Shown one piece after another: positions 1-64,000 of a stretch of 64,000 bases of DNA. A model generated the notes under the pieces. It worked only from the letters and a program-made list of their open reading frames with translations. It was not told the DNA's origin and searched no databases. How positions within the stretch are numbered: position 1 is the first letter of the stretch; every line of letters starts with the position of its first letter. A program made the translations under genes and the position numbers. The DNA is taken from NCBI GenBank assembly GCA_964495875.1, contig CAZBWB010000001.1:215656-279655 (forward strand), read 5' to 3'. Source of the stretch: Candidatus Woesearchaeota archaeon. Its GTDB lineage: Archaea > Nanobdellota > Nanobdellia > Pacearchaeales > GW2011-AR1.

Positions 1-666
1 TTTTCCAATAGTGTCATCTGTTGCAGTTATGCTCCATCTTGTAGGCACGAGCCGCTTATTTTTCTTTAATCCTAAAACTCCGACAGACAGAATTTTATTA
101 AGAACATACTCGCTAAAATTATTTTTATACAAATATTCAATCCCTTCACTTGCCTTTATCTCATCATTAATTACCTTGTCAACCTTTCTGTGAATTTTGA
201 CATTGCCTGTAATCTTAGCTTTTTCAAGAGGGGCATGCATTCCATGAGGAGTCACAACTCTGTCCTTTCCTCTTCCAACATTCAGTCTTTTCTTAAGCTT
301 AATCTCAACATCAACAGGCTTGGAAGCAATAGCAATTTCCTGAGCCATTTGAACAAATTTATTATTTAATCTTGAATCCTGAACCTTTGACTGAAATCTT
401 GAGTTCAACAGACTGTCCCTTAATCTGATAACATCATTTATCTCAAAATTATTCTCAGCCCAGTATTTCTCATCATCATAAATCCATGCATCCTCATCTC
501 TTTCCAGAGGAGATAAAATTCCCACATTCACAATCGGGTATTTTAATTTGCTTCCTATAAAAACACTCGGAGGAGAACTGCTGTCTAATTGAGAAACTCT
601 TAAATCTTTAAATTTAAATCTCGTATCAGCAACTTTCTTTAATACTTCAAATTTTACATCCTGCAT
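1..666 (-). CDS. nreA: Nre family DNA repair protein (3'-partial, runs off the window start; absent from the ORF track)
   Basis: Manual translation from ATG at 666: MQDVKFEV...SSPPSVFIG..KYPIVNVGILSP...KRLVPTRWSITATDD. Frame is open to base 1. SPPSVF and LVPTRWSITA are Nre motifs. Confidence 0.9.
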   Translation of the reverse strand, partial: MQDVKFEVLKKVADTRFKFKDLRVSQLDSSSPPSVFIGSKLKYPIVNVGILSPLERDEDAWIYDDEKYWAENNFEINDVIRLRDSLLNSRFQSKVQDSRLNNKFVQMAQEIAIASKPVDVEIKLKKRLNVGRGKDRVVTPHGMHAPLEKAKITGNVKIHRKVDKVINDEIKASEGIEYLYKNNFSEYVLNKILSVGVLGLKKNKRLVPTRWSITATDDTIGK

Positions 667-726
667 AAAAAATCAACGAGCCAAAAGTTTATATTTTTAT
701 ATCACCATTAAAAAGTTTAAAGAATT

Positions 727-1458
727 TTATATCCACCTTCTCTTAAAAATGCCCTTATTTTTAATCTCAAAAATCATCTCTTTTTGAGGAAGACTCCTGT
801 GTTTGACTAAAATAGCTTTTCTCTTCCTGTTCTCATCTTTCAGTTCAACAATGCATTTGCTCCAGTATTTTAACAAATCTCCTCCGACAAAATTCACTTT
901 TCTCTCAATTCCTTTTCTCCATTCTTCTTCTGACAAGAATTCAGAATAAACCTGATTAGTAATAATTACAGGGATTTTTTGCTTTCTTGCAATCTCTGCC
1001 AAAATCCTCATTTGTTCTGCAATGCTTCTGTTAACCTCTCTTATTTTATTTTCATCCTCTGACTTGGAAGCCTCTCCTAATTCTAATCTGTAAAGAGTCG
1101 CCATGCCATCAATAATTATCAGATTAATATTTCCTTTCTTAATCTCGTTTAATAATTTTGAAAAACTTTTTTTCTGTTCTGAAAAATTAGTGGGTTCTAA
1201 AATAAAAATATTACTCAGAATTTTTTCAAAATCATCTCCGACTATCTGCTTGACTCTGTCAACTGAAAAGCCCCCTTCAGTATCCACAAAAATAACCTTG
1301 TTTCCTTTTTTTGCCTGACTGCATGCAGTAAGTATTGTAAAATTAGTCTTCCCGCTTCCTGCAGGTCCGGCAATCATTGTGATTATATCTTTTTCATAAC
1401 CCCCAAAAAGCCATTTGTTAAAATCATAACTGCCTGTTGAGATTTTGTTTTTAGACAT
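727..1458 (-). CDS. radB: DNA repair and recombination protein RadB
   Basis: RecA-fold Walker A GPAGSGKT, VDTEGGFS, IITNQVY and the RadB-type C-terminal KHRS motif. Confidence 0.92.
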   Translation of the reverse strand: MSKNKISTGSYDFNKWLFGGYEKDIITMIAGPAGSGKTNFTILTACSQAKKGNKVIFVDTEGGFSVDRVKQIVGDDFEKILSNIFILEPTNFSEQKKSFSKLLNEIKKGNINLIIIDGMATLYRLELGEASKSEDENKIREVNRSIAEQMRILAEIARKQKIPVIITNQVYSEFLSEEEWRKGIERKVNFVGGDLLKYWSKCIVELKDENRKRKAILVKHRSLPQKEMIFEIKNKGIFKRRWI

Positions 1459-1514
1459 AATTTACAAAAGCCCCAAGAATTAATAAGGATTATTGTATTG
1501 CTTTTCTTCTAAAC

Positions 1515-1778
1515 TCACTTCAGCTTCTTAAAATCAGCCTCTATTTTATCAAGGTCTTTAGTTATAGCAGAAACAGCATCATTTATTGCCTTTTTTGCAG
1601 TTTTTCCTTTGGTTCTAACCAAAAGAACTGGTTTTTTTGTTGGATGCTCTCTTCTCCAGGCAGCAAAACTTACCTTACCGTCCTTGTTCAGATAAACTCT
1701 CAAAATCTCAGCAATTGTAATATTTCCGAGCTCTGCCTCAAGTTCATCTTTTGTATTTTTCAGAATATTGATTTCCAT
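1515..1778 (-). CDS. rpoL: DNA-directed RNA polymerase subunit L (Rpo11)
   Basis: 87 aa; AAWRREHPT motif with AI..AV helix pattern typical of RpoL/RPB11. Confidence 0.85.
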   Translation of the reverse strand: MEINILKNTKDELEAELGNITIAEILRVYLNKDGKVSFAAWRREHPTKKPVLLVRTKGKTAKKAINDAVSAITKDLDKIEADFKKLK

Positions 1779-1815
1779 ATTAAATTAGAATAAAATTCAT
1801 TTATAAAAGTTATGT

Positions 1816-2556
1816 TTATCTTCCGAAAATTAAGTCATCGATATCCTCTTGAGACAATTCTTCGTCTTCTTGTTCATCAACTTCTTCCCCAGAATCAGCT
1901 TCAATATCTCCATCCCACACTTCAACAGATTTTGAAAAAATTTCATTATCTTTTTTTTCTTTCATTTCTTTTAAATCAGAAATAGTTAAATTCCTGACAC
2001 TTACATTATCAAAGCCAAGTTCTTTTTGTTTTGGCTCTTCCTGCACAAATTCCGGTTTTCTAAGATTAATATTAAGATATCCTTCAATTTTATTAATAAT
2101 CCTGTTATCATCTTCTGGAAGAATTCCTTGCTCTATCATTTTTACCAGTGTTTCAGATTCTCCTAAATCTCTTGCAAATTGTTCTCTGGAAATATGTTTT
2201 GCTCTCCTTACTCGCATAATAACCCAGTGAAAATTCTCAATTAAATCTGGTCTTGGTGTGAGATTTTTATCGAGATCTATTTTCAAATTTCTGTCAACAA
2301 TGTCTCTTAAACTAACATCTTCTTTTCTGTCAAAACTTTTTTGCCTTGCTGAAGTTTTATCAAATGCCTTGACTCTTTCCCTGTAAGTTTGCTGTTTTTC
2401 TGAATCCTTAATCTGGGAACTGGTGGGCTTTTTAATTAACGGCAAATTTTCTTCAAGAAAACAATTCTTGCAAATTTTCACAATCCCGGTAATTGAAATA
2501 GCATCAAATAATCTCATTTTTTCTCCGGAAACCCCGCATTTGAAACACTCATCCAT
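1816..2556 (-). CDS. aMBF1-like Zn-ribbon/XRE helix-turn-helix protein with acidic tail
   Basis: N-terminal CxxC...CxxC; HTH segment ISREQFARDLGESETLVKMIEQG..P; D/E-rich C-terminus. Confidence 0.75.
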   Translation of the reverse strand: MDECFKCGVSGEKMRLFDAISITGIVKICKNCFLEENLPLIKKPTSSQIKDSEKQQTYRERVKAFDKTSARQKSFDRKEDVSLRDIVDRNLKIDLDKNLTPRPDLIENFHWVIMRVRRAKHISREQFARDLGESETLVKMIEQGILPEDDNRIINKIEGYLNINLRKPEFVQEEPKQKELGFDNVSVRNLTISDLKEMKEKKDNEIFSKSVEVWDGDIEADSGEEVDEQEDEELSQEDIDDLIFGR

Positions 2557-2648
2557 TTTTAGTTTTCTTTTACATTATTTTAGTTTTTCTACCCTATTTT
2601 TCTAAAAGAAAAACCCCTTTTTAATATTTCTATGATAAAACATATTCT

Positions 2649-3302
2649 CTAAAAGAGATATTTCGTAATATCTTCTTTTGTTTCTAAATCAGTTATCTTG
2701 ATATTTTCATCAATCAAGATTACTGGAAGTTCGGTTATATTGTATTTATTCTTTAACAAATCAATAGATGGGGAATCGATATCTCCTGCTAAAGATAACA
2801 AAAGAATATTCTCACCTTGCTCTTCTTTAATGTCCATCAATAGATTTGAAATAACTTCTTGTTTGGCTTTTTTAGTTAAACTGGGATTATCATACTCATA
2901 AAAATAGACAATGTTGTGATAATCAGTATCACATCTTTCTTTAATATCTATGCTGTTTATCCAGATTCTGGCTCTTAATAAATCATATTTTTTATGCTGT
3001 ATTTTAATTATCTCTGTTATTTGATTAGAATCTTCATATTTAGTTAGTTGTTGTGCTTCCCAAAAAACCCTGTCGGCAAATTCTATGTTTTTTTGTATAG
3101 CCAACCCACACTCTGATTTACCAATAAGATCAGATATTAGCTTGGCATCTAGAATATCTGTTTCCAAGGTAATAAAATTATTTTCCACTGCATTTGCTCT
3201 GGCATTCTCTATAAAAATCCCTACAAGAATCCCAAATGTAAACAAAAAAGTTGCTACTAAAAAAGCTTCTAAAAAAATATAAAATTTTCTTGATTTTACC
3301 AT
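2649..3302 (-). CDS. membrane-anchored hypothetical protein, possible thioredoxin-like C-terminal fold
   Basis: One N-terminal TM helix, coiled region, and a C-terminal YNITELPVILID thioredoxin-like strand pattern without CxxC. Confidence 0.55.
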   Translation of the reverse strand: MVKSRKFYIFLEAFLVATFLFTFGILVGIFIENARANAVENNFITLETDILDAKLISDLIGKSECGLAIQKNIEFADRVFWEAQQLTKYEDSNQITEIIKIQHKKYDLLRARIWINSIDIKERCDTDYHNIVYFYEYDNPSLTKKAKQEVISNLLMDIKEEQGENILLLSLAGDIDSPSIDLLKNKYNITELPVILIDENIKITDLETKEDITKYLF

Positions 3303-4522
3303 TTGTGTTTTTTTGTTATTACCCTATAAATTGCCTCAAACCAGACAATAGGATATATTGGCAGATAGATTAACATATAAAACAGCCTATTAAAAATTTT
3401 ACTGGGTTTTAATAAATACTTTTGTTCTGTTCTTCTAAAAATATAAGAGGTATATAAAAATGAAAGAACACCCAAAAAAAGTGTAAGTATTAGAATAATC
3501 GTTGGATGTGCATTTATGTTTTCTGCTCTGATTATTGAATTTCTCAGAGAAATACTGTATTCTGTATAAGCAATATAAAAGATAAAACTCCTGTAAAGGA
3601 TATACAATGCAAGTAAAAAGCCAAATATAGTAAAGATTATCATAAACAAAACAAAAGGTATGATAAAAAAACCAAAAACTCCTTTTTTCAGGAAAAATTT
3701 TTTATATTTTATGATAGTTTCTATTCCTCCTATCCCCCACCGAACTCTCTGGCGCCACCAAAGCTTAAATTTATTGGGTGCTGTAGTATAAACTTTGGAA
3801 TCAAGAGACATTCTTGTTTGATATCCTTCACTCAAGATATGCCATGTAACTTCAATATCTTCTGTTATGCTTTTAGTATCAAAACCTCCGACTTCAATAA
3901 GAACTTTTTTTCTGTAAATACTCAAAGGCCCGTTAGTAACATAAACCGAATCAAGAAAATCCAATAGTTTTCTTGCCCATGCCATAATTATATATTCGAT
4001 TTCCTGAATTTTCTCAAAAAATTTATTTTTTTCCTTGAGAAAAACACAAGAAGTCACAGCTGCCACATTCTCATCATTAAAAAATCCGACCATCTTCCCA
4101 ACTGCATCAGGAGAAGGATAAGAATCAGCATCTGTAATAGCTACAAGTTCTCCTTTGGCTTCTTTTAAACCATAATTTATAGCATATGCTTTCTTTCCTT
4201 CGTTCTCTTTATTAATTAATTTTAATTTTTTATATTTCTTTTTCAGTCTTTGCACTACTTCTTTTGTCCTGTCAGTAGAACCATCATTAACCACAATTAT
4301 CTCTTTTATCGGATAATTAGTGTTAAATATGGCCTCGATAGTATTCTCAATTGTCTTCTCTTCATTAAAAGCAGGAACTAAAAAACTAATTGAATAATTT
4401 CTTTGGGGTTTTGGAGAATAAAAAAGTCTCTTCCGATTACGTATAGTGAGGATAATATAAAAACAGGTGAAATAAATGCCAAAGAATAAAAATACAAGAA
4501 AAATTATTGTCAAAGTCTCCAT
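3296..4522 (-). CDS. processive glycosyltransferase family 2
   Basis: VPAFNEE, NDGSTD, DAD, TED and RQRVRW (QxxRW) motifs with flanking TM helices. Confidence 0.92.
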   Translation of the reverse strand: METLTIIFLVFLFFGIYFTCFYIILTIRNRKRLFYSPKPQRNYSISFLVPAFNEEKTIENTIEAIFNTNYPIKEIIVVNDGSTDRTKEVVQRLKKKYKKLKLINKENEGKKAYAINYGLKEAKGELVAITDADSYPSPDAVGKMVGFFNDENVAAVTSCVFLKEKNKFFEKIQEIEYIIMAWARKLLDFLDSVYVTNGPLSIYRKKVLIEVGGFDTKSITEDIEVTWHILSEGYQTRMSLDSKVYTTAPNKFKLWWRQRVRWGIGGIETIIKYKKFFLKKGVFGFFIIPFVLFMIIFTIFGFLLALYILYRSFIFYIAYTEYSISLRNSIIRAENINAHPTIILILTLFLGVLSFLYTSYIFRRTEQKYLLKPSKIFNRLFYMLIYLPIYPIVWFEAIYRVITKKHKW

Positions 4523-4526
4523 GCTG

Positions 4527-5075
4527 TTATCTATTTCCCATATCTTTTAAAGATTCTTGTAATGAATTTTCACCTTCGCTTAAACTAAAATAATCATAAA
4601 AATCTTCACTAAGGCTTAACTCATATGTATGTCCTTGTCTCTTTTTCTTTAGCAATCCCAATTCAACAAATCTCTTTATATGCTCATAAGCCTTATTGCC
4701 CCTAATCTTAATTATAACAGACTGCTTTATCGGCTGTTTGTATGCTATTATTGCCAAAGTTTCTTTTTCTGCTTTGGTAAATTCAGAACTTCCTGTTGCT
4801 AATTTATTAATTATATGAGAATATTCTCTTTTCACATCCATTTTCCACATATTATTTTTCTCTGTAATTTCAATAGCAGAATCATCCCTGTCATATTTTT
4901 TCTGAAGTTTCTCAATCAGTTCCTGAATTATAACAGGATTCAAATCAGTCAGAGATACCAACTCCTGCATTGTCAGAAATCTTCCTGAAACAAAAAAAAT
5001 CGCCTCGAGTTTTTTCATGTCTCCCTGCTCTTTTTCCTTATCCATCTCCTCTATTGTTTTTGATGAAATCTCCAT
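4527..5075 (-). CDS. scpB: SMC-Scp complex subunit ScpB
   Basis: LEAIFFVSG, ETLAIIAYKQPI and IRG motifs. Confidence 0.9.
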   Translation of the reverse strand: MEISSKTIEEMDKEKEQGDMKKLEAIFFVSGRFLTMQELVSLTDLNPVIIQELIEKLQKKYDRDDSAIEITEKNNMWKMDVKREYSHIINKLATGSSEFTKAEKETLAIIAYKQPIKQSVIIKIRGNKAYEHIKRFVELGLLKKKRQGHTYELSLSEDFYDYFSLSEGENSLQESLKDMGNR

Positions 5076-5108
5076 GCTTTGTTAAAAGAATTATTGTTTA
5101 AAAATTTA

Positions 5109-6197
5109 TCAAACCCTGAATCTCAATATAGCTCCGATTCCGCCTAAATTCTTGAACTGCTGTCCTTCTTCTGTCTCTGTTGAAATTACTTCAACTGCAG
5201 AACCGATATTATTTGCCAGTTTCTTGAGCTCTGCAGCCAAAACTTTATCTAAATCCTTGGATAGAAATAATGTCTCAACTGCACCATATTTCAGAGCCTC
5301 ACGAGTATCACCTTCTTTCAAGGTTGCCATTTCTGGTTTTTCTCCTAATGTTTCAAAATATTTTTCCATTAGTTTTTTTTCATAGATTATCTCCTGATCT
5401 GCTAAGATATCCTGAGATTTAACAACCAGTTCCTTGAGTCCAGATTCATCACTTCCTCCGATATCTATTTTTCCGATTACCAATTCTTTAAGTTTTGTCA
5501 CCAAATAATCTCCGTCAAGAAATTCATCTTTTGTGGGAATTGGTCCTCCGACTAAAATTCCTTTAAGCTTGGACATATTAAAAAATATTTTTTTCATCTC
5601 ATTTGCGATTCTCTTGTAAAACTCTTTTGTCAGACCTTCTGTGATTCTGTGAAATCTCTGGCTGCTCTGTCCTCCAGCCCGAATCTTGCTCGGAACTCCT
5701 GAAGTCATTTTTTGCAAAGTTTCTATTCTTTTCCCTTCCAACAAACCGATAGTAGCCTCTTTTCTGTCCATTACGAGCAAACCATAAAGTTCTTCAACTT
5801 CAAGCATTTCCTTTAATGCATCTAAAACAAATTCTTTATCACACCTGTAGAGTCTGCTCTTTAATTTCAATGGCGTTTCAATATCCCACAATTGCAAATC
5901 CTGCTGCCCTTCTGTCTGCGAAACATTTCCGCAAAAAATCGCCAACCCGTTCTCAGGAGTCTTCTTTAATTCTTTTAATGTTCTGACAATCTTATCAAGG
6001 GCATCCAAAACATTATTTCTCGTAGCAGTGGATTTAATATTCTTAGCAGTGGATTTTTCTGCTTCGAGCTGTCTCTGAACAGAATTCACATCATATCCAG
6101 CAGGAATATAAACTGTAATCAACTCTGTGTGCTTGCCTTTATATCCTTCAAGTTCCTGCAAAATCTCTTCAAGTTCGTCTTTTGTCAGTTTTGTCAT
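5109..6197 (-). CDS. prf1: peptide chain release factor aRF1
   Basis: NIKS, YRCD and GGQS motifs, C-terminal GGIGAILRF. Confidence 0.96.
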   Translation of the reverse strand: MTKLTKDELEEILQELEGYKGKHTELITVYIPAGYDVNSVQRQLEAEKSTAKNIKSTATRNNVLDALDKIVRTLKELKKTPENGLAIFCGNVSQTEGQQDLQLWDIETPLKLKSRLYRCDKEFVLDALKEMLEVEELYGLLVMDRKEATIGLLEGKRIETLQKMTSGVPSKIRAGGQSSQRFHRITEGLTKEFYKRIANEMKKIFFNMSKLKGILVGGPIPTKDEFLDGDYLVTKLKELVIGKIDIGGSDESGLKELVVKSQDILADQEIIYEKKLMEKYFETLGEKPEMATLKEGDTREALKYGAVETLFLSKDLDKVLAAELKKLANNIGSAVEVISTETEEGQQFKNLGGIGAILRFRV

Positions 6198-8566
6198 TTT
6201 TCTTTAACCTTTGTCCCCGCTTTAGGCATATCGGGCTTAAATTCTTTTCCAACTTTAATTAATTGTGCACCAGAGACTGATAAAAAACGTTCCTCATAAT
6301 TTTTAAGGATTTTATAATCTTTTGTAGGAAGAACTAAAGCTCCACTAGCAATATTCAAAGGTAAATGTCCTTGAGATTTAATTTGATTCATCTTGGATAA
6401 ATTTTTCTTAAAAACTTCCCAATCTCCTTTATATTTCTCTTTTCCGGATTTAGGCCATTGGGAAACATGAATACTCTTATCTTTCTCATATTTTTTAAAA
6501 TATTTCTGATAGATTTCCTCTGTAATAAAAGGCATGATTGGAGCAATCATCTTAATAATTGTTAATAATGTTCTATACAATGTATATTGAACAGATAATT
6601 TTTTATCTCCTTTCCCTTGATAAATCACTTTCTTTATGGATTCTAAATAATTATCACAAAAATCTGACCAGAAAAACTGTTCTACATCTTGTTTAACTTT
6701 AGAATATTCATATTTCTCAAAACTCTCTGTGCAAGATTTAATTAACTCATTCAATCTTCCAAAAAACTCTTCATCATCAATAACGAGTTTTTTGGGTTTT
6801 TTACCTTTATAGTTCCCTAAATTCATAAAAACAAACTTTGAAGCATTCAGTAATTTATTGATGAATTTTTTTCCAGTAATCAAATCTTTTTCCTGATAAT
6901 CCAAATCACTTCCTAATTTAGAACCTGCTGCCCAATATCTTAGAGCATCTGAACCATATTTTTCCATTACATCTTGAGGTTTTACAACATTTCCTTTTGA
7001 TTTTGACATTTTTTCTCCGCCCAAAGAAACATTGCCTGAAATCACAATATCTTTCCAGGGGATTTCTTTTTTATGAAGATAAGATTTAACAATTGTATAA
7101 AATGCCCAAGTTCGGATTATATCATGCCCTTGGGGTCTCAATGAAAAAGGAATTTTTATTTTGCCTCTTGTTTGAGATAATTCAGCTGCAATCTGAGGAG
7201 TTAAAGATGAAGTTGCCCAGGTATCTAAAACTGTTTTTTCAGGAACAGCATTTTTTTTGCATTTTGGGCATATCCTTTTATTTTTAATAGGATCAACAGG
7301 CAATTCTTTCTCATTAGGAAGAATTATTTCATTACATTCATTACAATACCAAACAGGAATTGGGACTCCAAAATGCCTGTTTCTTGAAATACTCCAGTCC
7401 CATTCCAGACCATTAATCCAATTTTCATATCTCTTCCTCATAAATTCAGGATACCAGTTAACTTTTTTTCCCTGCTTAATTAACTCTTTTTTCTTGTCTA
7501 AAATTTTAGTGAACCACTGTTCTACTTCTATAAATTCAATTGCAGTTCCGCATTTATCATGGACATTAACTGTGTGGGAAATAGTTTTCTGCTCTTTAAT
7601 CAAATTATTTTTCTTTAAATCTTCTAAAATTTTTTCTCTTGCTTTTTTGATTTTCAAACCACTATATCTCCCAGAAATAATTTTCCCCTGTTCGTCTAAG
7701 ATTATTTTAGGTTTTAATTTATGTTTATTAATTGCATCTACATCAAATCTGTCTCCGTAAGAACAAACCATTAAAACACCTGTTCCTTTTTCAATATCAG
7801 CTGATTCATCGGCAATAATCGGAACTTCATAATTAAATAAAGGAATTTTTGCTTTTTTTCCAATTAAAGATTTATATTTTTTATCTTTAGGATTAATAAA
7901 AACAGCAACACAAGCATTCAATAATTCGGGACGCGTCGTGGCAATTAACAAATCTTTGTCTTCACAAGAGAATTTCAAAGTCGAAAACAGAGAAGTTTCA
8001 TCCTTATCTTCTAATTCGGCCTGAGCAATTGAAGTTTGACAATTAGGACACCAAATAGTCGGAAATTTCTTTCTATAGATTTCTCCTTTTTTAGCTAATT
8101 GAATAAAGGACTTTTGGGAAATTTTTTGAGCATGCTCACCAATAGTTGAATAATAAATCTTGTAATCGCAAGAGATTCCTAAATTAATAAAATCTTGAAT
8201 ACAATCAGGAGTTACTTCTTTTAAAGTTTTAAGACAGAATTTAATAAAATCCGACCTCACCATGTCTATGCTTTTAACATTATTTATTTTCTCGATAAAT
8301 CTTTCTGTAGGCAAGCCATTATCATCTGTTCCAAAAGGATAAAAAATATTATCTCCCCTCATTCTCCTGAATCTAATAATAAAATCTTGCTGTGAATATG
8401 AAAAGGCATGTCCGATATGCATCTTTCCAGAAATATAGGGTGGAGGAGTATCAATTGAATAAATCTTCTTTTTGGAATTAGGATTAAATTTATATATTCC
8501 TTCTTTTTCCCAAAATTTTCTCCATTTTTCCTCAATCTGTCTGAAATCGATATTATTTTTTGACAT
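6194..8566 (-). CDS. valS: valine--tRNA ligase (archaeal type)
   Basis: DTPPPYISGKMHIGH (HIGH), GHDIIRTW and KMSKS. Confidence 0.95.
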   Translation of the reverse strand: MSKNNIDFRQIEEKWRKFWEKEGIYKFNPNSKKKIYSIDTPPPYISGKMHIGHAFSYSQQDFIIRFRRMRGDNIFYPFGTDDNGLPTERFIEKINNVKSIDMVRSDFIKFCLKTLKEVTPDCIQDFINLGISCDYKIYYSTIGEHAQKISQKSFIQLAKKGEIYRKKFPTIWCPNCQTSIAQAELEDKDETSLFSTLKFSCEDKDLLIATTRPELLNACVAVFINPKDKKYKSLIGKKAKIPLFNYEVPIIADESADIEKGTGVLMVCSYGDRFDVDAINKHKLKPKIILDEQGKIISGRYSGLKIKKAREKILEDLKKNNLIKEQKTISHTVNVHDKCGTAIEFIEVEQWFTKILDKKKELIKQGKKVNWYPEFMRKRYENWINGLEWDWSISRNRHFGVPIPVWYCNECNEIILPNEKELPVDPIKNKRICPKCKKNAVPEKTVLDTWATSSLTPQIAAELSQTRGKIKIPFSLRPQGHDIIRTWAFYTIVKSYLHKKEIPWKDIVISGNVSLGGEKMSKSKGNVVKPQDVMEKYGSDALRYWAAGSKLGSDLDYQEKDLITGKKFINKLLNASKFVFMNLGNYKGKKPKKLVIDDEEFFGRLNELIKSCTESFEKYEYSKVKQDVEQFFWSDFCDNYLESIKKVIYQGKGDKKLSVQYTLYRTLLTIIKMIAPIMPFITEEIYQKYFKKYEKDKSIHVSQWPKSGKEKYKGDWEVFKKNLSKMNQIKSQGHLPLNIASGALVLPTKDYKILKNYEERFLSVSGAQLIKVGKEFKPDMPKAGTKVKEK

Positions 8567-8687
8567 ATTAATATTAATTAACAGAATCTAATTCTTTTAA
8601 ATTTTCTCTTAAAGGGTGGATGGCTGGGGGCAGAGGCGAGGCAAAAGATGAAGAAAAACTTAAATACCTTGTCTTTCTCTCTAAATA

Positions 8688-8840
8688 ATGGCTGAAGTAA
8701 ACATGCCTGCCGGATTCGGCGGCTTAATGAGATTTAAAGAAGAATATGAAAGTGCAATTACATTAAAACCAATTTACATAATAGCATTCATAATCCTAAT
8801 AGTCGTGTTCAGAATTCTTCTGGAAGTTTTTTTAAAATAA
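8688..8840 (+). CDS. secG: preprotein translocase subunit Sec61beta/SecG (50 aa; absent from the ORF track)
   Basis: MAEVNMPAGFGGLMRFKEEYESAITLKPIYIIAFIILIVVFRILLEVFLK*: P..GGL.RF.EE...I.L.P followed by one TM helix. Confidence 0.9.
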   Translation: MAEVNMPAGFGGLMRFKEEYESAITLKPIYIIAFIILIVVFRILLEVFLK

Positions 8841-8899
8841 TATCTGAAATTAGATTCTATCACCAAAATCTATATCAAGTTTAAGTCATTCATTATAAC

Positions 8900-9361
8900 A
8901 TGGAAAAATTCTTGGAAAATCTTCAAGAAGCCCAGAAAACAATTCAGACAATTGACCATATGATTTATGTGACTTTTCCTTTAATTCGTGATAAAAAAAT
9001 CCTCATAAAAATCATTACAGAAATAAAAAATGCCATAATGAACTGCATTAATTCTATACTACAGTATGAATACTTGTATAAAAGAATAAATCTCTATAAA
9101 AATTCAAAAACAAATTTCAGAATTTTCATAAAAAAATGTTGCCCGTATTATAAAATAACACAAAAAGAAATAGATTTGATAATTGAATTATTTGAGCTGA
9201 TTGAAAAGCACAAACAAAGTGCAACTGAATTTGTAAGAGAGGAAAAAGTCGTCATTCTTTCTGAAAATCTTAAAACAGAAACAATAACTATAGAAAAAAT
9301 AAAAGAATTTTTTAATTTATCAAAAGAAATTATGAAAAAAACACTTGCAAAAATAAAGTAG
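8900..9361 (+). CDS. conserved hypothetical helical protein (paralog of the next gene)
   Basis: 153-aa ORF with host-like composition; DHMIYV, EFVR and IEKIKEF motifs shared with 9420..9860. Confidence 0.7.
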   Translation: MEKFLENLQEAQKTIQTIDHMIYVTFPLIRDKKILIKIITEIKNAIMNCINSILQYEYLYKRINLYKNSKTNFRIFIKKCCPYYKITQKEIDLIIELFELIEKHKQSATEFVREEKVVILSENLKTETITIEKIKEFFNLSKEIMKKTLAKIK

Positions 9362-9419
9362 AATGCAGATAAATATAAAAAGGTTATAAACTTAGTAAAA
9401 CATAGTTCTAGGAGGGTTT

Positions 9420-9860
9420 ATGGAGGATATAATTCAGGAAAAGATAAGTGCGGACCATCTTCTTTATGTAAGCTTAAAATATACCAAGACTTGTGATGTT
9501 ATTATGAACCTTGTTCTTAGATGGAAAAGGATGATTGAAACGAGTATAGACAAAATTCTTGAATATGCTAAAAAGAAAAAAAAGATTTCTTCTATTTCTA
9601 CGAATCCCCTCGGCAGAATAGAACAGATTAAAAAAATTTTCAAAAAAGATGAGAATATTCAGAAAGTTATTGAACTCTACGAGATGTTCAGAAAAATAAG
9701 AGAGTTAAGAACAGAAAGAATTGGAGAATTCAGAAAAAATGTAACCCTTAAAGTGTTTTACCAGGGTGAAGAAATAAATATAGATTTAGAAAAATTAAAA
9801 GAATATGCAGAAATGTTGGAAAAGTTTATAAGCACCGTAAAGCAATTTCTTCTATCATAA
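9420..9860 (+). CDS. conserved hypothetical helical protein (paralog of the previous gene)
   Basis: 146-aa ORF preceded by AGGAGG; DHLLYV, EFRK and LEKLKEY motifs. Confidence 0.7.
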   Translation: MEDIIQEKISADHLLYVSLKYTKTCDVIMNLVLRWKRMIETSIDKILEYAKKKKKISSISTNPLGRIEQIKKIFKKDENIQKVIELYEMFRKIRELRTERIGEFRKNVTLKVFYQGEEINIDLEKLKEYAEMLEKFISTVKQFLLS

Positions 9861-9878
9861 TTAAAGTTTCCTTTTAAA

Positions 9879-10655
9879 ATGGAAAAAGTAATTGTTATAA
9901 CCTCTGGTAAAGGGGGAGTAGGAAAAACAACAACAGCAATAAATCTGGCTGCAGCCATGAATCATTTCAAAAAAGATGTGTTAATTATAGATGGAAATCT
10001 AACCACTCCTAACGTGGGTATTCATTTAAATTCCCCAGCAGTTCCTGTGAATTTAAATCATGTTATTATGAAAAAAGCAGAGCCATTTGAAGCAGTATAT
10101 GAACATGAATCAGGACTGAAAATTATGCCGTCTTCATTATCCCTAAAAGAGTTAAAAAAAATAAAACCAGAAAAAATCAAGGACTTCAAAGAAGATTTTA
10201 AAAAAATTTCTGATTATATTATTGTTGATAGTGCAGCAGGTCTTGGAGTTGAAGCAATGTCTGTTATTAACATGGCAGATGAGTTAATAATTGTTACAAA
10301 CCCAGAAATGCCTGCTATCACAGATGCATTAAAGGCAATAAAATTAGCAGAAGAAAGAAATAAGTCAGTTGTAGGAGTCATTATAACCAGAGTGAAAAAA
10401 AATGACATTGAAATGCAACCTGAATCAGTGAAAGAAATGCTGGAAGTTCCGATTCTTGGCATGATTCCTGAAGATATTTCTGTTCAAAAATCCCTAAGCC
10501 TCAAAGATGCTGTTATTCACACGCATCCAAAAAGCAAGGCATCCCGGGCATATAAAGAAATCGCGGCAAAACTTCTGGATGTTGAGTATGATTCAGACAA
10601 AGACAGGGAAAGAGTTCTTGAAATAATTCTTAAAAAACTGGGTTTGAAGAAATAA
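9879..10655 (+). CDS. minD: MinD/ParA family ATPase
   Basis: Deviant Walker A SGKGGVGKTT, DSAAG and VTNPE; C-terminal basic amphipathic segment IILKKLGLKK. Confidence 0.9.
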   Translation: MEKVIVITSGKGGVGKTTTAINLAAAMNHFKKDVLIIDGNLTTPNVGIHLNSPAVPVNLNHVIMKKAEPFEAVYEHESGLKIMPSSLSLKELKKIKPEKIKDFKEDFKKISDYIIVDSAAGLGVEAMSVINMADELIIVTNPEMPAITDALKAIKLAEERNKSVVGVIITRVKKNDIEMQPESVKEMLEVPILGMIPEDISVQKSLSLKDAVIHTHPKSKASRAYKEIAAKLLDVEYDSDKDRERVLEIILKKLGLKK

Positions 10656-10723
10656 AATCTTCCGAATTCTATTTTATCCCTTCTGTCATATACTTCCAGA
10701 CGCAATAATCCTTATAAATTTAA

Positions 10724-11029
10724 TTGATATATAAAACTCTAATGAGAATTCTAATAGGAAAGGTTGACTGGAAAAATCCCCCAAAAGAATTGCTGTTTGT
10801 AATAAACCCTATCACAGGAAAAGTTGAAAAGATTCGGGATGAAAATTTGCAGGAAGACCTTAGGATAAAGTCTCCTTTTTTAGAACTTTTTGTTTGGGGG
10901 TCTGAAACAGTAGATTTAAACTTTGGTGAACCCCCTTATTTGGAGTACGAGAGAGTAAGAGATAAATCAGAATATGAAAACCAAAATGTCCATAGATTTT
11001 TAAAATACAGACTTTCTGGGCCTGATTAA
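10724..11029 (+). CDS. hypothetical protein
   Basis: 101-aa ORF convergent with metG; no recognised motif. Confidence 0.5.
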   Translation: MIYKTLMRILIGKVDWKNPPKELLFVINPITGKVEKIRDENLQEDLRIKSPFLELFVWGSETVDLNFGEPPYLEYERVRDKSEYENQNVHRFLKYRLSGPD

Positions 11030-12393
11030 ATTTTCCTGAACAAAATCTCCCCTTTTTTAATCTTTTTTGCACTAAACTGCTTTTTAATTTTATCAGCACT
11101 TTCTGGAATAAAAGGCCAAAGCAACTCAGCAATTTTTAATATAGAATCTTTTAACTCATATAATATTTTTTTATCTTTTGTCTCCCAAGGTTTTTTATTC
11201 TGAACATACTCATTGCAGATATCAACAAAAGAAAAAATCTCATTCAATGCTTTGTCAAATTCAAAACTCTCAAAATATTTTTCAATTTTCTTATTCTCCA
11301 GTTTTTTAATTAATCTATTCCCACATTTCTCAACTCCAAACTTCTCAATCAGTCCAGAAACTCTGCTCACTAAATTCCCAAGTTTATTCGCAAGTTCATT
11401 ATTATGCCTTTTTATTAAAAGTTCTTCAGAATAATCAGAATCTTCAAAAACAGAGCATCTCAATAAAGAATATCTCACTGTATCTGAACCATATTTTTCA
11501 AGTAATTCTAACGGGTCTATTGTATTTCCTAAAGTTTTGCTTATCTTTTTTCCGCCTATATTCAGATAACCATGAACTAAAAGAGTATCTGGCAGTTCAT
11601 ATCCTGCAGATATTAAAATTGCAGGCCATATCACAGAATGAAACCAGTTGATTCCTTTTCCTATAACATGCACATTTGCAGGCCATTTTTCTTTTGCTCC
11701 GGAAATATAATTTATCAGAGCATCTATCCAGACCCAAATCTTAAAATTTTTATCTCCAGGAAAATCAATTCCCCATTTTGCATTTTTCCTACTTATGCAA
11801 ATATCCTTTAATTTCCCTTTAAGTCTGGCTAAAATTTCTCTTTTCCGGGATTCAGGAACAATATATTTTTCTGAAAATTTAATTAATTTTTCCTTATATT
11901 TGCTCAACTTAAAAAAATAAGCATCTTCAGACATATATTCTGGCTTTTTATTATGTTCAGGACACTTTCCATCGACCAAATCCTTTTCAGTTATATAACT
12001 TTCACAACCAGAGCAATAATATCCTTCATATTTTCCCTTATAAATATCTCCTTTTTTTATAATCTTGTTCAGAATTTCATTAACAACTTTTGCATGTTCC
12101 TTTGCACTTGTCCTGATAAATTTGTCATAACTTATATTTAACTTTTTAACCAATTCAAGAAAAAAGCCAGTATTTTTGTCGACGAATTGCCTGACAGGAA
12201 TTCCTGCTCTTTCTGCAGCCTGCACATTTTTCTGGGCATTCTCATCAACCCCTGTTAAAAAGAAAACATCATAACCTTTCTGCTTTTTCCATCTTGCTAA
12301 AGCATCAGCTAAAACTTTCTCAAATGCATGCCCGATGTGAGGCCTTGCATTCACATAATCAATTGCAGTGGTAATATAAAATTTCTTTGCCAT
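11026..12393 (-). CDS. metG: methionine--tRNA ligase, short single-knuckle form
   Basis: FYITTAIDYVNARPHIGH, one CxxC...CPEH knuckle, KISKT; no C-terminal dimerisation domain. Confidence 0.95.
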   Translation of the reverse strand: MAKKFYITTAIDYVNARPHIGHAFEKVLADALARWKKQKGYDVFFLTGVDENAQKNVQAAERAGIPVRQFVDKNTGFFLELVKKLNISYDKFIRTSAKEHAKVVNEILNKIIKKGDIYKGKYEGYYCSGCESYITEKDLVDGKCPEHNKKPEYMSEDAYFFKLSKYKEKLIKFSEKYIVPESRKREILARLKGKLKDICISRKNAKWGIDFPGDKNFKIWVWIDALINYISGAKEKWPANVHVIGKGINWFHSVIWPAILISAGYELPDTLLVHGYLNIGGKKISKTLGNTIDPLELLEKYGSDTVRYSLLRCSVFEDSDYSEELLIKRHNNELANKLGNLVSRVSGLIEKFGVEKCGNRLIKKLENKKIEKYFESFEFDKALNEIFSFVDICNEYVQNKKPWETKDKKILYELKDSILKIAELLWPFIPESADKIKKQFSAKKIKKGEILFRKI

Positions 12394-12430
12394 GAGAAAA
12401 ATAAAAGAATTAGATATAAAAAACTAACTA

Positions 12431-12865
12431 TTAAATTTCTCCAGAAACAATCTGGTTAACAAGAAGATTCCAACCATCCATTGTTTCTCTTCTCTGAAGT
12501 CTCCTGTCTCTTATCACAATCCCTGTATAAATATTCCTAAAATCAATTTTAACTGTTGGAGAATATATTGTAAATAAATCATAATGAAATCCATCTGACT
12601 TTTTTATAAGCCCAGAATCAATCTGTCTTCTTTCCTCAACAATCTTTAAGGCATTGCAAATCTTGCTGTTAATTATCTTAATTTCTCTTGGCTCATTAAT
12701 TAATAAAAAATTCCATCCAAATAACTGCGGAATATCGCTTTCAAGATATTTCCACCATAAAAGTTTTCTCTCAATATCCATAGATTTTAAAAAAGAAAAA
12801 GGGTATATAATATTATATATACAAAAAAGATGGTGAAAAAACTCTCGGTTAAAGAGCTCAAACAT
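12431..12865 (-). CDS. hypothetical protein (real start probably the internal MDIERK)
   Basis: ORF track; its 5' end overlaps the divergent MFS gene. Confidence 0.5.
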   Translation of the reverse strand: MFELFNREFFHHLFCIYNIIYPFSFLKSMDIERKLLWWKYLESDIPQLFGWNFLLINEPREIKIINSKICNALKIVEERRQIDSGLIKKSDGFHYDLFTIYSPTVKIDFRNIYTGIVIRDRRLQRRETMDGWNLLVNQIVSGEI

Positions 12866-14206
12866 AAAGCCAGAAGATTAAGCATAAAAGAAGGGATTTT
12901 TGCTGCAGCAAGCGGCTCTTTCGGTGACCGTTATATTTCTCCGTTTGCAATAGCAATAAATGCAAGCAATTCAGCTGTTGCATTGTTGAGTTCAATATCA
13001 GGACTTTTGGGTCCCTTAACCCAGATATTTAGCTCCAGATTAATTGAAAAATATCCTAGGAAAAAAATAATTCTAAAGGCAGTATTCATGGAAGCTCTTA
13101 CATGGATTCCTTTAGCCATTATAGCTTTTTTATTTTACAGGGGAATTTTGGTAAATTTCCTGCCATTCCTGCTTTTATTTATGTATGCAATTTATATTAT
13201 TGTTGCATATACTGCTGGACCAGCATGGTTCTCATGGATGGGAGATATTGTAGATAAAAAATTCAGAGGAAGATGGTTTTCCAAAAGGAATTTAATAGTT
13301 GGATTTGTTTCAGTAGTTTTAGCACTCATTGCTTCATTTTTCCTGAATTATTTTAAAAGAAATAACTGGACTATGTTCGGCTTCATTATTCTCTTTATTT
13401 TGGCATTTATCTTCCGAATGATGTCCTGGAATGTTTTCAAGAGAAAATATGAGCCAAAAATAAAATTAAAAAAAGGATATTATTTTTCTTTTTGGGATTT
13501 TTTAAAAAAAAGTCCAAAGACAAATTTTGGAAAATTTTCAATTTTCAGAGCATTTCTTGCTTTTACATGTTATATCTCTTCACCATTACTCGTAGTATAC
13601 TTGTTAAGATATTTGGAATTTGATTATGTTACATATATGATAATAATTCTGTCTGGTTCTGTTTTTTCTTTAATAGTTATGCAAATTTGGGGGAAGTTCG
13701 CAGACAGATACGGAAATTACAGAGTTCTGGCTATAACCTCTCTTTTAATCCCAATAATCCCAATATTATGGATTTTATCCCCCTCTCCGATTTATCTGAT
13801 ACTCATTCCTTCACTCATAAGTGGAATTTCGTGGGCAGGATTCAATCTTTCTGCAGGAAATTTCATTTATGATAATGTGAGCATACAAAAAAGGGGATTG
13901 GCTGTCTCATATTATAATATGTTTACTGGTATAGGGGTTTTTTTAGGAGCCGGACTTGGTGCATTGTTAATAAAATATCTAACAATAAATTTTATAGAAC
14001 CATTATTTTTCATATTTTTATTAGGTGGAATAACAAGAATGATTGTTGTTTTTTGTTGGATTCCAAGAATAAGAGAAATAAGAAGAACTGAAAAATTAAA
14101 TGGGACAAAGGCATTAAAAAATTTGGTCTTCAAACAGGCAAGATCAGCTCTTCTTGAAGAAGCACATGAAATCATGTCAATTAAAAGATATTTAAGATAT
14201 AAATAG
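12830..14206 (+). CDS. MFS transporter
   Basis: About 12 hydrophobic segments; motif-A-like SRLIEKYPRKK and GKFADRYGNYR. Confidence 0.9.
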   Translation: MVKKLSVKELKHKARRLSIKEGIFAAASGSFGDRYISPFAIAINASNSAVALLSSISGLLGPLTQIFSSRLIEKYPRKKIILKAVFMEALTWIPLAIIAFLFYRGILVNFLPFLLLFMYAIYIIVAYTAGPAWFSWMGDIVDKKFRGRWFSKRNLIVGFVSVVLALIASFFLNYFKRNNWTMFGFIILFILAFIFRMMSWNVFKRKYEPKIKLKKGYYFSFWDFLKKSPKTNFGKFSIFRAFLAFTCYISSPLLVVYLLRYLEFDYVTYMIIILSGSVFSLIVMQIWGKFADRYGNYRVLAITSLLIPIIPILWILSPSPIYLILIPSLISGISWAGFNLSAGNFIYDNVSIQKRGLAVSYYNMFTGIGVFLGAGLGALLIKYLTINFIEPLFFIFLLGGITRMIVVFCWIPRIREIRRTEKLNGTKALKNLVFKQARSALLEEAHEIMSIKRYLRYK

Positions 14207-14244
14207 CCCAAAATTATTTAAAGGAATTAAATTTCAAATTAAAC

Positions 14245-14889
14245 ATGTTTAAGAAGAAAGAATGCAGAAAATGCGGAAAGAAAATTAACGAAAAATACAG
14301 ATTTTGTCCTTATTGCGGTTCAACAGACAATAAATTTGATGATGAAAACTGGGGCATGCTTGGAAGAGATGATTTTATGAATCCTAACAATTTCCAGTTA
14401 CCTTCTGGATTTAACATGATATTTAATTCTTTAATGAAAAATTTAAGCAAACAATTGAATAATATGTATGATGAATCAAGAAAAAATTCTGACAGCAAAC
14501 TAAAAAAAGAGGGAATGAGTATAAGTATTTCAACTTCAGGAAATAATCCCCCCAAGATAAAGATAAATTCTTTCGGAAATGAAAAGGGAGAGATAAAAAA
14601 AATACCCGGACAATTCTCCAAGGAAAATGCAAAAAAATTTGTTTCACTTTCAAAAAAAGAGCCTAAAACAAACATAAGAAGATTATCTAATAGAGTGATT
14701 TATGAAATGGAAATCCCTAGTGTGAAGTCATTAAAGGATATATCTATAATAAAACTTGAAAACAGTATTGAAATAAAAGCCATTGGAAAAAACAAAGCAT
14801 ATTTCAAGCGAATACCTGTGAATCTGCCGATAATCAATTATGATTTATCAGAAGGAAAATTAATTCTTGAGTTTAATTTAAAAAATTAA
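14245..14889 (+). CDS. zinc-ribbon plus Hsp20/alpha-crystallin-like protein
   Basis: CRKC...CPYC N-terminus; C-terminal beta-sandwich pattern ending EGKLILEF. Confidence 0.7.
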   Translation: MFKKKECRKCGKKINEKYRFCPYCGSTDNKFDDENWGMLGRDDFMNPNNFQLPSGFNMIFNSLMKNLSKQLNNMYDESRKNSDSKLKKEGMSISISTSGNNPPKIKINSFGNEKGEIKKIPGQFSKENAKKFVSLSKKEPKTNIRRLSNRVIYEMEIPSVKSLKDISIIKLENSIEIKAIGKNKAYFKRIPVNLPIINYDLSEGKLILEFNLKN

Positions 14890-15039
14890 TGAGCCTGCAC
14901 GGATTTGAACCGTGGACCCCTACCTAGCTGAAGTTAAGATAATATCACCAATTTATCTCAACTATATCAGAATCACCTTCTGTCTAATTTTTTCATTAGG
15001 ACAGAATGTAGTGCTCTAACCAGGCTGAGCTACAGGCTC
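14890..15039 (-). tRNA. tRNA-Ile(GAT) with two introns (14972..15007 at 30/31, 36 nt; 14926..14964 at 37/38, 39 nt)
   Basis: Acceptor GAGCCTG/CAGGCTC, D-stem GCTC/GAGC, T-arm CACGG-TTCAAAT-CCGTG. Removing two BHB-bounded introns gives a 75-nt tRNA with CTACT-CTGATAA-GGTAG. Confidence 0.9.
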
Positions 15040-15065
15040 ATCTAAATTCAAAGAGATGAGAATAT

Positions 15066-15776
15066 TTATAAGTTTTGCGAATCTAAAAATTTTTGATATT
15101 TTATTTTATGCTTGGGATTCTGAGGATTAATTAATTTCATAAATCTATGAAACATCTCAACTCCCCTAATAGTTATAACATAACTTCTTTGACGATTAAA
15201 TTTTTCATTGTATAATTGAGAATAACTCGTAACTCTCAGATTATAATTATTAAATATTTTTATTAGTTGTTTGGCCAATTTTTCAGATATTGTTGTTATA
15301 TATAAGCGAGGATATAATTTATTATTTTTCTTTTCTAAATAAATTCCTCCGTCTGTATCAAAAATTCCACGAATAATTGCTTTTTTTAGTCTATCATTTA
15401 TTAGAAAAATTTTAGGAATTTCTATATCAAATTTTTTTCCCAAAGGTAATCCCAATTTTTGTTTAAATTTGATAATACAATCTTTCCAAATTTGGAATCC
15501 AAAAACCCTAGTAGAAGCCATATCCCTCAAATTAATCTTAACTCCATATAATTTTTCAAAAAGAGGTTTAATCCTTGTTATATAGTGTTCTTTATCTTCT
15601 TCTATATGGCCTCTAAGTTGATAAAAGCCTTTTAATTTACCGCTGTTGTTATAATAATTCATACTCCCGTCTCCAATATGCCAACCAATCTCTTCTGCAA
15701 GTTCAGGAGTTATTTTCATATCAAAATAATGCTCTAAGAGTTTATAAAGATTAATACACGAACTTTTAAAAACCAA
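15066..15776 (-). CDS. free-standing two-motif LAGLIDADG homing endonuclease (likely start ATG 15719)
   Basis: Motifs IGWHIGDGS and IRGIFDTDG, both acidic catalytic positions intact; no intein splicing residues. Confidence 0.88.
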   Translation of the reverse strand: MVFKSSCINLYKLLEHYFDMKITPELAEEIGWHIGDGSMNYYNNSGKLKGFYQLRGHIEEDKEHYITRIKPLFEKLYGVKINLRDMASTRVFGFQIWKDCIIKFKQKLGLPLGKKFDIEIPKIFLINDRLKKAIIRGIFDTDGGIYLEKKNNKLYPRLYITTISEKLAKQLIKIFNNYNLRVTSYSQLYNEKFNRQRSYVITIRGVEMFHRFMKLINPQNPKHKIKYQKFLDSQNL

Positions 15777-15793
15777 ATCAAGTTAGATAAATC

Positions 15794-16318
15794 ATGGCAA
15801 AAGGATTTTACCATTATATGCGGGAAGCGTGGAAAAAACCAGATAAAAAAACTCTCAGAGAGAGGATGGTTGAATGGAGAAAATCAGGTATATTCACGAA
15901 AGTGGACAAGCCATTGAGATTAGACAGGGCTCGGGCACTTGGATACAAGGATAAAAAAGGATTCGTAATAATCAGAGTTAGAATAAAAAGAGGGGGGCAT
16001 AAAAGACCCCGTCCGAATAAAGGAAGGCGAAGCAAACGCCTTCATACGAGAAAAACCTTAAGTATGAATTATAAAGGAATCGCGGAGCAGAGAGTTTCAA
16101 AAAAATACACGAATCTTGAAGTTTTAAATTCTTATATTATTGGAAAAGATGGAGTAAATTATTTTTATGAAGTAATTTGTGTGGACCCAAACAAACCTGA
16201 AATAAAAAATGATAAAACAATAAACTGGATTTGCAATCCTAAAAACAGAAAAAGAGCAATGAGAGGTTTGACAAGTGCAGGTAAAAAATCAAGAGGATTG
16301 AGAAAAAAGAGGAAATAA
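15794..16318 (+). CDS. rpl15e: 50S ribosomal protein L15e
   Basis: RLDRARALGYKDKKG, NLEVLNSY and RGLTSAGKKSRGL. Confidence 0.97.
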   Translation: MAKGFYHYMREAWKKPDKKTLRERMVEWRKSGIFTKVDKPLRLDRARALGYKDKKGFVIIRVRIKRGGHKRPRPNKGRRSKRLHTRKTLSMNYKGIAEQRVSKKYTNLEVLNSYIIGKDGVNYFYEVICVDPNKPEIKNDKTINWICNPKNRKRAMRGLTSAGKKSRGLRKKRK

Positions 16319-16352
16319 AAATTTATTTAAACTCTTGTTATAATATAATAAA

Positions 16353-16634
16353 ATGTTATCAAAAGAGCCAATTGATTTGGAAAAGATAAAAGAGGAAAAT
16401 AAAGATAAAGAGATTTTAAGATTAGGCATGATAGCAGAGCTTGATGCTGTATCTCTGTATGAACAATTAGCAGCAAGCACGAATAATAAAGACCTTAAGA
16501 AAGTTTTGTTAGACATCGCCAAAGAAGAAAAGACGCATATAGCAGAATTTGAAACCCTGCTTTTGCAAAGAGACAAGGAGCAGGTTGAAGAAAACAAAGC
16601 AGGAAAAAAAGAAGTTGAAGAACTTACAGAATAA
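16353..16634 (+). CDS. ferritin-like protein (encapsulin-associated ferritin/rubrerythrin-like half domain)
   Basis: AELDAVSLYEQ and IAKEEKTHIAEF (E..EExxH) di-iron motif in 93 aa. Confidence 0.82.
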   Translation: MLSKEPIDLEKIKEENKDKEILRLGMIAELDAVSLYEQLAASTNNKDLKKVLLDIAKEEKTHIAEFETLLLQRDKEQVEENKAGKKEVEELTE

Positions 16635-16657
16635 CTTAAAAACTTTTAATTCTTTTA

Positions 16658-16894
16658 ATGAAAAAGATGGAAATAGATTTTTTTCAGATAATCGGAGTAT
16701 TAGGTTTAATATTAATCACAATCGGGATTTTAAATAAAAAAAGAAAAATACAAAATATTTTTTATATCTTTGGAGGACTTTCTTTACTGACATACAGCAT
16801 TTACCTAAAGAATGTTATTTTTATTATACTTCAATCAATATTCTCTCTGGCAGCAGCCTATAATTTAATAAAAATTTCAAAAAAGAAAAAATGA
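16658..16894 (+). CDS. small membrane protein (about 3 TM)
   Basis: 78 aa, hydrophobic; ATGA overlap with lig. Confidence 0.65.
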   Translation: MKKMEIDFFQIIGVLGLILITIGILNKKRKIQNIFYIFGGLSLLTYSIYLKNVIFIILQSIFSLAAAYNLIKISKKKK

Positions 16895-18594
16895 GATACA
16901 AAAAATTAGCAGAGTTATATGAGGAATTATCTTCTACGACAAAACGCCTTGAAAAAATCGAAATTCTCTCTAAATTCCTGAAAGAACTAAGTGAAACAGA
17001 CAAAGAAGTTTTATATCTGTTGCTGGGAGATATTTATCCGGAATACAGCGAGAAAAAAATTGGAATAAGCAATCAGCTTGCAATTAAAGCAATATCAAAA
17101 GCAACAGGTATTGAATCGTCTCATGTTGTTAAGGAATGGAAATCGCTTGGAGATTTGGGAAAAGTTGCTGAGAAACTCACACAGAAAAAAAAGCAATCTA
17201 CCTTAAGCAGCCATATTTTAACAACAGAGAAAATCCTGCAAAATTTGAGAAAACTGCCGGAACTTGAAGGAAAAGGAACTATTGACAAAAAACTTGCATT
17301 AATAACAGAATTATTAACTTCTGCTTCTCCTGTTGAAGCATTGTATTTGGTAAGAATCCTAATCGGAGATTTGAGAATTGGAATTAAAGAAAGCACTGTC
17401 AGAGATGCTATGGCTTCTGCTTTTTTCAAAAAGGACAAAGAATCAACTGAAAAAATCCAGGATGCCATAGATAAATCAAATGACCTTGCAGAAGTATTTG
17501 ATGCAATAAAGGGGAAAGATATAAAGCACCTTAGCAAAATACATCTTGAAATCGGCAAACCAGTAAAAGTAATGCTCGCGCAAAAAGCAAAAACAATAAA
17601 AGATGGTTTTAAGGCTCTTGAAAAGCCCTGTGCAATAGAATACAAGTATGATGGCTTCAGACTGGTAATTCATAAAAAAGGCAAAAAAATTATATTATAT
17701 ACCAGACGTCTGGAAAATGTAACAAAGCAATTCCCAGAAGTTGTAGAATATATAGAAAAATATGTAAAAGGAAAGTCATGTATCCTTGATTCTGAAGCAG
17801 TTGGTTTTGATAAAAAAACAAAAGAATACAAACCTTTCCAAAACATAAGCCAGAGAATCAAAAGAAAATACCATATTGAAAAATTGCAGAAAGAGCTTCC
17901 TGTTGAGATAAATGTTTTTGATATTCTTTATTATAATGGCAAGTCTCTGTTGCATGAACCTTTCAAAACAAGAACAGCATTAATCAAAAAAATAATCAGA
18001 AATCATCCGTATAAAATAATACATGCAAAACAGATTATAACAGGAAATGAAAAAAGGGCACAAGAATTCTACAAAAAAGCGCTTAAAGACAATCAGGAAG
18101 GGGTAATGATGAAGAGCCTTGAATCAATATATCAGCCAGGCAGCAGAGTGGGGCACATGCTGAAAGTCAAACCAGAAGAGAGAGATTTTGATTTAGTGAT
18201 TACAGGAGCAGAATACGGAACAGGAAAAAGAGCCGGATGGATGAGCAGTTTTATTTTGTCATGCAAGGACAAAAAAGAATTTAAAGAAATAGGAAAAATG
18301 GGAACAGGAATTAAAGAAAAGGAAGAACAGGGAATTTCGTTTGCAGAATTGACGAAAAAACTAACACCCCTCATAACAGAGGAAAAAGGCAAGAGTGTTA
18401 AAATCAAGCCAAAAATTGTTGTTTCAGTAACATATCAGGAAATACAGAAATCTCCGAATTACAAATCTGGTTTTGCACTGAGATTTCCAAGATTTACTGC
18501 TCTGAGACCTGACAGACATCCGAGTGACATAGCGACTTTAGAGGAAATTGAAAAAGATTACAAAAAACAGAAGAGGAACTGGATGTATGGATAG
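16891..18594 (+). CDS. lig: ATP-dependent DNA ligase
   Basis: EYKYDGFR (motif I), EGVMMK, LKVK and ALRFPRF. Confidence 0.97.
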   Translation: MRYKKLAELYEELSSTTKRLEKIEILSKFLKELSETDKEVLYLLLGDIYPEYSEKKIGISNQLAIKAISKATGIESSHVVKEWKSLGDLGKVAEKLTQKKKQSTLSSHILTTEKILQNLRKLPELEGKGTIDKKLALITELLTSASPVEALYLVRILIGDLRIGIKESTVRDAMASAFFKKDKESTEKIQDAIDKSNDLAEVFDAIKGKDIKHLSKIHLEIGKPVKVMLAQKAKTIKDGFKALEKPCAIEYKYDGFRLVIHKKGKKIILYTRRLENVTKQFPEVVEYIEKYVKGKSCILDSEAVGFDKKTKEYKPFQNISQRIKRKYHIEKLQKELPVEINVFDILYYNGKSLLHEPFKTRTALIKKIIRNHPYKIIHAKQIITGNEKRAQEFYKKALKDNQEGVMMKSLESIYQPGSRVGHMLKVKPEERDFDLVITGAEYGTGKRAGWMSSFILSCKDKKEFKEIGKMGTGIKEKEEQGISFAELTKKLTPLITEEKGKSVKIKPKIVVSVTYQEIQKSPNYKSGFALRFPRFTALRPDRHPSDIATLEEIEKDYKKQKRNWMYG

Positions 18595-18604
18595 AAAAAA
18601 GGAA

Positions 18605-19375
18605 TTAAAAAGCATCAATTCCAAGAGTTCGTACTGAATCATATAACTCAATAAATTTTTCCTGCACTGCTTTATCTTGATTATTTATATAATTGAGTAA
18701 TCCGTCATAAAACATTTGTGCACCTTCTGGGTCTGCATTAATATAATCTTTTAGTTTTTGATTAATATTAGTAGCAAGCCAGTTAAGTATTAGTTCTTGT
18801 TCTTCTTTTGGAGCTTTATTGAATCTATCAGTTGCCTCTGTTATTAATCCTGCAACATCAGCTGTTTTAGCTAAATAATCTCCTGCTTGTTTACCAAGTA
18901 ATCTATAATCCATATCAAGATTATCAATTTCAGTTGCAAGTCCATTAATAAGTCCCAATCCGAATTCCTGAGCTCTTGATGGCAATGTTGAATATAAATC
19001 ATCAATATCTGGTTCTAGTGCTCTTATATAATCTAAAATAATATCTGATGTTTTGGGGGCATATTCTAAGACAGGTGACACAACCGGTTCTTTTGCAACT
19101 TTTTCTTCAAGTGATTTTTTAGGTTCAGGAGGTGTAGTAATTTCTTCCTTTTTCTCCTCTACTGGTGCTTCCTCTATTGCTGGTACTTCTTTCTCTGCTG
19201 CTGCCACTTCTTCTGCTGGTGCTTCAACAACTTCTTCAGTTACTACTGGTGCTTTAATTTCCTTTTCTTTTATTTTTCTACTTAGACTTTTACAGCTAAC
19301 TAAAGGACTAAACGCCAAAAAGCCTGCTACCACTGAAGCTACATAGAGTGTTGTTTTTTTGTATAGATTATTCAT
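18605..19375 (-). CDS. secreted/lipoprotein-like hypothetical protein with Glu/Pro/Ala-rich linker
   Basis: Signal peptide ending LVSC, low-complexity linker, helical C-terminal domain; SD AGGTGA. Confidence 0.65.
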   Translation of the reverse strand: MNNLYKKTTLYVASVVAGFLAFSPLVSCKSLSRKIKEKEIKAPVVTEEVVEAPAEEVAAAEKEVPAIEEAPVEEKKEEITTPPEPKKSLEEKVAKEPVVSPVLEYAPKTSDIILDYIRALEPDIDDLYSTLPSRAQEFGLGLINGLATEIDNLDMDYRLLGKQAGDYLAKTADVAGLITEATDRFNKAPKEEQELILNWLATNINQKLKDYINADPEGAQMFYDGLLNYINNQDKAVQEKFIELYDSVRTLGIDAF

Positions 19376-19483
19376 TTATCACCTTTATTCTAACTATATT
19401 TTATTATATAATCGTATATTTATAAATATTTTGGAGATTTCTGATAAACCTTTATAAACCATTATTTACTACTTTTATTAACA

Positions 19484-20035
19484 ATGCCCAACACTAATTA
19501 CAAAATCCAGAATATTGTGGCAACAACCTCCTTACAAAAACCTGTTCCTTTGACAAAATTAGCCAGAACTCAGCCAAATACAGAGTATAATCCAGAGACA
19601 TTTCCCGGACTCGTATTAAGGATTAAAGAGCCAAAATCAGCAGTTCTTGTTTTTTCCTCTGGAAATCTTGTCTGCACAGGAACAAAATCTGTCTCACAAG
19701 TAAAACAGGTTATTCAGGCTGTAATAAGACAACTCAAAAAAATAAATGTGAATATAACGGCAAAACCCAAGATAACTGTCCAAAACATAGTTGCTTCAGG
19801 AACAATTGATTTAAAACTTAATTTAAATTTCCTGGCAATTGAAATGCAAAATACAGAATATGAACCAGAACAATTTCCTGGTTTAGTCTATAAACTTATA
19901 GAGCCCAATGCAACATTTCTTCTTTTCAGTAATGGAAAACTCGTCTGTACAGGAACAAAAAATAGGAAACAACTTGAAGAAAGTATGACTCAGTTATTAA
20001 AAAATGTCAAATTAGCTTTAAAAAACTATAAATAG
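19484..20035 (+). CDS. tbp: TATA-box-binding protein
   Basis: Two repeats of (I)QNIVA...EY(N/E)PE.FPGLV...L.FS.G..VCTG. Confidence 0.98.
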   Translation: MPNTNYKIQNIVATTSLQKPVPLTKLARTQPNTEYNPETFPGLVLRIKEPKSAVLVFSSGNLVCTGTKSVSQVKQVIQAVIRQLKKINVNITAKPKITVQNIVASGTIDLKLNLNFLAIEMQNTEYEPEQFPGLVYKLIEPNATFLLFSNGKLVCTGTKNRKQLEESMTQLLKNVKLALKNYK

Positions 20036-20071
20036 CAATATTTAAAAAATCTATTAATTTATATATCTTAA

Positions 20072-21085
20072 ATGAAAAAGAGAAAAAATAAAAGGGGAAT
20101 TAATATTAAGATAACTTTAACAAACAGATGGCTTTATTTCTTAATAACATTAGGAATTCTTGCAGTTGTAGGTATTGGAGTTTATGCTGCTACTTATCCT
20201 GCTTCAGGAGCAGGACACCCATACACTGAAATTTCAACTTGTGGGGCTAACAAGATTTTAAAGATGAATTCTGTAGGAGATGCCTGGACTTGTACAGATG
20301 ATGCAGCCGGAAGCAGTCAATGGACAACTTCAGGAAGTAATATTTATTATAACGATGGAAATATAGGAATTGGAACAACAGATCCAAGATCTAAACTAAC
20401 TGTTGGAGAAAGAGATGGCTCCCTTAGTAAATCTCCTATACTTTATAGTTTCTTATGGGGTGGTCAACCTACTAGCTCTGCTATACATGGTCAGAGTATT
20501 GATAGCAGTGGTGTAATGGGCGACAGCGAAACCGGCTATGGAGTATTTGGTAAGAGCAACAGCAAATATGGTGTATTAGGAACCAGTAATTATGGTATTG
20601 GTGTGCGTGGTGCTGCTACTGGCGCTACAGGTATTGGAATAGAAGGTTCTTCCAATCCTTATATTGGGGTGAGAGCTTATGGTGGTACTTATGATTTCTA
20701 TGCCTATGGTCCAGGAACAGATTATGGAACAAGTTCTTCTATAAGATGGAAGGACAACATAACACCAATAGATAGTGCTTTGAGCAAAGTGTTAAATTTA
20801 GAAGGAGTTTATTTTGACTGGGATGAAGAGCACGGTGGACTGCACGATATGGGATTCATTGCAGAAGATATCGGAGAAATAGTTCCAGAAGTGGTGGGTT
20901 ATGAAGATTATCTTAATTTATCTAATCATTATATTGATAAAGAAGGAAATGATAAAATTTATGCTTCAGGAGTTGATTATGGAGCACTAACTCCTTTGTT
21001 AGTTGAAGCTATAAAAGAGCAGCAAAACAAAATTGATAGTCTGGAAAAAGCATTATGTGACTTGGGACAAATACAATTTTGTTAA
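20072..21085 (+). CDS. membrane-anchored tail-fibre-like protein with C-terminal peptidase S74 intramolecular chaperone domain
   Basis: N-terminal TM, GNIGIGTTDP repeat, Gly-rich beta repeats, SSIRWKDNI...GFIAED...VDYGALTPLLVEAIKEQQ. Confidence 0.82.
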   Translation: MKKRKNKRGINIKITLTNRWLYFLITLGILAVVGIGVYAATYPASGAGHPYTEISTCGANKILKMNSVGDAWTCTDDAAGSSQWTTSGSNIYYNDGNIGIGTTDPRSKLTVGERDGSLSKSPILYSFLWGGQPTSSAIHGQSIDSSGVMGDSETGYGVFGKSNSKYGVLGTSNYGIGVRGAATGATGIGIEGSSNPYIGVRAYGGTYDFYAYGPGTDYGTSSSIRWKDNITPIDSALSKVLNLEGVYFDWDEEHGGLHDMGFIAEDIGEIVPEVVGYEDYLNLSNHYIDKEGNDKIYASGVDYGALTPLLVEAIKEQQNKIDSLEKALCDLGQIQFC

Positions 21086-21168
21086 CTTTGATTGTATTAA
21101 TAAGTGCTATAACAAAATCCATTTTTCTTCACATAAAACTATAAAAACTAGAGCACTTTTTCTAAATT

Positions 21169-23190
21169 ATGGCAGAAGAGGGCAAACTAAAAAAAGAAGA
21201 ATTAGTTATTGAGGCAAAAAGTTTTTTTGATTCTTATAAAAAAGAAATTGGGGAAAGGCTGAGAAAAAGGAATAATATAGTTTTTATAGATTTTATGAAA
21301 CTAACAGAATTTTCAAATATATTGGCAGAAGAAATATTAACAGACCCAGAAGACACCCTGCGATTAATGGAAATTGCTATTGAAGAATCTGGTCTTGCCA
21401 ATAATGTAAGGGTGAGGCTTTTGCATTTGCCAAAAAGCCAGGAGATGATGGTGAGAAACATTCGTTCCAGACATTTAAATGAAATGATTGTAATTGAAGG
21501 AATAATAAGGCAGGCTTCTGATGTTCGTCCTCAAGTCGTGAATGCAAAATTTGAATGTCCGAGTTGTGGAACAGTAATTTCAGTTTTACAGATGGAAAAA
21601 AAATTTAGAGAACCGACAAGATGCTCCTGTGGAAGAAGGGGAGGATTTAAACTTCTTAGTAAAGAAATGGTTGATACGCAGAGATTGGTGATAGAAGAAG
21701 CACCAGAATCTCTTTCAGGAGGAGAACAGCCAAAAAGAATTAATGTTTTTCTAAAAGAAGACCTAGTGGAACCAAAAATGGAGGAAAAAACAACTCCTGG
21801 AAGCAGGGTTAAAATTATTGGAATTTTGAAAGAAGTTCCGGTTCCATTAAGCAGCGGCGGATTATCAACACGTTTTGAACTTGCTATTGAAGTAAATAAT
21901 ATAATTCCTCTTGAAGAAACTTTCGAAGAGTTTGATATTACAGAGGAAGATGAAAAGCAGATTTTTGAACTCTCGCAAGATCCAAAAATTTTTGAAAAAT
22001 TTTCACAGAGTATTGCACCAAGTATCTGGGGATATGAAGAAATAAAGAAATCCCTCATTTTGCAATTATTTGGTGGAATTCCAAAAATTCATAAAGACGG
22101 ACAAAAAAGTAGAGGAGATATTCATATATTATTAGTAGGAGACCCCGGAGTTGCTAAATCAGTTACTTTGGGTTTCATGGCAAATATCTCTCCTAAAGGA
22201 AGATATGTTGTTGGAAAATCAGCAAGCGGGGCTGGTTTAACAGCCACAGTTGTTAGAGATGAATACCTAAGAGGATGGAGTTTAGAAGCAGGAGCAATGG
22301 TTTTGGCAAATAAAGGGTTAGTTTGTATAGATGAACTTGAAAAAATGGACCCGCAAGACAGAAGTGCAATGCATGAAGCAATGGAACAGCAGACAATAAC
22401 TATCAGCAAGGCTAATGTGCAGGCCACCTTGCGTGCAGAGACAAGTGTCCTGGCAGCAGCGAATCCAAAGTTCGGAAGATTTGACCCCTATCAATCAGTT
22501 GCTCAGCAAATAGACCTGCCTCCAACATTAATTAACAGATTTGACATAATATTTCCATTAAGGGATATTCCTAATAAAGAGAAAGATGAAAAAATTGCCG
22601 ACCATGTATTACATGAGCATCAGAAAAAAGGGGGGGAGATAATAATCCCTACAGAATTACTCAGAAAATATATTGCATATGCAAAACAGAGAATTCATCC
22701 AGAATTGAACAATGAATCTGTTAATGAAATAAAAAATTTTTATATTGAGTTAAGAAACAGACCTGTAAGTTCTGAAAGTGCTCTGAGACCAATTCCAATT
22801 TCTGCAAGACAGTTACAGGCATTAATAAGAATGTCAGAAGCATCAGCAAAAATAAGACTCAGTAATACAGTTACAAAAGAGGATGCAAAAAGAGCAATAG
22901 AAATAATGAAATATTATTTGATGCAAGTCGGATATGATTATGAATCAAAAACATTCGATATTGACAGAATTGCAGGAAAATTCTCTTCCTCACAGAGGAA
23001 CAAGATAATTACTGTAAGAGATACAATAACTGATTTGGAAAATAAATTAGGAAAGATGATTCCAATAGAGGAAATAGAAAAAGAACTTGAAGGAAAAATG
23101 AAAAAAGAAGAAATTGAAGAGGCCATTGAAAAATTAAACAAAGAGGGAACAATATACAAACCGCGAAAAGGTTATGTTGGAGTTGCTTAA
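21169..23190 (+). CDS. mcm: replicative helicase MCM
   Basis: CPSC...CSC zinc motif, GDPGVAKS, IDELEKM, INRFD arginine finger; no intein. Confidence 0.98.
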   Translation: MAEEGKLKKEELVIEAKSFFDSYKKEIGERLRKRNNIVFIDFMKLTEFSNILAEEILTDPEDTLRLMEIAIEESGLANNVRVRLLHLPKSQEMMVRNIRSRHLNEMIVIEGIIRQASDVRPQVVNAKFECPSCGTVISVLQMEKKFREPTRCSCGRRGGFKLLSKEMVDTQRLVIEEAPESLSGGEQPKRINVFLKEDLVEPKMEEKTTPGSRVKIIGILKEVPVPLSSGGLSTRFELAIEVNNIIPLEETFEEFDITEEDEKQIFELSQDPKIFEKFSQSIAPSIWGYEEIKKSLILQLFGGIPKIHKDGQKSRGDIHILLVGDPGVAKSVTLGFMANISPKGRYVVGKSASGAGLTATVVRDEYLRGWSLEAGAMVLANKGLVCIDELEKMDPQDRSAMHEAMEQQTITISKANVQATLRAETSVLAAANPKFGRFDPYQSVAQQIDLPPTLINRFDIIFPLRDIPNKEKDEKIADHVLHEHQKKGGEIIIPTELLRKYIAYAKQRIHPELNNESVNEIKNFYIELRNRPVSSESALRPIPISARQLQALIRMSEASAKIRLSNTVTKEDAKRAIEIMKYYLMQVGYDYESKTFDIDRIAGKFSSSQRNKIITVRDTITDLENKLGKMIPIEEIEKELEGKMKKEEIEEAIEKLNKEGTIYKPRKGYVGVA

Positions 23191-23233
23191 AAATCCCATA
23201 AAAACTTATAAACGTTTAACTATTTTCTAAAAA

Positions 23234-23854
23234 ATGCCGGAACAAGAATTCAAAAGACACATAGCATATAAACTCAGAATAGGAGATATTTTAATAGGAA
23301 AACCAGTAATGGATGGTGAAAGATTTTCTTTTTTAGAATTAGGAAACAAAAAAATAGTCAGGGTAAATATTATTGGAAATATTGTGGATAGATATCAAAG
23401 CGAAGGAGAAAGCAGATATATTTCACTGACTTTAGATGATGGTTCTGGACAAATAAGATTAAAAATTTTTGGAGATGACGTTGAAAAATTCAAAAATATA
23501 ATTCAGGGGCAGACAATCCTTATTATAGGATTATTGAGAAGTTTTAACAATGAAACCTATATCTCACCTGAAATTATGAGGCAAGTGGATCCAAAATATC
23601 TATTAATCAGAAAACTTGAAAATGAAAAAAACAGGCAAGACACTCCAATAGAAAAAAGTCAAATAATTGCTGTAAAAGATAAAATCCTGGAAACAATAAA
23701 AAAATCAGAAGATGAAGGAGGAATCGAAATAGACAATATAATTATGAATTTAAAGGAAATTTCTCCGGAAATAATTAATCAGGAAATCAAAAAACTTCTC
23801 GAGGAGGGAATTATCTTTGAACCTCGCCCTGGAAAAGTCAGGTGGCTAGGGTAA
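23234..23854 (+). CDS. RPA32-like OB-fold/winged-helix ssDNA-binding protein
   Basis: LDDGSGQIRLK OB motif and C-terminal LLEEGIIFEPRPG wHTH. Confidence 0.82.
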   Translation: MPEQEFKRHIAYKLRIGDILIGKPVMDGERFSFLELGNKKIVRVNIIGNIVDRYQSEGESRYISLTLDDGSGQIRLKIFGDDVEKFKNIIQGQTILIIGLLRSFNNETYISPEIMRQVDPKYLLIRKLENEKNRQDTPIEKSQIIAVKDKILETIKKSEDEGGIEIDNIIMNLKEISPEIINQEIKKLLEEGIIFEPRPGKVRWLG

Positions 23855-23884
23855 ATTTATATACTCTTTTTTCAGATTTAAATT

Positions 23885-24289
23885 ATGACAGAATATGAAA
23901 AACTATTGGAGCAGGCATATAAAGAAGTCAAGCAAGCTGAAGCTGGAAAAAGGTTTGAAATTCCGAAAATAGAAGGGCATTTTGAAGGTAAAAAGACAAT
24001 ATTGACGAATTTCTTCCAGATTGCATCATATATGAGGAGAGAACCAGAACATTTTCAGAAATTTATTCTTAAAGAACTTGCAGCATCCGGTCAAAAAGAA
24101 GGAGACAGGCTTATTTTGAACATTATAGTTCCAAGTGAAAAAATAAACCAAAAAATAGAGCAATATGCCAAGGAATTCGTGCTTTGCAAAGAATGTGGGA
24201 AGCCGGATACAGAAATTCTCAAAGAAGACAGATTGACTTATATTCACTGCCTTGCATGCGGTGCAAAACACCCTGTCAGCAAAATCTAA
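23885..24289 (+). CDS. eif2b: translation initiation factor aIF-2 beta
   Basis: KTILTNF, KELA and C-terminal CKECGKPDT...CLACGA. Confidence 0.95.
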   Translation: MTEYEKLLEQAYKEVKQAEAGKRFEIPKIEGHFEGKKTILTNFFQIASYMRREPEHFQKFILKELAASGQKEGDRLILNIIVPSEKINQKIEQYAKEFVLCKECGKPDTEILKEDRLTYIHCLACGAKHPVSKI

Positions 24290-24340
24290 ATCTTTAAAAA
24301 ACACTCTAACGTAGAATATTTAACTAAATTTGGAGATAAA

Positions 24341-24484
24341 ATGGCAACAGGATATTGTGTTAAATGCAAAAGCAAAACTGAAATAAAAGATGCAAAAAAA
24401 ACCAGAACAAAAAAAGGAAAAGAAATGATAAAGGGAAAATGCCCTAAATGTGGCACTACAGTTTGCACTTTTAAAGTAGATTAA
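24341..24484 (+). CDS. small zinc-binding protein, DUF5679-like (47 aa; absent from the ORF track)
   Basis: MATGYCVKCKSKTEIKDAKKTRTKKGKEMIKGKCPKCGTTVCTFKVD*, with GGAGAT upstream. Confidence 0.8.
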   Translation: MATGYCVKCKSKTEIKDAKKTRTKKGKEMIKGKCPKCGTTVCTFKVD

Positions 24485-24511
24485 TTCTATTTCTTTTATT
24501 TTTTATTTAAA

Positions 24512-24808
24512 ATGCAGATAAGAATAATTAAAGCATATAGAGATATAGTTGTAATCTGTGATACCAAATTAATAGGAAAGAGATTTGAAGAAGGCAAATT
24601 CCAATTAGATATTAAAGAGAATTTTTACAAAGGAGAGGAAAAAACAGAAGAAGAGGCAGTAAAAATGATAAATGATATGATAAAAGAAGATGCCACATTC
24701 AATATCGTGGGAGAAGAATCTGTAAATACAGCATTAAAAACAGGCATAATAACCAAAGAAGGAATAAAAAAGATTAAAGGTGTGCCATTTGCTTTAGTAT
24801 TGTTATAA
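24512..24808 (+). CDS. DUF424 family protein
   Basis: VVICDTKLIGK, FYKGE, ATFNIVGEESV. Confidence 0.85.
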   Translation: MQIRIIKAYRDIVVICDTKLIGKRFEEGKFQLDIKENFYKGEEKTEEEAVKMINDMIKEDATFNIVGEESVNTALKTGIITKEGIKKIKGVPFALVLL

Positions 24809-24858
24809 TTAACAGAATATATACATACTTTTATAAATAATTTTGAAATTTAATTAAT

Positions 24859-25182
24859 ATGCAAAAAAATAATCCAAGTCAGGAAGAGCAAAAACCAGTA
24901 ATGCGTGTGAAACTTCCCAGAGAAAATCAGGTCATAGGAATTATAGAACAACGGCTTGGAGGAAATAAAATGATGGTTTCATGTCTGGATGGAAAGCAGA
25001 GAAACTGCAGGGTGCCCGGAAGACTGAAAAGAAAATTATGGTTAAGACCAGGAGATGTTATTATCATTGAATTATGGGAATTTGACAAAAACAGAGGAGA
25101 TATAATATTCAAATATAAACCAAGCCATATCGAATGGTTAAAAAAGCACGGTTATCTTGAATCAGAAAAAACTGAGTTTTAG
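24859..25182 (+). CDS. eif1a: translation initiation factor aIF-1A
   Basis: RLGGNKM..CLDGKQRNCRVPGRLKRKLWLRPGD. Confidence 0.96.
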   Translation: MQKNNPSQEEQKPVMRVKLPRENQVIGIIEQRLGGNKMMVSCLDGKQRNCRVPGRLKRKLWLRPGDVIIIELWEFDKNRGDIIFKYKPSHIEWLKKHGYLESEKTEF

Positions 25183-25227
25183 AATCAAAACTCTTAAAAC
25201 TTCTTTTTTCTTAATAAATTAAATAAA

Positions 25228-25323
25228 ATGGTATGCGATTTTCATCAGAGGCAAATAAAAAATCGCTCCCCAGGATTCAAGAGGGAAGTTGACTGTCAAG
25301 AAACCGTAGGTGTCTTACAATGA
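25228..25323 (+). promoter_or_regulatory. structured GC-elevated leader / 31-codon uORF upstream of the KH gene
   Basis: Stem GCGATTTT/AAAATCGC, stem TCCC/GGGA, palindrome TTGAC-T-GTCAA; ORF 25228..25323 ends in an ATGA overlap. Confidence 0.4.
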
Positions 25324-25826
25324 GAAAGATCTATTCAGAAAAACTTCCAAGAATTTTAAAAAACAAAAAAAAGATTGAAGCAGAACTGAATGTTAAAATA
25401 ACTAACAGAGGAAAAGAGATTACAATACAGGGAAAGCCAGAGGACGAGTATATTGCTGAAAAAGTGATTGATGCATTGAATTTTGGTTTTCCTTTTTCAG
25501 ATGCATTAATGATAAAAAAAGAGGATTTTCTTTTTGAAATAATAAACATAAAAGAGCATACAAAGAGAAAAGATTTAGAAAGAATTCGGGCACGAATTAT
25601 TGGAACAAAAGGAAAAACCCTGAAAACTCTGTGTCAACTGACAAAATGTTTTTTTGAATTAAAGGATAATGAAGTAGGAATTATCGGTCCTCCAGAATAC
25701 ATTCAAAATGCCCAAAACTCCATTATTTCGATTATCAAAGGAACAAAACAGGCAAATGTTTATAGTTTTCTGGAAAAGCATCAGGTTAAGCCTGTTTTTG
25801 ATTTAGGATTGAAAAAAGAAAAATAA
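25320..25826 (+). CDS. KH-domain rRNA-processing protein (Pno1/Dim2 family)
   Basis: ALNFGF and RIRARIIGTKGKT (GxxG); position downstream of eif1a. Confidence 0.88.
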   Translation: MRKIYSEKLPRILKNKKKIEAELNVKITNRGKEITIQGKPEDEYIAEKVIDALNFGFPFSDALMIKKEDFLFEIINIKEHTKRKDLERIRARIIGTKGKTLKTLCQLTKCFFELKDNEVGIIGPPEYIQNAQNSIISIIKGTKQANVYSFLEKHQVKPVFDLGLKKEK

Positions 25827-25956
25827 TTGACATAATTCACTTCAAAAAATATTTTCTATATTAATTATCTATGATAACTCTGAGCAAAGCGAGGAGCAAA
25901 TTAAAGGTGGATGAGCGGGCAAACATTTAAATATAAAATTAAATTTCAGTTTTTAG

Positions 25957-26059
25957 GTCCCGGTAGCTCAGTTGGCAGAGCACATGGCTGTTAAAATTAT
26001 AATTTTTCAAGGAATTAATAGAAACCATGGTGTCAGAGGTTCGAGTCCTCTCCGGGACG
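25957..26059 (+). tRNA. tRNA-Asn(GTT) with a 30-nt intron (25994..26023) at 37/38
   Basis: GTCCCGG/CCGGGAC acceptor, CATGG-CTGTTA|A-CCATG anticodon arm, AGAGG-TTCGAGT-CCTCT T-arm. Confidence 0.93.
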
Positions 26060-26173
26060 TTGACGAGAACCTAGATTCGACGAGCAATGTTCATAAGCCT
26101 CGGCTCACAACAGAGAGCGAATGGGCTTGCGAGCTGTCCTCTCCGGGACGTTGGCAATCTTGTCTCCGGGACG
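26045..26173 (+). repeat. direct repeats of the tRNA-Asn 3' end (att-like)
   Basis: GTCCTCTCCGGGACGTTG is identical at 26045..26062 and 26136..26153; TCTCCGGGACG occurs again at 26163..26173. Confidence 0.9.
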
Positions 26174-26179
26174 CTCTGA

Positions 26180-27628
26180 TTATTTATGAATTCTTTTAGA
26201 AGTAATTGCTTGGATTAATTTCACAGCCATTGTTTTATGGGGAAAATATTTTTTCAAAATTTTAAGATTTTGGTCAACCCATTCTTTTCTTTTTGTATTG
26301 TTCCGAAGTATGCTGATAGTCTCATCTATTTTCTTTGCATTAATTTCGTAATTCGTAAGTGCTATAACTTTAAAATTATATTTTGCTATATCACTCTTAA
26401 AAACACCGTATTTGTAAATGACAGGTATAAGACCAGAAGCCAAAACTTCAAGAAGATTATTTCCAAAACCTTCAACTTCACTAAAATAAGTTGAAAACCC
26501 TCCAAGTTTTGCAAAAATCTTTGGATACTCTTCAAAAGTCAGATGTGTTTTGAAATAATAATCCTCTGCAAAAATAAGAAATAAATTCTTGGTATTATAC
26601 TCTTTTCTGAATTTTCTGTTGAGCTGAAGAAGCTTTCTTCTTGTGCTGTCTGCCGTATGACCTGAAACCAAGAAATATATCGCTTTGTAATATTTTCTTT
26701 TTCTCAACTGATTAAGCAAAGCATAGCAGTATTCAAGAGCAAAATCAATTCTCTTTCTGCTGACTAGTCTTGTATGTTGCAGGCAGAATAAAACATCTGA
26801 AAGTTGAAGATGTTTTTTCTTAAGTAAATTTCTTATCTTAAAATCCTCTATAAATGCATTAACTCTGTCATTGAATTTGTCTGATTGAAGATCTCTAAAT
26901 TTGTTTATAAAAACATCAGTCGTGTTATAAACAACACCATGATTCATCTCCATTTGATGATAAAAACCAGGATTTCTCTTATCGAGTTTCTTAAAATATT
27001 TCTTTGCATTCTTGAACTGCAAACTGTTGATGAAAAAAATATATTCAACAAAATTCCCAGGAACTCCTTGAATTAAATAATTTTCAACATCCTTTGGAGG
27101 ATTGACAAAACTTTTTCTCTCTAAATGAGAATCATGCCACCACAAAATATATTTGGGAGTTCTTTTTCCTTTATTTATCATATCTCTATAATACCTGCTT
27201 AAAGCTACAGAACCGATAAAATTAATGGGATGGGAAGTATTATGTGCAATTAATACATCTATTCTTTTTTTTCTTATAAACTCTCCAATAACTTTTTGAG
27301 CTTCATTAATCGCCTTTTCAATCTTCTCACTCATCTCTCCCCCATAGCCAATTTGATATTTATCTATCATAAGCCTGTTAATCTCATGATTATTCCATAG
27401 TATATCCCTGACAATAATCCTCGGAGAATTTATTTTAGATTTTCCAATCAAATAAAAAATATTTCTTTTGGGAACTTTCAAATATTTGTTAAGAACTCCT
27501 TCAATCTGTTTCATAACAATTGAAACTCCTTCAGCATCTCCGAATAGAGAGTGAATCATTCCATATCTCAAACGAGGAATATCTTTTTTCTTGAATTGTT
27601 GAGCCTCTTTTTTAAAAATAGTCAGCAT
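26180..27628 (-). CDS. GT-B fold glycosyltransferase-like protein (GT4-like)
   Basis: N-terminal GDAEGVSIV, TRLVSRKRID and the C-terminal GT4-type EGFGNNLLEVLASGL. Confidence 0.72.
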   Translation of the reverse strand: MLTIFKKEAQQFKKKDIPRLRYGMIHSLFGDAEGVSIVMKQIEGVLNKYLKVPKRNIFYLIGKSKINSPRIIVRDILWNNHEINRLMIDKYQIGYGGEMSEKIEKAINEAQKVIGEFIRKKRIDVLIAHNTSHPINFIGSVALSRYYRDMINKGKRTPKYILWWHDSHLERKSFVNPPKDVENYLIQGVPGNFVEYIFFINSLQFKNAKKYFKKLDKRNPGFYHQMEMNHGVVYNTTDVFINKFRDLQSDKFNDRVNAFIEDFKIRNLLKKKHLQLSDVLFCLQHTRLVSRKRIDFALEYCYALLNQLRKRKYYKAIYFLVSGHTADSTRRKLLQLNRKFRKEYNTKNLFLIFAEDYYFKTHLTFEEYPKIFAKLGGFSTYFSEVEGFGNNLLEVLASGLIPVIYKYGVFKSDIAKYNFKVIALTNYEINAKKIDETISILRNNTKRKEWVDQNLKILKKYFPHKTMAVKLIQAITSKRIHK

Positions 27629-27714
27629 AAAAATTAAAAATTCGCAAGATATAAAAACATTTCTAAAAAATCAGAAAACCTTAAATTTAAATATCTGTAT
27701 TTCTAAATTCATCT

Positions 27715-28269
27715 ATGGAACTTAACAGAGCAATCCAATCAAGAAGAAGCATAAGAAAATTCAAATATAAAAAACCTGACTGGAGAGATATCATTGAGTG
27801 TATAGATGCTGTAAGATATGCTCCGATGGCAGGAAATAATTTTACAGTAAGAGCAATTCTCGTCGATGACTTGAAAAAAATACAAAAAATAGCAGAAGCC
27901 TGCCAGCAATCTTTTGTTGGAGAAACAAAATATGTTGTTGTAATTTGTTCAGATCCGACAAGACCTGAAAATGCTTATGGAGAAAGAGGAAAAATATTCA
28001 CAAGACAACAGGCAGGTGCAGCAATACAAAATTTCTTGCTGAAAATAGAAGAATCCGGATTGGCAACATGCTGGGTGGGTTATTTTGCAGAAGACATAAT
28101 AAAAAGAGAATTAAAAATCCCAGAAAAAGTCCATGTAGAGGGAATTTTTCCAATAGGTTATGGATATCTAAAACCAAAAAAAAGATTCAGAACTGAATTA
28201 GATGGCATTCTCTATTTTAACACATATAAAAACAAAAAAATGAAACCTATCAGAAAGATGGATGTTTAA
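27715..28269 (+). CDS. nitroreductase family protein
   Basis: IQSRRSIRKF, APMAGN, GLATCWVG. Confidence 0.9.
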   Translation: MELNRAIQSRRSIRKFKYKKPDWRDIIECIDAVRYAPMAGNNFTVRAILVDDLKKIQKIAEACQQSFVGETKYVVVICSDPTRPENAYGERGKIFTRQQAGAAIQNFLLKIEESGLATCWVGYFAEDIIKRELKIPEKVHVEGIFPIGYGYLKPKKRFRTELDGILYFNTYKNKKMKPIRKMDV

Positions 28270-28508
28270 TCATTCATGCTCCACTCATATGTTTTGCCTG
28301 TTTTAAGTTTCTTATCAAGTATCTCTAACTCTTCATATATTCCTTCAATTAAATCATAATTTTTAGCTTCTTCTAAAGAAACCCATCTATAGTCAGTGAG
28401 AGCACTGCAAAGCCTGACTTCTCCTTCAGCAGATTCTGCCCACAAACTTATTATCAAAGAAGGAATTTTATCTGACCTTATATAAACAAGACTTGTAACA
28501 TAATCCAA
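28266..28508 (-). pseudogene. 5'-truncated NUDIX hydrolase-like fragment
   Basis: Resembles a NUDIX C-terminal half (GEVRL...DYRWVSLEEAKNYDLI). An in-frame TAG at 28524-28526 leaves no room for a Nudix box; only a TTG start. Confidence 0.55.
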
Positions 28509-28549
28509 ATTTTCACAAAAAAACTAACTTTAAATAAATATATGTAATA

Positions 28550-28578
28550 AAAAACAAAAACCAACGCCGAAGCGTTGG
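28550..28578 (-). terminator. GC hairpin with cUUCGg loop plus U-tract downstream of ftsZ
   Basis: Minus strand CCAACGC-TTCG-GCGTTGG followed by TTTTTGTTTTTT, 10 nt after the ftsZ stop. Confidence 0.75.
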
Positions 28579-28588
28579 CTGTAAAAAA

Positions 28589-29665
28589 TTATTTCCAAAC
28601 TTCTATGCCGAGGTCTGAAACTTCTTTGGAAACTAACCGGGGTTCTTCTATGCTTTTTCCCAAAACATAAGGACTTTTAATCCCTGTCATAATAGTTATT
28701 ACTCTAACTTTTCCCACAAAATCTTTGCTGATTCTTGCACCAATGATTACCTGAGCTTCTTGACTTAAATTTTCAGCAACAATCTTTCCTATAAGGTCAA
28801 ATTCCTCTAATTTTAAATCAGGTCCGCAGGTTACATGTATTAAAGCTCCGCTAGCACCTTGATAATCCACATCAAGTAGAGGATGTGTCAGGGCTTGCTT
28901 AACAGCTTCATTAACACGGTCTGTGGTATCTGCTTCTCCAATTCCAATTACTGCAACTCCGCCATCTTTCATAATTGCTGAAACATCTGCATAATCCAAG
29001 TTGATTAAACTTGGCAGAGTTATTGTTTCAACAATTCCTTTGCACATTGTGCTAACTAATTCATTAGCAACAGCAAAAGCTTGCTCTATTGGCAATTGTC
29101 CTGCAATATCAACAAGTCTGTTATTATCCAAAACAATGCAAGTATCTGTTACATCTCTTAACTCCTGCAATCCAAATTCTGCTTTGTCAATTCTTGCTTT
29201 TTCAGCTTCAAAAGGCATTGTTACAACACCTATAACAACTGCTCCGGTTTCTTTGGCAATTTGGGCAACAACAGGAGCTCCGCCAGTTCCGGTTCCTCCG
29301 CCCATACCAGCAATAACAAACACCATATCTGCTCCACTAACTGCTTTCTTCAAATCAACCAAGGCTTCTTTTGCAGCTTCTCTTCCTCTTGTAGGAAGAC
29401 CACCACAGCCTAAACCACGAGTCAGTTCCTTGCCAATAAGAATTTTTTCATCAGCTTTTGTAACACTTAAATGAAGCGCATCTGTATTTGTTGCATATAC
29501 TGTGGCTCCGTTGATTCCTTTATTAAAAAGCCATGTAACAGCATTGCCTCCCATTCCACCAACACCAATAACCTTGATATTAGCTTTTCCTGCCTTGAGT
29601 TCATCAAAGTTAATGCTGTGAGTTTCTGATTTTTCTATTGCCTCTTTTGCGAAATCCAATACCAT
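28589..29665 (-). CDS. ftsZ: cell division protein FtsZ (FtsZ2-like)
   Basis: GVGGMGGN, GMGGGTGTG tubulin signature, PSLINLDYAD T7 loop; SD AAGGAGGT. Confidence 0.97.
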   Translation of the reverse strand: MVLDFAKEAIEKSETHSINFDELKAGKANIKVIGVGGMGGNAVTWLFNKGINGATVYATNTDALHLSVTKADEKILIGKELTRGLGCGGLPTRGREAAKEALVDLKKAVSGADMVFVIAGMGGGTGTGGAPVVAQIAKETGAVVIGVVTMPFEAEKARIDKAEFGLQELRDVTDTCIVLDNNRLVDIAGQLPIEQAFAVANELVSTMCKGIVETITLPSLINLDYADVSAIMKDGGVAVIGIGEADTTDRVNEAVKQALTHPLLDVDYQGASGALIHVTCGPDLKLEEFDLIGKIVAENLSQEAQVIIGARISKDFVGKVRVITIMTGIKSPYVLGKSIEEPRLVSKEVSDLGIEVWK

Positions 29666-29745
29666 CTTTTTACCTCCTTATATCTGTATTTAGTTGAAGT
29701 TTATTTAAGAAAAACTTAAATACTTAAACAACTTCTCACTGACAT

Positions 29746-29795
29746 AGAATTCACCCTGCTAATTTAAATTAACATAAATAGTAAGGGCGAATTCT
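29746..29795 (-). terminator. long hairpin between the upstream gene and the ftsZ promoter
   Basis: Minus strand AGAATTCGCCCT...AGGGTGAATTCT (12 bp, one G-U). Confidence 0.45.
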
Positions 29796-29826
29796 TTAAA
29801 AATATTTGGATACTTGAGAAAATAAT

Positions 29827-30096
29827 TTAATAATTTTTTTCTATTTCTACTTTTTCAGTATAATACGGAAAACGTTTGTTTCCTTTTAATGCTTCTAAAA
29901 TTTCATTTTGCATTTTCTTAATTCTTGATTCATTAATTTCAAATCCTTTCCCAGCCATAAGCATATTATCTCTCCTTCTATAAATAGGAAGCAAGACTTT
30001 AAACCTTCCTTCAGCCAATTCCCTAGATACTTCCCCCATACTGCGAATATTCTCTTTTTTGATTGTTACTGTGTTCTTCTCTTTTGTTATCACCAT
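29827..30096 (-). CDS. hypothetical protein
   Basis: 89-aa ORF co-oriented with its neighbours; no motif. Confidence 0.55.
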   Translation of the reverse strand: MVITKEKNTVTIKKENIRSMGEVSRELAEGRFKVLLPIYRRRDNMLMAGKGFEINESRIKKMQNEILEALKGNKRFPYYTEKVEIEKNY

Positions 30097-30126
30097 TTTA
30101 TATTAAAAGAATTATATTATATAAAT

Positions 30127-30792
30127 TTATTCTTTGGATAATATCTTAGCTTCAATTCCTTCTTCTTCGCAAAGCTCCACGAACTCTTTGGCATCATCAA
30201 TAGTTCCGACGACACTTCCATAATGCATTGGGATAGCAAGAGTTGGCTTGATTAATTTTGCTGCTTCTGCAGCCTCCTCTGCAGTCATAGTAAACCTTCC
30301 TCCAACAGGAAGCAAAGCTAAAAATTTTTTATCTGTTTGTTTATATCCTGTGAGTTTTTGCATTTCAGGTATAATATCTGTATCTCCTGCATGATAAATA
30401 ATAGTTCCGGTCATTTTTATTAAATAACCTACCCAACCATCTTCTTTTCTGTGAAAAGGCTTGTCAACATTATATGCCGGCAAAATAGAAAGTTTAATTT
30501 CTCCGATATTCAGCTCTTGCTCTGGTTCAACAATCTGTATATCAATTGGAATATTAAATCTCGTTATTTTACTCTGGCAACCTGCAGGAAGAATTATTTT
30601 TGTTCCTTTTTTAATAATTTTATTTATATCAACAACACTGCAATGGTCATAATGGCTGTGAGTTAGTAAAATCAAGTCTGCTTTTTCTGCTCCTCCCAAA
30701 ATATTATATGGGTCTATATAAATTATTTTGTTGTTTTCAATCAAAAAACCAGAATTACCAAGCCACTTAATATTAATATCCCTTATTTGCAT
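30127..30792 (-). CDS. metallo-beta-lactamase fold hydrolase
   Basis: THSHYDH, YHAGDT and PMHYG. Confidence 0.92.
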   Translation of the reverse strand: MQIRDINIKWLGNSGFLIENNKIIYIDPYNILGGAEKADLILLTHSHYDHCSVVDINKIIKKGTKIILPAGCQSKITRFNIPIDIQIVEPEQELNIGEIKLSILPAYNVDKPFHRKEDGWVGYLIKMTGTIIYHAGDTDIIPEMQKLTGYKQTDKKFLALLPVGGRFTMTAEEAAEAAKLIKPTLAIPMHYGSVVGTIDDAKEFVELCEEEGIEAKILSKE

Positions 30793-30833
30793 ATTGTCTA
30801 AAAATCGTCTGAGTTTTTAAAGATTATTGAGAA

Positions 30834-32123
30834 TTATACAGAACTTTGCTTCTTTTTAAGAAAATTAAACAAATTATGAAAATCAAAATGAACATTTTCA
30901 AGGAAAAATAAGAGATTTTTCTTTTTCAAGAAAACCTTAACAGCAACTATCCATCCTGCAATCAAAACAATAACACCTAAAATACTGAAACTTAGTGCTT
31001 TGTGACCCTTGATAAATTCTCTTGATGAATTAATCGGAACATTTATTGCACTACCAACCATAGTGAAAAAACCACATCTCTTTTCACATACTCCTCCACA
31101 ATCAATGCCTTTTTCATCCTGATTTTTTATGCCATCAGAACAGGTTTCTGGCATTTGACATGATTGAGATGTCGCAGGTTTATCACTAGTTGCATCTACA
31201 CAATTATTAGTATCCTTACATTCTCTAGTCTGAACATCATTCACACACTTGCCCCATTCTCCGCATTCCCAGTTAGAAACACAACTGCTTTTCATTTCTG
31301 AAGTTACCTGACCAGTAGTTGTTGTAGTCGATGAAGAACTGCTTTCAGAACTACAATCTTTTGTTTCAGAAGGTTTTGATTCTGTTGTTCCGCAATTATT
31401 ATTATCAGTACATGTTCTTGTTTTAACACCATCAACACAATCAATAGTAGCCCAATTAGGACAACTCCAATCTTCTGTACAACTAACACATCCGCTTTTA
31501 TTCAAGGTGCAATTAGAATTACAGGCTAAACTTCCCGAAATGAAACCTTGTTCTTCGCAAGTATGACTTCCCAAATCATCTCCATCACATTCTTCATTAG
31601 CATCAACTTCTCCATCTCCGCAAACTGCTCCAATACATTGCCCGCCAATTACAACCTCAGTACAATTTTGACAATTTTCCTGGCAGCCTTCTGCACATAA
31701 ATCTTCTGCTGAAACACAGTTTTCTGCACATATTTCAACTTCAGCACATGATTCTACACAACCTTCGACACAATTCTCATCCTCACAAGTCTGATTGCTT
31801 TCTTCACATGCAAGACAATCTGCTGAACATTCTTCACAACTTTCAACACAACCTTCGACACAAACCTCTCCTTCAGTCAAACAACCCTCAGCACATTCTA
31901 CACAATCAGGAATATCAGTGCAGGTTTCATTAGTTAAATCTTCCCAAGTATAACCTGCATTCTCACAATCTTCTTGAGTAGTATATTCATCTATCTGACT
32001 AACAAACCCAGTCATCTTCGGTCTCATAAAAAACAAACTTCCTAATACCAAGACTGCTAATAAAATGAAAATGAAAAAAAGAACTGACTTTTCATTTATC
32101 TTCTTTAAACCTTTAGCCACCAT
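30834..32123 (-). CDS. cysteine-rich cell-surface protein with thrombospondin-like and CGDG..EECD repeats
   Basis: TM helices at both ends; repeated C(A/V)EGC, CGDGEVDANEECDG and two W.C..W..C..G/D.(K/Q)TR.C.D.NNC units. Confidence 0.8.
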   Translation of the reverse strand: MVAKGLKKINEKSVLFFIFILLAVLVLGSLFFMRPKMTGFVSQIDEYTTQEDCENAGYTWEDLTNETCTDIPDCVECAEGCLTEGEVCVEGCVESCEECSADCLACEESNQTCEDENCVEGCVESCAEVEICAENCVSAEDLCAEGCQENCQNCTEVVIGGQCIGAVCGDGEVDANEECDGDDLGSHTCEEQGFISGSLACNSNCTLNKSGCVSCTEDWSCPNWATIDCVDGVKTRTCTDNNNCGTTESKPSETKDCSSESSSSSTTTTTGQVTSEMKSSCVSNWECGEWGKCVNDVQTRECKDTNNCVDATSDKPATSQSCQMPETCSDGIKNQDEKGIDCGGVCEKRCGFFTMVGSAINVPINSSREFIKGHKALSFSILGVIVLIAGWIVAVKVFLKKKNLLFFLENVHFDFHNLFNFLKKKQSSV

Positions 32124-32224
32124 CTTTCTTTATATTATTTAAGAAAAAGCATTTAAATATTTATCCCTTTTTTATTATAATGGTTTTTTTTACAAAAAAA
32201 TAAAAAAATCAATACAAAATTAAA

Positions 32225-32287
32225 TTATTCTTCACTATCGTCTTCGTCTTCTTCACCCCAATCATCATCTGTTTCGTCTTCTTCCAT
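32225..32287 (-). CDS. 20-aa poly-acidic micropeptide (alternative start 32299, 24 aa)
   Basis: MEEDETDDDWGEEDEDDSEE* with GGAGGT 4 nt before the ATG and a TTTAAAAA box upstream. Confidence 0.65.
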   Translation of the reverse strand: MEEDETDDDWGEEDEDDSEE

Positions 32288-32406
32288 TTTTACCTCCATT
32301 TAGATAAAAAACATTAAAGATTAATTATTTTTAAAGATTGACTAACCCTCAAAAGTCGTATCAAACCTGAGAAAAATTTTTAAAGTTTTAAATCTACAAG
32401 CGTTAT

Positions 32407-33696
32407 TTAAGGTTTCATTCTTGTCATGGTTCTTGGAAATGCAATTGCATCTTTGATAGTTTCCAATCCGCAAATCCATTTAATCAGTCTCTCAGTTCCA
32501 AGTCCATAACCGCCGTGAGGAATAGCACCATAACTATGAATCTCAAAATAATAACTATAATCTTCAAGCTTCTCTCCTTTTGCTTTTAATGATTTTTTTA
32601 ATTCATCGATATTTACGTCTCTCTCACTTCCCCCAATTAATTCTCCGTTTTTTTCAGGAGCCAGCATATCAAAGCACCTGGCTGTCTTTGGATTTTCAGA
32701 GTCACGTGGCTTGTAAAAAGCCATAACTTCCTTAGGATAATGAGTTACAAAAACAGGAGTGTCATAAGATTCCATAAATTTTTCTTCTTCAATTGTTCTC
32801 AAATCTTTTCCCCATTTAACTCTCATTTTCTTTTTTGCTAAAAGTTTCAAAACTTCATCATAAGTCATTCTTGGAAATTTTTTCTTTAAAGAAGGCTGAA
32901 GTTTCTTAACATCTCTTCCCAAAAGTTCCAGTTCTCTTTTATTATTCTCTAAAACTCTTCTAATAACATGTTTTGTCATTTCTTCAGCATAATCCATCAA
33001 TGCATCAAGATTAACCCAGGCAACTTCCATTTCAGTGTGCCAGTATTCTGTTAAATGTCTCGAAGTTTTTGATTTCTCTGCCCTAAAACTAGGAGCAATA
33101 CAATAAATCTTTTCGAGCGCATAAACCGCTGCCTCTGCATAAAGTTGCCATGTTTGTGCAAGATACATCTTTTTTCCAAAATAATCGAGTTCAAACATAG
33201 TCGGTCCTTCTTCAGCACCTCCTGGAATTATAATTGGAGACTGAAATTCATAAAAATGTTTGCTTCTGAAATATTCATGCAAGGCTCCTGTAACAGTGCT
33301 TCTTATTTTCATAATTGCTGTCATCTTCTGGCTTCTTAACCAGAGATGTCTTCTGTCTCCGAGAAGTTCTTCGTTCAAATCTTTTTGAATAGGAAAATTA
33401 TCACTCAATCCAATAATATTTACCTTATCTGCCTGAACTTCATATCCTGTAGGTGCTCTGCTGTCTCTTCTGACAGTTCCAAAAATCTCAAGAGAAGTCT
33501 CTATTTGAATTTTGTCTATCTCATCCCATTGTTTTTCAAATTTTTCTCTGGATAAAACACACTGAATTCTGTTTGTAGAATCTCTGAGAATAATAAATTT
33601 GAGTTTATTGCTTCCTCTCTCTCTGTAGACCCAGCCATGCAAAGCAACTTTTCCTTTGCCTTTTTTGATTGCCTCTTGAATTGATATGAATTTCAT
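32407..33696 (-). CDS. asnS: asparagine--tRNA ligase
   Basis: OB domain GWVYRER, LAQTWQLY, FRAEKSKTSRHLTEYW, GELIGGSER, HGGYGLGTERL. Confidence 0.9.
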   Translation of the reverse strand: MKFISIQEAIKKGKGKVALHGWVYRERGSNKLKFIILRDSTNRIQCVLSREKFEKQWDEIDKIQIETSLEIFGTVRRDSRAPTGYEVQADKVNIIGLSDNFPIQKDLNEELLGDRRHLWLRSQKMTAIMKIRSTVTGALHEYFRSKHFYEFQSPIIIPGGAEEGPTMFELDYFGKKMYLAQTWQLYAEAAVYALEKIYCIAPSFRAEKSKTSRHLTEYWHTEMEVAWVNLDALMDYAEEMTKHVIRRVLENNKRELELLGRDVKKLQPSLKKKFPRMTYDEVLKLLAKKKMRVKWGKDLRTIEEEKFMESYDTPVFVTHYPKEVMAFYKPRDSENPKTARCFDMLAPEKNGELIGGSERDVNIDELKKSLKAKGEKLEDYSYYFEIHSYGAIPHGGYGLGTERLIKWICGLETIKDAIAFPRTMTRMKP

Positions 33697-33722
33697 TTAT
33701 CTATAATAAGGAGAAATATTTT

Positions 33723-34322
33723 TTAAACTTGTTGATTGAAAAAATCAGCAAAAGATATATTCTCACCAAATTTACTTCTCATGATTTTACACATCCCATC
33801 GGCAGGCAATTGCAAAGAAGTTTTATGAGCTTCATCTCCATAACCTCCAATAGAGATATCTATTACTCTATTGTCTGTTCTAAGGGGCTCATATATAATA
33901 ATCTTTTTCAATGGAATCATATATCCATCATCTTCTCTATTAAAAGCATCTTCTAAAACAAACGGTGTGCAAGTTCCCATTTCCATTTTTTCTGGAAGAA
34001 TAGAATTATAAAAACCATTTATTTGTTTTTTGGTTAAGCCCACAGCCCTTCCCAAATCTGTTTTCTTAATTCTCCGCTGATTTTCTCTGGTCCCTAGTTC
34101 AGGAAAAACAAGCCCATAAAGATTTCCATTTGTGCCAAAAAAAACAGCCTTAACAATTCTGTCAGCAGACCAACTATCATCAAGAATATCTAATTTTTCA
34201 AAACAGGTATTTGTCACAATATCATGCCTCACAGCCTTAACATTAATTCCCAGCTTCTCACTTATCTCAGCTACATAAAACTGCCTTCCATCCAAAACAT
34301 CTCTCAAATTTATTTCAATCAT
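33723..34322 (-). CDS. YbaK/ProXp-like aminoacyl-tRNA deacylase domain protein
   Basis: IVKAVFF (YbaK catalytic Lys strand), MGTCTPF (GxxxPF) and ISIGG. Confidence 0.55.
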   Translation of the reverse strand: MIEINLRDVLDGRQFYVAEISEKLGINVKAVRHDIVTNTCFEKLDILDDSWSADRIVKAVFFGTNGNLYGLVFPELGTRENQRRIKKTDLGRAVGLTKKQINGFYNSILPEKMEMGTCTPFVLEDAFNREDDGYMIPLKKIIIYEPLRTDNRVIDISIGGYGDEAHKTSLQLPADGMCKIMRSKFGENISFADFFNQQV

Positions 34323-34555
34323 AGAAAAAACCTAAGAAAGTAACTATGAACTTTCTTAATTATTATTGTTATTATTAAAATTCCAATTAAAAAAAGAATA
34401 TTTGCAAAATAAATTTTTTGGTGAATTTGTCATCTTAATTTATATAAAATACCCTTTATTAATTTTACTCAAATTCTCATGCAGGTCTCCAATAGCACAT
34501 GTTTTCATAAAAGACAAAAAACATGTTTAAAAAAATTTTTAAATGAAACAAACCT

Positions 34556-34930
34556 ATGAAAAATATGAGAGATAATTATTCGAGCAATAAAACTCCATCA
34601 AAAGACTATCTTCACAAGAGTTTAAGAAGTCCATACAAAGTTGAATCTGAAAGATATTTAAAAAAACCCGGATATCTTAATTCGCTAACAGATTATCAAG
34701 AACAAACTGACTATTATCAGTCAGAACAAAAAGAACAGATGTATCTGGAAATTATAAATCAATTATATCAAAGGATTAACAAACTTGAGAAAAAAGCCCT
34801 TTATGAAAATAATAATCCTCTTCAAAACAGATGCGAGATATGTGGAAAACCTCTTAATCCGAATAGTTCCAGCTACAGATGTGAAAATTGTATTATGTTT
34901 TTTGGTAAAAAATATAAAAAAGCTGCTTAA
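34556..34930 (+). CDS. hypothetical protein with coiled coil and C-terminal zinc finger
   Basis: CEICG...CENC at the C-terminus. Confidence 0.6.
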   Translation: MKNMRDNYSSNKTPSKDYLHKSLRSPYKVESERYLKKPGYLNSLTDYQEQTDYYQSEQKEQMYLEIINQLYQRINKLEKKALYENNNPLQNRCEICGKPLNPNSSSYRCENCIMFFGKKYKKAA

Positions 34931-35011
34931 TCAACTAACAATAATTCAATACTAATTCTATCAAAATTCCGTGAGTCTAAGTTAGGACTTTCAAGAACGC
35001 AAATTCAAAAA

Positions 35012-36280
35012 TTAAGGAGTTAATCTCGTTCTGTCTCTTGGGAATAAAACAGCTTCCCTGATATTGTCCAGATTGCAAATAATTTGGGTGAGTCTCTCTA
35101 ATCCAATACTCCATCCTGCATGCTTAGGAGCACCATATCTGAAACTATTTACATAATCTTTAAAATTATCAGGATTTAATTTCTTGGCTTTTAACATTTT
35201 TATTAATAATTCTGGAATATGAATTCTCTGTCCTCCTGAACTTATTTCCATTCCTTTGTAGATTGCATCAAATCCTTCACTTAATTTTGCATCTGATTTC
35301 CCGTCCTTGGGCATTATATAAAATGGTTTCAGAGAAACAGGCCATGAATGAACAAAAACAATTGTGTTTGGAAATTTACTCTCAAGTTTTTTTTCATCTT
35401 CAGGAGAAAAATCTTCTCCGTATTTGATTTTCAAAAGTTTAACTGCCTCATCATAACTCAGATATTTGGATTTAGGAACTTGTAACTTTAATCCTAAAAT
35501 CCTAATCTCTTCCTTGGATTTTGACATAATCTGTTTAACAATATATTTAACAGCTTCTTCCAACTCTTTCATAATTTCCTCTTGTCCTGCAAAAGCCATC
35601 TCAATATCCATTTGCCGTGATTCATTCAAATGCCTCACAGTATTATGTTTCTCTGCTCTCCACACAGGAGTTATTGTAAAAACTTTTTCAACAGAACAGG
35701 CCAGCATCTGCTTATACAATTGCGGACTCTGAGCAAGATATGCCTTTTTCTCAAAATATTTTACAGGAAAAAGTTCTGTTCCTCCTTCACTTGAACTTGA
35801 AATAACAGAAGGCAACTGAACTTCTAAAAAATCCCTATTGTAAAAAAATTCCCTGAAACTATTAGCAATCTCTCCCTGAATCTTAAAGATGGCTTTTATT
35901 CTTGGTTTTCTTATATCCAAAAATCTGTAATCTAATCTGGTTGGAAGTTCTGCCTTAGAAGCCTTTTCATTAATCTGAACCGGAAGTTTTTCTGATTTAT
36001 CCAAAATAACTAAATCCTCAATCTCTACTTCTACATCTTTTCTTGCAAGTTCTGCCCTGACATTTGCTTTTTTTGCCTTTCCCTTAATTTCCACAACAGA
36101 TTCTAAAGCCAAATCTGAAAATTTCTTCAAGAGTTTATCTTTTAAAATGCACTGAACAATTCCAGAGGCATCTCTGAGCAAAAGAAATTTTAATTTAGCC
36201 AAACTCCTGATATCAAATACCCATCCTCTAAGCAAAATCTTATCACCTGCTTTAATATCCTTAACATATTTTCTCTGCAT
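35012..36280 (-). CDS. aspS: aspartate--tRNA ligase (archaeal type)
   Basis: RLDYRFLDIR, LAQSPQLYKQ, RAEKHNTVRHLNE, EISSGGQR, HAGWSIGLERL. Confidence 0.93.
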   Translation of the reverse strand: MQRKYVKDIKAGDKILLRGWVFDIRSLAKLKFLLLRDASGIVQCILKDKLLKKFSDLALESVVEIKGKAKKANVRAELARKDVEVEIEDLVILDKSEKLPVQINEKASKAELPTRLDYRFLDIRKPRIKAIFKIQGEIANSFREFFYNRDFLEVQLPSVISSSSEGGTELFPVKYFEKKAYLAQSPQLYKQMLACSVEKVFTITPVWRAEKHNTVRHLNESRQMDIEMAFAGQEEIMKELEEAVKYIVKQIMSKSKEEIRILGLKLQVPKSKYLSYDEAVKLLKIKYGEDFSPEDEKKLESKFPNTIVFVHSWPVSLKPFYIMPKDGKSDAKLSEGFDAIYKGMEISSGGQRIHIPELLIKMLKAKKLNPDNFKDYVNSFRYGAPKHAGWSIGLERLTQIICNLDNIREAVLFPRDRTRLTP

Positions 36281-36291
36281 AAGAATAAATA

Positions 36292-37728
36292 TTAAATATA
36301 CTTTTTAATAATTTCCATAGCTTCTCTTCCGGTAATCTTATCTCCCAACTCTCTCATCACCAACCCCATATAAGCATTTGCTGATAAACCTGGCTTTTCC
36401 TTTATTATTTTCATAATTTTTTCTTCCATAATATCAGCACCTTCTTTCTTAAACAAAACTGATTTTTCAGGAGTTTCTCCTCTTACAATTCTAATCAAAG
36501 CTGATTTTACCTGAGATTCTGAAATTTTTTTCTCTCTTAAACTTTCCAGTATAAAAGTTAAAACATCCCAGTTAAGAATTTTTTCAACTTTGTTCAAAGA
36601 AATTTTTTCATGCTTTGCAATTTCTTTTGGAAAAATCAAAAGAATTTTGGCAATTAATTGTGGCTTGTTTAAAATTTTCAGAAACTCTTTGAATTCATCA
36701 AATTTATTCTGTTTAAACAAAAGCTTAATCATTTCCTCGCTCAAACCAATCTTCATGAGTTCTTCTTCAATTTCTCTTCTTAATTTAGGCAAATCCTTTT
36801 TTGCTTCATTAATTATCTCTTTTGAAATTTTTAACAAAAACAAATCAGTTTCAGGATACATTCGCTCGCTTCCTGGAAGCGGTCTTAAAAATTTTGTAGT
36901 TCCGTCCTTCAGAGCATTTCTTACATCACCTTTTGTCTTTCCTTTTTTAATATTATTGAGTTGTCTTTCTATCTCTGAATCAACTGTTTTAATCATAATC
37001 TTAGGATTTTGAAAACCCTTAATCTCAACCCTTGAATGTCCTCTAATAGAAATATTCAAATCCTGTCTTATGGTTCCAATACCTCTCTTGACCGCGACTG
37101 TTCTTAAAATCCGTCCGATTTTCAAAGCAGCTTCTTTGATTTGTTCTGGGGTTTTCAAATCAGGAGCAGTCTTTATTTCGACTAAAGGAATTCCCAGCCT
37201 GTCTAATCTAAAAATTATTTTTTTATCAGTTTTCTCAACAATCCTTGCTGCATCTTCTTCCAAATAAAGTTCATCAATACTGACTTTTCCCTGCGAAGTT
37301 TCAATCCAGCCATCTCGCGCAATCATAACTGTCCTCTGAAAACCAGAAGTATTGCTCCCGTCAATCACAGTCTTTCTCATAATCTGTGTGATAGGAATTA
37401 TCTTCATATTAAATAAAACAGCTATCTGCAGGGCAATTTTCAAAGCTTTTTTATTTATTTCATGCGGCGGCTCTTCATCAAGTTCAATCAGGCAATTAGT
37501 ATCATATCCCTGATAAACAAACTCCTTATTTTTCAAAGCCTCATGCATAGCCGCTATATCAACTTCTCCTTTCTCACCAGCAACAGCATGAAGTTTTCTC
37601 TTAATAGTAAAATCCGGTTCATCCTGTCTTAATAGCGAAGGGCAGTTGCAGAATAATTTTCTCGTATCCAGCTGCTGATGAATCTCCAGTCCAGCTTTTA
37701 ATCCTAATTCTTTATAGTCCAAACCCAT
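36292..37728 (-). CDS. gatE: Glu-tRNA(Gln) amidotransferase subunit E, short form
   Basis: GLEIHQQL, IDGSNTSGFQRT, GIGTIRQDLN, RPLPGSERMYPETD; 478 aa. Confidence 0.95.
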   Translation of the reverse strand: MGLDYKELGLKAGLEIHQQLDTRKLFCNCPSLLRQDEPDFTIKRKLHAVAGEKGEVDIAAMHEALKNKEFVYQGYDTNCLIELDEEPPHEINKKALKIALQIAVLFNMKIIPITQIMRKTVIDGSNTSGFQRTVMIARDGWIETSQGKVSIDELYLEEDAARIVEKTDKKIIFRLDRLGIPLVEIKTAPDLKTPEQIKEAALKIGRILRTVAVKRGIGTIRQDLNISIRGHSRVEIKGFQNPKIMIKTVDSEIERQLNNIKKGKTKGDVRNALKDGTTKFLRPLPGSERMYPETDLFLLKISKEIINEAKKDLPKLRREIEEELMKIGLSEEMIKLLFKQNKFDEFKEFLKILNKPQLIAKILLIFPKEIAKHEKISLNKVEKILNWDVLTFILESLREKKISESQVKSALIRIVRGETPEKSVLFKKEGADIMEEKIMKIIKEKPGLSANAYMGLVMRELGDKITGREAMEIIKKYI

Positions 37729-37753
37729 TCAATAAAAAAACAAAAAGAGTTTA

Positions 37754-38575
37754 TTAAATTATTGAAGAACTCGGAGAGACAGTTCCTAAAAGCTTATGTC
37801 CATTAACTGACATATTTTTAAAATCTAAATTAATATCATATTTTTTAGATATCTCTTCCAATACTTTTTCTAAAACACCTGTTCCTTTAGGAATAATTAA
37901 TCCATCTTGTCCCTGAGAATACCATGTTTTTAATACTTCTAAATCTCTAGGAGAAGAAGTTATTCTTTCAAATTCGTGCCTGATTTTGTCAGATTCTTCT
38001 GAAACAAAACTTGGAAGACCTTTTCTGGAATTTTCAACATCAACAACACCAACAGAAACATCCATCACTGGACTAAAAATTATATGCCTGTTACTATAAT
38101 CAGAATGGTATAAATTTTCTTGTTCTTTTAATCTGTTTAAAGCTCCAAGATGAAGAGCACAAGCAGGATATAATGGAATAGGATATTTTTGATTTCTTAC
38201 AGCAACAGGTGTGGTTCTTTTCATAGAATTTAATTTTTGAAGTTCATATCCGTTGAGAAAACTCATCAAAATAGCTGGTTCTTCAGAGGATAATTTCAAA
38301 AGTGCAATGGGTTTTGGGGCTTTAAACGAGATATCATTAACTTTAGAATATTCTTCCAAAACTTTATTCCATATATCTAATGATAAAAATTCATATAATG
38401 CCTTTTCAGGCGTCCTCCTTTTTCTTTTTAAGATAACTCCTGAAGAACTAGCAAGAGCTATTTTAGAACTTTTCTTTTTAACTGAGTCATATCTAACAAA
38501 AGCCCCAGGCATAATTGATTCTAATTCTTCTGTTGTTTTTTCCAAAGATTTACTTAAAGATTCTATTGATTGCAT
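37754..38575 (-). CDS. protein-kinase-like fold hypothetical protein
   Basis: VILK, HSDYSNRHII (HxD loop) and VDVE (DFG-like) in kinase order. Confidence 0.5.
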   Translation of the reverse strand: MQSIESLSKSLEKTTEELESIMPGAFVRYDSVKKKSSKIALASSSGVILKRKRRTPEKALYEFLSLDIWNKVLEEYSKVNDISFKAPKPIALLKLSSEEPAILMSFLNGYELQKLNSMKRTTPVAVRNQKYPIPLYPACALHLGALNRLKEQENLYHSDYSNRHIIFSPVMDVSVGVVDVENSRKGLPSFVSEESDKIRHEFERITSSPRDLEVLKTWYSQGQDGLIIPKGTGVLEKVLEEISKKYDINLDFKNMSVNGHKLLGTVSPSSSII

Positions 38576-38690
38576 TTTCTACCAACCCCCTATTTACTTA
38601 TAAATCTTCCTATTGTAACTCCTGAGAAGTCATAACTAAAATCAAATATCAATCAATAACATTTATAATATTCCGAAGATAATTATAAAT

Positions 38691-39149
38691 ATGAAGAAGA
38701 AAGGGGATGATAAAAAAACTGCAAAAGAAAAAAAAGAGGAGAAAGAAGAGGAAAAGGAAAAAATACTAAAGCAATTAGATGGTTTCAGAGGTGCAAGAAC
38801 TTTTGGACAAAGAGCAGCAGATATATTAACAAAATGGGCTGGAAGTTGGACTTTTATTTTAACATTATTCGCTTTATTAATAATTTGGATGTTTATTAAT
38901 GGGTTTTTTTTATTACAATATGAAAGAGGAGAGCCTTTTGACCCTTATCCATTTATTTTATTAAATCTAGTATTATCTTGTTTAGCAGCTATACAGGCTC
39001 CAATAATTTTAATGAGTCAAAACAGAACAGCTCAGAGAGATAGATTAAAGGCAGAATTTGATTACAGAATAAACAAAAAAGCAGAAGAAGAAGTAAGGGA
39101 CATAAAAAGACTTTTAATCAAACATCTTGATCATAAAAAGAAAAAATAA
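38691..39149 (+). CDS. DUF1003 family membrane protein
   Basis: GSWTFI, PFDPYPFILLNLVLS.LAAIQAPIILMSQNR. Confidence 0.92.
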   Translation: MKKKGDDKKTAKEKKEEKEEEKEKILKQLDGFRGARTFGQRAADILTKWAGSWTFILTLFALLIIWMFINGFFLLQYERGEPFDPYPFILLNLVLSCLAAIQAPIILMSQNRTAQRDRLKAEFDYRINKKAEEEVRDIKRLLIKHLDHKKKK

Positions 39150-39539
39150 TTATACAATTCTCACAATATTTCCGTCTTTATCTAATTCAATAAAATGTGA
39201 AACCTTGCCATTCTGATAATCTTCACATTGATTTTCAGGCAAATTGTCCTCTTCTGTTCTGGGAACATGAACAATGTCAACAGCATAATCTTCACAAACA
39301 CCTAGACACTGGGAATTAATTTCTTCATTAAAATTTTCAAATTTACGCAAAGCACAATTTATTGCTTCCTGTTGCTCTAAAACATAATCAGGAGTTTCAG
39401 ATGGATATCCATGTTTAATCCAAACTCCTCTGCTGTCTTTAATCCATGAATCCTCATCTCCGCCAATGACAAATCTTACAAAAAACCAGCCAATTATCAA
39501 AATCCCAATAACAACCAAAATCAAATATATTTTTTTCAT
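39150..39539 (-). CDS. membrane-anchored hypothetical protein
   Basis: N-terminal TM, GDEDSW...WIKHG.P motif, four Cys. Confidence 0.65.
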   Translation of the reverse strand: MKKIYLILVVIGILIIGWFFVRFVIGGDEDSWIKDSRGVWIKHGYPSETPDYVLEQQEAINCALRKFENFNEEINSQCLGVCEDYAVDIVHVPRTEEDNLPENQCEDYQNGKVSHFIELDKDGNIVRIV

Positions 39540-40819
39540 TCTTCCAGCCTCTCATTAAACTCGCCTGCCATATTATCCAGCATTTTTTCTCTGATAATAT
39601 TCTTGTCTTTTGCCCATTCTTTATGTCCCAACACCCAGCCAAGTTTAACCAAAGCAGTTTCAGCAAGCATGTCTTTCAGATAAATAATTCCTGTCTTCAT
39701 CAACTCCCTGCCATTAGAATAAACCAAAGGGTCAACTCTCCCGAAAATACACTGACTCGTTCCGCAAACAACGAGTCCTTTATCCTGAACTTCCTTGAGT
39801 TTCTTAATCCAGCTTTTTCTCGCCCTTTTTGTAGCAACATGTCCCAAAGCTCCCATTTCCAGAACAATCCCCTTATATTTTTTCTTCAAATAATAATCCA
39901 AAATTTCAGGTTCCTGCCCAGGATAAAATTTAACCAAACCAACTTTCTCTTCAAACTTTGCATCTAATTTAACTTTATTTTTATTTCTGACATTATGCTC
40001 TGAAACAATCTCTATTCTGTTAGGAAAAATCTTTGCAAAAGGCTTGGCATTGACAACTTTAAATGCATCTCTTCTTGAAGTATGAAGTTTTCTGACTTTG
40101 GTTCCTGGCATTGCATAACAATAATCATCATTTGAAGAAGCATGTCCTACAAGCATGACTTCAGCAATATCTGAAATACCTGCCAAAGCAGCGCATTGCA
40201 GATTTAAATTTGCATCACTGCTCGCCCTGTCTATACTTCTCTGGCTATAAGTTAGGACAACAGGCTTATTTAAATGTCTCAAAAAAAATGACAGGGCTGC
40301 TGAAGTATAATGCAAAAAATCTGTCCCATGGGTTATTATCAATCCTCTAATATTATTATCATTCAAAAATTTTTCGGCAACTCGGGCAATTCGTTGCCAG
40401 TCCTTGAAATCCATATCTTCAGAAGATTTCATAAAAGGAACTTCTATTTTAGCAATATTAACTTTTTCAAAAAGTTCTGGATAAAATTTAAACAAACTTT
40501 CCGGAGTATTCAGGGGACTGACACCACCTGTTTTAGGGTCTAAATGAGAAGCAATTGTTCCTCCTGTAATAATCATAGCAATATTCGGCTTTTCTCTTTT
40601 TTTCTTAATCTCAACATGTTCCTCAACCTCTTTCGCCTTTTTCTTAAGTTTAATTTCTAAAATATCTTTTTTATTAAATCCAATATTATAACCAGAATCA
40701 ATTTTCAAAAGAACAATGCCTTTTTCAGAAGCAGGACTCTCGAGCAAAACACCTTCATAAATCAGTTTGGTTAAATGAACCTCGACATAATCGCCTGATT
40801 TTGCATTTGTTCTTTTCAT
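39536..40819 (-). CDS. gatD: Glu-tRNA(Gln) amidotransferase subunit D
   Basis: TGGTIAS, THGTD, SQRSIDRASSD, KLHTSRRDAF. Confidence 0.96.
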   Translation of the reverse strand: MKRTNAKSGDYVEVHLTKLIYEGVLLESPASEKGIVLLKIDSGYNIGFNKKDILEIKLKKKAKEVEEHVEIKKKREKPNIAMIITGGTIASHLDPKTGGVSPLNTPESLFKFYPELFEKVNIAKIEVPFMKSSEDMDFKDWQRIARVAEKFLNDNNIRGLIITHGTDFLHYTSAALSFFLRHLNKPVVLTYSQRSIDRASSDANLNLQCAALAGISDIAEVMLVGHASSNDDYCYAMPGTKVRKLHTSRRDAFKVVNAKPFAKIFPNRIEIVSEHNVRNKNKVKLDAKFEEKVGLVKFYPGQEPEILDYYLKKKYKGIVLEMGALGHVATKRARKSWIKKLKEVQDKGLVVCGTSQCIFGRVDPLVYSNGRELMKTGIIYLKDMLAETALVKLGWVLGHKEWAKDKNIIREKMLDNMAGEFNERLEE

Positions 40820-40906
40820 GACAAAACAAGTATTGAGAGATATAAAAATATTTGGACTAATCCTAAACCGGGAAATTTCCTATTAATTCAAGATCGCCAG
40901 AGTTAT

Positions 40907-41140
40907 TTATATCATAAATTTTGTCCAATCATTATCAAAACGAACCATAACATCACCTGTTTCTTCGTTAACAGATTCTATCTTGCCATGTCCTAAAGAA
41001 GATGTGACCTCCTCTCCTATAAGAGATTTTACCAAAGACCTGCTTTCTTCTGAAATTACAGCTGTACCTGTTCCAAATCGCCCCTTTCCAGGAATGCATT
41101 TCCACACACATTTCTTAGCAATATAATCTTCATATCTCAT
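40907..41140 (-). CDS. hypothetical protein
   Basis: 77-aa ORF with beta-rich C-terminus. Confidence 0.5.
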   Translation of the reverse strand: MRYEDYIAKKCVWKCIPGKGRFGTGTAVISEESRSLVKSLIGEEVTSSLGHGKIESVNEETGDVMVRFDNDWTKFMI

Positions 41141-41240
41141 GAATTTTCTTACAAAAGTCTATTTTTAAATTTATCCATCTTAAATAAAAGAAACAGATTT
41201 CAAAATACAACAGAAATTTTTAAAAAATTCGGGTAAATTT

Positions 41241-41441
41241 TTATGCCCACTGAATGTTTTTATATGGATGTTTTATCGCAATCAGGATTACGTCAATAAG
41301 CCACCATATTCCCAGTCCTCCGAGAGTAATCAATTTCAGCAATCCTGTCCCGACTTTGCCCATGATAAATCTGTCAACACCGAATGAACCGAAAAGTATA
41401 GACATTACCAGAACCAACACCCAATTCACCTTCTTTGCCAT
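41241..41441 (-). CDS. TM2 domain-containing protein
   Basis: FGVDRFIMG...GLLKLITLGGLGIWWLID. Confidence 0.9.
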   Translation of the reverse strand: MAKKVNWVLVLVMSILFGSFGVDRFIMGKVGTGLLKLITLGGLGIWWLIDVILIAIKHPYKNIQWA

Positions 41442-41481
41442 GAATTAATATAGTTTCTGGCTTTTTTAAAATTTATCAAAA

Positions 41482-41604
41482 CGGGCTCGCGAGGATTCGA
41501 ACCCCGATTAATCGGTTTCTCACAAACTTCGTTCGATATTATTAAACATCGCTTACGAACTCGCTCGCCGAAGCCGATTGTGCTATCCATTACACCACAA
41601 GCCC
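41482..41604 (-). tRNA. tRNA-Arg(TCG) with a 51-nt intron (41517..41567) at 37/38
   Basis: GGGCTTG/CGAGCCC acceptor, ATCGG-CTTCGG|A-CCGAT anticodon arm, CGGGG-TTCGAAT-CCTCG T-arm. Confidence 0.92.
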
Positions 41605-41675
41605 TGAAAAAAAGAAAACTATTCTGTATATAAGCTTAACGAATAATTTTTATATCTTGTTTATTTTATAATTCC

Positions 41676-42515
41676 ATGCCATTAAAAAGACATCATAAAA
41701 TACTTATTGGAAGTTTCAGTTCTCTTGTTTTAATTTTTATGATAATAATAAGCATCTTTGTTTACACGATGTTCATAAAACAAACTGTCGATTATAACAC
41801 CTTAGAAAACAAAATCTCTGAATTAGAGGCAGATACTCAAAGCAAACTAAACGAATTAACAATAAGTCTGCTGGAAACAAGAGAAAGTTTGGAAGAGAGT
41901 CAGGAAGAACTAACGCTTCTTAAGGCATCTGCTGGAGAGGATTTTTCTGGTATAATTGAAGATGCAGTAAAATCTGTCGTGACAATAAGAACAGATGTAA
42001 GCCAGGGAACCGGATTTATATTAACAGATGATGGATATTTAATAACAAATGCACATGTGTTAGTCGGAGCATCCAAGGTTCAGGTCATAACTTATGAACA
42101 GGAAATAATAAATGCACAGCTGACAGGATATGATGGAGAACTGGATTTGGCATTATTAAAAATTCCGGGAACTTATGATTCCATATCCTTAGATGATTCA
42201 GATAATGTTCAGGTTGGAGAAAAAGTTATTGCAATTGGAAATCCTTTGGGACTACAATTTTCTGTTTCACAGGGCATTATTTCTGCAATTCACAGAGAAG
42301 GTCCAAACGGACTGGAAATATATATTCAAACTGATGCAGCACTAAATCCCGGAAATTCAGGGGGTCCGTTAATTAACAAAAAAGGAAAAGTTATCGGAAT
42401 AAATAATTTCAAAGTTGGCGGAGGAGAAAGCCTTGGCTTTGCTCTTGAATCAAATTATATTAAAAGCACAGTAAATGAAATCGCAGTAGAAGAATTAGGA
42501 GAAGAACTCTTATAA
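41676..42515 (+). CDS. membrane-anchored trypsin-like (HtrA-type, no PDZ) serine protease
   Basis: TNAHV, DLALLK and NPGNSGGP catalytic triad motifs. Confidence 0.92.
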   Translation: MPLKRHHKILIGSFSSLVLIFMIIISIFVYTMFIKQTVDYNTLENKISELEADTQSKLNELTISLLETRESLEESQEELTLLKASAGEDFSGIIEDAVKSVVTIRTDVSQGTGFILTDDGYLITNAHVLVGASKVQVITYEQEIINAQLTGYDGELDLALLKIPGTYDSISLDDSDNVQVGEKVIAIGNPLGLQFSVSQGIISAIHREGPNGLEIYIQTDAALNPGNSGGPLINKKGKVIGINNFKVGGGESLGFALESNYIKSTVNEIAVEELGEELL

Positions 42516-42520
42516 TAATT

Positions 42521-42613
42521 ATACGTCTACTTTTTATTATTAAATTATAATTTGTAGACATATATATTCTTTGTACGTCTACAATTAGAAAGATTTATAA
42601 ATAATGTAGACAC
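42521..42613. promoter_or_regulatory. array of four alternating TGTAGAC/GTCTAC sites around the proS TATA box
   Basis: GTCTAC 42525, GTAGAC 42554, GTCTAC 42577, GTAGAC 42606; TTTATAAA at about 42594. Confidence 0.75.
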
Positions 42614-42621
42614 ATAAATGT

Positions 42622-44256
42622 ATGACATATACAGAAATTAAGAAAAAACCAAACAGGAAATACTACTATCGTGTAAAATCAATAAGAAAAGGAAAAAAAG
42701 TAAATAAAAAAAGAATTTATCTTGGAGCAAATCTAAATCAAAAACAACTAAAAGAAAAAGAACAAAAAGCAGATGAAGAACTTCTTGGAATAGAAAAACC
42801 AAAATCTGTTAAAAAAAAGCAATCAAAAGAAGGCATCAGTATTAGTAAGGAAGAAAATTTTTCAGAATGGTATCAGCAATTAATGATTAAATCAGAATTA
42901 GCAGATTATTCTCCTGTATCCGGAGCCATAATTTTGCGTCCGATGTCATATTCCCTTTGGGAAAAAATAAAACAAGCCTGTGACAAGGAGTTTAAAAAAA
43001 TTGGAATTCAGAATTCTTATTTCCCGCTATTTATTCCAGAAAGTTTATTCTCAAAAGAGCAAGAACATGTTGAAGGATTTACTCCAGAAGTTGCATGGGT
43101 AACTCAGGCAGGCAATACAAAGTTAAATGAAAGACTGGCGATAAGACCAACATCAGAAGCAATTATGTATGCATCTTATTCAAAATGGATTCGTTCTTGG
43201 AGGGATTTGCCACTGAAATTAAACCAATGGAACAATGTAGTGAGGTGGGAATTCAAAAATCCTGTCCCATTTTTCAGAACTCGTGAATTTTTGTGGAACG
43301 AAGGACATACGGCATTTGCAACAGAAAAAGAAGCATTAGCAGAAGGACCAAAAATAAGAAAAGCATATGAAAAAGTTGTAGAAGAACTTATGGCTCTTCC
43401 GGGAATATACGGCAGAAAAACACAAAAAGAAAAATTCGCTGGCGCAGTTTTTTCAGAGAAACTTCATTACTACATGCCAAATGGAAGAATAATCGAGGGA
43501 CCGTGCTTTCATCACGACGGGCAAAACTTCGCAAAAGCATATGACATAAAATTTTTGGATAAAGATGAAAAAGAAAACTATGTCTGGCAAAATACTTTTG
43601 CTATATCCACTAGAATGCTCGGAGCATTATTCGCCATACATTCAGATGACAAAGGATTAGTAATCCCCCCAAAAATATCAGAAAACAAAATTGTAATCAT
43701 ACCAATCTTTTTTGATAAGACAAAAGAAAAAGTTTTGAAAACAGCAAAAGAAATCAAAGAACAATTAAAGGATTTAAATCCGATTTTAGATGAAAGAAAA
43801 GATTTTTCACCAGGATGGAAATACAACGAATGGGAATTAAAAGGAATCCCAATAAGAATAGAAATCGGACCGAGAGATTTGGAAAACAAATCAGTGATAG
43901 TTGTCAAAAGAAATACTGGTGAAAAATTAAATATTAAAATAAAAGATTTAGAAATTCAAATTCCAAAACTTCTCGACGATATGCAAAAAGAACTTTTTAA
44001 GAATGCTAAAAAATTATTAAAGCAAAATCAGAAAAAAACAGAAGAGAAAAAAGAGTTAATTCAATTTATAAAACAAAAACAAATGGTTTTGGTTCCTATG
44101 TGCAAGTCAGAAGAATGCGAGGATATTTTAAAATCAGAAACAAGCGGAGCAAAAACATTATTCATCAATCCCAAAAAGGAATCAATAAAAGGCAAGAAAT
44201 GTATAATCTGCAAAAAGCCGGCACATTATTGGATTTATGTTGGCAGGACATACTAA
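42622..44256 (+). CDS. proS: proline--tRNA ligase (archaeal/eukaryal type) with an extra basic N-terminal domain
   Basis: FSEWY, AIRPTSEA, RTREFLWNEGH, HSDDKGLVIPP, WELKGIPIRIE, C-terminal GRTY; about 60 extra N-terminal aa. Confidence 0.95.
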   Translation: MTYTEIKKKPNRKYYYRVKSIRKGKKVNKKRIYLGANLNQKQLKEKEQKADEELLGIEKPKSVKKKQSKEGISISKEENFSEWYQQLMIKSELADYSPVSGAIILRPMSYSLWEKIKQACDKEFKKIGIQNSYFPLFIPESLFSKEQEHVEGFTPEVAWVTQAGNTKLNERLAIRPTSEAIMYASYSKWIRSWRDLPLKLNQWNNVVRWEFKNPVPFFRTREFLWNEGHTAFATEKEALAEGPKIRKAYEKVVEELMALPGIYGRKTQKEKFAGAVFSEKLHYYMPNGRIIEGPCFHHDGQNFAKAYDIKFLDKDEKENYVWQNTFAISTRMLGALFAIHSDDKGLVIPPKISENKIVIIPIFFDKTKEKVLKTAKEIKEQLKDLNPILDERKDFSPGWKYNEWELKGIPIRIEIGPRDLENKSVIVVKRNTGEKLNIKIKDLEIQIPKLLDDMQKELFKNAKKLLKQNQKKTEEKKELIQFIKQKQMVLVPMCKSEECEDILKSETSGAKTLFINPKKESIKGKKCIICKKPAHYWIYVGRTY

Positions 44257-44287
44257 TTACTTTAAATCGAGTTATTGCTAAATTTAA

Positions 44288-44458
44288 TTATTCATTGTTA
44301 ATGCCAATTGAATTAAGTTCATCTTCTAGTCTCAAAGTGATTTCCATAAGCTGACTTAATTCTCTTTCAACAAATTCCTGTTCCATCTTTTCTTTACCCA
44401 TTTTAATAAATTCAGAATCCTTAATCTTAAGCCTAAATTGAATAAGAAGCACCTCAAA
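44288..44458 (-). pseudogene. possible decayed gene fragment
   Basis: Protein-like frame FEVLLIQFRLKIKDSEFIKMGKEKMEQEFVERELSQLMEITLRLEDELNSIGINNE* preceded by in-frame stops, inside the largest gap (44257..44640). Confidence 0.3.
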
Positions 44459-44640
44459 TTAATTCAGACCCGAAAAAGAAGCTGAATTAATGTGAGGGAA
44501 ATTTAATTGAATTGTAGACTAAGCCGCATACATTCCAACATATCGTTCTTAGTCTCTTTTCCATAAAATCCACAAGAAAAATCTATTTTTATACTTTTCT
44601 ATAATCCATTATCTATAAAAAATCTGAAAAAGAAATAAAA

Positions 44641-45132
44641 TTACATTATACCATATCTTTTGAGAACATCTTCACTTACTCTGCATCCACTTCTACAAGT
44701 ATCTTCCCCCTCTGCTCTAAAGTCACATCCAATTGGATAGTTTATATTATATTTATCCCCTTCATCTGGATCTTTTGGTATTTCTTCCCAAGGTATCCCC
44801 AAATAACAACTATTAGAATTTTTTCTGGTTTTAAAAGGATATAAAGCCCATTCATCCATGTTAGGAATAGATTCGTGTAAGGCTGCTTGAATATCTCTTT
44901 CCATTATACCGAATTTGGCATATTTCTTGGCATTTCTATCAAAGCTCACGGTTCTCCCGCCAAATCTTAGACAATCAGTATATCTTACCACAGCCATTTC
45001 AACAGTCTTTTCATCCCTAAATCTTCTTGGATCTTGTTGTGTTAAAACTCTAGCCAACTCAGAAAACTCCATCTCTCCACCATTTTTTAGAACCTGATTT
45101 ATTGTACAAAAAGCATATGTGAATGTTGCCAT
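44641..45132 (-). CDS. hypothetical protein, possible N-terminal wHTH
   Basis: LKNGGEMEFSELARVL helix pattern; Cys-containing C-terminus. Confidence 0.55.
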   Translation of the reverse strand: MATFTYAFCTINQVLKNGGEMEFSELARVLTQQDPRRFRDEKTVEMAVVRYTDCLRFGGRTVSFDRNAKKYAKFGIMERDIQAALHESIPNMDEWALYPFKTRKNSNSCYLGIPWEEIPKDPDEGDKYNINYPIGCDFRAEGEDTCRSGCRVSEDVLKRYGIM

Positions 45133-45172
45133 AATACAAAAGACTTTTTTAGCCTTTTAAAGAAGATTGTTA

Positions 45173-46228
45173 TTAAGTATATCCCTTTTCAATTAAATTC
45201 CCCAGATTTTTTTTGAACTTTTCCAAATCTTCAACTTTTATTTTCGCACCAACAGCATCCTCATGCCCTCCGCCAGTCGCATCATCCAAATCCTTAATGA
45301 CTTCTAATAAATATTTTCTGATATTCTTTCCCCTGCAAGAAATGCTTACTTTATCTCCGCTTATACGCATAACAACGATATATTTATCCGGAAGATAATA
45401 ACTGAGTCTGTTAGATAGCTCTGCACTGATGCTCAAATCACTGGCATATTGAAAAAATAAAATTTTTTCTGGTTTTCTTCCAAGAAGTTCTGCTTTTTCC
45501 ATTAATTTTTTGTATTTTTTCTTAACCTGATTAAATCTATCATGCATGGTTTTATTTTTTGTATTTTCCTCCAAAACCTCATAAGGAGTTTTAACTTTCA
45601 TCAAAAATTTTAACATATTTACAACATTCGTTGTTCTGTCTTTAAGTGCAAAACTAAAAATCATTGCAATTTCTCCAATCTGGGATTTGTAAAAGATATC
45701 AAAAGCCTCATCAGTTTTGAAACCTAAATCAGGGTATTCTTTCAAAAATTCAGAATAAAAATCAGGAACAAATTTATCAGAAATAGAGCCAATAACAGCA
45801 ATCCACAAGTCTTCTTTTTTCTGAGTTATTTTATAACAAAGATATGTAACAGGCTCGTTAGTTTTTGATTTATTCAATAAAGGATTGTAATAATTAACAA
45901 ATTCTGGAATGTTCTTTTTGTCAATTTCATGATGGTCAATCCAGACAACAGGAATATTTATTTGTTTAACTGCTTCAAAAAATTCTTTAGAAACCACAGG
46001 CTTGTCTAAAATAAAAATATAATCTGCATTCAATTCTTTAATTTTTCGAAAATAATCCAAAGATAAATCAGGAAAACTTGTCACAGAAACTCCCTTTCCC
46101 CGTCCGATGTATCTCTGCAATAAAAGAAATGCGCAAAGCCCGTCAGGATCATTATCAAAAAAGAAAACAGGATTCTGTGCTTTCTCGAGATGTGCTTTTA
46201 TTTCTTTAATTTGTTTTTTTGTTAGCAT
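45173..46228 (-). CDS. DHH/DHHA1 family phosphoesterase
   Basis: DNDPDG, ILD, IDHH and GGGHEDAVG. Confidence 0.9.
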   Translation of the reverse strand: MLTKKQIKEIKAHLEKAQNPVFFFDNDPDGLCAFLLLQRYIGRGKGVSVTSFPDLSLDYFRKIKELNADYIFILDKPVVSKEFFEAVKQINIPVVWIDHHEIDKKNIPEFVNYYNPLLNKSKTNEPVTYLCYKITQKKEDLWIAVIGSISDKFVPDFYSEFLKEYPDLGFKTDEAFDIFYKSQIGEIAMIFSFALKDRTTNVVNMLKFLMKVKTPYEVLEENTKNKTMHDRFNQVKKKYKKLMEKAELLGRKPEKILFFQYASDLSISAELSNRLSYYLPDKYIVVMRISGDKVSISCRGKNIRKYLLEVIKDLDDATGGGHEDAVGAKIKVEDLEKFKKNLGNLIEKGYT

Positions 46229-46286
46229 AAATATAAAATAAAAAACATATTTTTAAGCTTTCGGTTAAGATACAAATAATAGATTA

Positions 46287-47255
46287 TTAAGAGGGATACA
46301 TAATCAAACCATTCCTACCTTTATTAAGAAAATATTCATTTTCTTCAGAATTGTTATTCTCGGTATATTTCTCATAACCCCCACATAAAACATGCATCCC
46401 GTGTGCAAGTTGTATATAAACAGGAAGGGCTTCCAGCTCTTGTTCTGTTAGTTTAATAGTTTTCTGATATTCCTCTAAAGCAAGTCTTAAGTTTTTCTCA
46501 GTTTTTTCTTTATTGTCCTCGTCAAAAAGCAAATCGCAAGCATAAACAGCTAATTCCTGTATTCTTGGATAATAATTAGATACTGAAAAATCAATTATCC
46601 ATAATCTCTTATTTTTATCTTTTATTATGTTAGTTGTAATAATATCTCCATGAACAAAGGCATGTGGCAGGATTTCAATTTTCAAGTCGTTAAATTTTTT
46701 AACGAGTGGCTTCAGCAGTTTTAAATCTTCTTTTGGCAAACTTGGACTTTTTTCATTATATTCTTTAATAAAATTAGGTATTGCCCAGCAATCATAAATT
46801 GGATATGGGTGCAATTTAATACTATTAATTAATGCTGCCTGATGCGCGAGAAATTTTATTTCCTCATTATTCAATTTCTCCTTAGATTCAAAATAAGACT
46901 CGCCATCAATAAAATCCATTATAGCCAATCTCAACTTTGTTTTATTAATCTTAAAAACAAAAAGATAATCTCCCCCCTTAGTTTTAAGCAATTTTGGAGT
47001 TGAAATTCCTTTCTCCATTGCTTTTTCCATTATCTCTACGTATCTTTTACAATCTTTATCTGCCCTAAATGATGCAAAAATCTTTACGACATATTTTCCT
47101 TTGGAAGTATTTAAAATATAATTAAAATCCTCATATCCCACCAAAATTAAAGTATTTGACTTAAAATCTCCAAGATTATATTCTCTACATATTTCTTGAG
47201 AAATATCTTTTATTTCTCCATCATAAGATATTCTTGATTTAAATTTTTGTTCCAT
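46287..47255 (-). CDS. phosphotransferase (APH/homoserine kinase type II-like)
   Basis: GYEDFNY, YVVKIF, VHGDIITTNII, IIDF. Confidence 0.85.
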   Translation of the reverse strand: MEQKFKSRISYDGEIKDISQEICREYNLGDFKSNTLILVGYEDFNYILNTSKGKYVVKIFASFRADKDCKRYVEIMEKAMEKGISTPKLLKTKGGDYLFVFKINKTKLRLAIMDFIDGESYFESKEKLNNEEIKFLAHQAALINSIKLHPYPIYDCWAIPNFIKEYNEKSPSLPKEDLKLLKPLVKKFNDLKIEILPHAFVHGDIITTNIIKDKNKRLWIIDFSVSNYYPRIQELAVYACDLLFDEDNKEKTEKNLRLALEEYQKTIKLTEQELEALPVYIQLAHGMHVLCGGYEKYTENNNSEENEYFLNKGRNGLIMYPS

Positions 47256-47308
47256 ATATTTTGAATGAAAGACATATTTTTAATCTTTTTTCTATGAATA
47301 CCTCAAAC

Positions 47309-48208
47309 CTATCTTTTAACAGCTCCGTAAATCAAAGGCAGGGCAATAGTAGCATCACAAAAAACATCAACAAATTCAGCATCTTTCTGCATCTTGCCCC
47401 AGGAAATCCCTTCTCTAAGGGGGGCTCCTGAACTTCCTCCTGGCTCTATCCTATCTGTGGTTATCTGGATTCCATAATTAGCTCCTTTGGAAAATTGCAA
47501 AGATTGCTGAATAAAATTCTTAGGCAATCCTCCGCCAACATAAATGACTCCTGTTTTCTTCGCTGTCCAGGATAAATCAATTATATCATTCATATCAGAA
47601 AAAACATCAATATTAGTTCTGCCTTTTCCGCTGACAATTCTTCCCCACATCATCAAACCAATTCCAGAATCAGCTATTCCAGGACAAAAAATAGGAATTT
47701 TCTTTTCATAGCATTTTTTCAAAATTCCTTTTTCCTCAACCACTTCTCCTATTTTCCATAAAAACTCTTTGATATTTTTGCATTTAGAAAATTCATCAAA
47801 ATATTTTTCAAAAAAATCTTCTAATTTCTGATAAACGCTATTTTTCATAAAAACATTGTAGATTCTGTCAATTCCCTCTTCGTTCAGTTTTTTATCATCA
47901 ACAAGTTCATCGCCCTGAAAATGCTTATCTCCTAAAGCTTCTATTAAATCATGAGTCAGATTAGCACCAGTAGTAACAAATACATCCACTTCATCGAGCA
48001 TATCCATAATTACTTCTTTCATTCCTGCAGGAACCATTGCTCCAGCAATTCCAAAAAAAACTTTGCATTTCTTATCTTCAAACATCTCTTTCATTATTTT
48101 TTTTGCTTTTGCAATTTTGCTGGCACCAAATCCCATGTCTTCCATACCATCAACTAATTCAGAAATCTTCATGTTTTCTTTAATTTTAATGGATTTAATC
48201 TCTTTCAT
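47309..48208 (-). CDS. dys: deoxyhypusine synthase
   Basis: TTGANLTHDL, RIYNV, GGGLPKNF, GSSGAPLREGISWGK (catalytic Lys). Confidence 0.92.
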   Translation of the reverse strand: MKEIKSIKIKENMKISELVDGMEDMGFGASKIAKAKKIMKEMFEDKKCKVFFGIAGAMVPAGMKEVIMDMLDEVDVFVTTGANLTHDLIEALGDKHFQGDELVDDKKLNEEGIDRIYNVFMKNSVYQKLEDFFEKYFDEFSKCKNIKEFLWKIGEVVEEKGILKKCYEKKIPIFCPGIADSGIGLMMWGRIVSGKGRTNIDVFSDMNDIIDLSWTAKKTGVIYVGGGLPKNFIQQSLQFSKGANYGIQITTDRIEPGGSSGAPLREGISWGKMQKDAEFVDVFCDATIALPLIYGAVKR

Positions 48209-48258
48209 AATATTTCTTGAAAAGTTAATTTTAAAAATATATGGATTAGACTATTTTA

Positions 48259-48606
48259 ATGAATTGGGGAAAATTAGCATTAATAAATCTGTATGACTGC
48301 GATAAGAATCTTATAAAAAACAAAAGAGAAATAAAAAAATTTATCAAAGAATTAACTAAAAAAATTAATATGAAAGGGATAAACTCTGCAAAAATAAAAA
48401 GATTCGGTAAAGAGTCATTAAAAGGTTATTCTGCATTTCAGTTTATTGAAACATCTTCTATAACATGCCATTTTGATGAAACAGAAAATAGAGCATTTAT
48501 AGATATTTTTAGTTGTAAAGATTTTGAGACAGACAAAATAAAGAATTTTTGCAAGGAATTTTTTCAGGCAGAAAAAGCAAAATCAGAAATTATAATCAGA
48601 AAATAA
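48259..48606 (+). CDS. speD: S-adenosylmethionine decarboxylase family proenzyme
   Basis: LYDCD, GYSAFQFIETSSITCH, FIDIFSCKDF. Confidence 0.8.
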   Translation: MNWGKLALINLYDCDKNLIKNKREIKKFIKELTKKINMKGINSAKIKRFGKESLKGYSAFQFIETSSITCHFDETENRAFIDIFSCKDFETDKIKNFCKEFFQAEKAKSEIIIRK

Positions 48607-48662
48607 ATATATAACACTCCATCATCAAAATCTTTTTAAATAAGAAATAATGTAAGAACATA

Positions 48663-48863
48663 ATGAACAAATGGACTGAAATCTTACTGGGATTAATCTT
48701 GCTTAATGGAGCGATTCTTGTATGGAGTTTGTCTCAAGGATGGGGAAATTTTTGGAATTTCGGAACAGCTGCATGGGAATTCTTCAAAGGAGGATTAATT
48801 TGGTTCGCAATTCTAATAGGTTTTATTTTTATAATGTTGGGAATTAGCGATTTAAAAGAATAA
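48663..48863 (+). CDS. small two-TM membrane protein
   Basis: 66 aa with two hydrophobic helices. Confidence 0.65.
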   Translation: MNKWTEILLGLILLNGAILVWSLSQGWGNFWNFGTAAWEFFKGGLIWFAILIGFIFIMLGISDLKE

Positions 48864-48868
48864 TTTTT

Positions 48869-49456
48869 TTATACAAGGCACCCTTCTATAATTCCTGCAA
48901 TTATCAAAAGAGGAACCACAATCCACCAAAAAGTCTTTAATGAGTTTATTAAATTTTTTTTAAAAAATTTCTTTTTATTTTTCTTAAAAACAAGAGCACC
49001 TAATCTTAATCCCAATCCTAATGAAATAAATATTGCAGGTAACTCAAAGATTCCATGAGGAAAAATCCTAAATAATGATAAAATTCCTTCATTTGAAACA
49101 CTGAGTGCAAAAACAAAACCCAAAATATATCCATTTGCAACTGCAACTAAAATTGGAAAAATTCCGAACAACACGCCAAGAATCATTCCAAAAAAACCAC
49201 TTTTTAGATTATTAAAAAAAATAAAACTAATCATCTGAAAAGTAGACAGCCCTTCTGTCTTTGCCAAAATCTCTTTTAAAAATTCCATTATCTGATTAAC
49301 TAGATAATCTGGAGCTGGAAAAAAGAAACCCACAAAAGCAAAACCCAAAAAAATCGCAATTATGATAAAAATAAATTTTTTAGAATCTTTAATATAATCC
49401 CAGCATTCCTTGTACTCTCTTTTCAAATCAAAACCTCTTTTTTGTTTTTTCCTCAT
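48869..49456 (-). CDS. SpoIIM family membrane protein
   Basis: IFFNN, PHGIFELPAI, IAGIIEG. Confidence 0.88.
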   Translation of the reverse strand: MRKKQKRGFDLKREYKECWDYIKDSKKFIFIIIAIFLGFAFVGFFFPAPDYLVNQIMEFLKEILAKTEGLSTFQMISFIFFNNLKSGFFGMILGVLFGIFPILVAVANGYILGFVFALSVSNEGILSLFRIFPHGIFELPAIFISLGLGLRLGALVFKKNKKKFFKKNLINSLKTFWWIVVPLLIIAGIIEGCLV

Positions 49457-49461
49457 TTTAT

Positions 49462-50133
49462 TCAGCTAAACTGTTTACGGATATATTGAGTTTTATTTTT
49501 ATATTTCTTTCTTAAATAAATTCCATAAATTAAACCTAGAAGTAACCCTCCCAAATGTGCAGTATTTCCAATAGGAACATCACCTACTGCTGATATAATC
49601 CAAAGTAAAATTAAAATTCCTGGAGCAGCATATTTTATTTTAATTGGAATGGGGATAAACATAACATAAACCGGAAGATTTGGAGTCAAAAGCATCAGTA
49701 ATCCGATAAGTCCAAATAAAGCCCCAGAAGCACCAACAGCATATGTAGTAAAATCTCTGCTGAAAAGCAAACTTGATAAAACAAAAAATAATCCTGCAAA
49801 CAAACCAGATGTAAGATAAATTCCCAAATATCTTCTATGTCCAAGAATTTTTTCAATTAGTGAACCAATAAAAAATAGAGATAACATATTTACAAAAAGA
49901 TGAAAAAATCCTGCATGCATAAAGATGCTTGTTACAAAAGTCCAGATATATTTTGCCTGTAATATGTTTGATGGTTTTAATGCAATATAATCCAAAAATT
50001 TAACATTGGAAGAAATAAGAATGCTGAAGAAAATAAAACAAATAATGTTAATCAAAATTATAATAAAAGTTATATTTAAGTTTCCAAAAAAACTCCTTCT
50101 TTTTCTAGGCTGAACTCTATAAACATGAACCAT
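49462..50133 (-). CDS. rhomboid family intramembrane serine protease
   Basis: TSIFMHAGFFHLFVNM, GASG, AHLGG. Confidence 0.93.
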   Translation of the reverse strand: MVHVYRVQPRKRRSFFGNLNITFIIILINIICFIFFSILISSNVKFLDYIALKPSNILQAKYIWTFVTSIFMHAGFFHLFVNMLSLFFIGSLIEKILGHRRYLGIYLTSGLFAGLFFVLSSLLFSRDFTTYAVGASGALFGLIGLLMLLTPNLPVYVMFIPIPIKIKYAAPGILILLWIISAVGDVPIGNTAHLGGLLLGLIYGIYLRKKYKNKTQYIRKQFS

Positions 50134-50139
50134 TTAAAA

Positions 50140-50931
50140 TTATTTTTTCTTTTTAGATTTTAGAGATTTCTTTTTTGTCTTTTTAATTTTTGGTTTAATT
50201 TTCTTTTTGGATATTTTTTTCTTTTTTATTTTTTGGGTTTTGGATTTAATCCCTTTTTTAGAACTCTTAATTTTCCTTTTTTTAATTTTCTTTTTCGTTG
50301 CCTTTTTTGCACTTTTTTTCTTTGTTGCTTCTCTCTTGGCCTTTCTTTTTTGAGCCTTCTCTTTTTCCTCTTTTTTTGATTTTCTCATTTTGGCTTTTTC
50401 CAATTTCTCTTTTTCTTTTTGAATTTCTTCATTAACAGATTTTAACTGCTTTTCAAATCTCTCTTTTTCTTTTTTTAATCCTTTTATAACTAAAATGTTA
50501 TCTTTTAAGGAATATATCTCTCCACATTCATTACAGATAAAATCATGCTGTAATGCTTTTTCTTCAGTAATCTCAATGTTACATCGTTTGCAAATATAAA
50601 ATTGTTTTTCTGTTCTGCTTTTTATTTGACTATCTATCTGGGCAATGTTTTTTAACAAAATTTCTTTCAAAAATTCTAATGATTTTAAAACTTCAATTTT
50701 CCAAAAATAAGTATACCATCCTTTCTTTTTATCTTTTTTTCTTATAGAAGAAACCAAACCTCTGTTTGAAATCTTGTACAAAATATTTCTTGTTTGATTT
50801 ATCGTGAGCCCAAGTTTTTTTGCAATCAAAAATTCATTAATATATTTTTTACTATCAAGCAAATCTATTAAATTTTCTCCTGTTTTCCCGACGATACTGA
50901 CAATTACCTCCACAAGAAATTTTTTTAGCAT
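50140..50931 (-). CDS. tfe: transcription factor E (alpha) with long Lys-rich C-terminal tail
   Basis: IAKKLGLTINQTRNILY wHTH, GWYTYFW, CKRC...CNEC zinc ribbon. Confidence 0.9.
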   Translation of the reverse strand: MLKKFLVEVIVSIVGKTGENLIDLLDSKKYINEFLIAKKLGLTINQTRNILYKISNRGLVSSIRKKDKKKGWYTYFWKIEVLKSLEFLKEILLKNIAQIDSQIKSRTEKQFYICKRCNIEITEEKALQHDFICNECGEIYSLKDNILVIKGLKKEKERFEKQLKSVNEEIQKEKEKLEKAKMRKSKKEEKEKAQKRKAKREATKKKSAKKATKKKIKKRKIKSSKKGIKSKTQKIKKKKISKKKIKPKIKKTKKKSLKSKKKK

Positions 50932-51041
50932 TCAGGTATTAAAGAGAAAACAAATAAATATCTTTCGGTTTAAAATATCTTTAGAAGGTTTTTTAAACTG
51001 TATCTATTTTATTATATATATTAAAAAAACTATGTTGCAGA

Positions 51042-51620
51042 ATGGGGTTATTTAAAAAAAGAGTAAAAAAAGAGAAGAAAAAAATAGAAAAAAAACCTGA
51101 ACATGAAAAATTACCCGAATTACCAGAACTTCCTGAGTTACCTGATTTTGAAGAACCCAAAAAAAGAGAGCCCTTACCTCGATTACCGAGTTTCCCAAAT
51201 GATTCTTTTGGTAAAAAATTTTCGCAAAATACTATTAAACAGGCTGTAACTGGAGAAAAAGAGGAAAGGGAGGTGCCTGAAGCAGATGAATTTGTTTCAC
51301 GAGAGGAACAAATGATGCATCACCCCCTTGAAAGAGAAATCAGAAAACCATTAACAAAACCTGTTCCAATATTTAAAGAGGCCACGAAAAGAGTAAGAGA
51401 AATTGAACCAATTTTCATAAGAATGGATAAGTTTGAAGAGAGTCTTCATGCATTTGAAAAAGCTAAACAGCAAATGGCAGAAATAGAAAAAATGTTAAGA
51501 AACATAAAAGAGTTAAAAGAAGAAGAAGAAGAAGAGTTAAGCATGTGGGAAAAAGATATACAAATGACCAAACAACAAATTGAGAAGATAGACCAAGATA
51601 TTTTTTCTAAAGTAGAATAA
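51042..51620 (+). CDS. hypothetical protein, Pro/Glu-rich N-terminus and C-terminal coiled coil
   Basis: LPELPELPELP repeats; EPIFIRMDKF followed by an acidic coiled coil. Confidence 0.7.
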   Translation: MGLFKKRVKKEKKKIEKKPEHEKLPELPELPELPDFEEPKKREPLPRLPSFPNDSFGKKFSQNTIKQAVTGEKEEREVPEADEFVSREEQMMHHPLEREIRKPLTKPVPIFKEATKRVREIEPIFIRMDKFEESLHAFEKAKQQMAEIEKMLRNIKELKEEEEEELSMWEKDIQMTKQQIEKIDQDIFSKVE

Positions 51621-51673
51621 AATGAAAACAAAAAATTTTCAATCCTTTAAATTTTTAAAAAAATTCAAATAAG

Positions 51674-52039
51674 ATGAAAGAAGAAAATTTAGTTTACATA
51701 AAGTTAGAATATAACGAATCGATACAATCAAAAAGAGATATTCTTGCCTCACAGATTGGTTTATTAAAATTGATGAAGAGGATAAGACATTATCGATTTC
51801 TTAGAATAGAAGAATTGAAATTAAAAGCACAAATGTATGGAAAGATAAAAGAATTAATTACAAATATAAAAAAGATAAAAACAAGCTTTCCTAAGATTAA
51901 AATCCCTCAGCTTAAAAAAAGTGAGGAGAAAGAAGAATTTGTAAAAAAGATAAGAGAGACAAAAGAAAGTGATTATGACAAAATGCTTGAAAACCAGTTA
52001 CAGGAAATACAAGAAAAGCTAAGGTCTATTGGAGAATAA
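51674..52039 (+). CDS. hypothetical coiled-coil protein
   Basis: LVYIKLEY followed by helical heptads. Confidence 0.7.
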   Translation: MKEENLVYIKLEYNESIQSKRDILASQIGLLKLMKRIRHYRFLRIEELKLKAQMYGKIKELITNIKKIKTSFPKIKIPQLKKSEEKEEFVKKIRETKESDYDKMLENQLQEIQEKLRSIGE

Positions 52040-52132
52040 AGATTTCTGTTTTATAACCTATAAGATAACATCAAATGAAAAGATATTTTAGAATTAAACA
52101 ATTATTTTAAATCTTTTTTTATTAGAAATTAA

Positions 52133-52546
52133 ATGTTGTTGGGATTAATCATAATATTTATTTTATTGATTATAATATCCTTAATAATTTTGATAGGAGT
52201 CATTTGGACAACTTTAAGTAATTTTTACCATAAAAGATATAGCTTTTTTGAATTCATCTTCATAATAATTTATTTAACAGAACAATTAATTTTTCTCTTA
52301 TTATATCACCTATCAAAAGAATATAGAGTATTATGGGTATCCTTAATTGTTTTATTCGTAATCAGTACAGCTTCGATAGAAAAACTTATGATGAATGCGA
52401 AACATAAAAGATTATCTGCTTCATTATATGAAACAATGAAAGAAAAAGAGGATTTAAAATCTTCGTTTGATAGAACCAAAGAAGAAGCAAAATTACAAAA
52501 AGAGATTAATGGGGAATTAATGGATTTTATAGAAAAAAACTTATAA
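52133..52546 (+). CDS. hypothetical membrane protein (3 TM plus coiled tail)
   Basis: Hydrophobic N-terminal half, charged C-terminus. Confidence 0.6.
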   Translation: MLLGLIIIFILLIIISLIILIGVIWTTLSNFYHKRYSFFEFIFIIIYLTEQLIFLLLYHLSKEYRVLWVSLIVLFVISTASIEKLMMNAKHKRLSASLYETMKEKEDLKSSFDRTKEEAKLQKEINGELMDFIEKNL

Positions 52547-52693
52547 AAAAAATCTTAACCTTTTATTGGTCTCTGCTATTTCTTTACTTAATTTTTTTAC
52601 TTTTTCTTCTTCAAATAAAACTATCGCCCCGCTTGCATAAATTTGTTGTTTTTTTTCTTCCAGAAATTTTTTATCTTTTTCATTTAGAACCAT
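52541..52693 (-). CDS. 50-aa hypothetical protein (absent from the ORF track)
   Basis: MVLNEKDKKFLEEKKQQIYASGAIVLFEEEKVKKLSKEIAETNKRLRFFL* with SD AGAGGT 8 nt upstream. Confidence 0.55.
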   Translation of the reverse strand: MVLNEKDKKFLEEKKQQIYASGAIVLFEEEKVKKLSKEIAETNKRLRFFL

Positions 52694-52877
52694 ATAATTT
52701 TACCTCTTTTTACCATATAAAGATATGTGTTTTAGAATATATAAATTATTCGTTCTTAATTGTTAAATCACACCCAAATCATTCTGGTTATTTGCTAAAT
52801 TATAACCTGCTTTGTTATAAATAGTATCAAAAAAACATAACAAACAATTTTTAAAATCCTCCTTCTTATCTAAGTTC

Positions 52878-54575
52878 ATGAATAGAAAAGAATTAATAAA
52901 AAAATATATAGATTTTTTTAAGTCAAAAAACCATAAAGAAATTGCAAATGCTAGTTTAATTCCGGAAAATGATCCTACTGCGTTATTCACGACTGCAGGC
53001 ATGCATCCTCTTGTCCCATATTTGCTTGGACAGAAACATCCTTTAGGAAAAAGACTATGCAATGTCCAGAAATGTATAAGAACAACAGATATTGAAAAAG
53101 TGGGAGATAACTGCCACCACACTTTTTTTGAAATGCTTGGTAACTGGTCTTTGGAAGATTATTGGAAAAAAGAAGCAATTGAATTTTCATTTGAATTTTT
53201 GACTAAAGTTCTTAAAATTCCAAAAGAAAAAGTCTCTGTTACTTGTTTTAAAGGAGATAAAGACGCTCCGAAAGATACAGAGTCTGCAAAAATCTGGAAA
53301 TCTCTGGGAGTAAAAAAAATAAAATTTCTTGAAAAAGAAGAAAATTGGTGGGGACCTGCAGGAAAAACAGGCCCATGTGGACCATGCACTGAGATGTTTA
53401 TGAATGACATTGAGATATGGAATGATGTTTTTATGCAGTATAATAAAGATGAAAACGGGAATTATAAAATTGCAAAACAAAAAAACATAGATACTGGAAT
53501 GGGGGTTGAAAGAACTATAGCGATTATAAAAGGGCTGGAAGATGATTATCTCACAGAAGTTTTCAAACCAATAATAAAAGAAATTGAAAAAATATCAAAA
53601 AGAAAATATAAGGGAAATGAAAAACCAATGCGAATTATTGCAGACCACATAAAGGCTTCTGTTTTCATAATTGCTGATGGAATTATCCCGAGTAATACTG
53701 AACAGGGATATGTTCTTAGAAGACTGATAAGAAGAGCGACCAGATACGGAGAAAAATTAGGGATTAAAAATTTTATCTCAAAAATTGCAGAGCCTGTTTT
53801 CAGAATTTATGATGATTATAGACATTTGCAAAAGAACAAAGATAAAATCATTAAGGAACTTGGGAAAGAAGAACAAAAATTCAACAGGACATTGGAAAAA
53901 GGACTTAATAAATTTAAAAAATTTATATTGGGAAAGAAAACTTTTTCTGGAAAAGAATCATTTTTACTTTACCAGAGCTATGGTTTTCCGATAGAAATGA
54001 TTGAAGAAGAATGCAAAAAAAATAAAATTGCATTTTCAAAGAAAGATTTTGAAAAAGAACAGCAAAAACATCAGGAACTTTCGCGGACAGCAACAGCAGG
54101 AAAATTCAAATCAGGATTAGCAGATGCTTCAGAAGAAACTACTAAACTTCATACAGCGACACATCTTCTTTTGGCTGCACTGAGAATTGTATTAAAAGAC
54201 AAAAATATAATTCAGAGAGGAAGCAATATAACTCCTGAAAGATTAAGGCTGGATTTTTCTTTTCCAAGAAAATTAACAGAAGATGAAATCAAAAAAGTGG
54301 AGGATTTGGTTAACGAACAGATAAAAAAATCCTGTGAAGTTTGCAGACAAGAAATGTCTATCAAAGAGGCAGAAAAAAGAGCCCTTGGAACATTTCGTGA
54401 AAAATACGGCGACAGAGTTTCTGTTTATACTATCTGTCCTAAAAATAAACCATTCAGTTGCGAAATTTGTGCAGGGCCTCATGTAAAAAATACAAGAGAA
54501 CTTGGAAAATTCAGAATAACAAAAGAAGAATCTTCTTCAGCAGGAGTCAGGAGAATCAGGGGTGTTCTTGAGTAG
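52878..54575 (+). CDS. alaS: alanine--tRNA ligase, short form lacking C-Ala
   Basis: LFTTAGMHPL, TFFEMLGNWS, editing HTATH and CAGPH; ends right after the editing domain. Confidence 0.95.
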   Translation: MNRKELIKKYIDFFKSKNHKEIANASLIPENDPTALFTTAGMHPLVPYLLGQKHPLGKRLCNVQKCIRTTDIEKVGDNCHHTFFEMLGNWSLEDYWKKEAIEFSFEFLTKVLKIPKEKVSVTCFKGDKDAPKDTESAKIWKSLGVKKIKFLEKEENWWGPAGKTGPCGPCTEMFMNDIEIWNDVFMQYNKDENGNYKIAKQKNIDTGMGVERTIAIIKGLEDDYLTEVFKPIIKEIEKISKRKYKGNEKPMRIIADHIKASVFIIADGIIPSNTEQGYVLRRLIRRATRYGEKLGIKNFISKIAEPVFRIYDDYRHLQKNKDKIIKELGKEEQKFNRTLEKGLNKFKKFILGKKTFSGKESFLLYQSYGFPIEMIEEECKKNKIAFSKKDFEKEQQKHQELSRTATAGKFKSGLADASEETTKLHTATHLLLAALRIVLKDKNIIQRGSNITPERLRLDFSFPRKLTEDEIKKVEDLVNEQIKKSCEVCRQEMSIKEAEKRALGTFREKYGDRVSVYTICPKNKPFSCEICAGPHVKNTRELGKFRITKEESSSAGVRRIRGVLE

Positions 54576-55023
54576 AATCTCTCAAAACAACATTCATTAT
54601 ATTAGCCCAATAAGTAAAAAGTCCTAAAAGAGCATATGCCTGATGATGATTATCAATATTAGAAGGATTATATTTCACCCAATTATTATAACTTTTTTCT
54701 TCTAATCCTCTTACCTGCATCCAATCCATTCCGAGTTGACAGCTATTTCCAGGAACTTGGATATAATGCATAAGACAGCTCAATTTTTCATTTTTATTTT
54801 TAACAAAATAATAAACATTTTCATAATCAGCAATTTTTAATCCACAATCTCTAACTATTTGTTTTGATATTTCAATCATAGGGCTATCATAAGGTAATTC
54901 TTTTTCCAGAGCTTTTCTTGCAATCTCTCTGTCCAAAAAAACAGAAAATCCAAAACGCCCTAATTTATCTCCTGAAGCAGGCTGAAGTCCGACGATTTCA
55001 TAAATAAATTTCCTCTCAGTCAT
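54556..55023 (-). CDS. hypothetical protein
   Basis: 155-aa ORF convergent with alaS. Confidence 0.55.
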   Translation of the reverse strand: MTERKFIYEIVGLQPASGDKLGRFGFSVFLDREIARKALEKELPYDSPMIEISKQIVRDCGLKIADYENVYYFVKNKNEKLSCLMHYIQVPGNSCQLGMDWMQVRGLEEKSYNNWVKYNPSNIDNHHQAYALLGLFTYWANIMNVVLRDSTQEHP

Positions 55024-55074
55024 TAAAATTATTAATCAAAGGATATTAAAACAATTTATATTCTCAAAAATATA

Positions 55075-56100
55075 TTAAACATTATAAATATCCTCTAATC
55101 CGTATTTTTCTATAAGATTTCTCAATGTTTTTTCTCTGAAAATTCCGATACCTCTTCTGGCACTGTTTAATATTTTGGCATCACTATATTCATACCATCC
55201 ACTTCCGATTGATTTCCCTTCAGAAACAATGATTAACTCTGGTTCTGAAAACAATCTGCCAACATCAACATATTCTATCTCACTGTCTGTAATTATTGAG
55301 GGACCTGTAGTTTCAATAAAACAACATCCTGTTTTTCCAAGTCCGTATATTATCGGACATTTTATTGCAACAGCTTCATGATTTTCAGGAGCATAATAAA
55401 AAAAAGCTACACTATACCCCATCTCACGCAATATAAATGCCAATAATTCAGCCTTCTCCCCGCAAATCCCTTTTTCGTCATAGAGAACCTCATAAGGATA
55501 TCTTGAATAATTCATTAAATTTCCATGAAAAGAAATCTTTTTATCAGAGTTTCCGAAAGGAATGTTTTGAACAATGCTTATAGCAATTCTAATCCTATCT
55601 TTTTCATTATCGGCTGAATTCTGAATTTGTGTAACTAAAGGAAGAAGCAGATATCTCTGTTCTTCTTCATTAAGCTTTTTAAGTTTAAAATCTATTCTTG
55701 ATATATTTTCACCAGAATCATGAGAAATTTCTTGCGGAAGTTTTGAAAGATAATTGGTCAATCTTTTATAAACGACAAAGTCCATATTTTTCTCTTCACC
55801 TCTCAGAATATATTTTAATGTTATTTTTTTGGGATTGAGCTGATATCGGGAAAAACAGGAATCTTCTTCAATTGTTAAATTTTCAAAACATCCGCAAACA
55901 GAAGCTTTTTCAACCAAAATACCATTGTCACAAAAATAAGGTTTCCTATTTGAACAACTATTATAAACTGTTCCATCACCACAGACTGGCTTTTTTAACA
56001 AAAAAAAGTAAATTCCTGCAAAAATAAATGACAAAACCAATATAACGATAATTATCCTTCTAAGACCAGAATAATCCCTCTTTTCTCTTTTTATATTCAT
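55075..56100 (-). CDS. membrane-anchored transglutaminase-like cysteine protease
   Basis: N-terminal TM, Cys-rich linker, GICGEKAELLA, NHEAVAI, IETT. Confidence 0.75.
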   Translation of the reverse strand: MNIKREKRDYSGLRRIIIVILVLSFIFAGIYFFLLKKPVCGDGTVYNSCSNRKPYFCDNGILVEKASVCGCFENLTIEEDSCFSRYQLNPKKITLKYILRGEEKNMDFVVYKRLTNYLSKLPQEISHDSGENISRIDFKLKKLNEEEQRYLLLPLVTQIQNSADNEKDRIRIAISIVQNIPFGNSDKKISFHGNLMNYSRYPYEVLYDEKGICGEKAELLAFILREMGYSVAFFYYAPENHEAVAIKCPIIYGLGKTGCCFIETTGPSIITDSEIEYVDVGRLFSEPELIIVSEGKSIGSGWYEYSDAKILNSARRGIGIFREKTLRNLIEKYGLEDIYNV

Positions 56101-56130
56101 AAGATAAATAACAAATTAAGTTATAAAAAC

Positions 56131-58548
56131 TTATTCAAAATAAATTCCTGGTCTCCCAGATTTGACTTTTTTCGATTTATTTTCTGGGTCATATTTATTT
56201 TTATCATTGATTGCAAAAACTTCAACTCCTTCAATATTCTCGTAAATACTCAATTCTTTGGGAATAACATAAACATATATTTTCGGATTTTTCTTACCTG
56301 TTATTTTTTTGATATTATTTATGTCTGCTTTTAATTTTTTAATGGCATCCTCTTGCTCCTCAAATTTTTTATCAATTTTTTTCTCATCTGCAATAGGCCA
56401 TTTTTCCAAGCTAATAAATGATTTGTTTCCAATCTTTTCCCAAAACTCTTCTGTAACATGCGGACAAAAAGGATGCAATAATTTTAAACTTTTCATCAAA
56501 ACATCTTTACTTGTTTCTCCCGGCAAAGAATCAAATAAAGTTCTAATTTTGATAACTGCCAGATTATAATCAAAATTTTCTATATTCATAGTAACTTCTT
56601 TAATTGTTTTATTTAATTTACTTTTAATTCGTGCATCTGAATTTTTTATTTTTACATTTTCAAAATAATTAATAATCTTTTTTATAAATCTGAAACTTCC
56701 TTCAATGCCCTTTTCACTCCAGTCTAAATCTTTGTCAGGAGAAGCCACTGAAACCAGAAATAAACGAGCAGTATCAATTCCGTATTTTTTTGAAACAGAT
56801 TCAGGCAGAACAACATTCCCTCTTGATTTTGACATTACAAAACCATCCTCTCCATGAAGCATTCCTTGATTAAACAAACTTGTAAAAGGTTCATCAAATT
56901 TCAAAAAACCCAAATCTCTCAAAGCTTTTGTAAAAAATCTTGCATAAATCAAATGCATACAGGCATGCTCTGCTCCTCCTATATACTGGTCAACAGGCAT
57001 CCAATATCTCACCTTTGTCTTTTCAAAAGGTTTTTTATTATTTTTACTATCACAATATCTCAAAAAATACCAAGAAGAATCAAAAAAAGTATCCATGGTA
57101 TCTGTTTCTCTCTTTGCCTTTCCATTACATTTAGGACATTTAACATTTACCCAACTTTCTATAGTTTCCAGAGGATTTCCTTTTCCAAATCTAACTTTTT
57201 CAGGCAATTTTATAGGCAAATCTTTTTCAGGAATAGGAACAATTCCGCATTTATTGCAATAGACAATCGGAATCGGAGTCCCCCAATATCTCTGGCGGGA
57301 AACAAGCCAGTCTTTTAATTTATATTGGACAGATTTTTTTCCAAGTCCCTTTCCTTTAAGATATTTTAAAATATGCTCTTTAGCCTCTCTGGAGACCAAC
57401 CCACTAAAATTTCCAGAATTAATCAATCCTCCTTCACCAGTATAAGCTTCTTTTTTAATATCTCCTCCTTTGATGACTCGCTTAATTGGAATTTTATATT
57501 TCTTGGCAAAATCAAAATCTCTCTGGTCATGAGCTGGAACAGCCATTACCATTCCACTGCCATAATCAGCCAATACAAAATTTCCAATCCAAACAGGAAC
57601 ACTCTCTCCATTTATGGGATTTACAGCATAGCTTCCTGTAAAAACTCCTTCTTTATCAAGTTTGTCTATATCTTCCTGTTTTGTGGATTTAATTTTATTC
57701 AAAAAATTCCTGACATCTTCCCTTTTATCTGTATTAACAATTTCCATCAATTTAGGATGCTGTGCAGAAATAACCATAAATGTCACTCCGAAAATTGTAT
57801 CAGGACGGGTTGTAAATATTGGCCAAATTTCTCCATTTACCCTAAAATTAATTTCCACACCTTCACTCTTGCCAATCCAGTTCTTTTGCATTATTTTAAT
57901 TCTTTCAGACCATTGCAGTTTTTCTGCATCTTTCAAAAGTTCATCAGCATATTTTGTTGTTTTGATAAACCATTGTTTCAGATGTTTGATTTCAACTTCA
58001 GTATCTTCATGCCTCCAACACTTTCCGTTATGCACCTGCTCATTCGCAAGAACAGTATTGCACTTGGAACACCAGTTAACAGGAGCTTTCTTCCTGTAAA
58101 CAAGTCCTTTCTCTAAAAATTTCAAAAAGAAAAATTGATTCCATTTATAATATTCCTTGTCAGAAGTTTTAAGCACTCTGCTCCAATCATAACTCAATCC
58201 CAGTTTTTTCATTTGTTTTATATAATTTTTTATTGCATTTTCGATGAATTTTTTGGGATGCTCTTTGGCTTTTATCGCAGCATTTTCCGCAGGAAGTCCG
58301 AAAGAATCAAAACCCATTGGATACAAAACATTAAAGCCTTTCATCCGCTTGAATCTCGCATAGATATCTCCGATTGTATAATTAAAAGCATGTCCCATAT
58401 GCAAGCCAGATGCAGAAGGATACGGAAACATTTCCAGGCAATAAAATTTCTTTTTTTTGCTGTCTTTTTTAGCCTCAAAAATTTTCTTCTCTGCCCACTT
58501 CTTCTGCCACTTATTTTCTATCTTTTTAAAATTGAATTCCATACTCAT
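56131..58548 (-). CDS. leuS: leucine--tRNA ligase, bacterial type
   Basis: LEMFPYPS..GLHMGH, PMGFDSFGLPAENAA, NWIGKSEG, FTTRPDT, SRQRYWGTPIP, MSKSRGN. Confidence 0.96.
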   Translation of the reverse strand: MSMEFNFKKIENKWQKKWAEKKIFEAKKDSKKKKFYCLEMFPYPSASGLHMGHAFNYTIGDIYARFKRMKGFNVLYPMGFDSFGLPAENAAIKAKEHPKKFIENAIKNYIKQMKKLGLSYDWSRVLKTSDKEYYKWNQFFFLKFLEKGLVYRKKAPVNWCSKCNTVLANEQVHNGKCWRHEDTEVEIKHLKQWFIKTTKYADELLKDAEKLQWSERIKIMQKNWIGKSEGVEINFRVNGEIWPIFTTRPDTIFGVTFMVISAQHPKLMEIVNTDKREDVRNFLNKIKSTKQEDIDKLDKEGVFTGSYAVNPINGESVPVWIGNFVLADYGSGMVMAVPAHDQRDFDFAKKYKIPIKRVIKGGDIKKEAYTGEGGLINSGNFSGLVSREAKEHILKYLKGKGLGKKSVQYKLKDWLVSRQRYWGTPIPIVYCNKCGIVPIPEKDLPIKLPEKVRFGKGNPLETIESWVNVKCPKCNGKAKRETDTMDTFFDSSWYFLRYCDSKNNKKPFEKTKVRYWMPVDQYIGGAEHACMHLIYARFFTKALRDLGFLKFDEPFTSLFNQGMLHGEDGFVMSKSRGNVVLPESVSKKYGIDTARLFLVSVASPDKDLDWSEKGIEGSFRFIKKIINYFENVKIKNSDARIKSKLNKTIKEVTMNIENFDYNLAVIKIRTLFDSLPGETSKDVLMKSLKLLHPFCPHVTEEFWEKIGNKSFISLEKWPIADEKKIDKKFEEQEDAIKKLKADINNIKKITGKKNPKIYVYVIPKELSIYENIEGVEVFAINDKNKYDPENKSKKVKSGRPGIYFE

Positions 58549-58564
58549 AAAATAATTTGCTGAT

Positions 58565-58975
58565 TTAAATTACTTTTGATATAATATTTTTGTTATTTAG
58601 ATATGCTTCTCTTCTTTCTGTTTCTCTCAATTCATATCCTTTTAATTGTTCTTCCACATAATCAGGAATTACTAACTTAAATTTTCCATTTCTCTTAATA
58701 TCTCTAATTGCTTTCAGACTTTTTCTTTCACCATAAGAATGCCACCCAGTTCCTTTTGGTTTAAGCAACTGATAAGAATCATTTATGTATTCTACTTTTC
58801 TCAGATTGCTTTTTTCTTTATTGTCTTTCATTTTCCTCTGAAAATTGATTTGACAGAGCTCTCTTAAAAACAATAAATCATTCACCCCGAACAAAAAGTT
58901 GAGATGATTTTATAAAACTAAGAGAACTGCTACTAAAGCCAAACTCAATATATGAGTAACTTCAGTAATTTTCAT
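58565..58975 (-). pseudogene. membrane-anchored hypothetical gene interrupted by one in-frame TAA (58910..58912)
   Basis: ATG 58975 gives MKITEVTHILSLALVAVLLVL*NHLNF, in frame with track ORF 58565..58894. Confidence 0.6.
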
Positions 58976-59027
58976 AAAAAATTTAACAAAACCATATTTT
59001 TAAATATTATGTTTTATTAATTGAACT

Positions 59028-59546
59028 ATGCAAAAAATAAAGGCATATTTTGTTGGCAGGATTATAAGCACAAATTCAGCTGAAGCATATTCTCTTTACA
59101 AAAAAAGCTGTTTTGGAGAACCTGTTGGAGAAAAAATCCAGTATTCATTCTCAGAAGCCTTATTCCTCGTTGAAAAAGGAAAAATAGATATTTTCATAAA
59201 AGATAAAAAGATTATAAAAAAAGAATTATTAAAAAAACTCCAGAGATTAGATAAAAAAATTCAGATTAAATATCCTGTTTTTAAAGATTTGAGAGAAAGA
59301 GGTTATGTAATAAAAACAGCGCTGAAATTTGGAGCAGAATTCAGAGTTTATGAAAAAGGAGCAAGGCCCGGAAAAAAACATGCAAAATGGATTGTTTTCA
59401 CAGATTATGAGTCAGGAAAATTAACATGGCATGAATTCTCTGCAAAAAACAGAGTTGCCCATTCAACGAAAAAGAATCTGCTGTTAGCCATTGTCGACGA
59501 AGAAGGGGACATAAGCTATTATGAAATTAAATGGATAAGACCATAA
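59028..59546 (+). CDS. endA: tRNA-intron endonuclease (single-unit alpha type)
   Basis: EALFL, VFKDLRERGY, LKFGAEFRVY, KHAKW, RVAHSTKKNLL; 172 aa. Confidence 0.93.
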   Translation: MQKIKAYFVGRIISTNSAEAYSLYKKSCFGEPVGEKIQYSFSEALFLVEKGKIDIFIKDKKIIKKELLKKLQRLDKKIQIKYPVFKDLRERGYVIKTALKFGAEFRVYEKGARPGKKHAKWIVFTDYESGKLTWHEFSAKNRVAHSTKKNLLLAIVDEEGDISYYEIKWIRP

Positions 59547-59592
59547 TAAAGTTTATAATGTTTCTGTATTTTTTTCAATCAGGTGCCTTACA

Positions 59593-60408
59593 ATGCCAAC
59601 ACAAGATACCTCTGAAATAAAAGAAAAAATCCTTTATATATTGAAAATTAAAGGTCCGAGTTTGCCTGCTCATATTGCCAGAGAAACTGGATTAAGCATA
59701 CTCTTTGCTTCAGCATTCCTTTCTGAATTAGTTTCTGAAAATAAAGTAAAAATAAGTCATATGAAAATTGGCAGTTCCCCAATTTATTATATCCCAGGGC
59801 AAGAAATCAGACTTGAAAATTTTGCTCATCATCTCAATAATAAAGAAAAAGAGGCATTTCTCCTCTTAAAAGAAAAAAAATTTCTGAAAGATTCAGAACA
59901 GCATCCGGCTATCAGGGTTGCATTAAGGGAGATTAAAGATTTTGCTGTACCCTTCAAAAAAGATGAAAATATTTTTTGGAGATATTTCAGTGTTCCAGAA
60001 AATCAATTAGTCATTAAACAACCAAAACCAAAAGAAGAATCCAAAAAACCAACATTGAATATTTTCGAAAAGCCAAAATCAACAAAAAAAAGAACAGTTA
60101 AAAAAGATGATAAATTTTTCAATAAAGTGAAAGAGTTTCTGTCATCAAAATCCATTGAAATATTAGACATTGAATGTTTCAGCAAAAATGAATTAGTGTT
60201 AAAAATCAAAAAAGATGATAAAGAAGAAATAATTATTGCTTATAATAAAAAAAGAATCAATGAAGAAGACATAATAAAAGCATACAAAAAAGTTTCAGAT
60301 AATAATTTTAAATACAATATATTATGCTTAGGAGGACCATTAAAACGGACAAAAAATCTCATAGAATCAATTAAAAACTTAAATAATATAGAAGAAATGA
60401 GCAATTGA
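59593..60408 (+). CDS. conserved hypothetical protein with wHTH domains
   Basis: KGPSLPAHIARETGL..FASAFLSEL, GSSPIYY, PAIRVALR. Confidence 0.7.
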   Translation: MPTQDTSEIKEKILYILKIKGPSLPAHIARETGLSILFASAFLSELVSENKVKISHMKIGSSPIYYIPGQEIRLENFAHHLNNKEKEAFLLLKEKKFLKDSEQHPAIRVALREIKDFAVPFKKDENIFWRYFSVPENQLVIKQPKPKEESKKPTLNIFEKPKSTKKRTVKKDDKFFNKVKEFLSSKSIEILDIECFSKNELVLKIKKDDKEEIIIAYNKKRINEEDIIKAYKKVSDNNFKYNILCLGGPLKRTKNLIESIKNLNNIEEMSN

Positions 60409-60450
60409 CATTATAAAAATCTTTAAAAAGTTTAAATAAAAACTTTAAAC

Positions 60451-60642
60451 ATGGGAAAAATCAAATCAAAGATGATACGAAGAACAGTTAATAGTCTTAT
60501 TAATGAAGATATTGAATTTTCAAAGGATTTTGAAAAGAACAAACAGATACTAAGAAATATGCCGCTAAGTAAGAAATTAAGAAATCAAATGGCAGGATTA
60601 ATAGCAAAAATCAAGAAAGATGAACCGAATGCTCAGAAATAA
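60451..60642 (+). CDS. rps17e: 30S ribosomal protein S17e
   Basis: MGKIK, DFEKNK, SKKLRNQMAG. Confidence 0.92.
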   Translation: MGKIKSKMIRRTVNSLINEDIEFSKDFEKNKQILRNMPLSKKLRNQMAGLIAKIKKDEPNAQK

Positions 60643-60963
60643 ATGAAACAGGAGGTAACAATGATGGAAGAAAAATCTGTAAATGCCGATGATGACGTTG
60701 TTTATGTAGGCACAAAACCTTTCATGAACTATGTAACAAGTGTGGTAATGCAGTTTACAACCAAAAAGAGAAATAAAGTGACAATCAAGGCACGAGGCAA
60801 GTTCATTAGCAGGGCAGTTGACATTGCAGAAGTTGTAAAAAAGAAATTTCTGGCAGACCAAGCAATACGTGTAGAAGACATAAAAATCGGCAGTGAAGAA
60901 TTTGAAAACAAAGAAGGAAAAAAAATCAATGTATCAACAATTGAAATAACCCTAACTAAATAA
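60643..60963 (+). CDS. albA: DNA/RNA-binding protein Alba (likely start 60661 or 60664)
   Basis: VYVGTKPFMNYV, KARGKFISRAVDIAE, VSTIEITL; SD AGGAGGT before 60661. Confidence 0.95.
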   Translation: MKQEVTMMEEKSVNADDDVVYVGTKPFMNYVTSVVMQFTTKKRNKVTIKARGKFISRAVDIAEVVKKKFLADQAIRVEDIKIGSEEFENKEGKKINVSTIEITLTK

Positions 60964-61000
60964 TCTCAAACTTTTTAAATTATCTTTTTCTTTTTATTTT

Positions 61001-61089
61001 GTCTCTGTAGCTCAGAGTCCAGAGCGCTGCTCTCATGATCATTTTTATGAGAAAGGCAGAGGTCGAGGGTTAAAATCCCTCCAGAGACA
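61001..61089 (+). tRNA. tRNA with CAT anticodon (elongator Met or Ile2) with a 16-nt intron (61038..61053)
   Basis: GTCTCTG/CAGAGAC acceptor, CTGCT-CTCATG|A-GGCAG anticodon arm, BHB helix CTCA/TGAG, T-arm GAGGG-TTAAAAT-CCCTC. Confidence 0.85.
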
Positions 61090-61172
61090 TTTCTCGATCA
61101 TATTTAAGTTCCCTCTAGAAATATAATATATTTTATATAAATCTTAATAAAAAGAAAATTTATATTTTATAT

Positions 61173-61556
61173 ATGATTAAATGGTTGGAAAAAAATAAGA
61201 TAATTACTATAATGATTGTAATTCTGCTCAGCATAGAAATATTTTATTTTTCAACATTACAGGGAGGTACAGGAACAGGAGGAAATGTTTGGATAGCAAG
61301 AGCATATCATTTTATTGTATTTTTCTTACTTGCATTTTTCATTTGTATTACAATAAAAGGAGAGAAAAAATTAAGATTATCTTATATTTTGATTGCTATA
61401 ATCTTTTCAATACTACAAGCAATTTTAGATGAAACCCATCAAATATTCGTGCCATTGAGAGATGCGAGTATGAGAGATATTTTAACAGATTCTTTAGGAA
61501 TATTTTTTGCTATGATAACTTATTTAGTAATAAATAAAAAAACTGTTAACCGATAA
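61173..61556 (+). CDS. VanZ family membrane protein
   Basis: YHFIVF, DETHQIFVP.R, DILTDSLG. Confidence 0.85.
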   Translation: MIKWLEKNKIITIMIVILLSIEIFYFSTLQGGTGTGGNVWIARAYHFIVFFLLAFFICITIKGEKKLRLSYILIAIIFSILQAILDETHQIFVPLRDASMRDILTDSLGIFFAMITYLVINKKTVNR

Positions 61557-61899
61557 AAATTCCTCTTTTATTATCGCCTCCTTTTCTGGGAAGTAAATGG
61601 AAATGAACATGATTAACAATCTGTCCTGCTGCTTTTCCATTATTCAAAACAACATTAAATCCATCAGCATTATATTTTTCCATTAAAATTTTTCCAACTT
61701 TTTGTAGAATTTTAAAGTATTCACAAGAAGTATCTTCATCTAAATCCATCAAAGTCTTAAAATGTTTTTTCGGTATCACTAATGTATGACCTTCACCTAC
61801 TGGTTTAATATCTGGAAAAGCAACAAATTTTTCATCTTCATAAATCTTATCAGCAGGAATCTCCCCTCTGGAAATCTTACAAAATATACAATCTTCCAT
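61546..61899 (-). CDS. HIT family protein
   Basis: CIFCKI, GHTLVIPK, HVHFHLLPR. Confidence 0.95.
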   Translation of the reverse strand: MEDCIFCKISRGEIPADKIYEDEKFVAFPDIKPVGEGHTLVIPKKHFKTLMDLDEDTSCEYFKILQKVGKILMEKYNADGFNVVLNNGKAAGQIVNHVHFHLLPRKGGDNKRGIFIG

Positions 61900-61975
61900 A
61901 ATTAAGTAAAAAAATTTGATTTAAAAATATATTGAAAACTACAAAAACCTTCAAAATAAAAATTATTTATTATTT

Positions 61976-62134
61976 TTATCTTCTTCTTTTCTTTCTGGTT
62001 GTCTTTCTTTTTTGTGGTGCTTTCTTTTTTTTCTTAGAAGCTGCTGCTTTTTTCATTTGTTCTAACTTAGTTATCTGCTTCTTAAGAGATTTGATCTTAG
62101 CAGCAATTTGTTTTGGTGTTTTAGCTTTAGCCAT
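61976..62134 (-). CDS. 52-aa very basic protein (paralog 1; absent from the ORF track)
   Basis: MAKAKTPKQIAAKIKSLKKQITKLEQMKKAAASKKKKKAPQKRKTTRKKRRR*, SD AGAGGTGA. Confidence 0.82.
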   Translation of the reverse strand: MAKAKTPKQIAAKIKSLKKQITKLEQMKKAAASKKKKKAPQKRKTTRKKRRR

Positions 62135-62235
62135 TTACTCACCTCTCTTTTAATTAATCATATCAAGAATTAATTATTTATAAACTTTTTGTAAAAAAAT
62201 TAAAAATGATTTTTGTCGTCGAGAAAATCATCCAA

Positions 62236-62430
62236 TTATTTTCTCTTTCTTTTAGAAGATTTTTTTCTGACAGACTTTCTCTTTTTTTTACTGCTAAGAG
62301 ACTTATTAGCTTTTTTTACAGCACCTCTTGCTTTTACAGTCGCATCTCTCGCTTTCTTAAGCAAAGAAATTTCTTTTTCTAAAGCTCTTATTTTAGCAGC
62401 AATTTGTTTTGGTGTTTGAACTTGTGCCAT
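62236..62430 (-). CDS. 64-aa very basic protein (paralog 2)
   Basis: MAQVQTPKQIAAKIRALEKEI...KKSSKRKRK, SD AGAGGT; shares TPKQIAAKI with paralog 1. Confidence 0.82.
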   Translation of the reverse strand: MAQVQTPKQIAAKIRALEKEISLLKKARDATVKARGAVKKANKSLSSKKKRKSVRKKSSKRKRK

Positions 62431-62492
62431 TTTTACCTCTTTTTTTAATTATAAAAATTAAGAAAGCATTATTTAAAAACTCTTTTATCGAT

Positions 62493-63962
62493 TCATTTTT
62501 TCCTAGTATCAACCAGTTTTCCCAGTTCCAAAATATTTTTTCCATTAATCGCTTCTATTAAAGAATTTTTTAAATTTTTTATCTTAATTCTAACTTGCTC
62601 TCCTGTATCTCTGTCACGAACAGTAACATCTTTATTTTTTATTGAATCTTCATCTATGGTTATACAAAATGGTGTTCCAATTTCATCTTGTCTTGCATAT
62701 CTTCTTCCGATACTTCCAGATTTATCATAGATAATATTAAATTCTTTTTTCAAATCATCAAAAATCTCTTCTCCAATTTTTTCCAAATCTTTTCTTTTTA
62801 CAATTGGGAAAACAGCAGCAGTTATCGGAGCTAATTTTGGAGATAATTTTAAAATTATATTTTCCCTTCCCTTGTCATAAAAATATGCATCAAACATAAA
62901 AACTAACAAAGCTCTTTCAACTCCTTGACTCGGCTCACAAACAACATATGGCAAAAATTTTTCTTTTGTTTTTTCATCAAAAATTTTCAAATCTTTTCCA
63001 GAAAATTTTTCATGCTGTCTCAAGTCAAAATCAGTCCTGTTTGCCATACCCTGCAGTTCTCTCCATCCAAAAGGAAATTCATATTCCAAATCCCAAGTAT
63101 CTAAGGCATAATGAGATTTTTCATCAGGCAAATGTTGTCTTATCCTGAATTTGTGCGAATCTGCTCCAAGACTAATAAACCATAAAAATTCCTGTCCGAG
63201 CCAGTAAGCATGCCAGTCTGTTTTTATAATTTTATTTTTATAAGCACTTTTCAATTTCATTTTTTTTGGCTCTGAATTTTTCTTCTGCATCTCGGCAGAA
63301 TACACTAATATTTCAGTATCGGGAATTTCATAAGGACATTTTTCTTTTGGATTAACGAAATATTCAATCTCCATTTGCTCAAACTCCCTGCATCTGAATA
63401 AAAAATCACGTGGAGCAATTTCATTTCTGAATGCCTTGCCAATCTGAGCAATTCCAAAAGGCAGTTTCATTCTTGCATTTTCATAAATAGGTTTGAAATT
63501 AGTAAATATCAACTGAGCAGTTTCTGGACGTAGATATGCAACTCCATCCAACCCAACATTAGTCTTAAACATTTGCTCGACAATCTGAGCCTTATCCCAA
63601 TCATATTCTCCTCCGCAATCACATTTAATCTTTTTTAACTCATATCTTTCAACCTTTTTAGATTTTTTACATTTTTTACAGATAACTAAAAAGTCATTTA
63701 CATTAAAACCTCCTACATGTCCTGAAGCTTCCCATACTTTCGGATGAGTTATAATGCTTCCGTCAATACCAACAATATCTTCCCTATCATGAACATGAAA
63801 ATTCCACCATTGTTTTTTGATATTGTTTTTTAATTCAACTCCTAAATGTCCGAAATCCCAAAAACCTGCAAATCCTCCGTAAATCTCTCCAGAAGGATAC
63901 ACAAATCCTTTTCTCTTGCAGAATACAGCCATATCTTCAATTGAAATTTCTGGTTTAATCAT
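62493..63962 (-). CDS. glyS: glycine--tRNA ligase (homodimeric type); frame stays open to the window end, so the start may lie upstream
   Basis: EIYGGFAGFWDFG, YLRPETAQ, RNEIAPRDFLFRCREFEQME, EPSQGVER, GRRYARQDEIGTP. Confidence 0.95.
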   Translation of the reverse strand: MIKPEISIEDMAVFCKRKGFVYPSGEIYGGFAGFWDFGHLGVELKNNIKKQWWNFHVHDREDIVGIDGSIITHPKVWEASGHVGGFNVNDFLVICKKCKKSKKVERYELKKIKCDCGGEYDWDKAQIVEQMFKTNVGLDGVAYLRPETAQLIFTNFKPIYENARMKLPFGIAQIGKAFRNEIAPRDFLFRCREFEQMEIEYFVNPKEKCPYEIPDTEILVYSAEMQKKNSEPKKMKLKSAYKNKIIKTDWHAYWLGQEFLWFISLGADSHKFRIRQHLPDEKSHYALDTWDLEYEFPFGWRELQGMANRTDFDLRQHEKFSGKDLKIFDEKTKEKFLPYVVCEPSQGVERALLVFMFDAYFYDKGRENIILKLSPKLAPITAAVFPIVKRKDLEKIGEEIFDDLKKEFNIIYDKSGSIGRRYARQDEIGTPFCITIDEDSIKNKDVTVRDRDTGEQVRIKIKNLKNSLIEAINGKNILELGKLVDTRKK

Positions 63963-64000
63963 TTCAGTTTTTTTCTCTTCAGTTTTCTCATGTTTTATTC

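What the first reader, a model, noticed from the sequence alone, without database searches (positions are those of the whole stretch)
42516..42810. ProRS fused to a putative DNA-binding domain behind a four-site operator array: possible self-regulating synthetase
ProRS begins with about 60 extra residues (MTYTEIKKKPNRKYYYRVKSIRKGKKVNKKRIYLGANLNQKQLKEKEQKADEELL). This basic beta-strand-plus-helix module resembles, from memory, N-termini of DPANN Fic-family proteins. The 106-bp upstream gap holds four alternating copies of TGTAGAC(R)TA: 42525, 42554, 42577 and 42606. The central pair forms a 13-bp inverted repeat (TTGTAGACATATA-N7-TGTACGTCTACAA) and the sites bracket the TATA box. No other promoter in the window shows such an array. 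The simplest model is that a promoter-operator-repressor cassette was captured in frame by proS, making an essential aaRS its own transcription factor.
Basis: partly seen in the sequence, partly recalled or inferred. Interest (0 to 1): 0.8.

Follow-up and report, generated by a model that had tools for sequence, protein, structure and literature searches.

The report
ProRS fused to self-targeting DNA-binding cassette
An essential tRNA-charging enzyme of a tiny DPANN archaeon has picked up a portable unit, made of a promoter, paired binding sites and a small predicted DNA-binding domain, that otherwise heads toxin-type genes, so the enzyme probably switches off its own gene.

Summary
Four exact GTAGACRYAYA sites on alternating strands lie in the 106-bp gap before a 544-aa ProRS. 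Chance predicts 0.06 in the whole window, and there is no other copy in 64 kb. The ProRS carries a 55-aa N-terminal module plus a disordered linker.

The module is a real, undescribed domain family restricted to DPANN archaea. It has three β-strands and a helix (pLDDT 91) and matches nothing in Pfam, NCBIfam or PDB. It always sits at residue 1 of Fic, MNT (of MNT–HepT toxin–antitoxin operons), HepT, helicase-like or ProRS proteins.

In 78 of 80 related loci, paired half-sites flank the BRE/TATA box 10–12 nt before the module's own ATG. Only 9 loose matches occur elsewhere in 427 kb. Half-site sequence tracks a module residue: F27 goes with GTGCCC in 10 of 10 loci, V/I27 in 0 of 70.

Only 4 of the 120 closest ProRS cores are fused. 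Syntenic unfused orthologues lack both module and sites.

The best explanation is a promoter–operator–DNA-binding cassette captured in frame by proS, giving negative autoregulation. DNA binding and repression are inferred, not shown. The conserved unit is the pair flanking the TATA box, not the central 13-bp inverted repeat.

The parts
42520..42530 (-). Half-site 1 (GTAGACGTATA on the - strand); distal arm of the upstream pair
   Evidence: Exact pattern match. Equivalent distal sites occur about 30 nt start-to-start from site 2 in at least 12 of 17 ProRS loci.
42554..42564 (+). Half-site 2 (GTAGACATATA); proximal arm of the upstream pair
   Evidence: The spacer to site 1 is 23 nt, the same geometry as the promoter pair, but the spacer sequence is not conserved between loci.
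42572..42582 (-). Half-site 3 (GTAGACGTACA on the - strand); left arm of the promoter-flanking operator, ending 2-3 bp upstream of the BRE
   Evidence: The left arm is present in 78 of 80 related loci.
42587..42603 (+). Purine-rich BRE-like AGAAAGA plus TATA box TTTATAAATA, the core promoter of the fused gene
   Evidence: Read from the sequence. The same aGAAAGatTTATAAAta lies between the arms in Fic, MNT and ProRS loci. GAAAGATTTATAAAT occurs exactly only once in the window. The TATA centre is about 24 nt before the ATG, which implies a leaderless or near-leaderless transcript (inference from archaeal promoter geometry).
42606..42616 (+). Half-site 4 (GTAGACACATA); right arm of the operator, between the TATA box and the start codon
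   Evidence: The hexamer ends 10-12 nt before the ATG in 74 of 79 parsed loci. Its sequence co-varies with module residue 27.
42622..42786 (+). N-terminal module (aa 1-55): β1 2-9, β2 12-23, β3 26-36, helix 40-55; the predicted sequence-specific DNA-binding domain
   Evidence: pLDDT is 90.8 alone and 84-92 in the full-length model. It is 56-91% identical to modules at the N-terminus of Fic, MNT, HepT and ProRS proteins. Invariant residues use all synonymous codons. There is no Pfam, NCBIfam, PADLOC or PDB match.
42787..42843 (+). Lys/Glu-rich linker (aa 56-74); its last part (KQSKEGISISKEE) matches the native N-terminus of unfused ProRS
   Evidence: pLDDT is below 50 for residues 58-69. Junction comparison with unfused orthologues such as MGKKSQEGLTVKKEENFSEWY.
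42844..44256 (+). ProRS core (class II catalytic, anticodon-binding and C-terminal zinc-binding domains), including the stop codon
   Evidence: TIGR00408 at 536.7 bits; PF00587, PF03129 and PF09180. It is 80% identical to unfused orthologues. ProRS-DHH-deoxyhypusine synthase synteny is shared with them.

Best explanation
The region 42516-42843 is a portable 5' cassette. It consists of a strong archaeal BRE/TATA promoter, half-sites of consensus tGTAGAC(G/A)TA on both sides of that promoter, and an in-frame 55-aa three-strand-plus-helix domain with a flexible linker.

The cassette normally heads Fic genes and MNT-HepT toxin-antitoxin operons of DPANN archaea. Here it has replaced the native promoter and start codon of the housekeeping proS gene.

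The module is inferred to be the sequence-specific DNA-binding domain that recognises these half-sites. ProRS is an obligate class II homodimer (established knowledge), so it would present two tethered modules. These would occupy the arms about 29-30 bp apart on either side of the BRE/TATA box. The right arm covers about -17 to -6 relative to the leaderless start, where archaeal repressors block RNA polymerase recruitment. A second pair 52 bp upstream would add cooperativity. The net effect would be negative autoregulation of ProRS synthesis.

Shown: the anatomy, the family, the strict module-site linkage, the co-variation and the cassette capture.
Inferred: DNA binding by the module, the sign of regulation, the position of the transcription start, and use of the dimer.
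For: 1. Non-random array. Four exact sites against 0.06 expected, with none elsewhere in 64 kb.

2. Strict linkage across partners and genomes. Of 80 DPANN loci with the module, 78 have at least one rc(half)-N17-27-half pair within 135 nt upstream of the module's ATG (100 pairs in total). Only 9 loose matches occur in the rest of 427 kb, and one of those precedes a distant module paralogue. The arms flank a conserved BRE/TATA box, and the right hexamer ends 10-12 nt before the ATG.

3. Protein-DNA co-variation. All 10 modules with F27 have the proximal half-site GTGCCC; none of the 70 with V/I27 do (Fisher p = 6e-13, uncorrected for phylogeny).
  - F27 occurs in both MNT and Fic fusions, and at two places in the module tree.
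  - In L061 all four sites switched to GTGCCC.
  - Both arms change together in L050 (GTAGCC), L046 (GTAGTC), L052 and L028 (GTGGAC).

4. The linkage extends to remote relatives.
  - Distant Fic modules (M.IE.R..G..KYYLAHS.R) have direct repeats TGTAGTCACC flanking their TATA box.
  - Helicase-like and 475-aa partners have GTGGAC/GTGGTC.
  - Another paralogue has CCCCTACA/TGTAGGGG.

5. Capture by proS. Only 4 of the 120 closest ProRS cores are fused.
  - Unfused orthologues at the syntenic locus have a plain TTTAAATA promoter and no sites.
  - A fused orthologue 89% identical keeps three exact hexamer sites plus a degenerate fourth (GTGGGC) in the distal position.

6. Context. All 23 MNT fusions are the first gene of MNT-HepT operons. 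That is where toxin-antitoxin antitoxins carry their operator-binding domain.

7. Domain behaviour. The module is a confident independent fold joined by a disordered linker. It is conserved at the protein level, with all synonymous codons used at invariant residues.

8. Precedent. E. coli AlaRS binds its own promoter and represses it (Putney & Schimmel 1981, as cited in PMC8887476). Group II biotin protein ligases and archaeal RbkR are enzyme-repressor fusions (PMC4016012, PMC5397151).
Against: - No binding or expression data exist.
- Foldseek found no significant match to any DNA-binding fold. The best PDB hit has E = 0.46. An integrase arm-type domain (3jtz) reaches only rank 7, with E about 1 and TM 0.43. 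BFVD gave only uncharacterised proteins.
- The module and its sites lie within 30 nt of each other and are inherited together, so part of the F27-GTGCCC association could be linkage rather than co-evolution.
- In F27 MNT loci the two arms differ (GTGGAC and GTGCCC), which a simple homodimer model does not predict.
- The distance between the two pairs is only loosely helically phased: 42-44, 52-57 and 59-69 nt.
- The transcription start is inferred, not mapped.
- Sites flanking the TATA box could in principle recruit TBP/TFB rather than exclude them.
Confidence: 0.68

Rival explanations
1. Same cassette and same DNA-binding module, but binding on both sides of the BRE/TATA box stabilises TBP/TFB on bent DNA. 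This would give positive autoregulation rather than repression.
For: The left arm sits immediately upstream of the BRE, where archaeal activators bind (general knowledge). The arms are about 30 bp apart around a TBP-bent site.
Against: The right arm covers about -17 to -6, the region of promoter opening and RNA polymerase contact. The BRE/TATA box is already near-consensus. Toxin-antitoxin operons, which are the module's main home, are classically auto-repressed. Positive feedback on an aaRS or a Fic enzyme has no obvious logic.
Confidence: 0.12
2. The half-sites are bound by a separate trans-acting factor. The N-terminal module does something else, such as protein-protein docking, RNA or tRNA binding, or targeting. 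The two are linked only because they travel together as one 5' cassette.
For: No known DNA-binding fold was recovered. The module and its sites are physically adjacent, so they are co-inherited.
Against: The F27-GTGCCC co-variation spans two partner classes and two tree positions. Site sequence diverges in step with module divergence in remote relatives. One genome holds two specificity classes: JAFCCB01 has L001/L037 with GTAGAC and L064 with GTGCCC, which would need two separate factors. No pairs occur at genes without the module.
Confidence: 0.1
3. The inverted repeats act as an RNA or DNA hairpin, for example a terminator of the upstream protease gene, an attenuator, or a translational operator as in E. 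coli thrS. They are not double-stranded protein-binding sites.
For: The 110-nt region folds better than shuffles (-22.8 kcal/mol, z = -2.95). The arms show compensatory changes.
Against: The loop of the conserved pair is the BRE/TATA box at a fixed distance from the ATG, so the left arm should not be in the mRNA. Distant family members use direct repeats, which cannot pair. The frequent GTGGAC/GTAGAC and GTGGAC/GTGCCC arm combinations give mismatches. Site 2-3 spacing is variable. There is no T-tract and no Rfam match.
Confidence: 0.04
4. The repeats are recombination sites of a mobile 5' cassette. They would explain its spread between genes and have no regulatory role.
For: The cassette is found in front of at least five unrelated gene families. 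One proS relative has a 91%-identical module on a core that is only 71% identical.
Against: No recombinase is linked to the loci. The sites keep an exact register with the TATA box and the ATG in every lineage. The sites lie upstream of the module rather than at the module-partner junction where exchange would be needed. None occur on viral contigs.
Confidence: 0.04

Closest known systems
E. coli alanyl-tRNA synthetase autorepression (Putney & Schimmel 1981; cited in PMC8887476)
   Same: An aaRS binds a specific sequence at its own promoter and represses transcription of its own gene.
   Different: AlaRS is bacterial and has no dedicated appended N-terminal domain of this kind. Here a discrete, portable 55-aa module is shared with unrelated enzymes, the promoter is an archaeal BRE/TATA type, and binding has not been demonstrated.
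Group II biotin protein ligase BirA and other enzyme-repressor fusions (PutA; archaeal RbkR, PMC5397151; PMC4016012)
   Same: [quoted passage not shown] As a dimer it binds an inverted-repeat operator.
   Different: BirA and RbkR use winged-helix domains and regulate biosynthetic or transport genes. Here the domain is a three-strand-plus-helix fold with no detectable relatives. The only detected target is the gene's own promoter, and ligand control is unknown.
Autoregulated toxin-antitoxin operons (type II antitoxins; MNT-HepT type VII)
   Same: A small N-terminal DNA-binding domain sits on the first gene product, and a palindromic operator overlaps the promoter. All 23 MNT fusions here head MNT-HepT operons.
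   Different: Known antitoxin DNA-binding domains are RHH, HTH, AbrB or Phd/YefM folds. This module is none of these by sequence search, and here it sits on a housekeeping aaRS with no toxin partner.
Three-stranded-sheet DNA-binding domains (integrase arm-type / AP2-like)
   Same: The same gross topology: three antiparallel β-strands followed by a helix, rich in Arg, Lys and Tyr on the strands.
   Different: Foldseek gave only a rank-7, E about 1, TM 0.43 match to the HPI integrase arm-type domain, and there is no sequence similarity. Membership is not established.

Membership tests
Prolyl-tRNA synthetase, archaeal/eukaryotic type (TIGR00408 proS_fam_I) | Full-length match above the curated cutoff, with class II core, HGTP anticodon-binding and ProRS C-terminal domains | tested here: met
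   536.7 bits against a cutoff of 437, residues 75-544. PF00587, PF03129 and PF09180 are all present.
Prolyl-tRNA synthetase, archaeal/eukaryotic type (TIGR00408 proS_fam_I) | Orthology with the housekeeping proS gene (shared synteny) | tested here: met
   The ProRS-DHH/DHHA1-deoxyhypusine synthase order is shared with unfused (L092) and fused (L093) relatives. The core is 77-80% identical to unfused ProRS.
DPANN N-terminal 'YYYRVKS' module family (undescribed; defined here) | Module starts at residue 1, with conserved M-x-Y-T-E-I...K-Y-Y-Y-R-V-K-S...K-x-R-x-Y-L-G...A-D-K-x-L | tested here: met
   The window scores E = 1.5e-30 against the family profile. It is 53-69% identical to 11 first hits and 57-91% identical to other ProRS modules.
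DPANN N-terminal 'YYYRVKS' module family (undescribed; defined here) | Paired GT(A/G)Gnn half-sites flanking the BRE/TATA box, the proximal one ending 10-12 nt before the module's ATG | tested here: met
   In the window, sites 3 and 4 have a 23-nt hexamer spacer, and the hexamer ends 10 nt before the ATG. The same holds in 78 of 80 loci.
Sequence-specific DNA-binding transcription factor | Physical, sequence-specific binding of the protein to the sites | not testable with these tools
   Only indirect support: co-variation between residue 27 and the half-site, and site divergence that tracks module divergence.
Integrase arm-type / AP2-like three-strand DNA-binding fold | Significant structural superposition on a solved member | tested here: inconclusive
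   The best relevant hit is 3jtz at rank 7, with E about 1 and TM 0.43. No hit has E < 0.4 in PDB. BFVD gave only uncharacterised proteins. The domain is only 58 aa, where Foldseek has little power.
Group II BPL (BirA)-type enzyme-repressor | N-terminal winged helix-turn-helix domain | tested here: not met
   The module is all-β plus one helix. The only Pfam hint was HTH_19 at E = 0.12, far below the cutoff.
Group II BPL (BirA)-type enzyme-repressor | Adenylate- or ligand-dependent dimerisation and operator binding | not testable with these tools
   This would need biochemistry with proline, ATP and tRNA-Pro.
Toxin-antitoxin-type autoregulated operon | DNA-binding domain on the antitoxin, operator overlapping the promoter, and an adjacent toxin gene | tested here: not met
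   This is met for the MNT-HepT relatives. The window gene has no toxin partner: the protease lies upstream and an unrelated ORF on the opposite strand lies downstream. It shares the regulatory cassette, not the toxin-antitoxin organisation.

The most novel reading that the evidence does not exclude
The module defines a new archaeal DNA-binding domain family with a readable recognition code (residue 27 against half-site positions 3-5). All module-bearing proteins of one cell that share a half-site (ProRS, Fic AMPylases, MNT-HepT toxin-antitoxin operons) bind one another's promoters. In that case the level or tRNA/proline-loading state of an essential synthetase would directly set the expression of toxin/defence modules, and vice versa. 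This would be a translation-status-to-dormancy circuit in genome-reduced DPANN archaea, built from one portable cassette.
Probability: 0.2. Interest if true: 0.88.

Novelty: new variant of a known kind. Interest (0 to 1): 0.74.

Why it matters
- Dedicated transcription factors are scarce in DPANN genomes. A previously unannotated DNA-binding domain with its cognate operator would add a regulator family and a readable specificity switch.
- It would be the first archaeal aaRS, and the first with a discrete appended domain, predicted to control its own promoter. The only classical precedent is E. coli AlaRS.
- It shows a concrete route by which a housekeeping gene acquires regulation: in-frame capture of a complete promoter-operator-repressor cassette from toxin-antitoxin/defence genes. 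Fused and unfused orthologues at the same locus give a natural before-and-after pair.
- The 55-aa module with its roughly 11-bp site, and its orthogonal variants (GTAGAC, GTGCCC, GTGGTC, GTAGTCACC), is a compact candidate part for archaeal genetic tools.

Tried and rejected
- Known-family searches on the module found nothing. Pfam gave only HTH_19 at E = 0.12. NCBIfam, PADLOC and a PDB sequence profile (best hit centrin, E = 0.06, spurious) gave nothing usable.
- Foldseek against PDB and BFVD gave no significant or informative hit.
- Rfam on 41500-45500 gave no match.
- The RNA hairpin reading was rejected because distant members use direct repeats and the loop is the promoter.
- The central 13-bp inverted repeat was rejected as the functional unit, because site 2-3 spacing ranges from 14 to 35 nt between loci.
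- Helical phasing of the two pairs showed only loose clustering and is not claimed.
- An IMG/VR scan for the module found none, so there is no evidence of a viral vehicle.
- Stand-alone module proteins: the short hits of 69-117 aa are contig-end fragments of Fic or ProRS fusions.
- Six literature searches found no description of this module or of a fused DPANN ProRS.
- One contig look-up (P0140) was not on record.
- The sigma-70 promoter and terminator scanner was not used, because the organism is archaeal.
Full report
**1. The observation**

The 106-bp gap between a trypsin-like protease gene (41676-42515, PF13365) and the ORF 42622-44256 holds four exact matches to GTAGACRYAYA.

- They lie on alternating strands at 42520-30 (-), 42554-64 (+), 42572-82 (-) and 42606-16 (+).
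- Dinucleotide-preserving shuffles of the window give 0.06 such matches, and none of 100 shuffles gave four.
- Allowing one mismatch finds nothing else in 64 kb.
- Four of the seven GTAGAC hexamers in the window lie here.
- Same-strand copies are 52 nt apart. The array is therefore two copies of [site(-) - 23 nt - site(+)].
- The spacer of the proximal copy is AATTAGAAAGATTTATAAATAAT, a purine-rich BRE-like element plus a TATA box about 24 nt before the ATG.

The ORF is a bona fide family I ProRS.

- TIGR00408 scores 536.7 bits against a cutoff of 437 and aligns to residues 75-544. All three Pfam domains are present.
- An in-frame TAG at 42607 bounds the ORF upstream.
- The next in-frame start codon is codon 88, beyond the conserved NFSEWY. 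The extension must therefore be translated.

**2. What the extension is**

- Residues 1-55 match no Pfam, NCBIfam, PADLOC or PDB sequence.
- They do find a tight family. Eleven word-indexed hits are 56-70% identical.
- Only 163 representative clusters with E < 1e-3 exist among 1.84 billion proteins.
- 164 loci were found among 185,579 species-representative genomes. Of the 80 retrieved, almost all are MAGs labelled Woesearchaeota, Pacearchaeota or Nanoarchaeota.
- The module always begins at residue 1.
- Its partners are Fic (39 loci, about 299 aa, all 38 complete ones with an intact HxFx[DE]GNGRxxR motif), MNT-type nucleotidyltransferase (23 loci, about 152 aa) and class II aaRS (17 loci, about 540-570 aa).
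- In the representative library the partners also include HepT, a helicase-C protein and a 475-aa protein of unknown function.
- All ten aaRS partners tested are ProRS family I.
- Every MNT fusion is followed, with a 4-nt overlap, by a HepT/HEPN gene of about 115 aa. These are MNT-HepT toxin-antitoxin operons.

Structure and selection:

- AlphaFold2 predicts β1 2-9, β2 12-23, β3 26-36 and helix 40-55 with pLDDT 90.8.
- In the full-length model the module keeps this fold and is joined to the core by a disordered linker, with pLDDT below 50 at residues 58-69.
- Invariant residues R17, S20, L34 and G35 use all their synonymous codons across loci. Conservation is therefore at the protein level.
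- Foldseek found no significant structural neighbour. An integrase arm-type domain appears only at rank 7 with E about 1.

**3. The sites belong to the module**

In the 130 nt before the module's ATG, nearly every locus reads ttaCGTCTACa - (8-10 nt) - aGAAAGatTTATAAAta - n - tGTAGACGTAta - (about 6 nt) - ATG, whatever the fusion partner.

- A loose pattern (rc-half N17-27 half, where half = GT[AG][GC][ACT]C) hits within 135 nt upstream of the module ATG in 78 of 80 loci, giving 100 pairs.
- The same pattern hits only 9 times in the remaining sequence of 427 kb. One of those nine precedes a distant module paralogue.
- The hexamer spacer is class-specific: 24 nt in 38 of 39 Fic loci, 22-25 nt in ProRS loci, and mostly 19-22 nt in MNT loci.
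- The proximal hexamer ends 10-12 nt before the ATG in 74 of 79 parsed loci.
- ProRS loci characteristically have a second pair upstream. The four-site -+-+ array occurs in at least 12 of 17 ProRS loci, against 6 Fic loci and 1 MNT locus.
- In that second pair the roughly 30-nt start-to-start geometry is kept, but the spacer sequence is not conserved.

**4. Co-variation**

- All ten modules with Phe at position 27 have the proximal half-site GTGCCC. None of the 70 with Val or Ile do (Fisher p = 6e-13, not corrected for relatedness).
- F27 occurs in MNT and in Fic fusions and at two separate places in a weakly resolved module tree.
- In the Fic locus L061 all four sites are GTGCCC.
- Both arms change together in L050 (GTAGCC), L046 (GTAGTC), and L052 and L028 (GTGGAC).
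- One MAG (JAFCCB01) carries GTAGAC/V27 genes (L001, L037) alongside a GTGCCC/F27 gene (L064).

More distant relatives keep the arrangement with their own sites:

- Fic proteins with M.IE.R..G..KYYLAHS.R modules have direct repeats TGTAG(T/G)CACC on either side of their TATA box.
- The helicase-like and 475-aa partners have GTGGAC/GTGGTC.
- Another paralogue has CCCCTACA/TGTAGGGG.
- The direct repeats exclude a hairpin as the general explanation.

**5. Capture by proS**

- Among the 120 closest ProRS cores (67-100% identity), only four, including the window's own, carry the module. The rest are 475-502 aa and start MxKKSQEG.T.KKEENFSEWY.
- The window protein keeps the equivalent KQSKEGISISKEENFSEWY after its linker. 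The cassette was therefore added at the native start codon.
- Unfused orthologues (L090-L092, 77-78% identical) have a plain TTTAAATA promoter and no GTAGAC or GTCTAC.
- The fused orthologue L093 (89% identical) keeps three exact hexamer sites plus a degenerate fourth (GTGGGC) in the distal position.
- The ProRS-DHH/DHHA1-deoxyhypusine synthase order is shared by the window, L092 and L093. This is the housekeeping gene at its usual locus.
- Module identity stays at 57-77% across fused ProRS genes whose cores are only 35-68% identical.
- One relative (P0239) has a 91%-identical module on a 71%-identical core. This hints at exchange of the cassette between proS genes.

**6. Mechanism**

*Shown:* a conserved unit of promoter, flanking half-sites and in-frame small domain; its strict linkage; the co-variation; and its capture by proS.

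*Inferred:*

- The module is the DNA-binding domain for these half-sites.
- The ProRS homodimer (class II aaRSs are dimers, by established knowledge) presents two flexibly tethered modules to arms about 29-30 bp apart on either side of the BRE/TATA box.
- The right arm lies at about -17 to -6 of a leaderless start. Occupancy would therefore block polymerase recruitment, as for characterised archaeal repressors, and give negative autoregulation.
- The upstream pair adds cooperativity.

I put 0.68 on this model. I put about 0.12 on the same binding acting positively.

*Rivals:*

- A separate factor binds the sites (0.10). This is disfavoured by the co-variation and by two specificity classes in one genome.
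- An RNA/DNA hairpin (0.04). The fold z-score is -2.95, but distant members use direct repeats, the loop is the promoter, the arms mismatch, and Rfam has no match.
- Recombination sites (0.04). No recombinase is linked, the register with the TATA box is fixed, and no viral copies exist.

**7. Comparison with known systems**

- The nearest functional precedent is E. coli AlaRS, which binds and represses its own promoter (Putney & Schimmel 1981, cited in PMC8887476).
- This case differs in four ways: the fold (not wHTH or RHH), the portability of the whole cassette across at least five enzyme families, an archaeal BRE/TATA-flanking operator, and an aaRS as the host.
- Six literature searches found no description of the module or of fused DPANN ProRS.

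**8. Verdict**

- Two corrections apply: the functional unit is the TATA-flanking pair, and no known fold could be assigned.
- I class it as a new variant of a known kind (an enzyme-repressor, autoregulated cassette), resting on an apparently undescribed domain family.
- Interest is 0.74. Biochemical proof of binding is the missing step.

Noticed in passing
L016, L018, L021, L028, L079, L001 (related loci); L001 and L037 lie in the same MAG, JAFCCB01: A second, divergent ProRS class also carries the module. Its members score 415-485 bits on TIGR00408, one of them below the cutoff, and their cores are 35-38% identical to the window core. One MAG has a divergent copy and a canonical fused copy together. 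That MAG is labelled Dojkabacteria (CPR bacterium), but these contigs look DPANN.
   Followed up: partly
L090:1380-1500, L092:1182-1500: Unfused ProRS orthologues have what looks like a tRNA gene on the opposite strand directly upstream of their plain promoter. It was read by eye from the sequence (ggcctggagggaatcgaacc...) and not confirmed with ARAGORN. The fused versions have lost this neighbour.
   Followed up: no
L001:2870-3000, L006:2880-3000, L019:2900-3000: Three ProRS loci have 65-115 nt between the operator/promoter and the ATG instead of about 10 nt. The L001 leader contains a 12-codon ORF, MTKLKEDTSKKP*, that looks like a decayed duplicate of the module start.
   Followed up: no
All 23 MNT-fusion loci, e.g. 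L015:1118-1450, L024:3459-3830: Each module-MNT gene overlaps by 4 nt (ATGA) a HepT/HEPN gene of about 115 aa with the RxxxxH motif. These are complete MNT-HepT toxin-antitoxin operons. In the F27 subclass the left and right operator arms differ (GTGGAC against GTGCCC).
   Followed up: partly
L081, L083, L086, L088 (distant Fic relatives): A wider superfamily of Fic N-terminal modules (M.IE.R..G..KYYLAHS.R.G.KV.K.R.YLG) uses direct rather than inverted repeats (TGTAGTCACC) on either side of the TATA box.
   Followed up: partly
window 44641-45132 (-): A 163-aa ORF lies between proS and the DHH/DHHA1 gene and has no Pfam match. Relatives have only a 39-47 aa ORF at this position.
   Followed up: no
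P0073 (426 aa, representative library): A radical-SAM ORF runs straight into a module-MNT gene, with the module at residues 337-381. This is probably a frameshift, a lost stop codon or an assembly artefact rather than a true internal module.
   Followed up: no
window 42607-42609: The TAG inside half-site 4 (tGTAGAC) is in frame with proS and acts as the upstream ORF boundary. The same hexamer therefore prevents any N-terminal read-through in most loci.
   Followed up: no

Follow-up and report, generated by a model that had tools for sequence, protein, structure and literature searches.

A tandem pair of archaeal microproteins from a conserved, unannotated family with a short amphipathic helix and a polycationic tail

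Two adjacent genes of a Candidatus Woesearchaeota archaeon, encoding proteins of 52 and 64 residues, are, judged from sequence comparison, real members of a conserved, undescribed and unannotated microprotein family that is confined to some DPANN archaea of the Pacearchaeales/Woesearchaeales type. In architecture the family is like known polycationic nucleic-acid binders, and by analogy a reading as H1/protamine-like chromatin proteins is plausible. The genes lie in a 64,000-nt stretch that was analyzed as a whole and is called the window here (assembly GCA_964495875.1, contig CAZBWB010000001.1, positions 215,656-279,655 of the forward strand). Microproteins are overlooked when archaeal chromatin and ribosomal proteins are inventoried by homology, and this family often escapes gene callers as well as tryptic proteomics.

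Results

The gene pair is real and reflects an old duplication

An earlier note on this DNA had described two adjacent small genes, and both were found as minus-strand ORFs at the positions given in Table 1. The shorter gene was said to be masked in the ORF list by a shadow ORF, and a 73-aa antisense ORF does overlap it. The two proteins have MA..(K/Q)TPKQIAAKI in common and are identical at 15 of their first 24 residues (63%; BLASTP, E=3e-9). A repeat search recovered the identical 25-bp stretch noticed earlier (62097-62121 = 62393-62417), which lies inside a 50-nt direct repeat (84%) and has two matches in the window against zero expected from 100 shuffles. As had been claimed, each gene has its own upstream region. 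A separate TATA-like box is present in each of these regions, and the two form a second direct repeat, D2 (43 nt, 77%). The 52-aa protein contains 24 Lys and Arg residues (19 Lys and 5 Arg codons) and a single acidic residue, and the gene for Alba (60643..60963) is ~1 kb from the pair, both as first reported.

Table 1 Features of the microprotein locus in the window
Feature	Coordinates	Strand	Basis
Glycyl-tRNA synthetase gene, directly upstream, 5' end cut by the window	62493..63962	-	Pfam tRNA-synt_2b and HGTP_anticodon
BRE/TATA-like element aaaagag-tttttaaata, 64-aa gene, ~45 nt before ATG	62470..62486	-	Read from sequence; putative promoter role
Shine-Dalgarno AGAGGT, 64-aa gene	62435..62440	-	Sequence reading and Shine-Dalgarno survey
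CDS, 64 aa, type-2 paralog (MAQVQTPKQIAAKIRALEKEISLLKKARDATVKARGAVKKANKS + K/R/S tail)	62236..62430	-	ORF, HMM, orthologs
T5-AA-T7 tract 3' of the 64-aa gene, putative archaeal oligo-T terminator	62193..62206	-	Read from sequence
BRE/TATA-like element aaaaag-tttataaata, 52-aa gene, ~45 nt before ATG, part of D2	62175..62190	-	Sequence reading and conservation
Shine-Dalgarno GAGGTGA, 52-aa gene, preceded by conserved AATTAAA 5'-UTR element	62139..62145	-	Sequence reading and conservation
CDS, 52 aa, type-1 paralog (MAKAKTPKQIAAKIKSLKKQITKLEQMKK + K/R tail ending KRRR)	61976..62134	-	ORF, HMM, homologs
73-aa antisense shadow ORF, not a gene, overlaps the 52-aa gene	61932..62153	+	ORF list
T5-A-T4 tract 3' of the 52-aa gene, putative terminator	61953..61962	-	Read from sequence; putative function
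HIT-family hydrolase gene, directly downstream	61546..61899	-	Pfam HIT, E=4e-31

The possibility that the tandem pair is an assembly artefact was ruled out by an independent 9.6-kb Logan contig that spans both genes and by a 183-nt contig of a second, separate run that spans the junction (62130-62312) with zero differences. The 64-aa gene was called as a gene on an independent Logan contig and the 52-aa gene on contig L001.

Only the window genome has two copies. The family is single-copy in most relatives, so the earlier suggestion that these proteins are special to this very small cell was not upheld. Single-copy type-2 orthologs (L052, L054, P0054 and L034) share 52-64% identity with the 64-aa protein and type-1 orthologs share 63-72% with the 52-aa protein, whereas the two window proteins are only 35% identical to one another. 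Type-2 proteins have the subfamily signature KEISLL..AR.A...AR.AVK.A; they occur alone in the glyS-HIT slot in L053-L055, and in L052 the contig stops immediately behind the gene. Each of the nearest relatives, as judged by GlyRS and EndA identity, holds one type (type 1 in L013, type-2-like in L034/L055). As each copy is nearer to the orthologs of other genomes and each close relative holds one type, the pair is, on these identities, an old duplication of which the window genome kept both copies and other genomes one. A tandem duplication or gene conversion of recent date was ruled out as the origin of the 25-mer because the same 25-mer is exact in orthologs of other organisms (L014/L002-4 and L061) and because the synonymous distance between the two copies is saturating (pS 0.675). 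Its occurrence in other species points to amino-acid constraint and codon preference as its source.

A conserved family under purifying selection

A word-indexed, single-sequence search with the 52-aa query returned 23 homologs of 37-70 aa having MAKAKTPKQIA.KI[KR]SLKKQ[IV]TKLE followed by a K/R tail. Profile searching gave 35 matches at E<=0.001 among 1.84e9 representative proteins, all of 42-85 aa except four (170-602 aa), and at least 119 clusters at 90% identity, all but one of which are unnamed or called 'hypothetical protein'. When one genome per GTDB species was scanned, the family was found at 39 loci in species-representative MAGs labeled Pacearchaeota, Woesearchaeota, Nanoarchaeota or 'archaeon', a lower bound given that the scan used two strict peptide patterns. 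The family HMM matched both window proteins (E=4e-17 for the one of 52 aa, E=4e-14 for the one of 64 aa). Both conform to the pattern M-A-x-x-K-T-P-K-Q-[ILC]-x-x-K-I-[KR]-S-L-K-K-Q-[IV]-x-x-[LM]-E, then a K/R tail ending KRR/KKR, with a total length of 35-90 aa, and about 170 unique homologs have the start, the helix and the C-terminal KRR in common. These homolog, HMM and GTDB-species searches bear out the earlier description of paralogous, lineage-specific microproteins.

Over the 21 codons of the helix in 41 coding sequences, pS was 0.72 (saturated), pN was 0.20 and median dN/dS was 0.17. Variation at third codon positions of the helix is two- to threefold that at the first two, and both Ser and Leu residues move between codon families. 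By these measures the family is under purifying selection, the signature being frame-specific, and the helix is more conserved than the GlyRS and HIT proteins of the same loci. Note that in 35 of 41 family genes one antisense frame has no stop codon, simply because the AAR-rich codons read YTT on the opposite strand.

Scans of Pfam, NCBIfam and PHROGs gave nothing meaningful, and Rfam gave no RNA family in 61400-62700. A packaging protein of DPANN viruses was considered and dropped, since viral contigs contained zero relatives. One 64-aa cluster of the family is labeled adenylate kinase by JGI.

A short amphipathic helix precedes a variable basic tail

The amphipathic helical half and K/R tail of the original description agree with both conservation and structure prediction. 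Residues 5-25, KTPKQ[IL]a[IAV]KI[KR]SLKKQ[IV]xKLE, are 85-100% conserved. Among 168 unique sequences Q9 is 100% conserved, followed by T6, K8 and L17 (99%), I14 (96%), E25 (95%), K18 and K29 (92%), K5 (90%), S16 (89%) and P7 (88%). Positions 10, 14, 17, 21 and 24 are I/L/V/M and make up a d-a-d-a-d stripe of ~2.5 heptads (I10-I14-L17-I21-L24 in the window sequence), and position 12, an f position that would be exposed, is mostly hydrophobic as well (I/V/L/A). The T6-P7 pair looks like a helix N-cap. AlphaFold2 predicts one helix for each protein, spanning residues 7-51 of the 52-aa protein (pLDDT 86) and residues 7-63 of the 64-aa protein (pLDDT 87). The hydrophobic moment is ~0.5 in the head and 0.2-0.3 in the tail. 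A Foldseek comparison of the AlphaFold2 model with the PDB gave no match, as is expected of a model that is a single helix, and in a sequence-profile search of PDB chains, ribosomes included, the best hit was a chance match to a kinetochore coiled coil (E=0.54).

The tail starts after residue ~27 and its length varies over a seven-fold range (8-56 aa). It is composed of 44% K and 15% R (59% K+R), 13% A, 7% V, 8% S/T and 3% P, and usually ends in KRR, RRR or KKR. The median net charge is +23 and the maximum is +46. In one ortholog (L018) the tail is R/S-rich rather than K-rich, which indicates that charge rather than lysine is selected in the tail.

Upstream signals and codon use of the microprotein genes

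Both genes have the strong Shine-Dalgarno sequence that the earlier note had ascribed to them. Such sequences are rare in the window: in 34 of the 53 genes examined the anti-Shine-Dalgarno complement is matched over fewer than 3 nt, and complementarity of 5 nt or more is found in only six, which include ftsZ and the two microprotein genes. The 52-aa gene ties for the best Shine-Dalgarno sequence of the 53. A TATA-like box, the AATTAAA element and a GAGGTG Shine-Dalgarno sequence are kept at fixed spacing in ~50 orthologous loci, and it is this family-wide conservation that accounts for the resemblance of the two upstream regions in D2. The downstream HIT gene has a TATA-like box of its own and lacks a Shine-Dalgarno sequence. 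Oligo-T tracts have a known role in archaeal termination, on the basis of which the T5-AA-T7 tract between the genes is a putative terminator.

The codon AAG makes up 0.42 of the Lys codons of the 52-aa gene compared with a background of 0.19, a share that resembles that of the S17e gene. Together with the rare strong Shine-Dalgarno sequences, this codon use probably indicates an abundant protein. No RNA runs contained the window locus or the L019 ortholog, which were seen in three sediment-metagenome DNA runs only, and a Pacearchaeota metaproteome paper does not mention such a protein (PMC11537232). Trypsin would cut the microprotein into pieces of five residues or fewer, making it undetectable by standard tryptic proteomics.

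Two genomic contexts

In 21 of the 39 loci the gene is found 60-170 nt downstream of glyS, and in 23 of the 39 it is 30-200 nt upstream of a HIT gene, in both cases on the same strand. Overall, HIT adjoins in about two-thirds of the 39 genome loci and in six of ten metagenome loci. The next genes in the glyS-HIT loci encode VanZ, Alba, S17e, an unannotated protein of 271-344 aa, a tRNA-splicing endonuclease and LeuRS. Three loci of the glyS context (L013, L016 and L022) lack HIT, and in the most diverged subfamily, the pair L049 and L051, HIT adjoins divergently and GlyRS is absent nearby. The second context places the gene between those of an M50 peptidase and Tyw1, near eIF5A, FKBP, FtsZ and L1-L10-L12. 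Its members are the MALPTTPKQC subfamily plus L014 and L037, and in these genomes (at least 12) neither HIT nor GlyRS is near.

Comparison with known basic proteins

The pair had been put forward as protamine/H1-like chromatin proteins. The likeness holds for the combination of a helix with a basic tail, but membership in the H1 or protamine families does not, as there is no winged helix and the tail is dominated by lysine. The ~75-aa winged-helix globular domain of linker histones H1/H5 (PF00538) is missing from the family, homology is absent, and the Linker_histone model gave no Pfam match to either protein at E<=10. The tail is like the C-terminal domain of H1/H5, AlgP and the PAKKA repeats of mycobacterial Ku/HupB in being low-complexity, Lys/Ala-rich and variable in length, and like H1-type tails it conserves composition rather than sequence. 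Electrostatic, non-specific binding of polyanions would be expected by analogy. This likeness to the Lys/Ala/Pro-rich tail of H1 is compositional and does not denote homology: at 44% K, 15% R and 13% A the tail has only 3% Pro, and its anchor is a 20-residue helix. No H1 homolog is known in archaea (PMC6136690). Protamines share with the family an extreme positive charge, tiny size and near absence of acidic residues, but they are Arg-dominated (about half or more), whereas the family is prokaryotic, unrelated in sequence and has a conserved amphipathic helix.

The modules of the family follow the order seen at the C-terminus of TubY, a protein of type III plasmid partition, where a coiled-coil tetramer leads into a lysine cluster. 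This tail of TubY binds DNA non-specifically, also binds membranes, and becomes helical on a surface (PMC7762940). TubY is, however, a larger MerR-type protein with an HTH domain, and sequence similarity was not found. In bZIP proteins the basic region is N-terminal and the zipper has at least four heptads, in contrast to a family in which the helix comes first and the stripe covers positions 10-24, ~2.5 heptads; no bZIP match was found in Pfam.

The small archaeal nucleoid proteins 7kMk (Methanopyrus), Cren7/Sul7, MC1 and Alba are, like the family, small, basic, lineage-restricted and probably abundant, but they are folded domains rather than a predicted single helix. Of these, 7kMk is listed as a nucleoid-associated protein (PMC6136690). 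Pfam models of the histone fold, Alba, Cren7, Sul7d and MC1 did not match the microproteins, and phmmer gave no similarity to HMfA, HMfB or HTkB. Used as queries, the same three histones (phmmer, HMfA/HMfB/HTkB) found no histone among the ORFs of the 64-kb window and of 51 loci with ~10-kb flanks. Histone genes and Alba are nevertheless listed for Pacearchaeota and Woesearchaeota by Henneman et al. (PMC6136690), which weakens the need for a new chromatin protein that the earlier note implied. The ribosomal proteins eL41/eS32, bS22, bL37 and THX resemble the family in size, charge, predicted helicity and translation-rich neighborhoods; unlike them the family has a hypervariable tail and no match to their models, and ribosomal-protein models of Pfam and NCBIfam (e.g. 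eL41, PF05162) gave no match.

Discussion

We tentatively favor, with confidence somewhat below even, a function in which a self-associating helix carries a polycationic tail that binds nucleic acid, mainly DNA, non-specifically. Residues 6-27 would form an amphipathic helix N-capped by T-P, and the hydrophobic stripe at positions 10, 14, 17, 21 and 24 with its flanking polar residues would serve in self-association or docking. The remaining chain would be a polycationic, probably induced-helical tail in which charge is conserved rather than sequence or length. Oligomers would then present several tails for non-specific binding to the phosphate backbone. Working beside histones and Alba, these tails would neutralize nucleic acid and form bridges within it, with the chromosome as the most likely target.

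Oligomerization, nucleic-acid binding and DNA as the target are properties that we infer. DNA is favored as the main ligand because the tail evolves in an H1-like manner (length and sequence free, charge fixed), because the signals are those of an abundant protein, and because the chromosome would be the largest polyanion in very small cells with genomes of ~0.7-1 Mb (bioRxiv 10.64898/2026.05.13.725050). The TubY coiled coil with its Lys cluster provides the DNA-binding precedent (PMC7762940). With histones and Alba reported for these phyla, there is no obvious 'missing' chromatin function to fill. As to how the helix might associate, its ~2.5 heptads are few, the type-1 g/e positions K13 and K18 would repel in a parallel homodimer, and the hydrophobic position 12 is easier to reconcile with docking onto a partner, or with a strand, than with a simple zipper. 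A charge-complementary heterodimer of the two paralogs was also considered, but was dropped because the e/g pattern is inconsistent across type-2 orthologs.

The main alternative, which we hold somewhat less likely, is a lineage-specific peptide associated with the ribosome or RNA: a new small ribosomal protein, a chaperone of rRNA or tRNA, or a trans-acting tRNA-binding helper, the last comparable to the helical, Lys-rich extensions that eukaryotic aminoacyl-tRNA synthetases bear. In this case the helix would be docked at one defined site, with the tail running along RNA. Consistent with this, both conserved contexts are rich in translation genes, which make up most of the neighbors (GlyRS, S17e, EndA and LeuRS in one, eIF5A, Tyw1 and L1-L10-L12 in the other), but the arrangement of genes in small, related genomes is a poor guide to function, and the gene is not part of a ribosomal-protein operon and has its own promoter-like box. 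Nearly every helix position is conserved, exposed ones included, as is typical of a fixed macromolecular site, and the hydrophobic residue at position 12 is in keeping with such a site. Against this, the seven-fold range of tail length and the free tail sequence would be unusual for a defined rRNA pocket. Tiny, basic, lineage-specific ribosomal proteins exist elsewhere, such as bS22/bL37 in Actinobacteria and THX in Thermus, and these serve as precedents, yet no ribosomal-protein model or solved-structure chain matched the family. The single copy in reduced genomes, the strong Shine-Dalgarno sequence with S17e-like Lys-codon use, and a weak resemblance of the helix to the GlyRS/ProRS anticodon-binding domain (hhalign P=1.4e-4) also argue for an association with translation.

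It is considerably less likely that the microprotein is a specific partner or regulator of the HIT hydrolase or of GlyRS, with the helix bound to the enzyme and the tail tethering it to nucleic acid or to a nucleotide-polyanion substrate. Gene order argues both ways. HIT is directly downstream in about two-thirds of the 39 loci and in six of ten metagenome loci, and GlyRS is 60-170 nt upstream in most loci, but the gene has neither neighbor in the 12 or more genomes with the M50-Tyw1 context, and L013, L016 and L022 do without HIT. The divergent HIT gene that still adjoins in L049/L051, where GlyRS is not nearby, would favor a HIT partner, although a local inversion preserves adjacency without selection. 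Moreover, a promoter-like box of its own precedes HIT, and HIT and the microprotein are not translated together. A duplicated 3' fragment of glyS could here explain why the microprotein is similar to the C-terminus of GlyRS.

Binding to some other polyanion or to membranes (polyphosphate granules, anionic lipids, or action as a secreted or host-directed cationic peptide) seems less probable still. The architecture is like that of the TubY tail, which binds membranes as well as DNA (PMC7762940), and it resembles H1-like AlgP, which localizes to polyphosphate granules (PMC9239181); the head is also amphipathic (muH ~0.5). However, signal peptide, aromatic residues and hydrophobic anchor are all absent, a net charge of up to +46 is far above that of membrane-active peptides, and the polar positions of the helix are too conserved for generic lipid binding. 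Spurious ORFs in A-rich low-complexity DNA or a non-coding RNA locus can be set aside almost entirely: such a reading could point to very short ORFs, to Lys codons being cheapest at a genomic GC content of 30% and to an antisense ORF that is open too, but that frame is open through codon composition only, purifying selection is frame-specific, the promoter-like box and Shine-Dalgarno sequence are conserved at a fixed distance, Rfam gave no match, and about 170 unique homologs share the start, helix and C-terminal KRR.

If the preferred DNA-binding function is true, the family is a chromatin component of uncultured ultra-small archaea that has been hidden from homology-based surveys of nucleoid proteins. 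It would also be an archaeal counterpart, by function and not by ancestry, of H1-type tails, which are reported absent from archaea. If the ribosomal alternative is true, organisms whose translation machinery is otherwise reduced have a new, lineage-specific peptide that is ribosomal or associated with translation. The microproteins are small enough to be synthesized and tested directly.

The sequences also give a hint of where the gene may have come from. When the family HMM was run against 4,112 local ORFs, the top non-family matches were GlyRS (best E 1.2e-4), and hhalign found that residues 3-29 weakly resemble the GlyRS C-terminus (P=1.4e-4, probability 53%). The match covers the end of the anticodon-binding domain of GlyRS (and ProRS), its final strand and helix. 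This resemblance is suggestive only. A broader scenario, which we consider unlikely, is that Nanobdellota invented a functional analog of linker histones and protamines, a helix-anchored polylysine protein that would be a major neutralizer and bridger of the chromosome in cells tiny enough for DNA to be their dominant polyanion, perhaps from a glyS 3' fragment reading into A-rich DNA. Birth of the gene from a duplicated 3' fragment of glyS is in itself a possibility, and such an origin would explain the usual place of the gene by glyS.

Translation initiation signals and possible transcript 5' ends

Across 53 gene starts examined in the whole window, the 20 nt upstream of the start showed Shine-Dalgarno (SD) complementarity of less than 3 nt in 34 genes. 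Clear SDs were limited to the two microprotein genes, ftsZ (28589-29665) and the genes at 18605-19375, 59593-60408 and 25320-25826. As SDs are clear in few genes and absent from most, the upstream sequences suggest that initiation in the window is mostly leaderless or SD-independent, with a small SD-led class. In almost all microprotein orthologues (about 50 loci, in both the glyS-HIT and the M50 peptidase-Tyw1 contexts) an AATTAAA element lies immediately 5' of the GAGGTG SD, and it reads AACTAAA in the M50-Tyw1 context. Transcripts may begin at this element, or it may be a 5'-UTR motif related to translation. The HIT gene of the window lacks an SD and has its own TATA-like box; it is probably transcribed separately, as a near-leaderless mRNA, and not in an operon with the microprotein genes.

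Sequence features of the microprotein locus and related genes (L-handles denote related loci, and L001 the Logan contig of the same genome)
Feature	Location	Position or method
TATA-like box of HIT gene, atatttttaaat	window 61897-61935	about 30 nt upstream of HIT ATG
AATTAAA element	window 62146-62156 and 62441-62450	10-25 nt upstream of microprotein ATG
GlyRS C-terminus resembling microprotein head	window 62493-62570; GlyRS genes L045:4368-5915, L015:1389-3041, others	family HMM, hhalign
Extra N-terminal module	ProRS window 42622-42800; GlyRS L020:4132-4330, L013:4217-4400, other GlyRS N-termini	
Protein, 271 aa (relatives 283-344 aa)	window 59593-60408	between S17e and tRNA-splicing endonuclease

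Similarity of the microprotein head to GlyRS

The best non-family matches of the family HMM were GlyRS proteins. At its C-terminus GlyRS has a strand-helix (consensus RDRDTTKQIRVKISELKNILRKLI) that is similar to the microprotein head, AKAKTPKQIAIKIRSLKKQVTKLE (P=1.4e-4 by hhalign against the microprotein family), and ProRS (window 42622-44256) gave a weak match at the same domain position. This likeness may go back to a glyS 3' fragment as the source of the microprotein gene, or it may be due to chance. The GlyRS ORF in the window is 489 aa, being cut by the window end (63962-64000); the gene call from a Logan contig of the same genome (L001:3181-4872) is 563 aa.

The GlyRS of many relatives and the window ProRS also carry an additional N-terminal module of about 50 aa, having the pattern K-K-x-x-G-K-x-Y-Y-Y-L...R-x-x-G-K-V...Y-L-G followed by a Lys/Glu-rich helix. 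The module had no Pfam match and looks like an appended domain common to two class II synthetases.

An atypical tail and the neighboring genes

One orthologue, from Pacearchaeota CG_4_10_14_0_2_um_filter_35_33 (L018:6001-6180), has an Arg/Ser-rich tail, SGSRTRRRRSGSSSRRTTRRRR, rather than the usual Lys/Ala/Val tail. The 271-aa protein, which had no Pfam match at E<=0.001, is conserved at its position in most related loci. The Alba start directly abuts the S17e stop with 0 intergenic bases (60451-60642 and 60643-60963), and the pair is kept in several related loci (L005-L007 and L010-L012); this pairing of a ribosomal protein gene with Alba fits the reported RNA binding of Alba.
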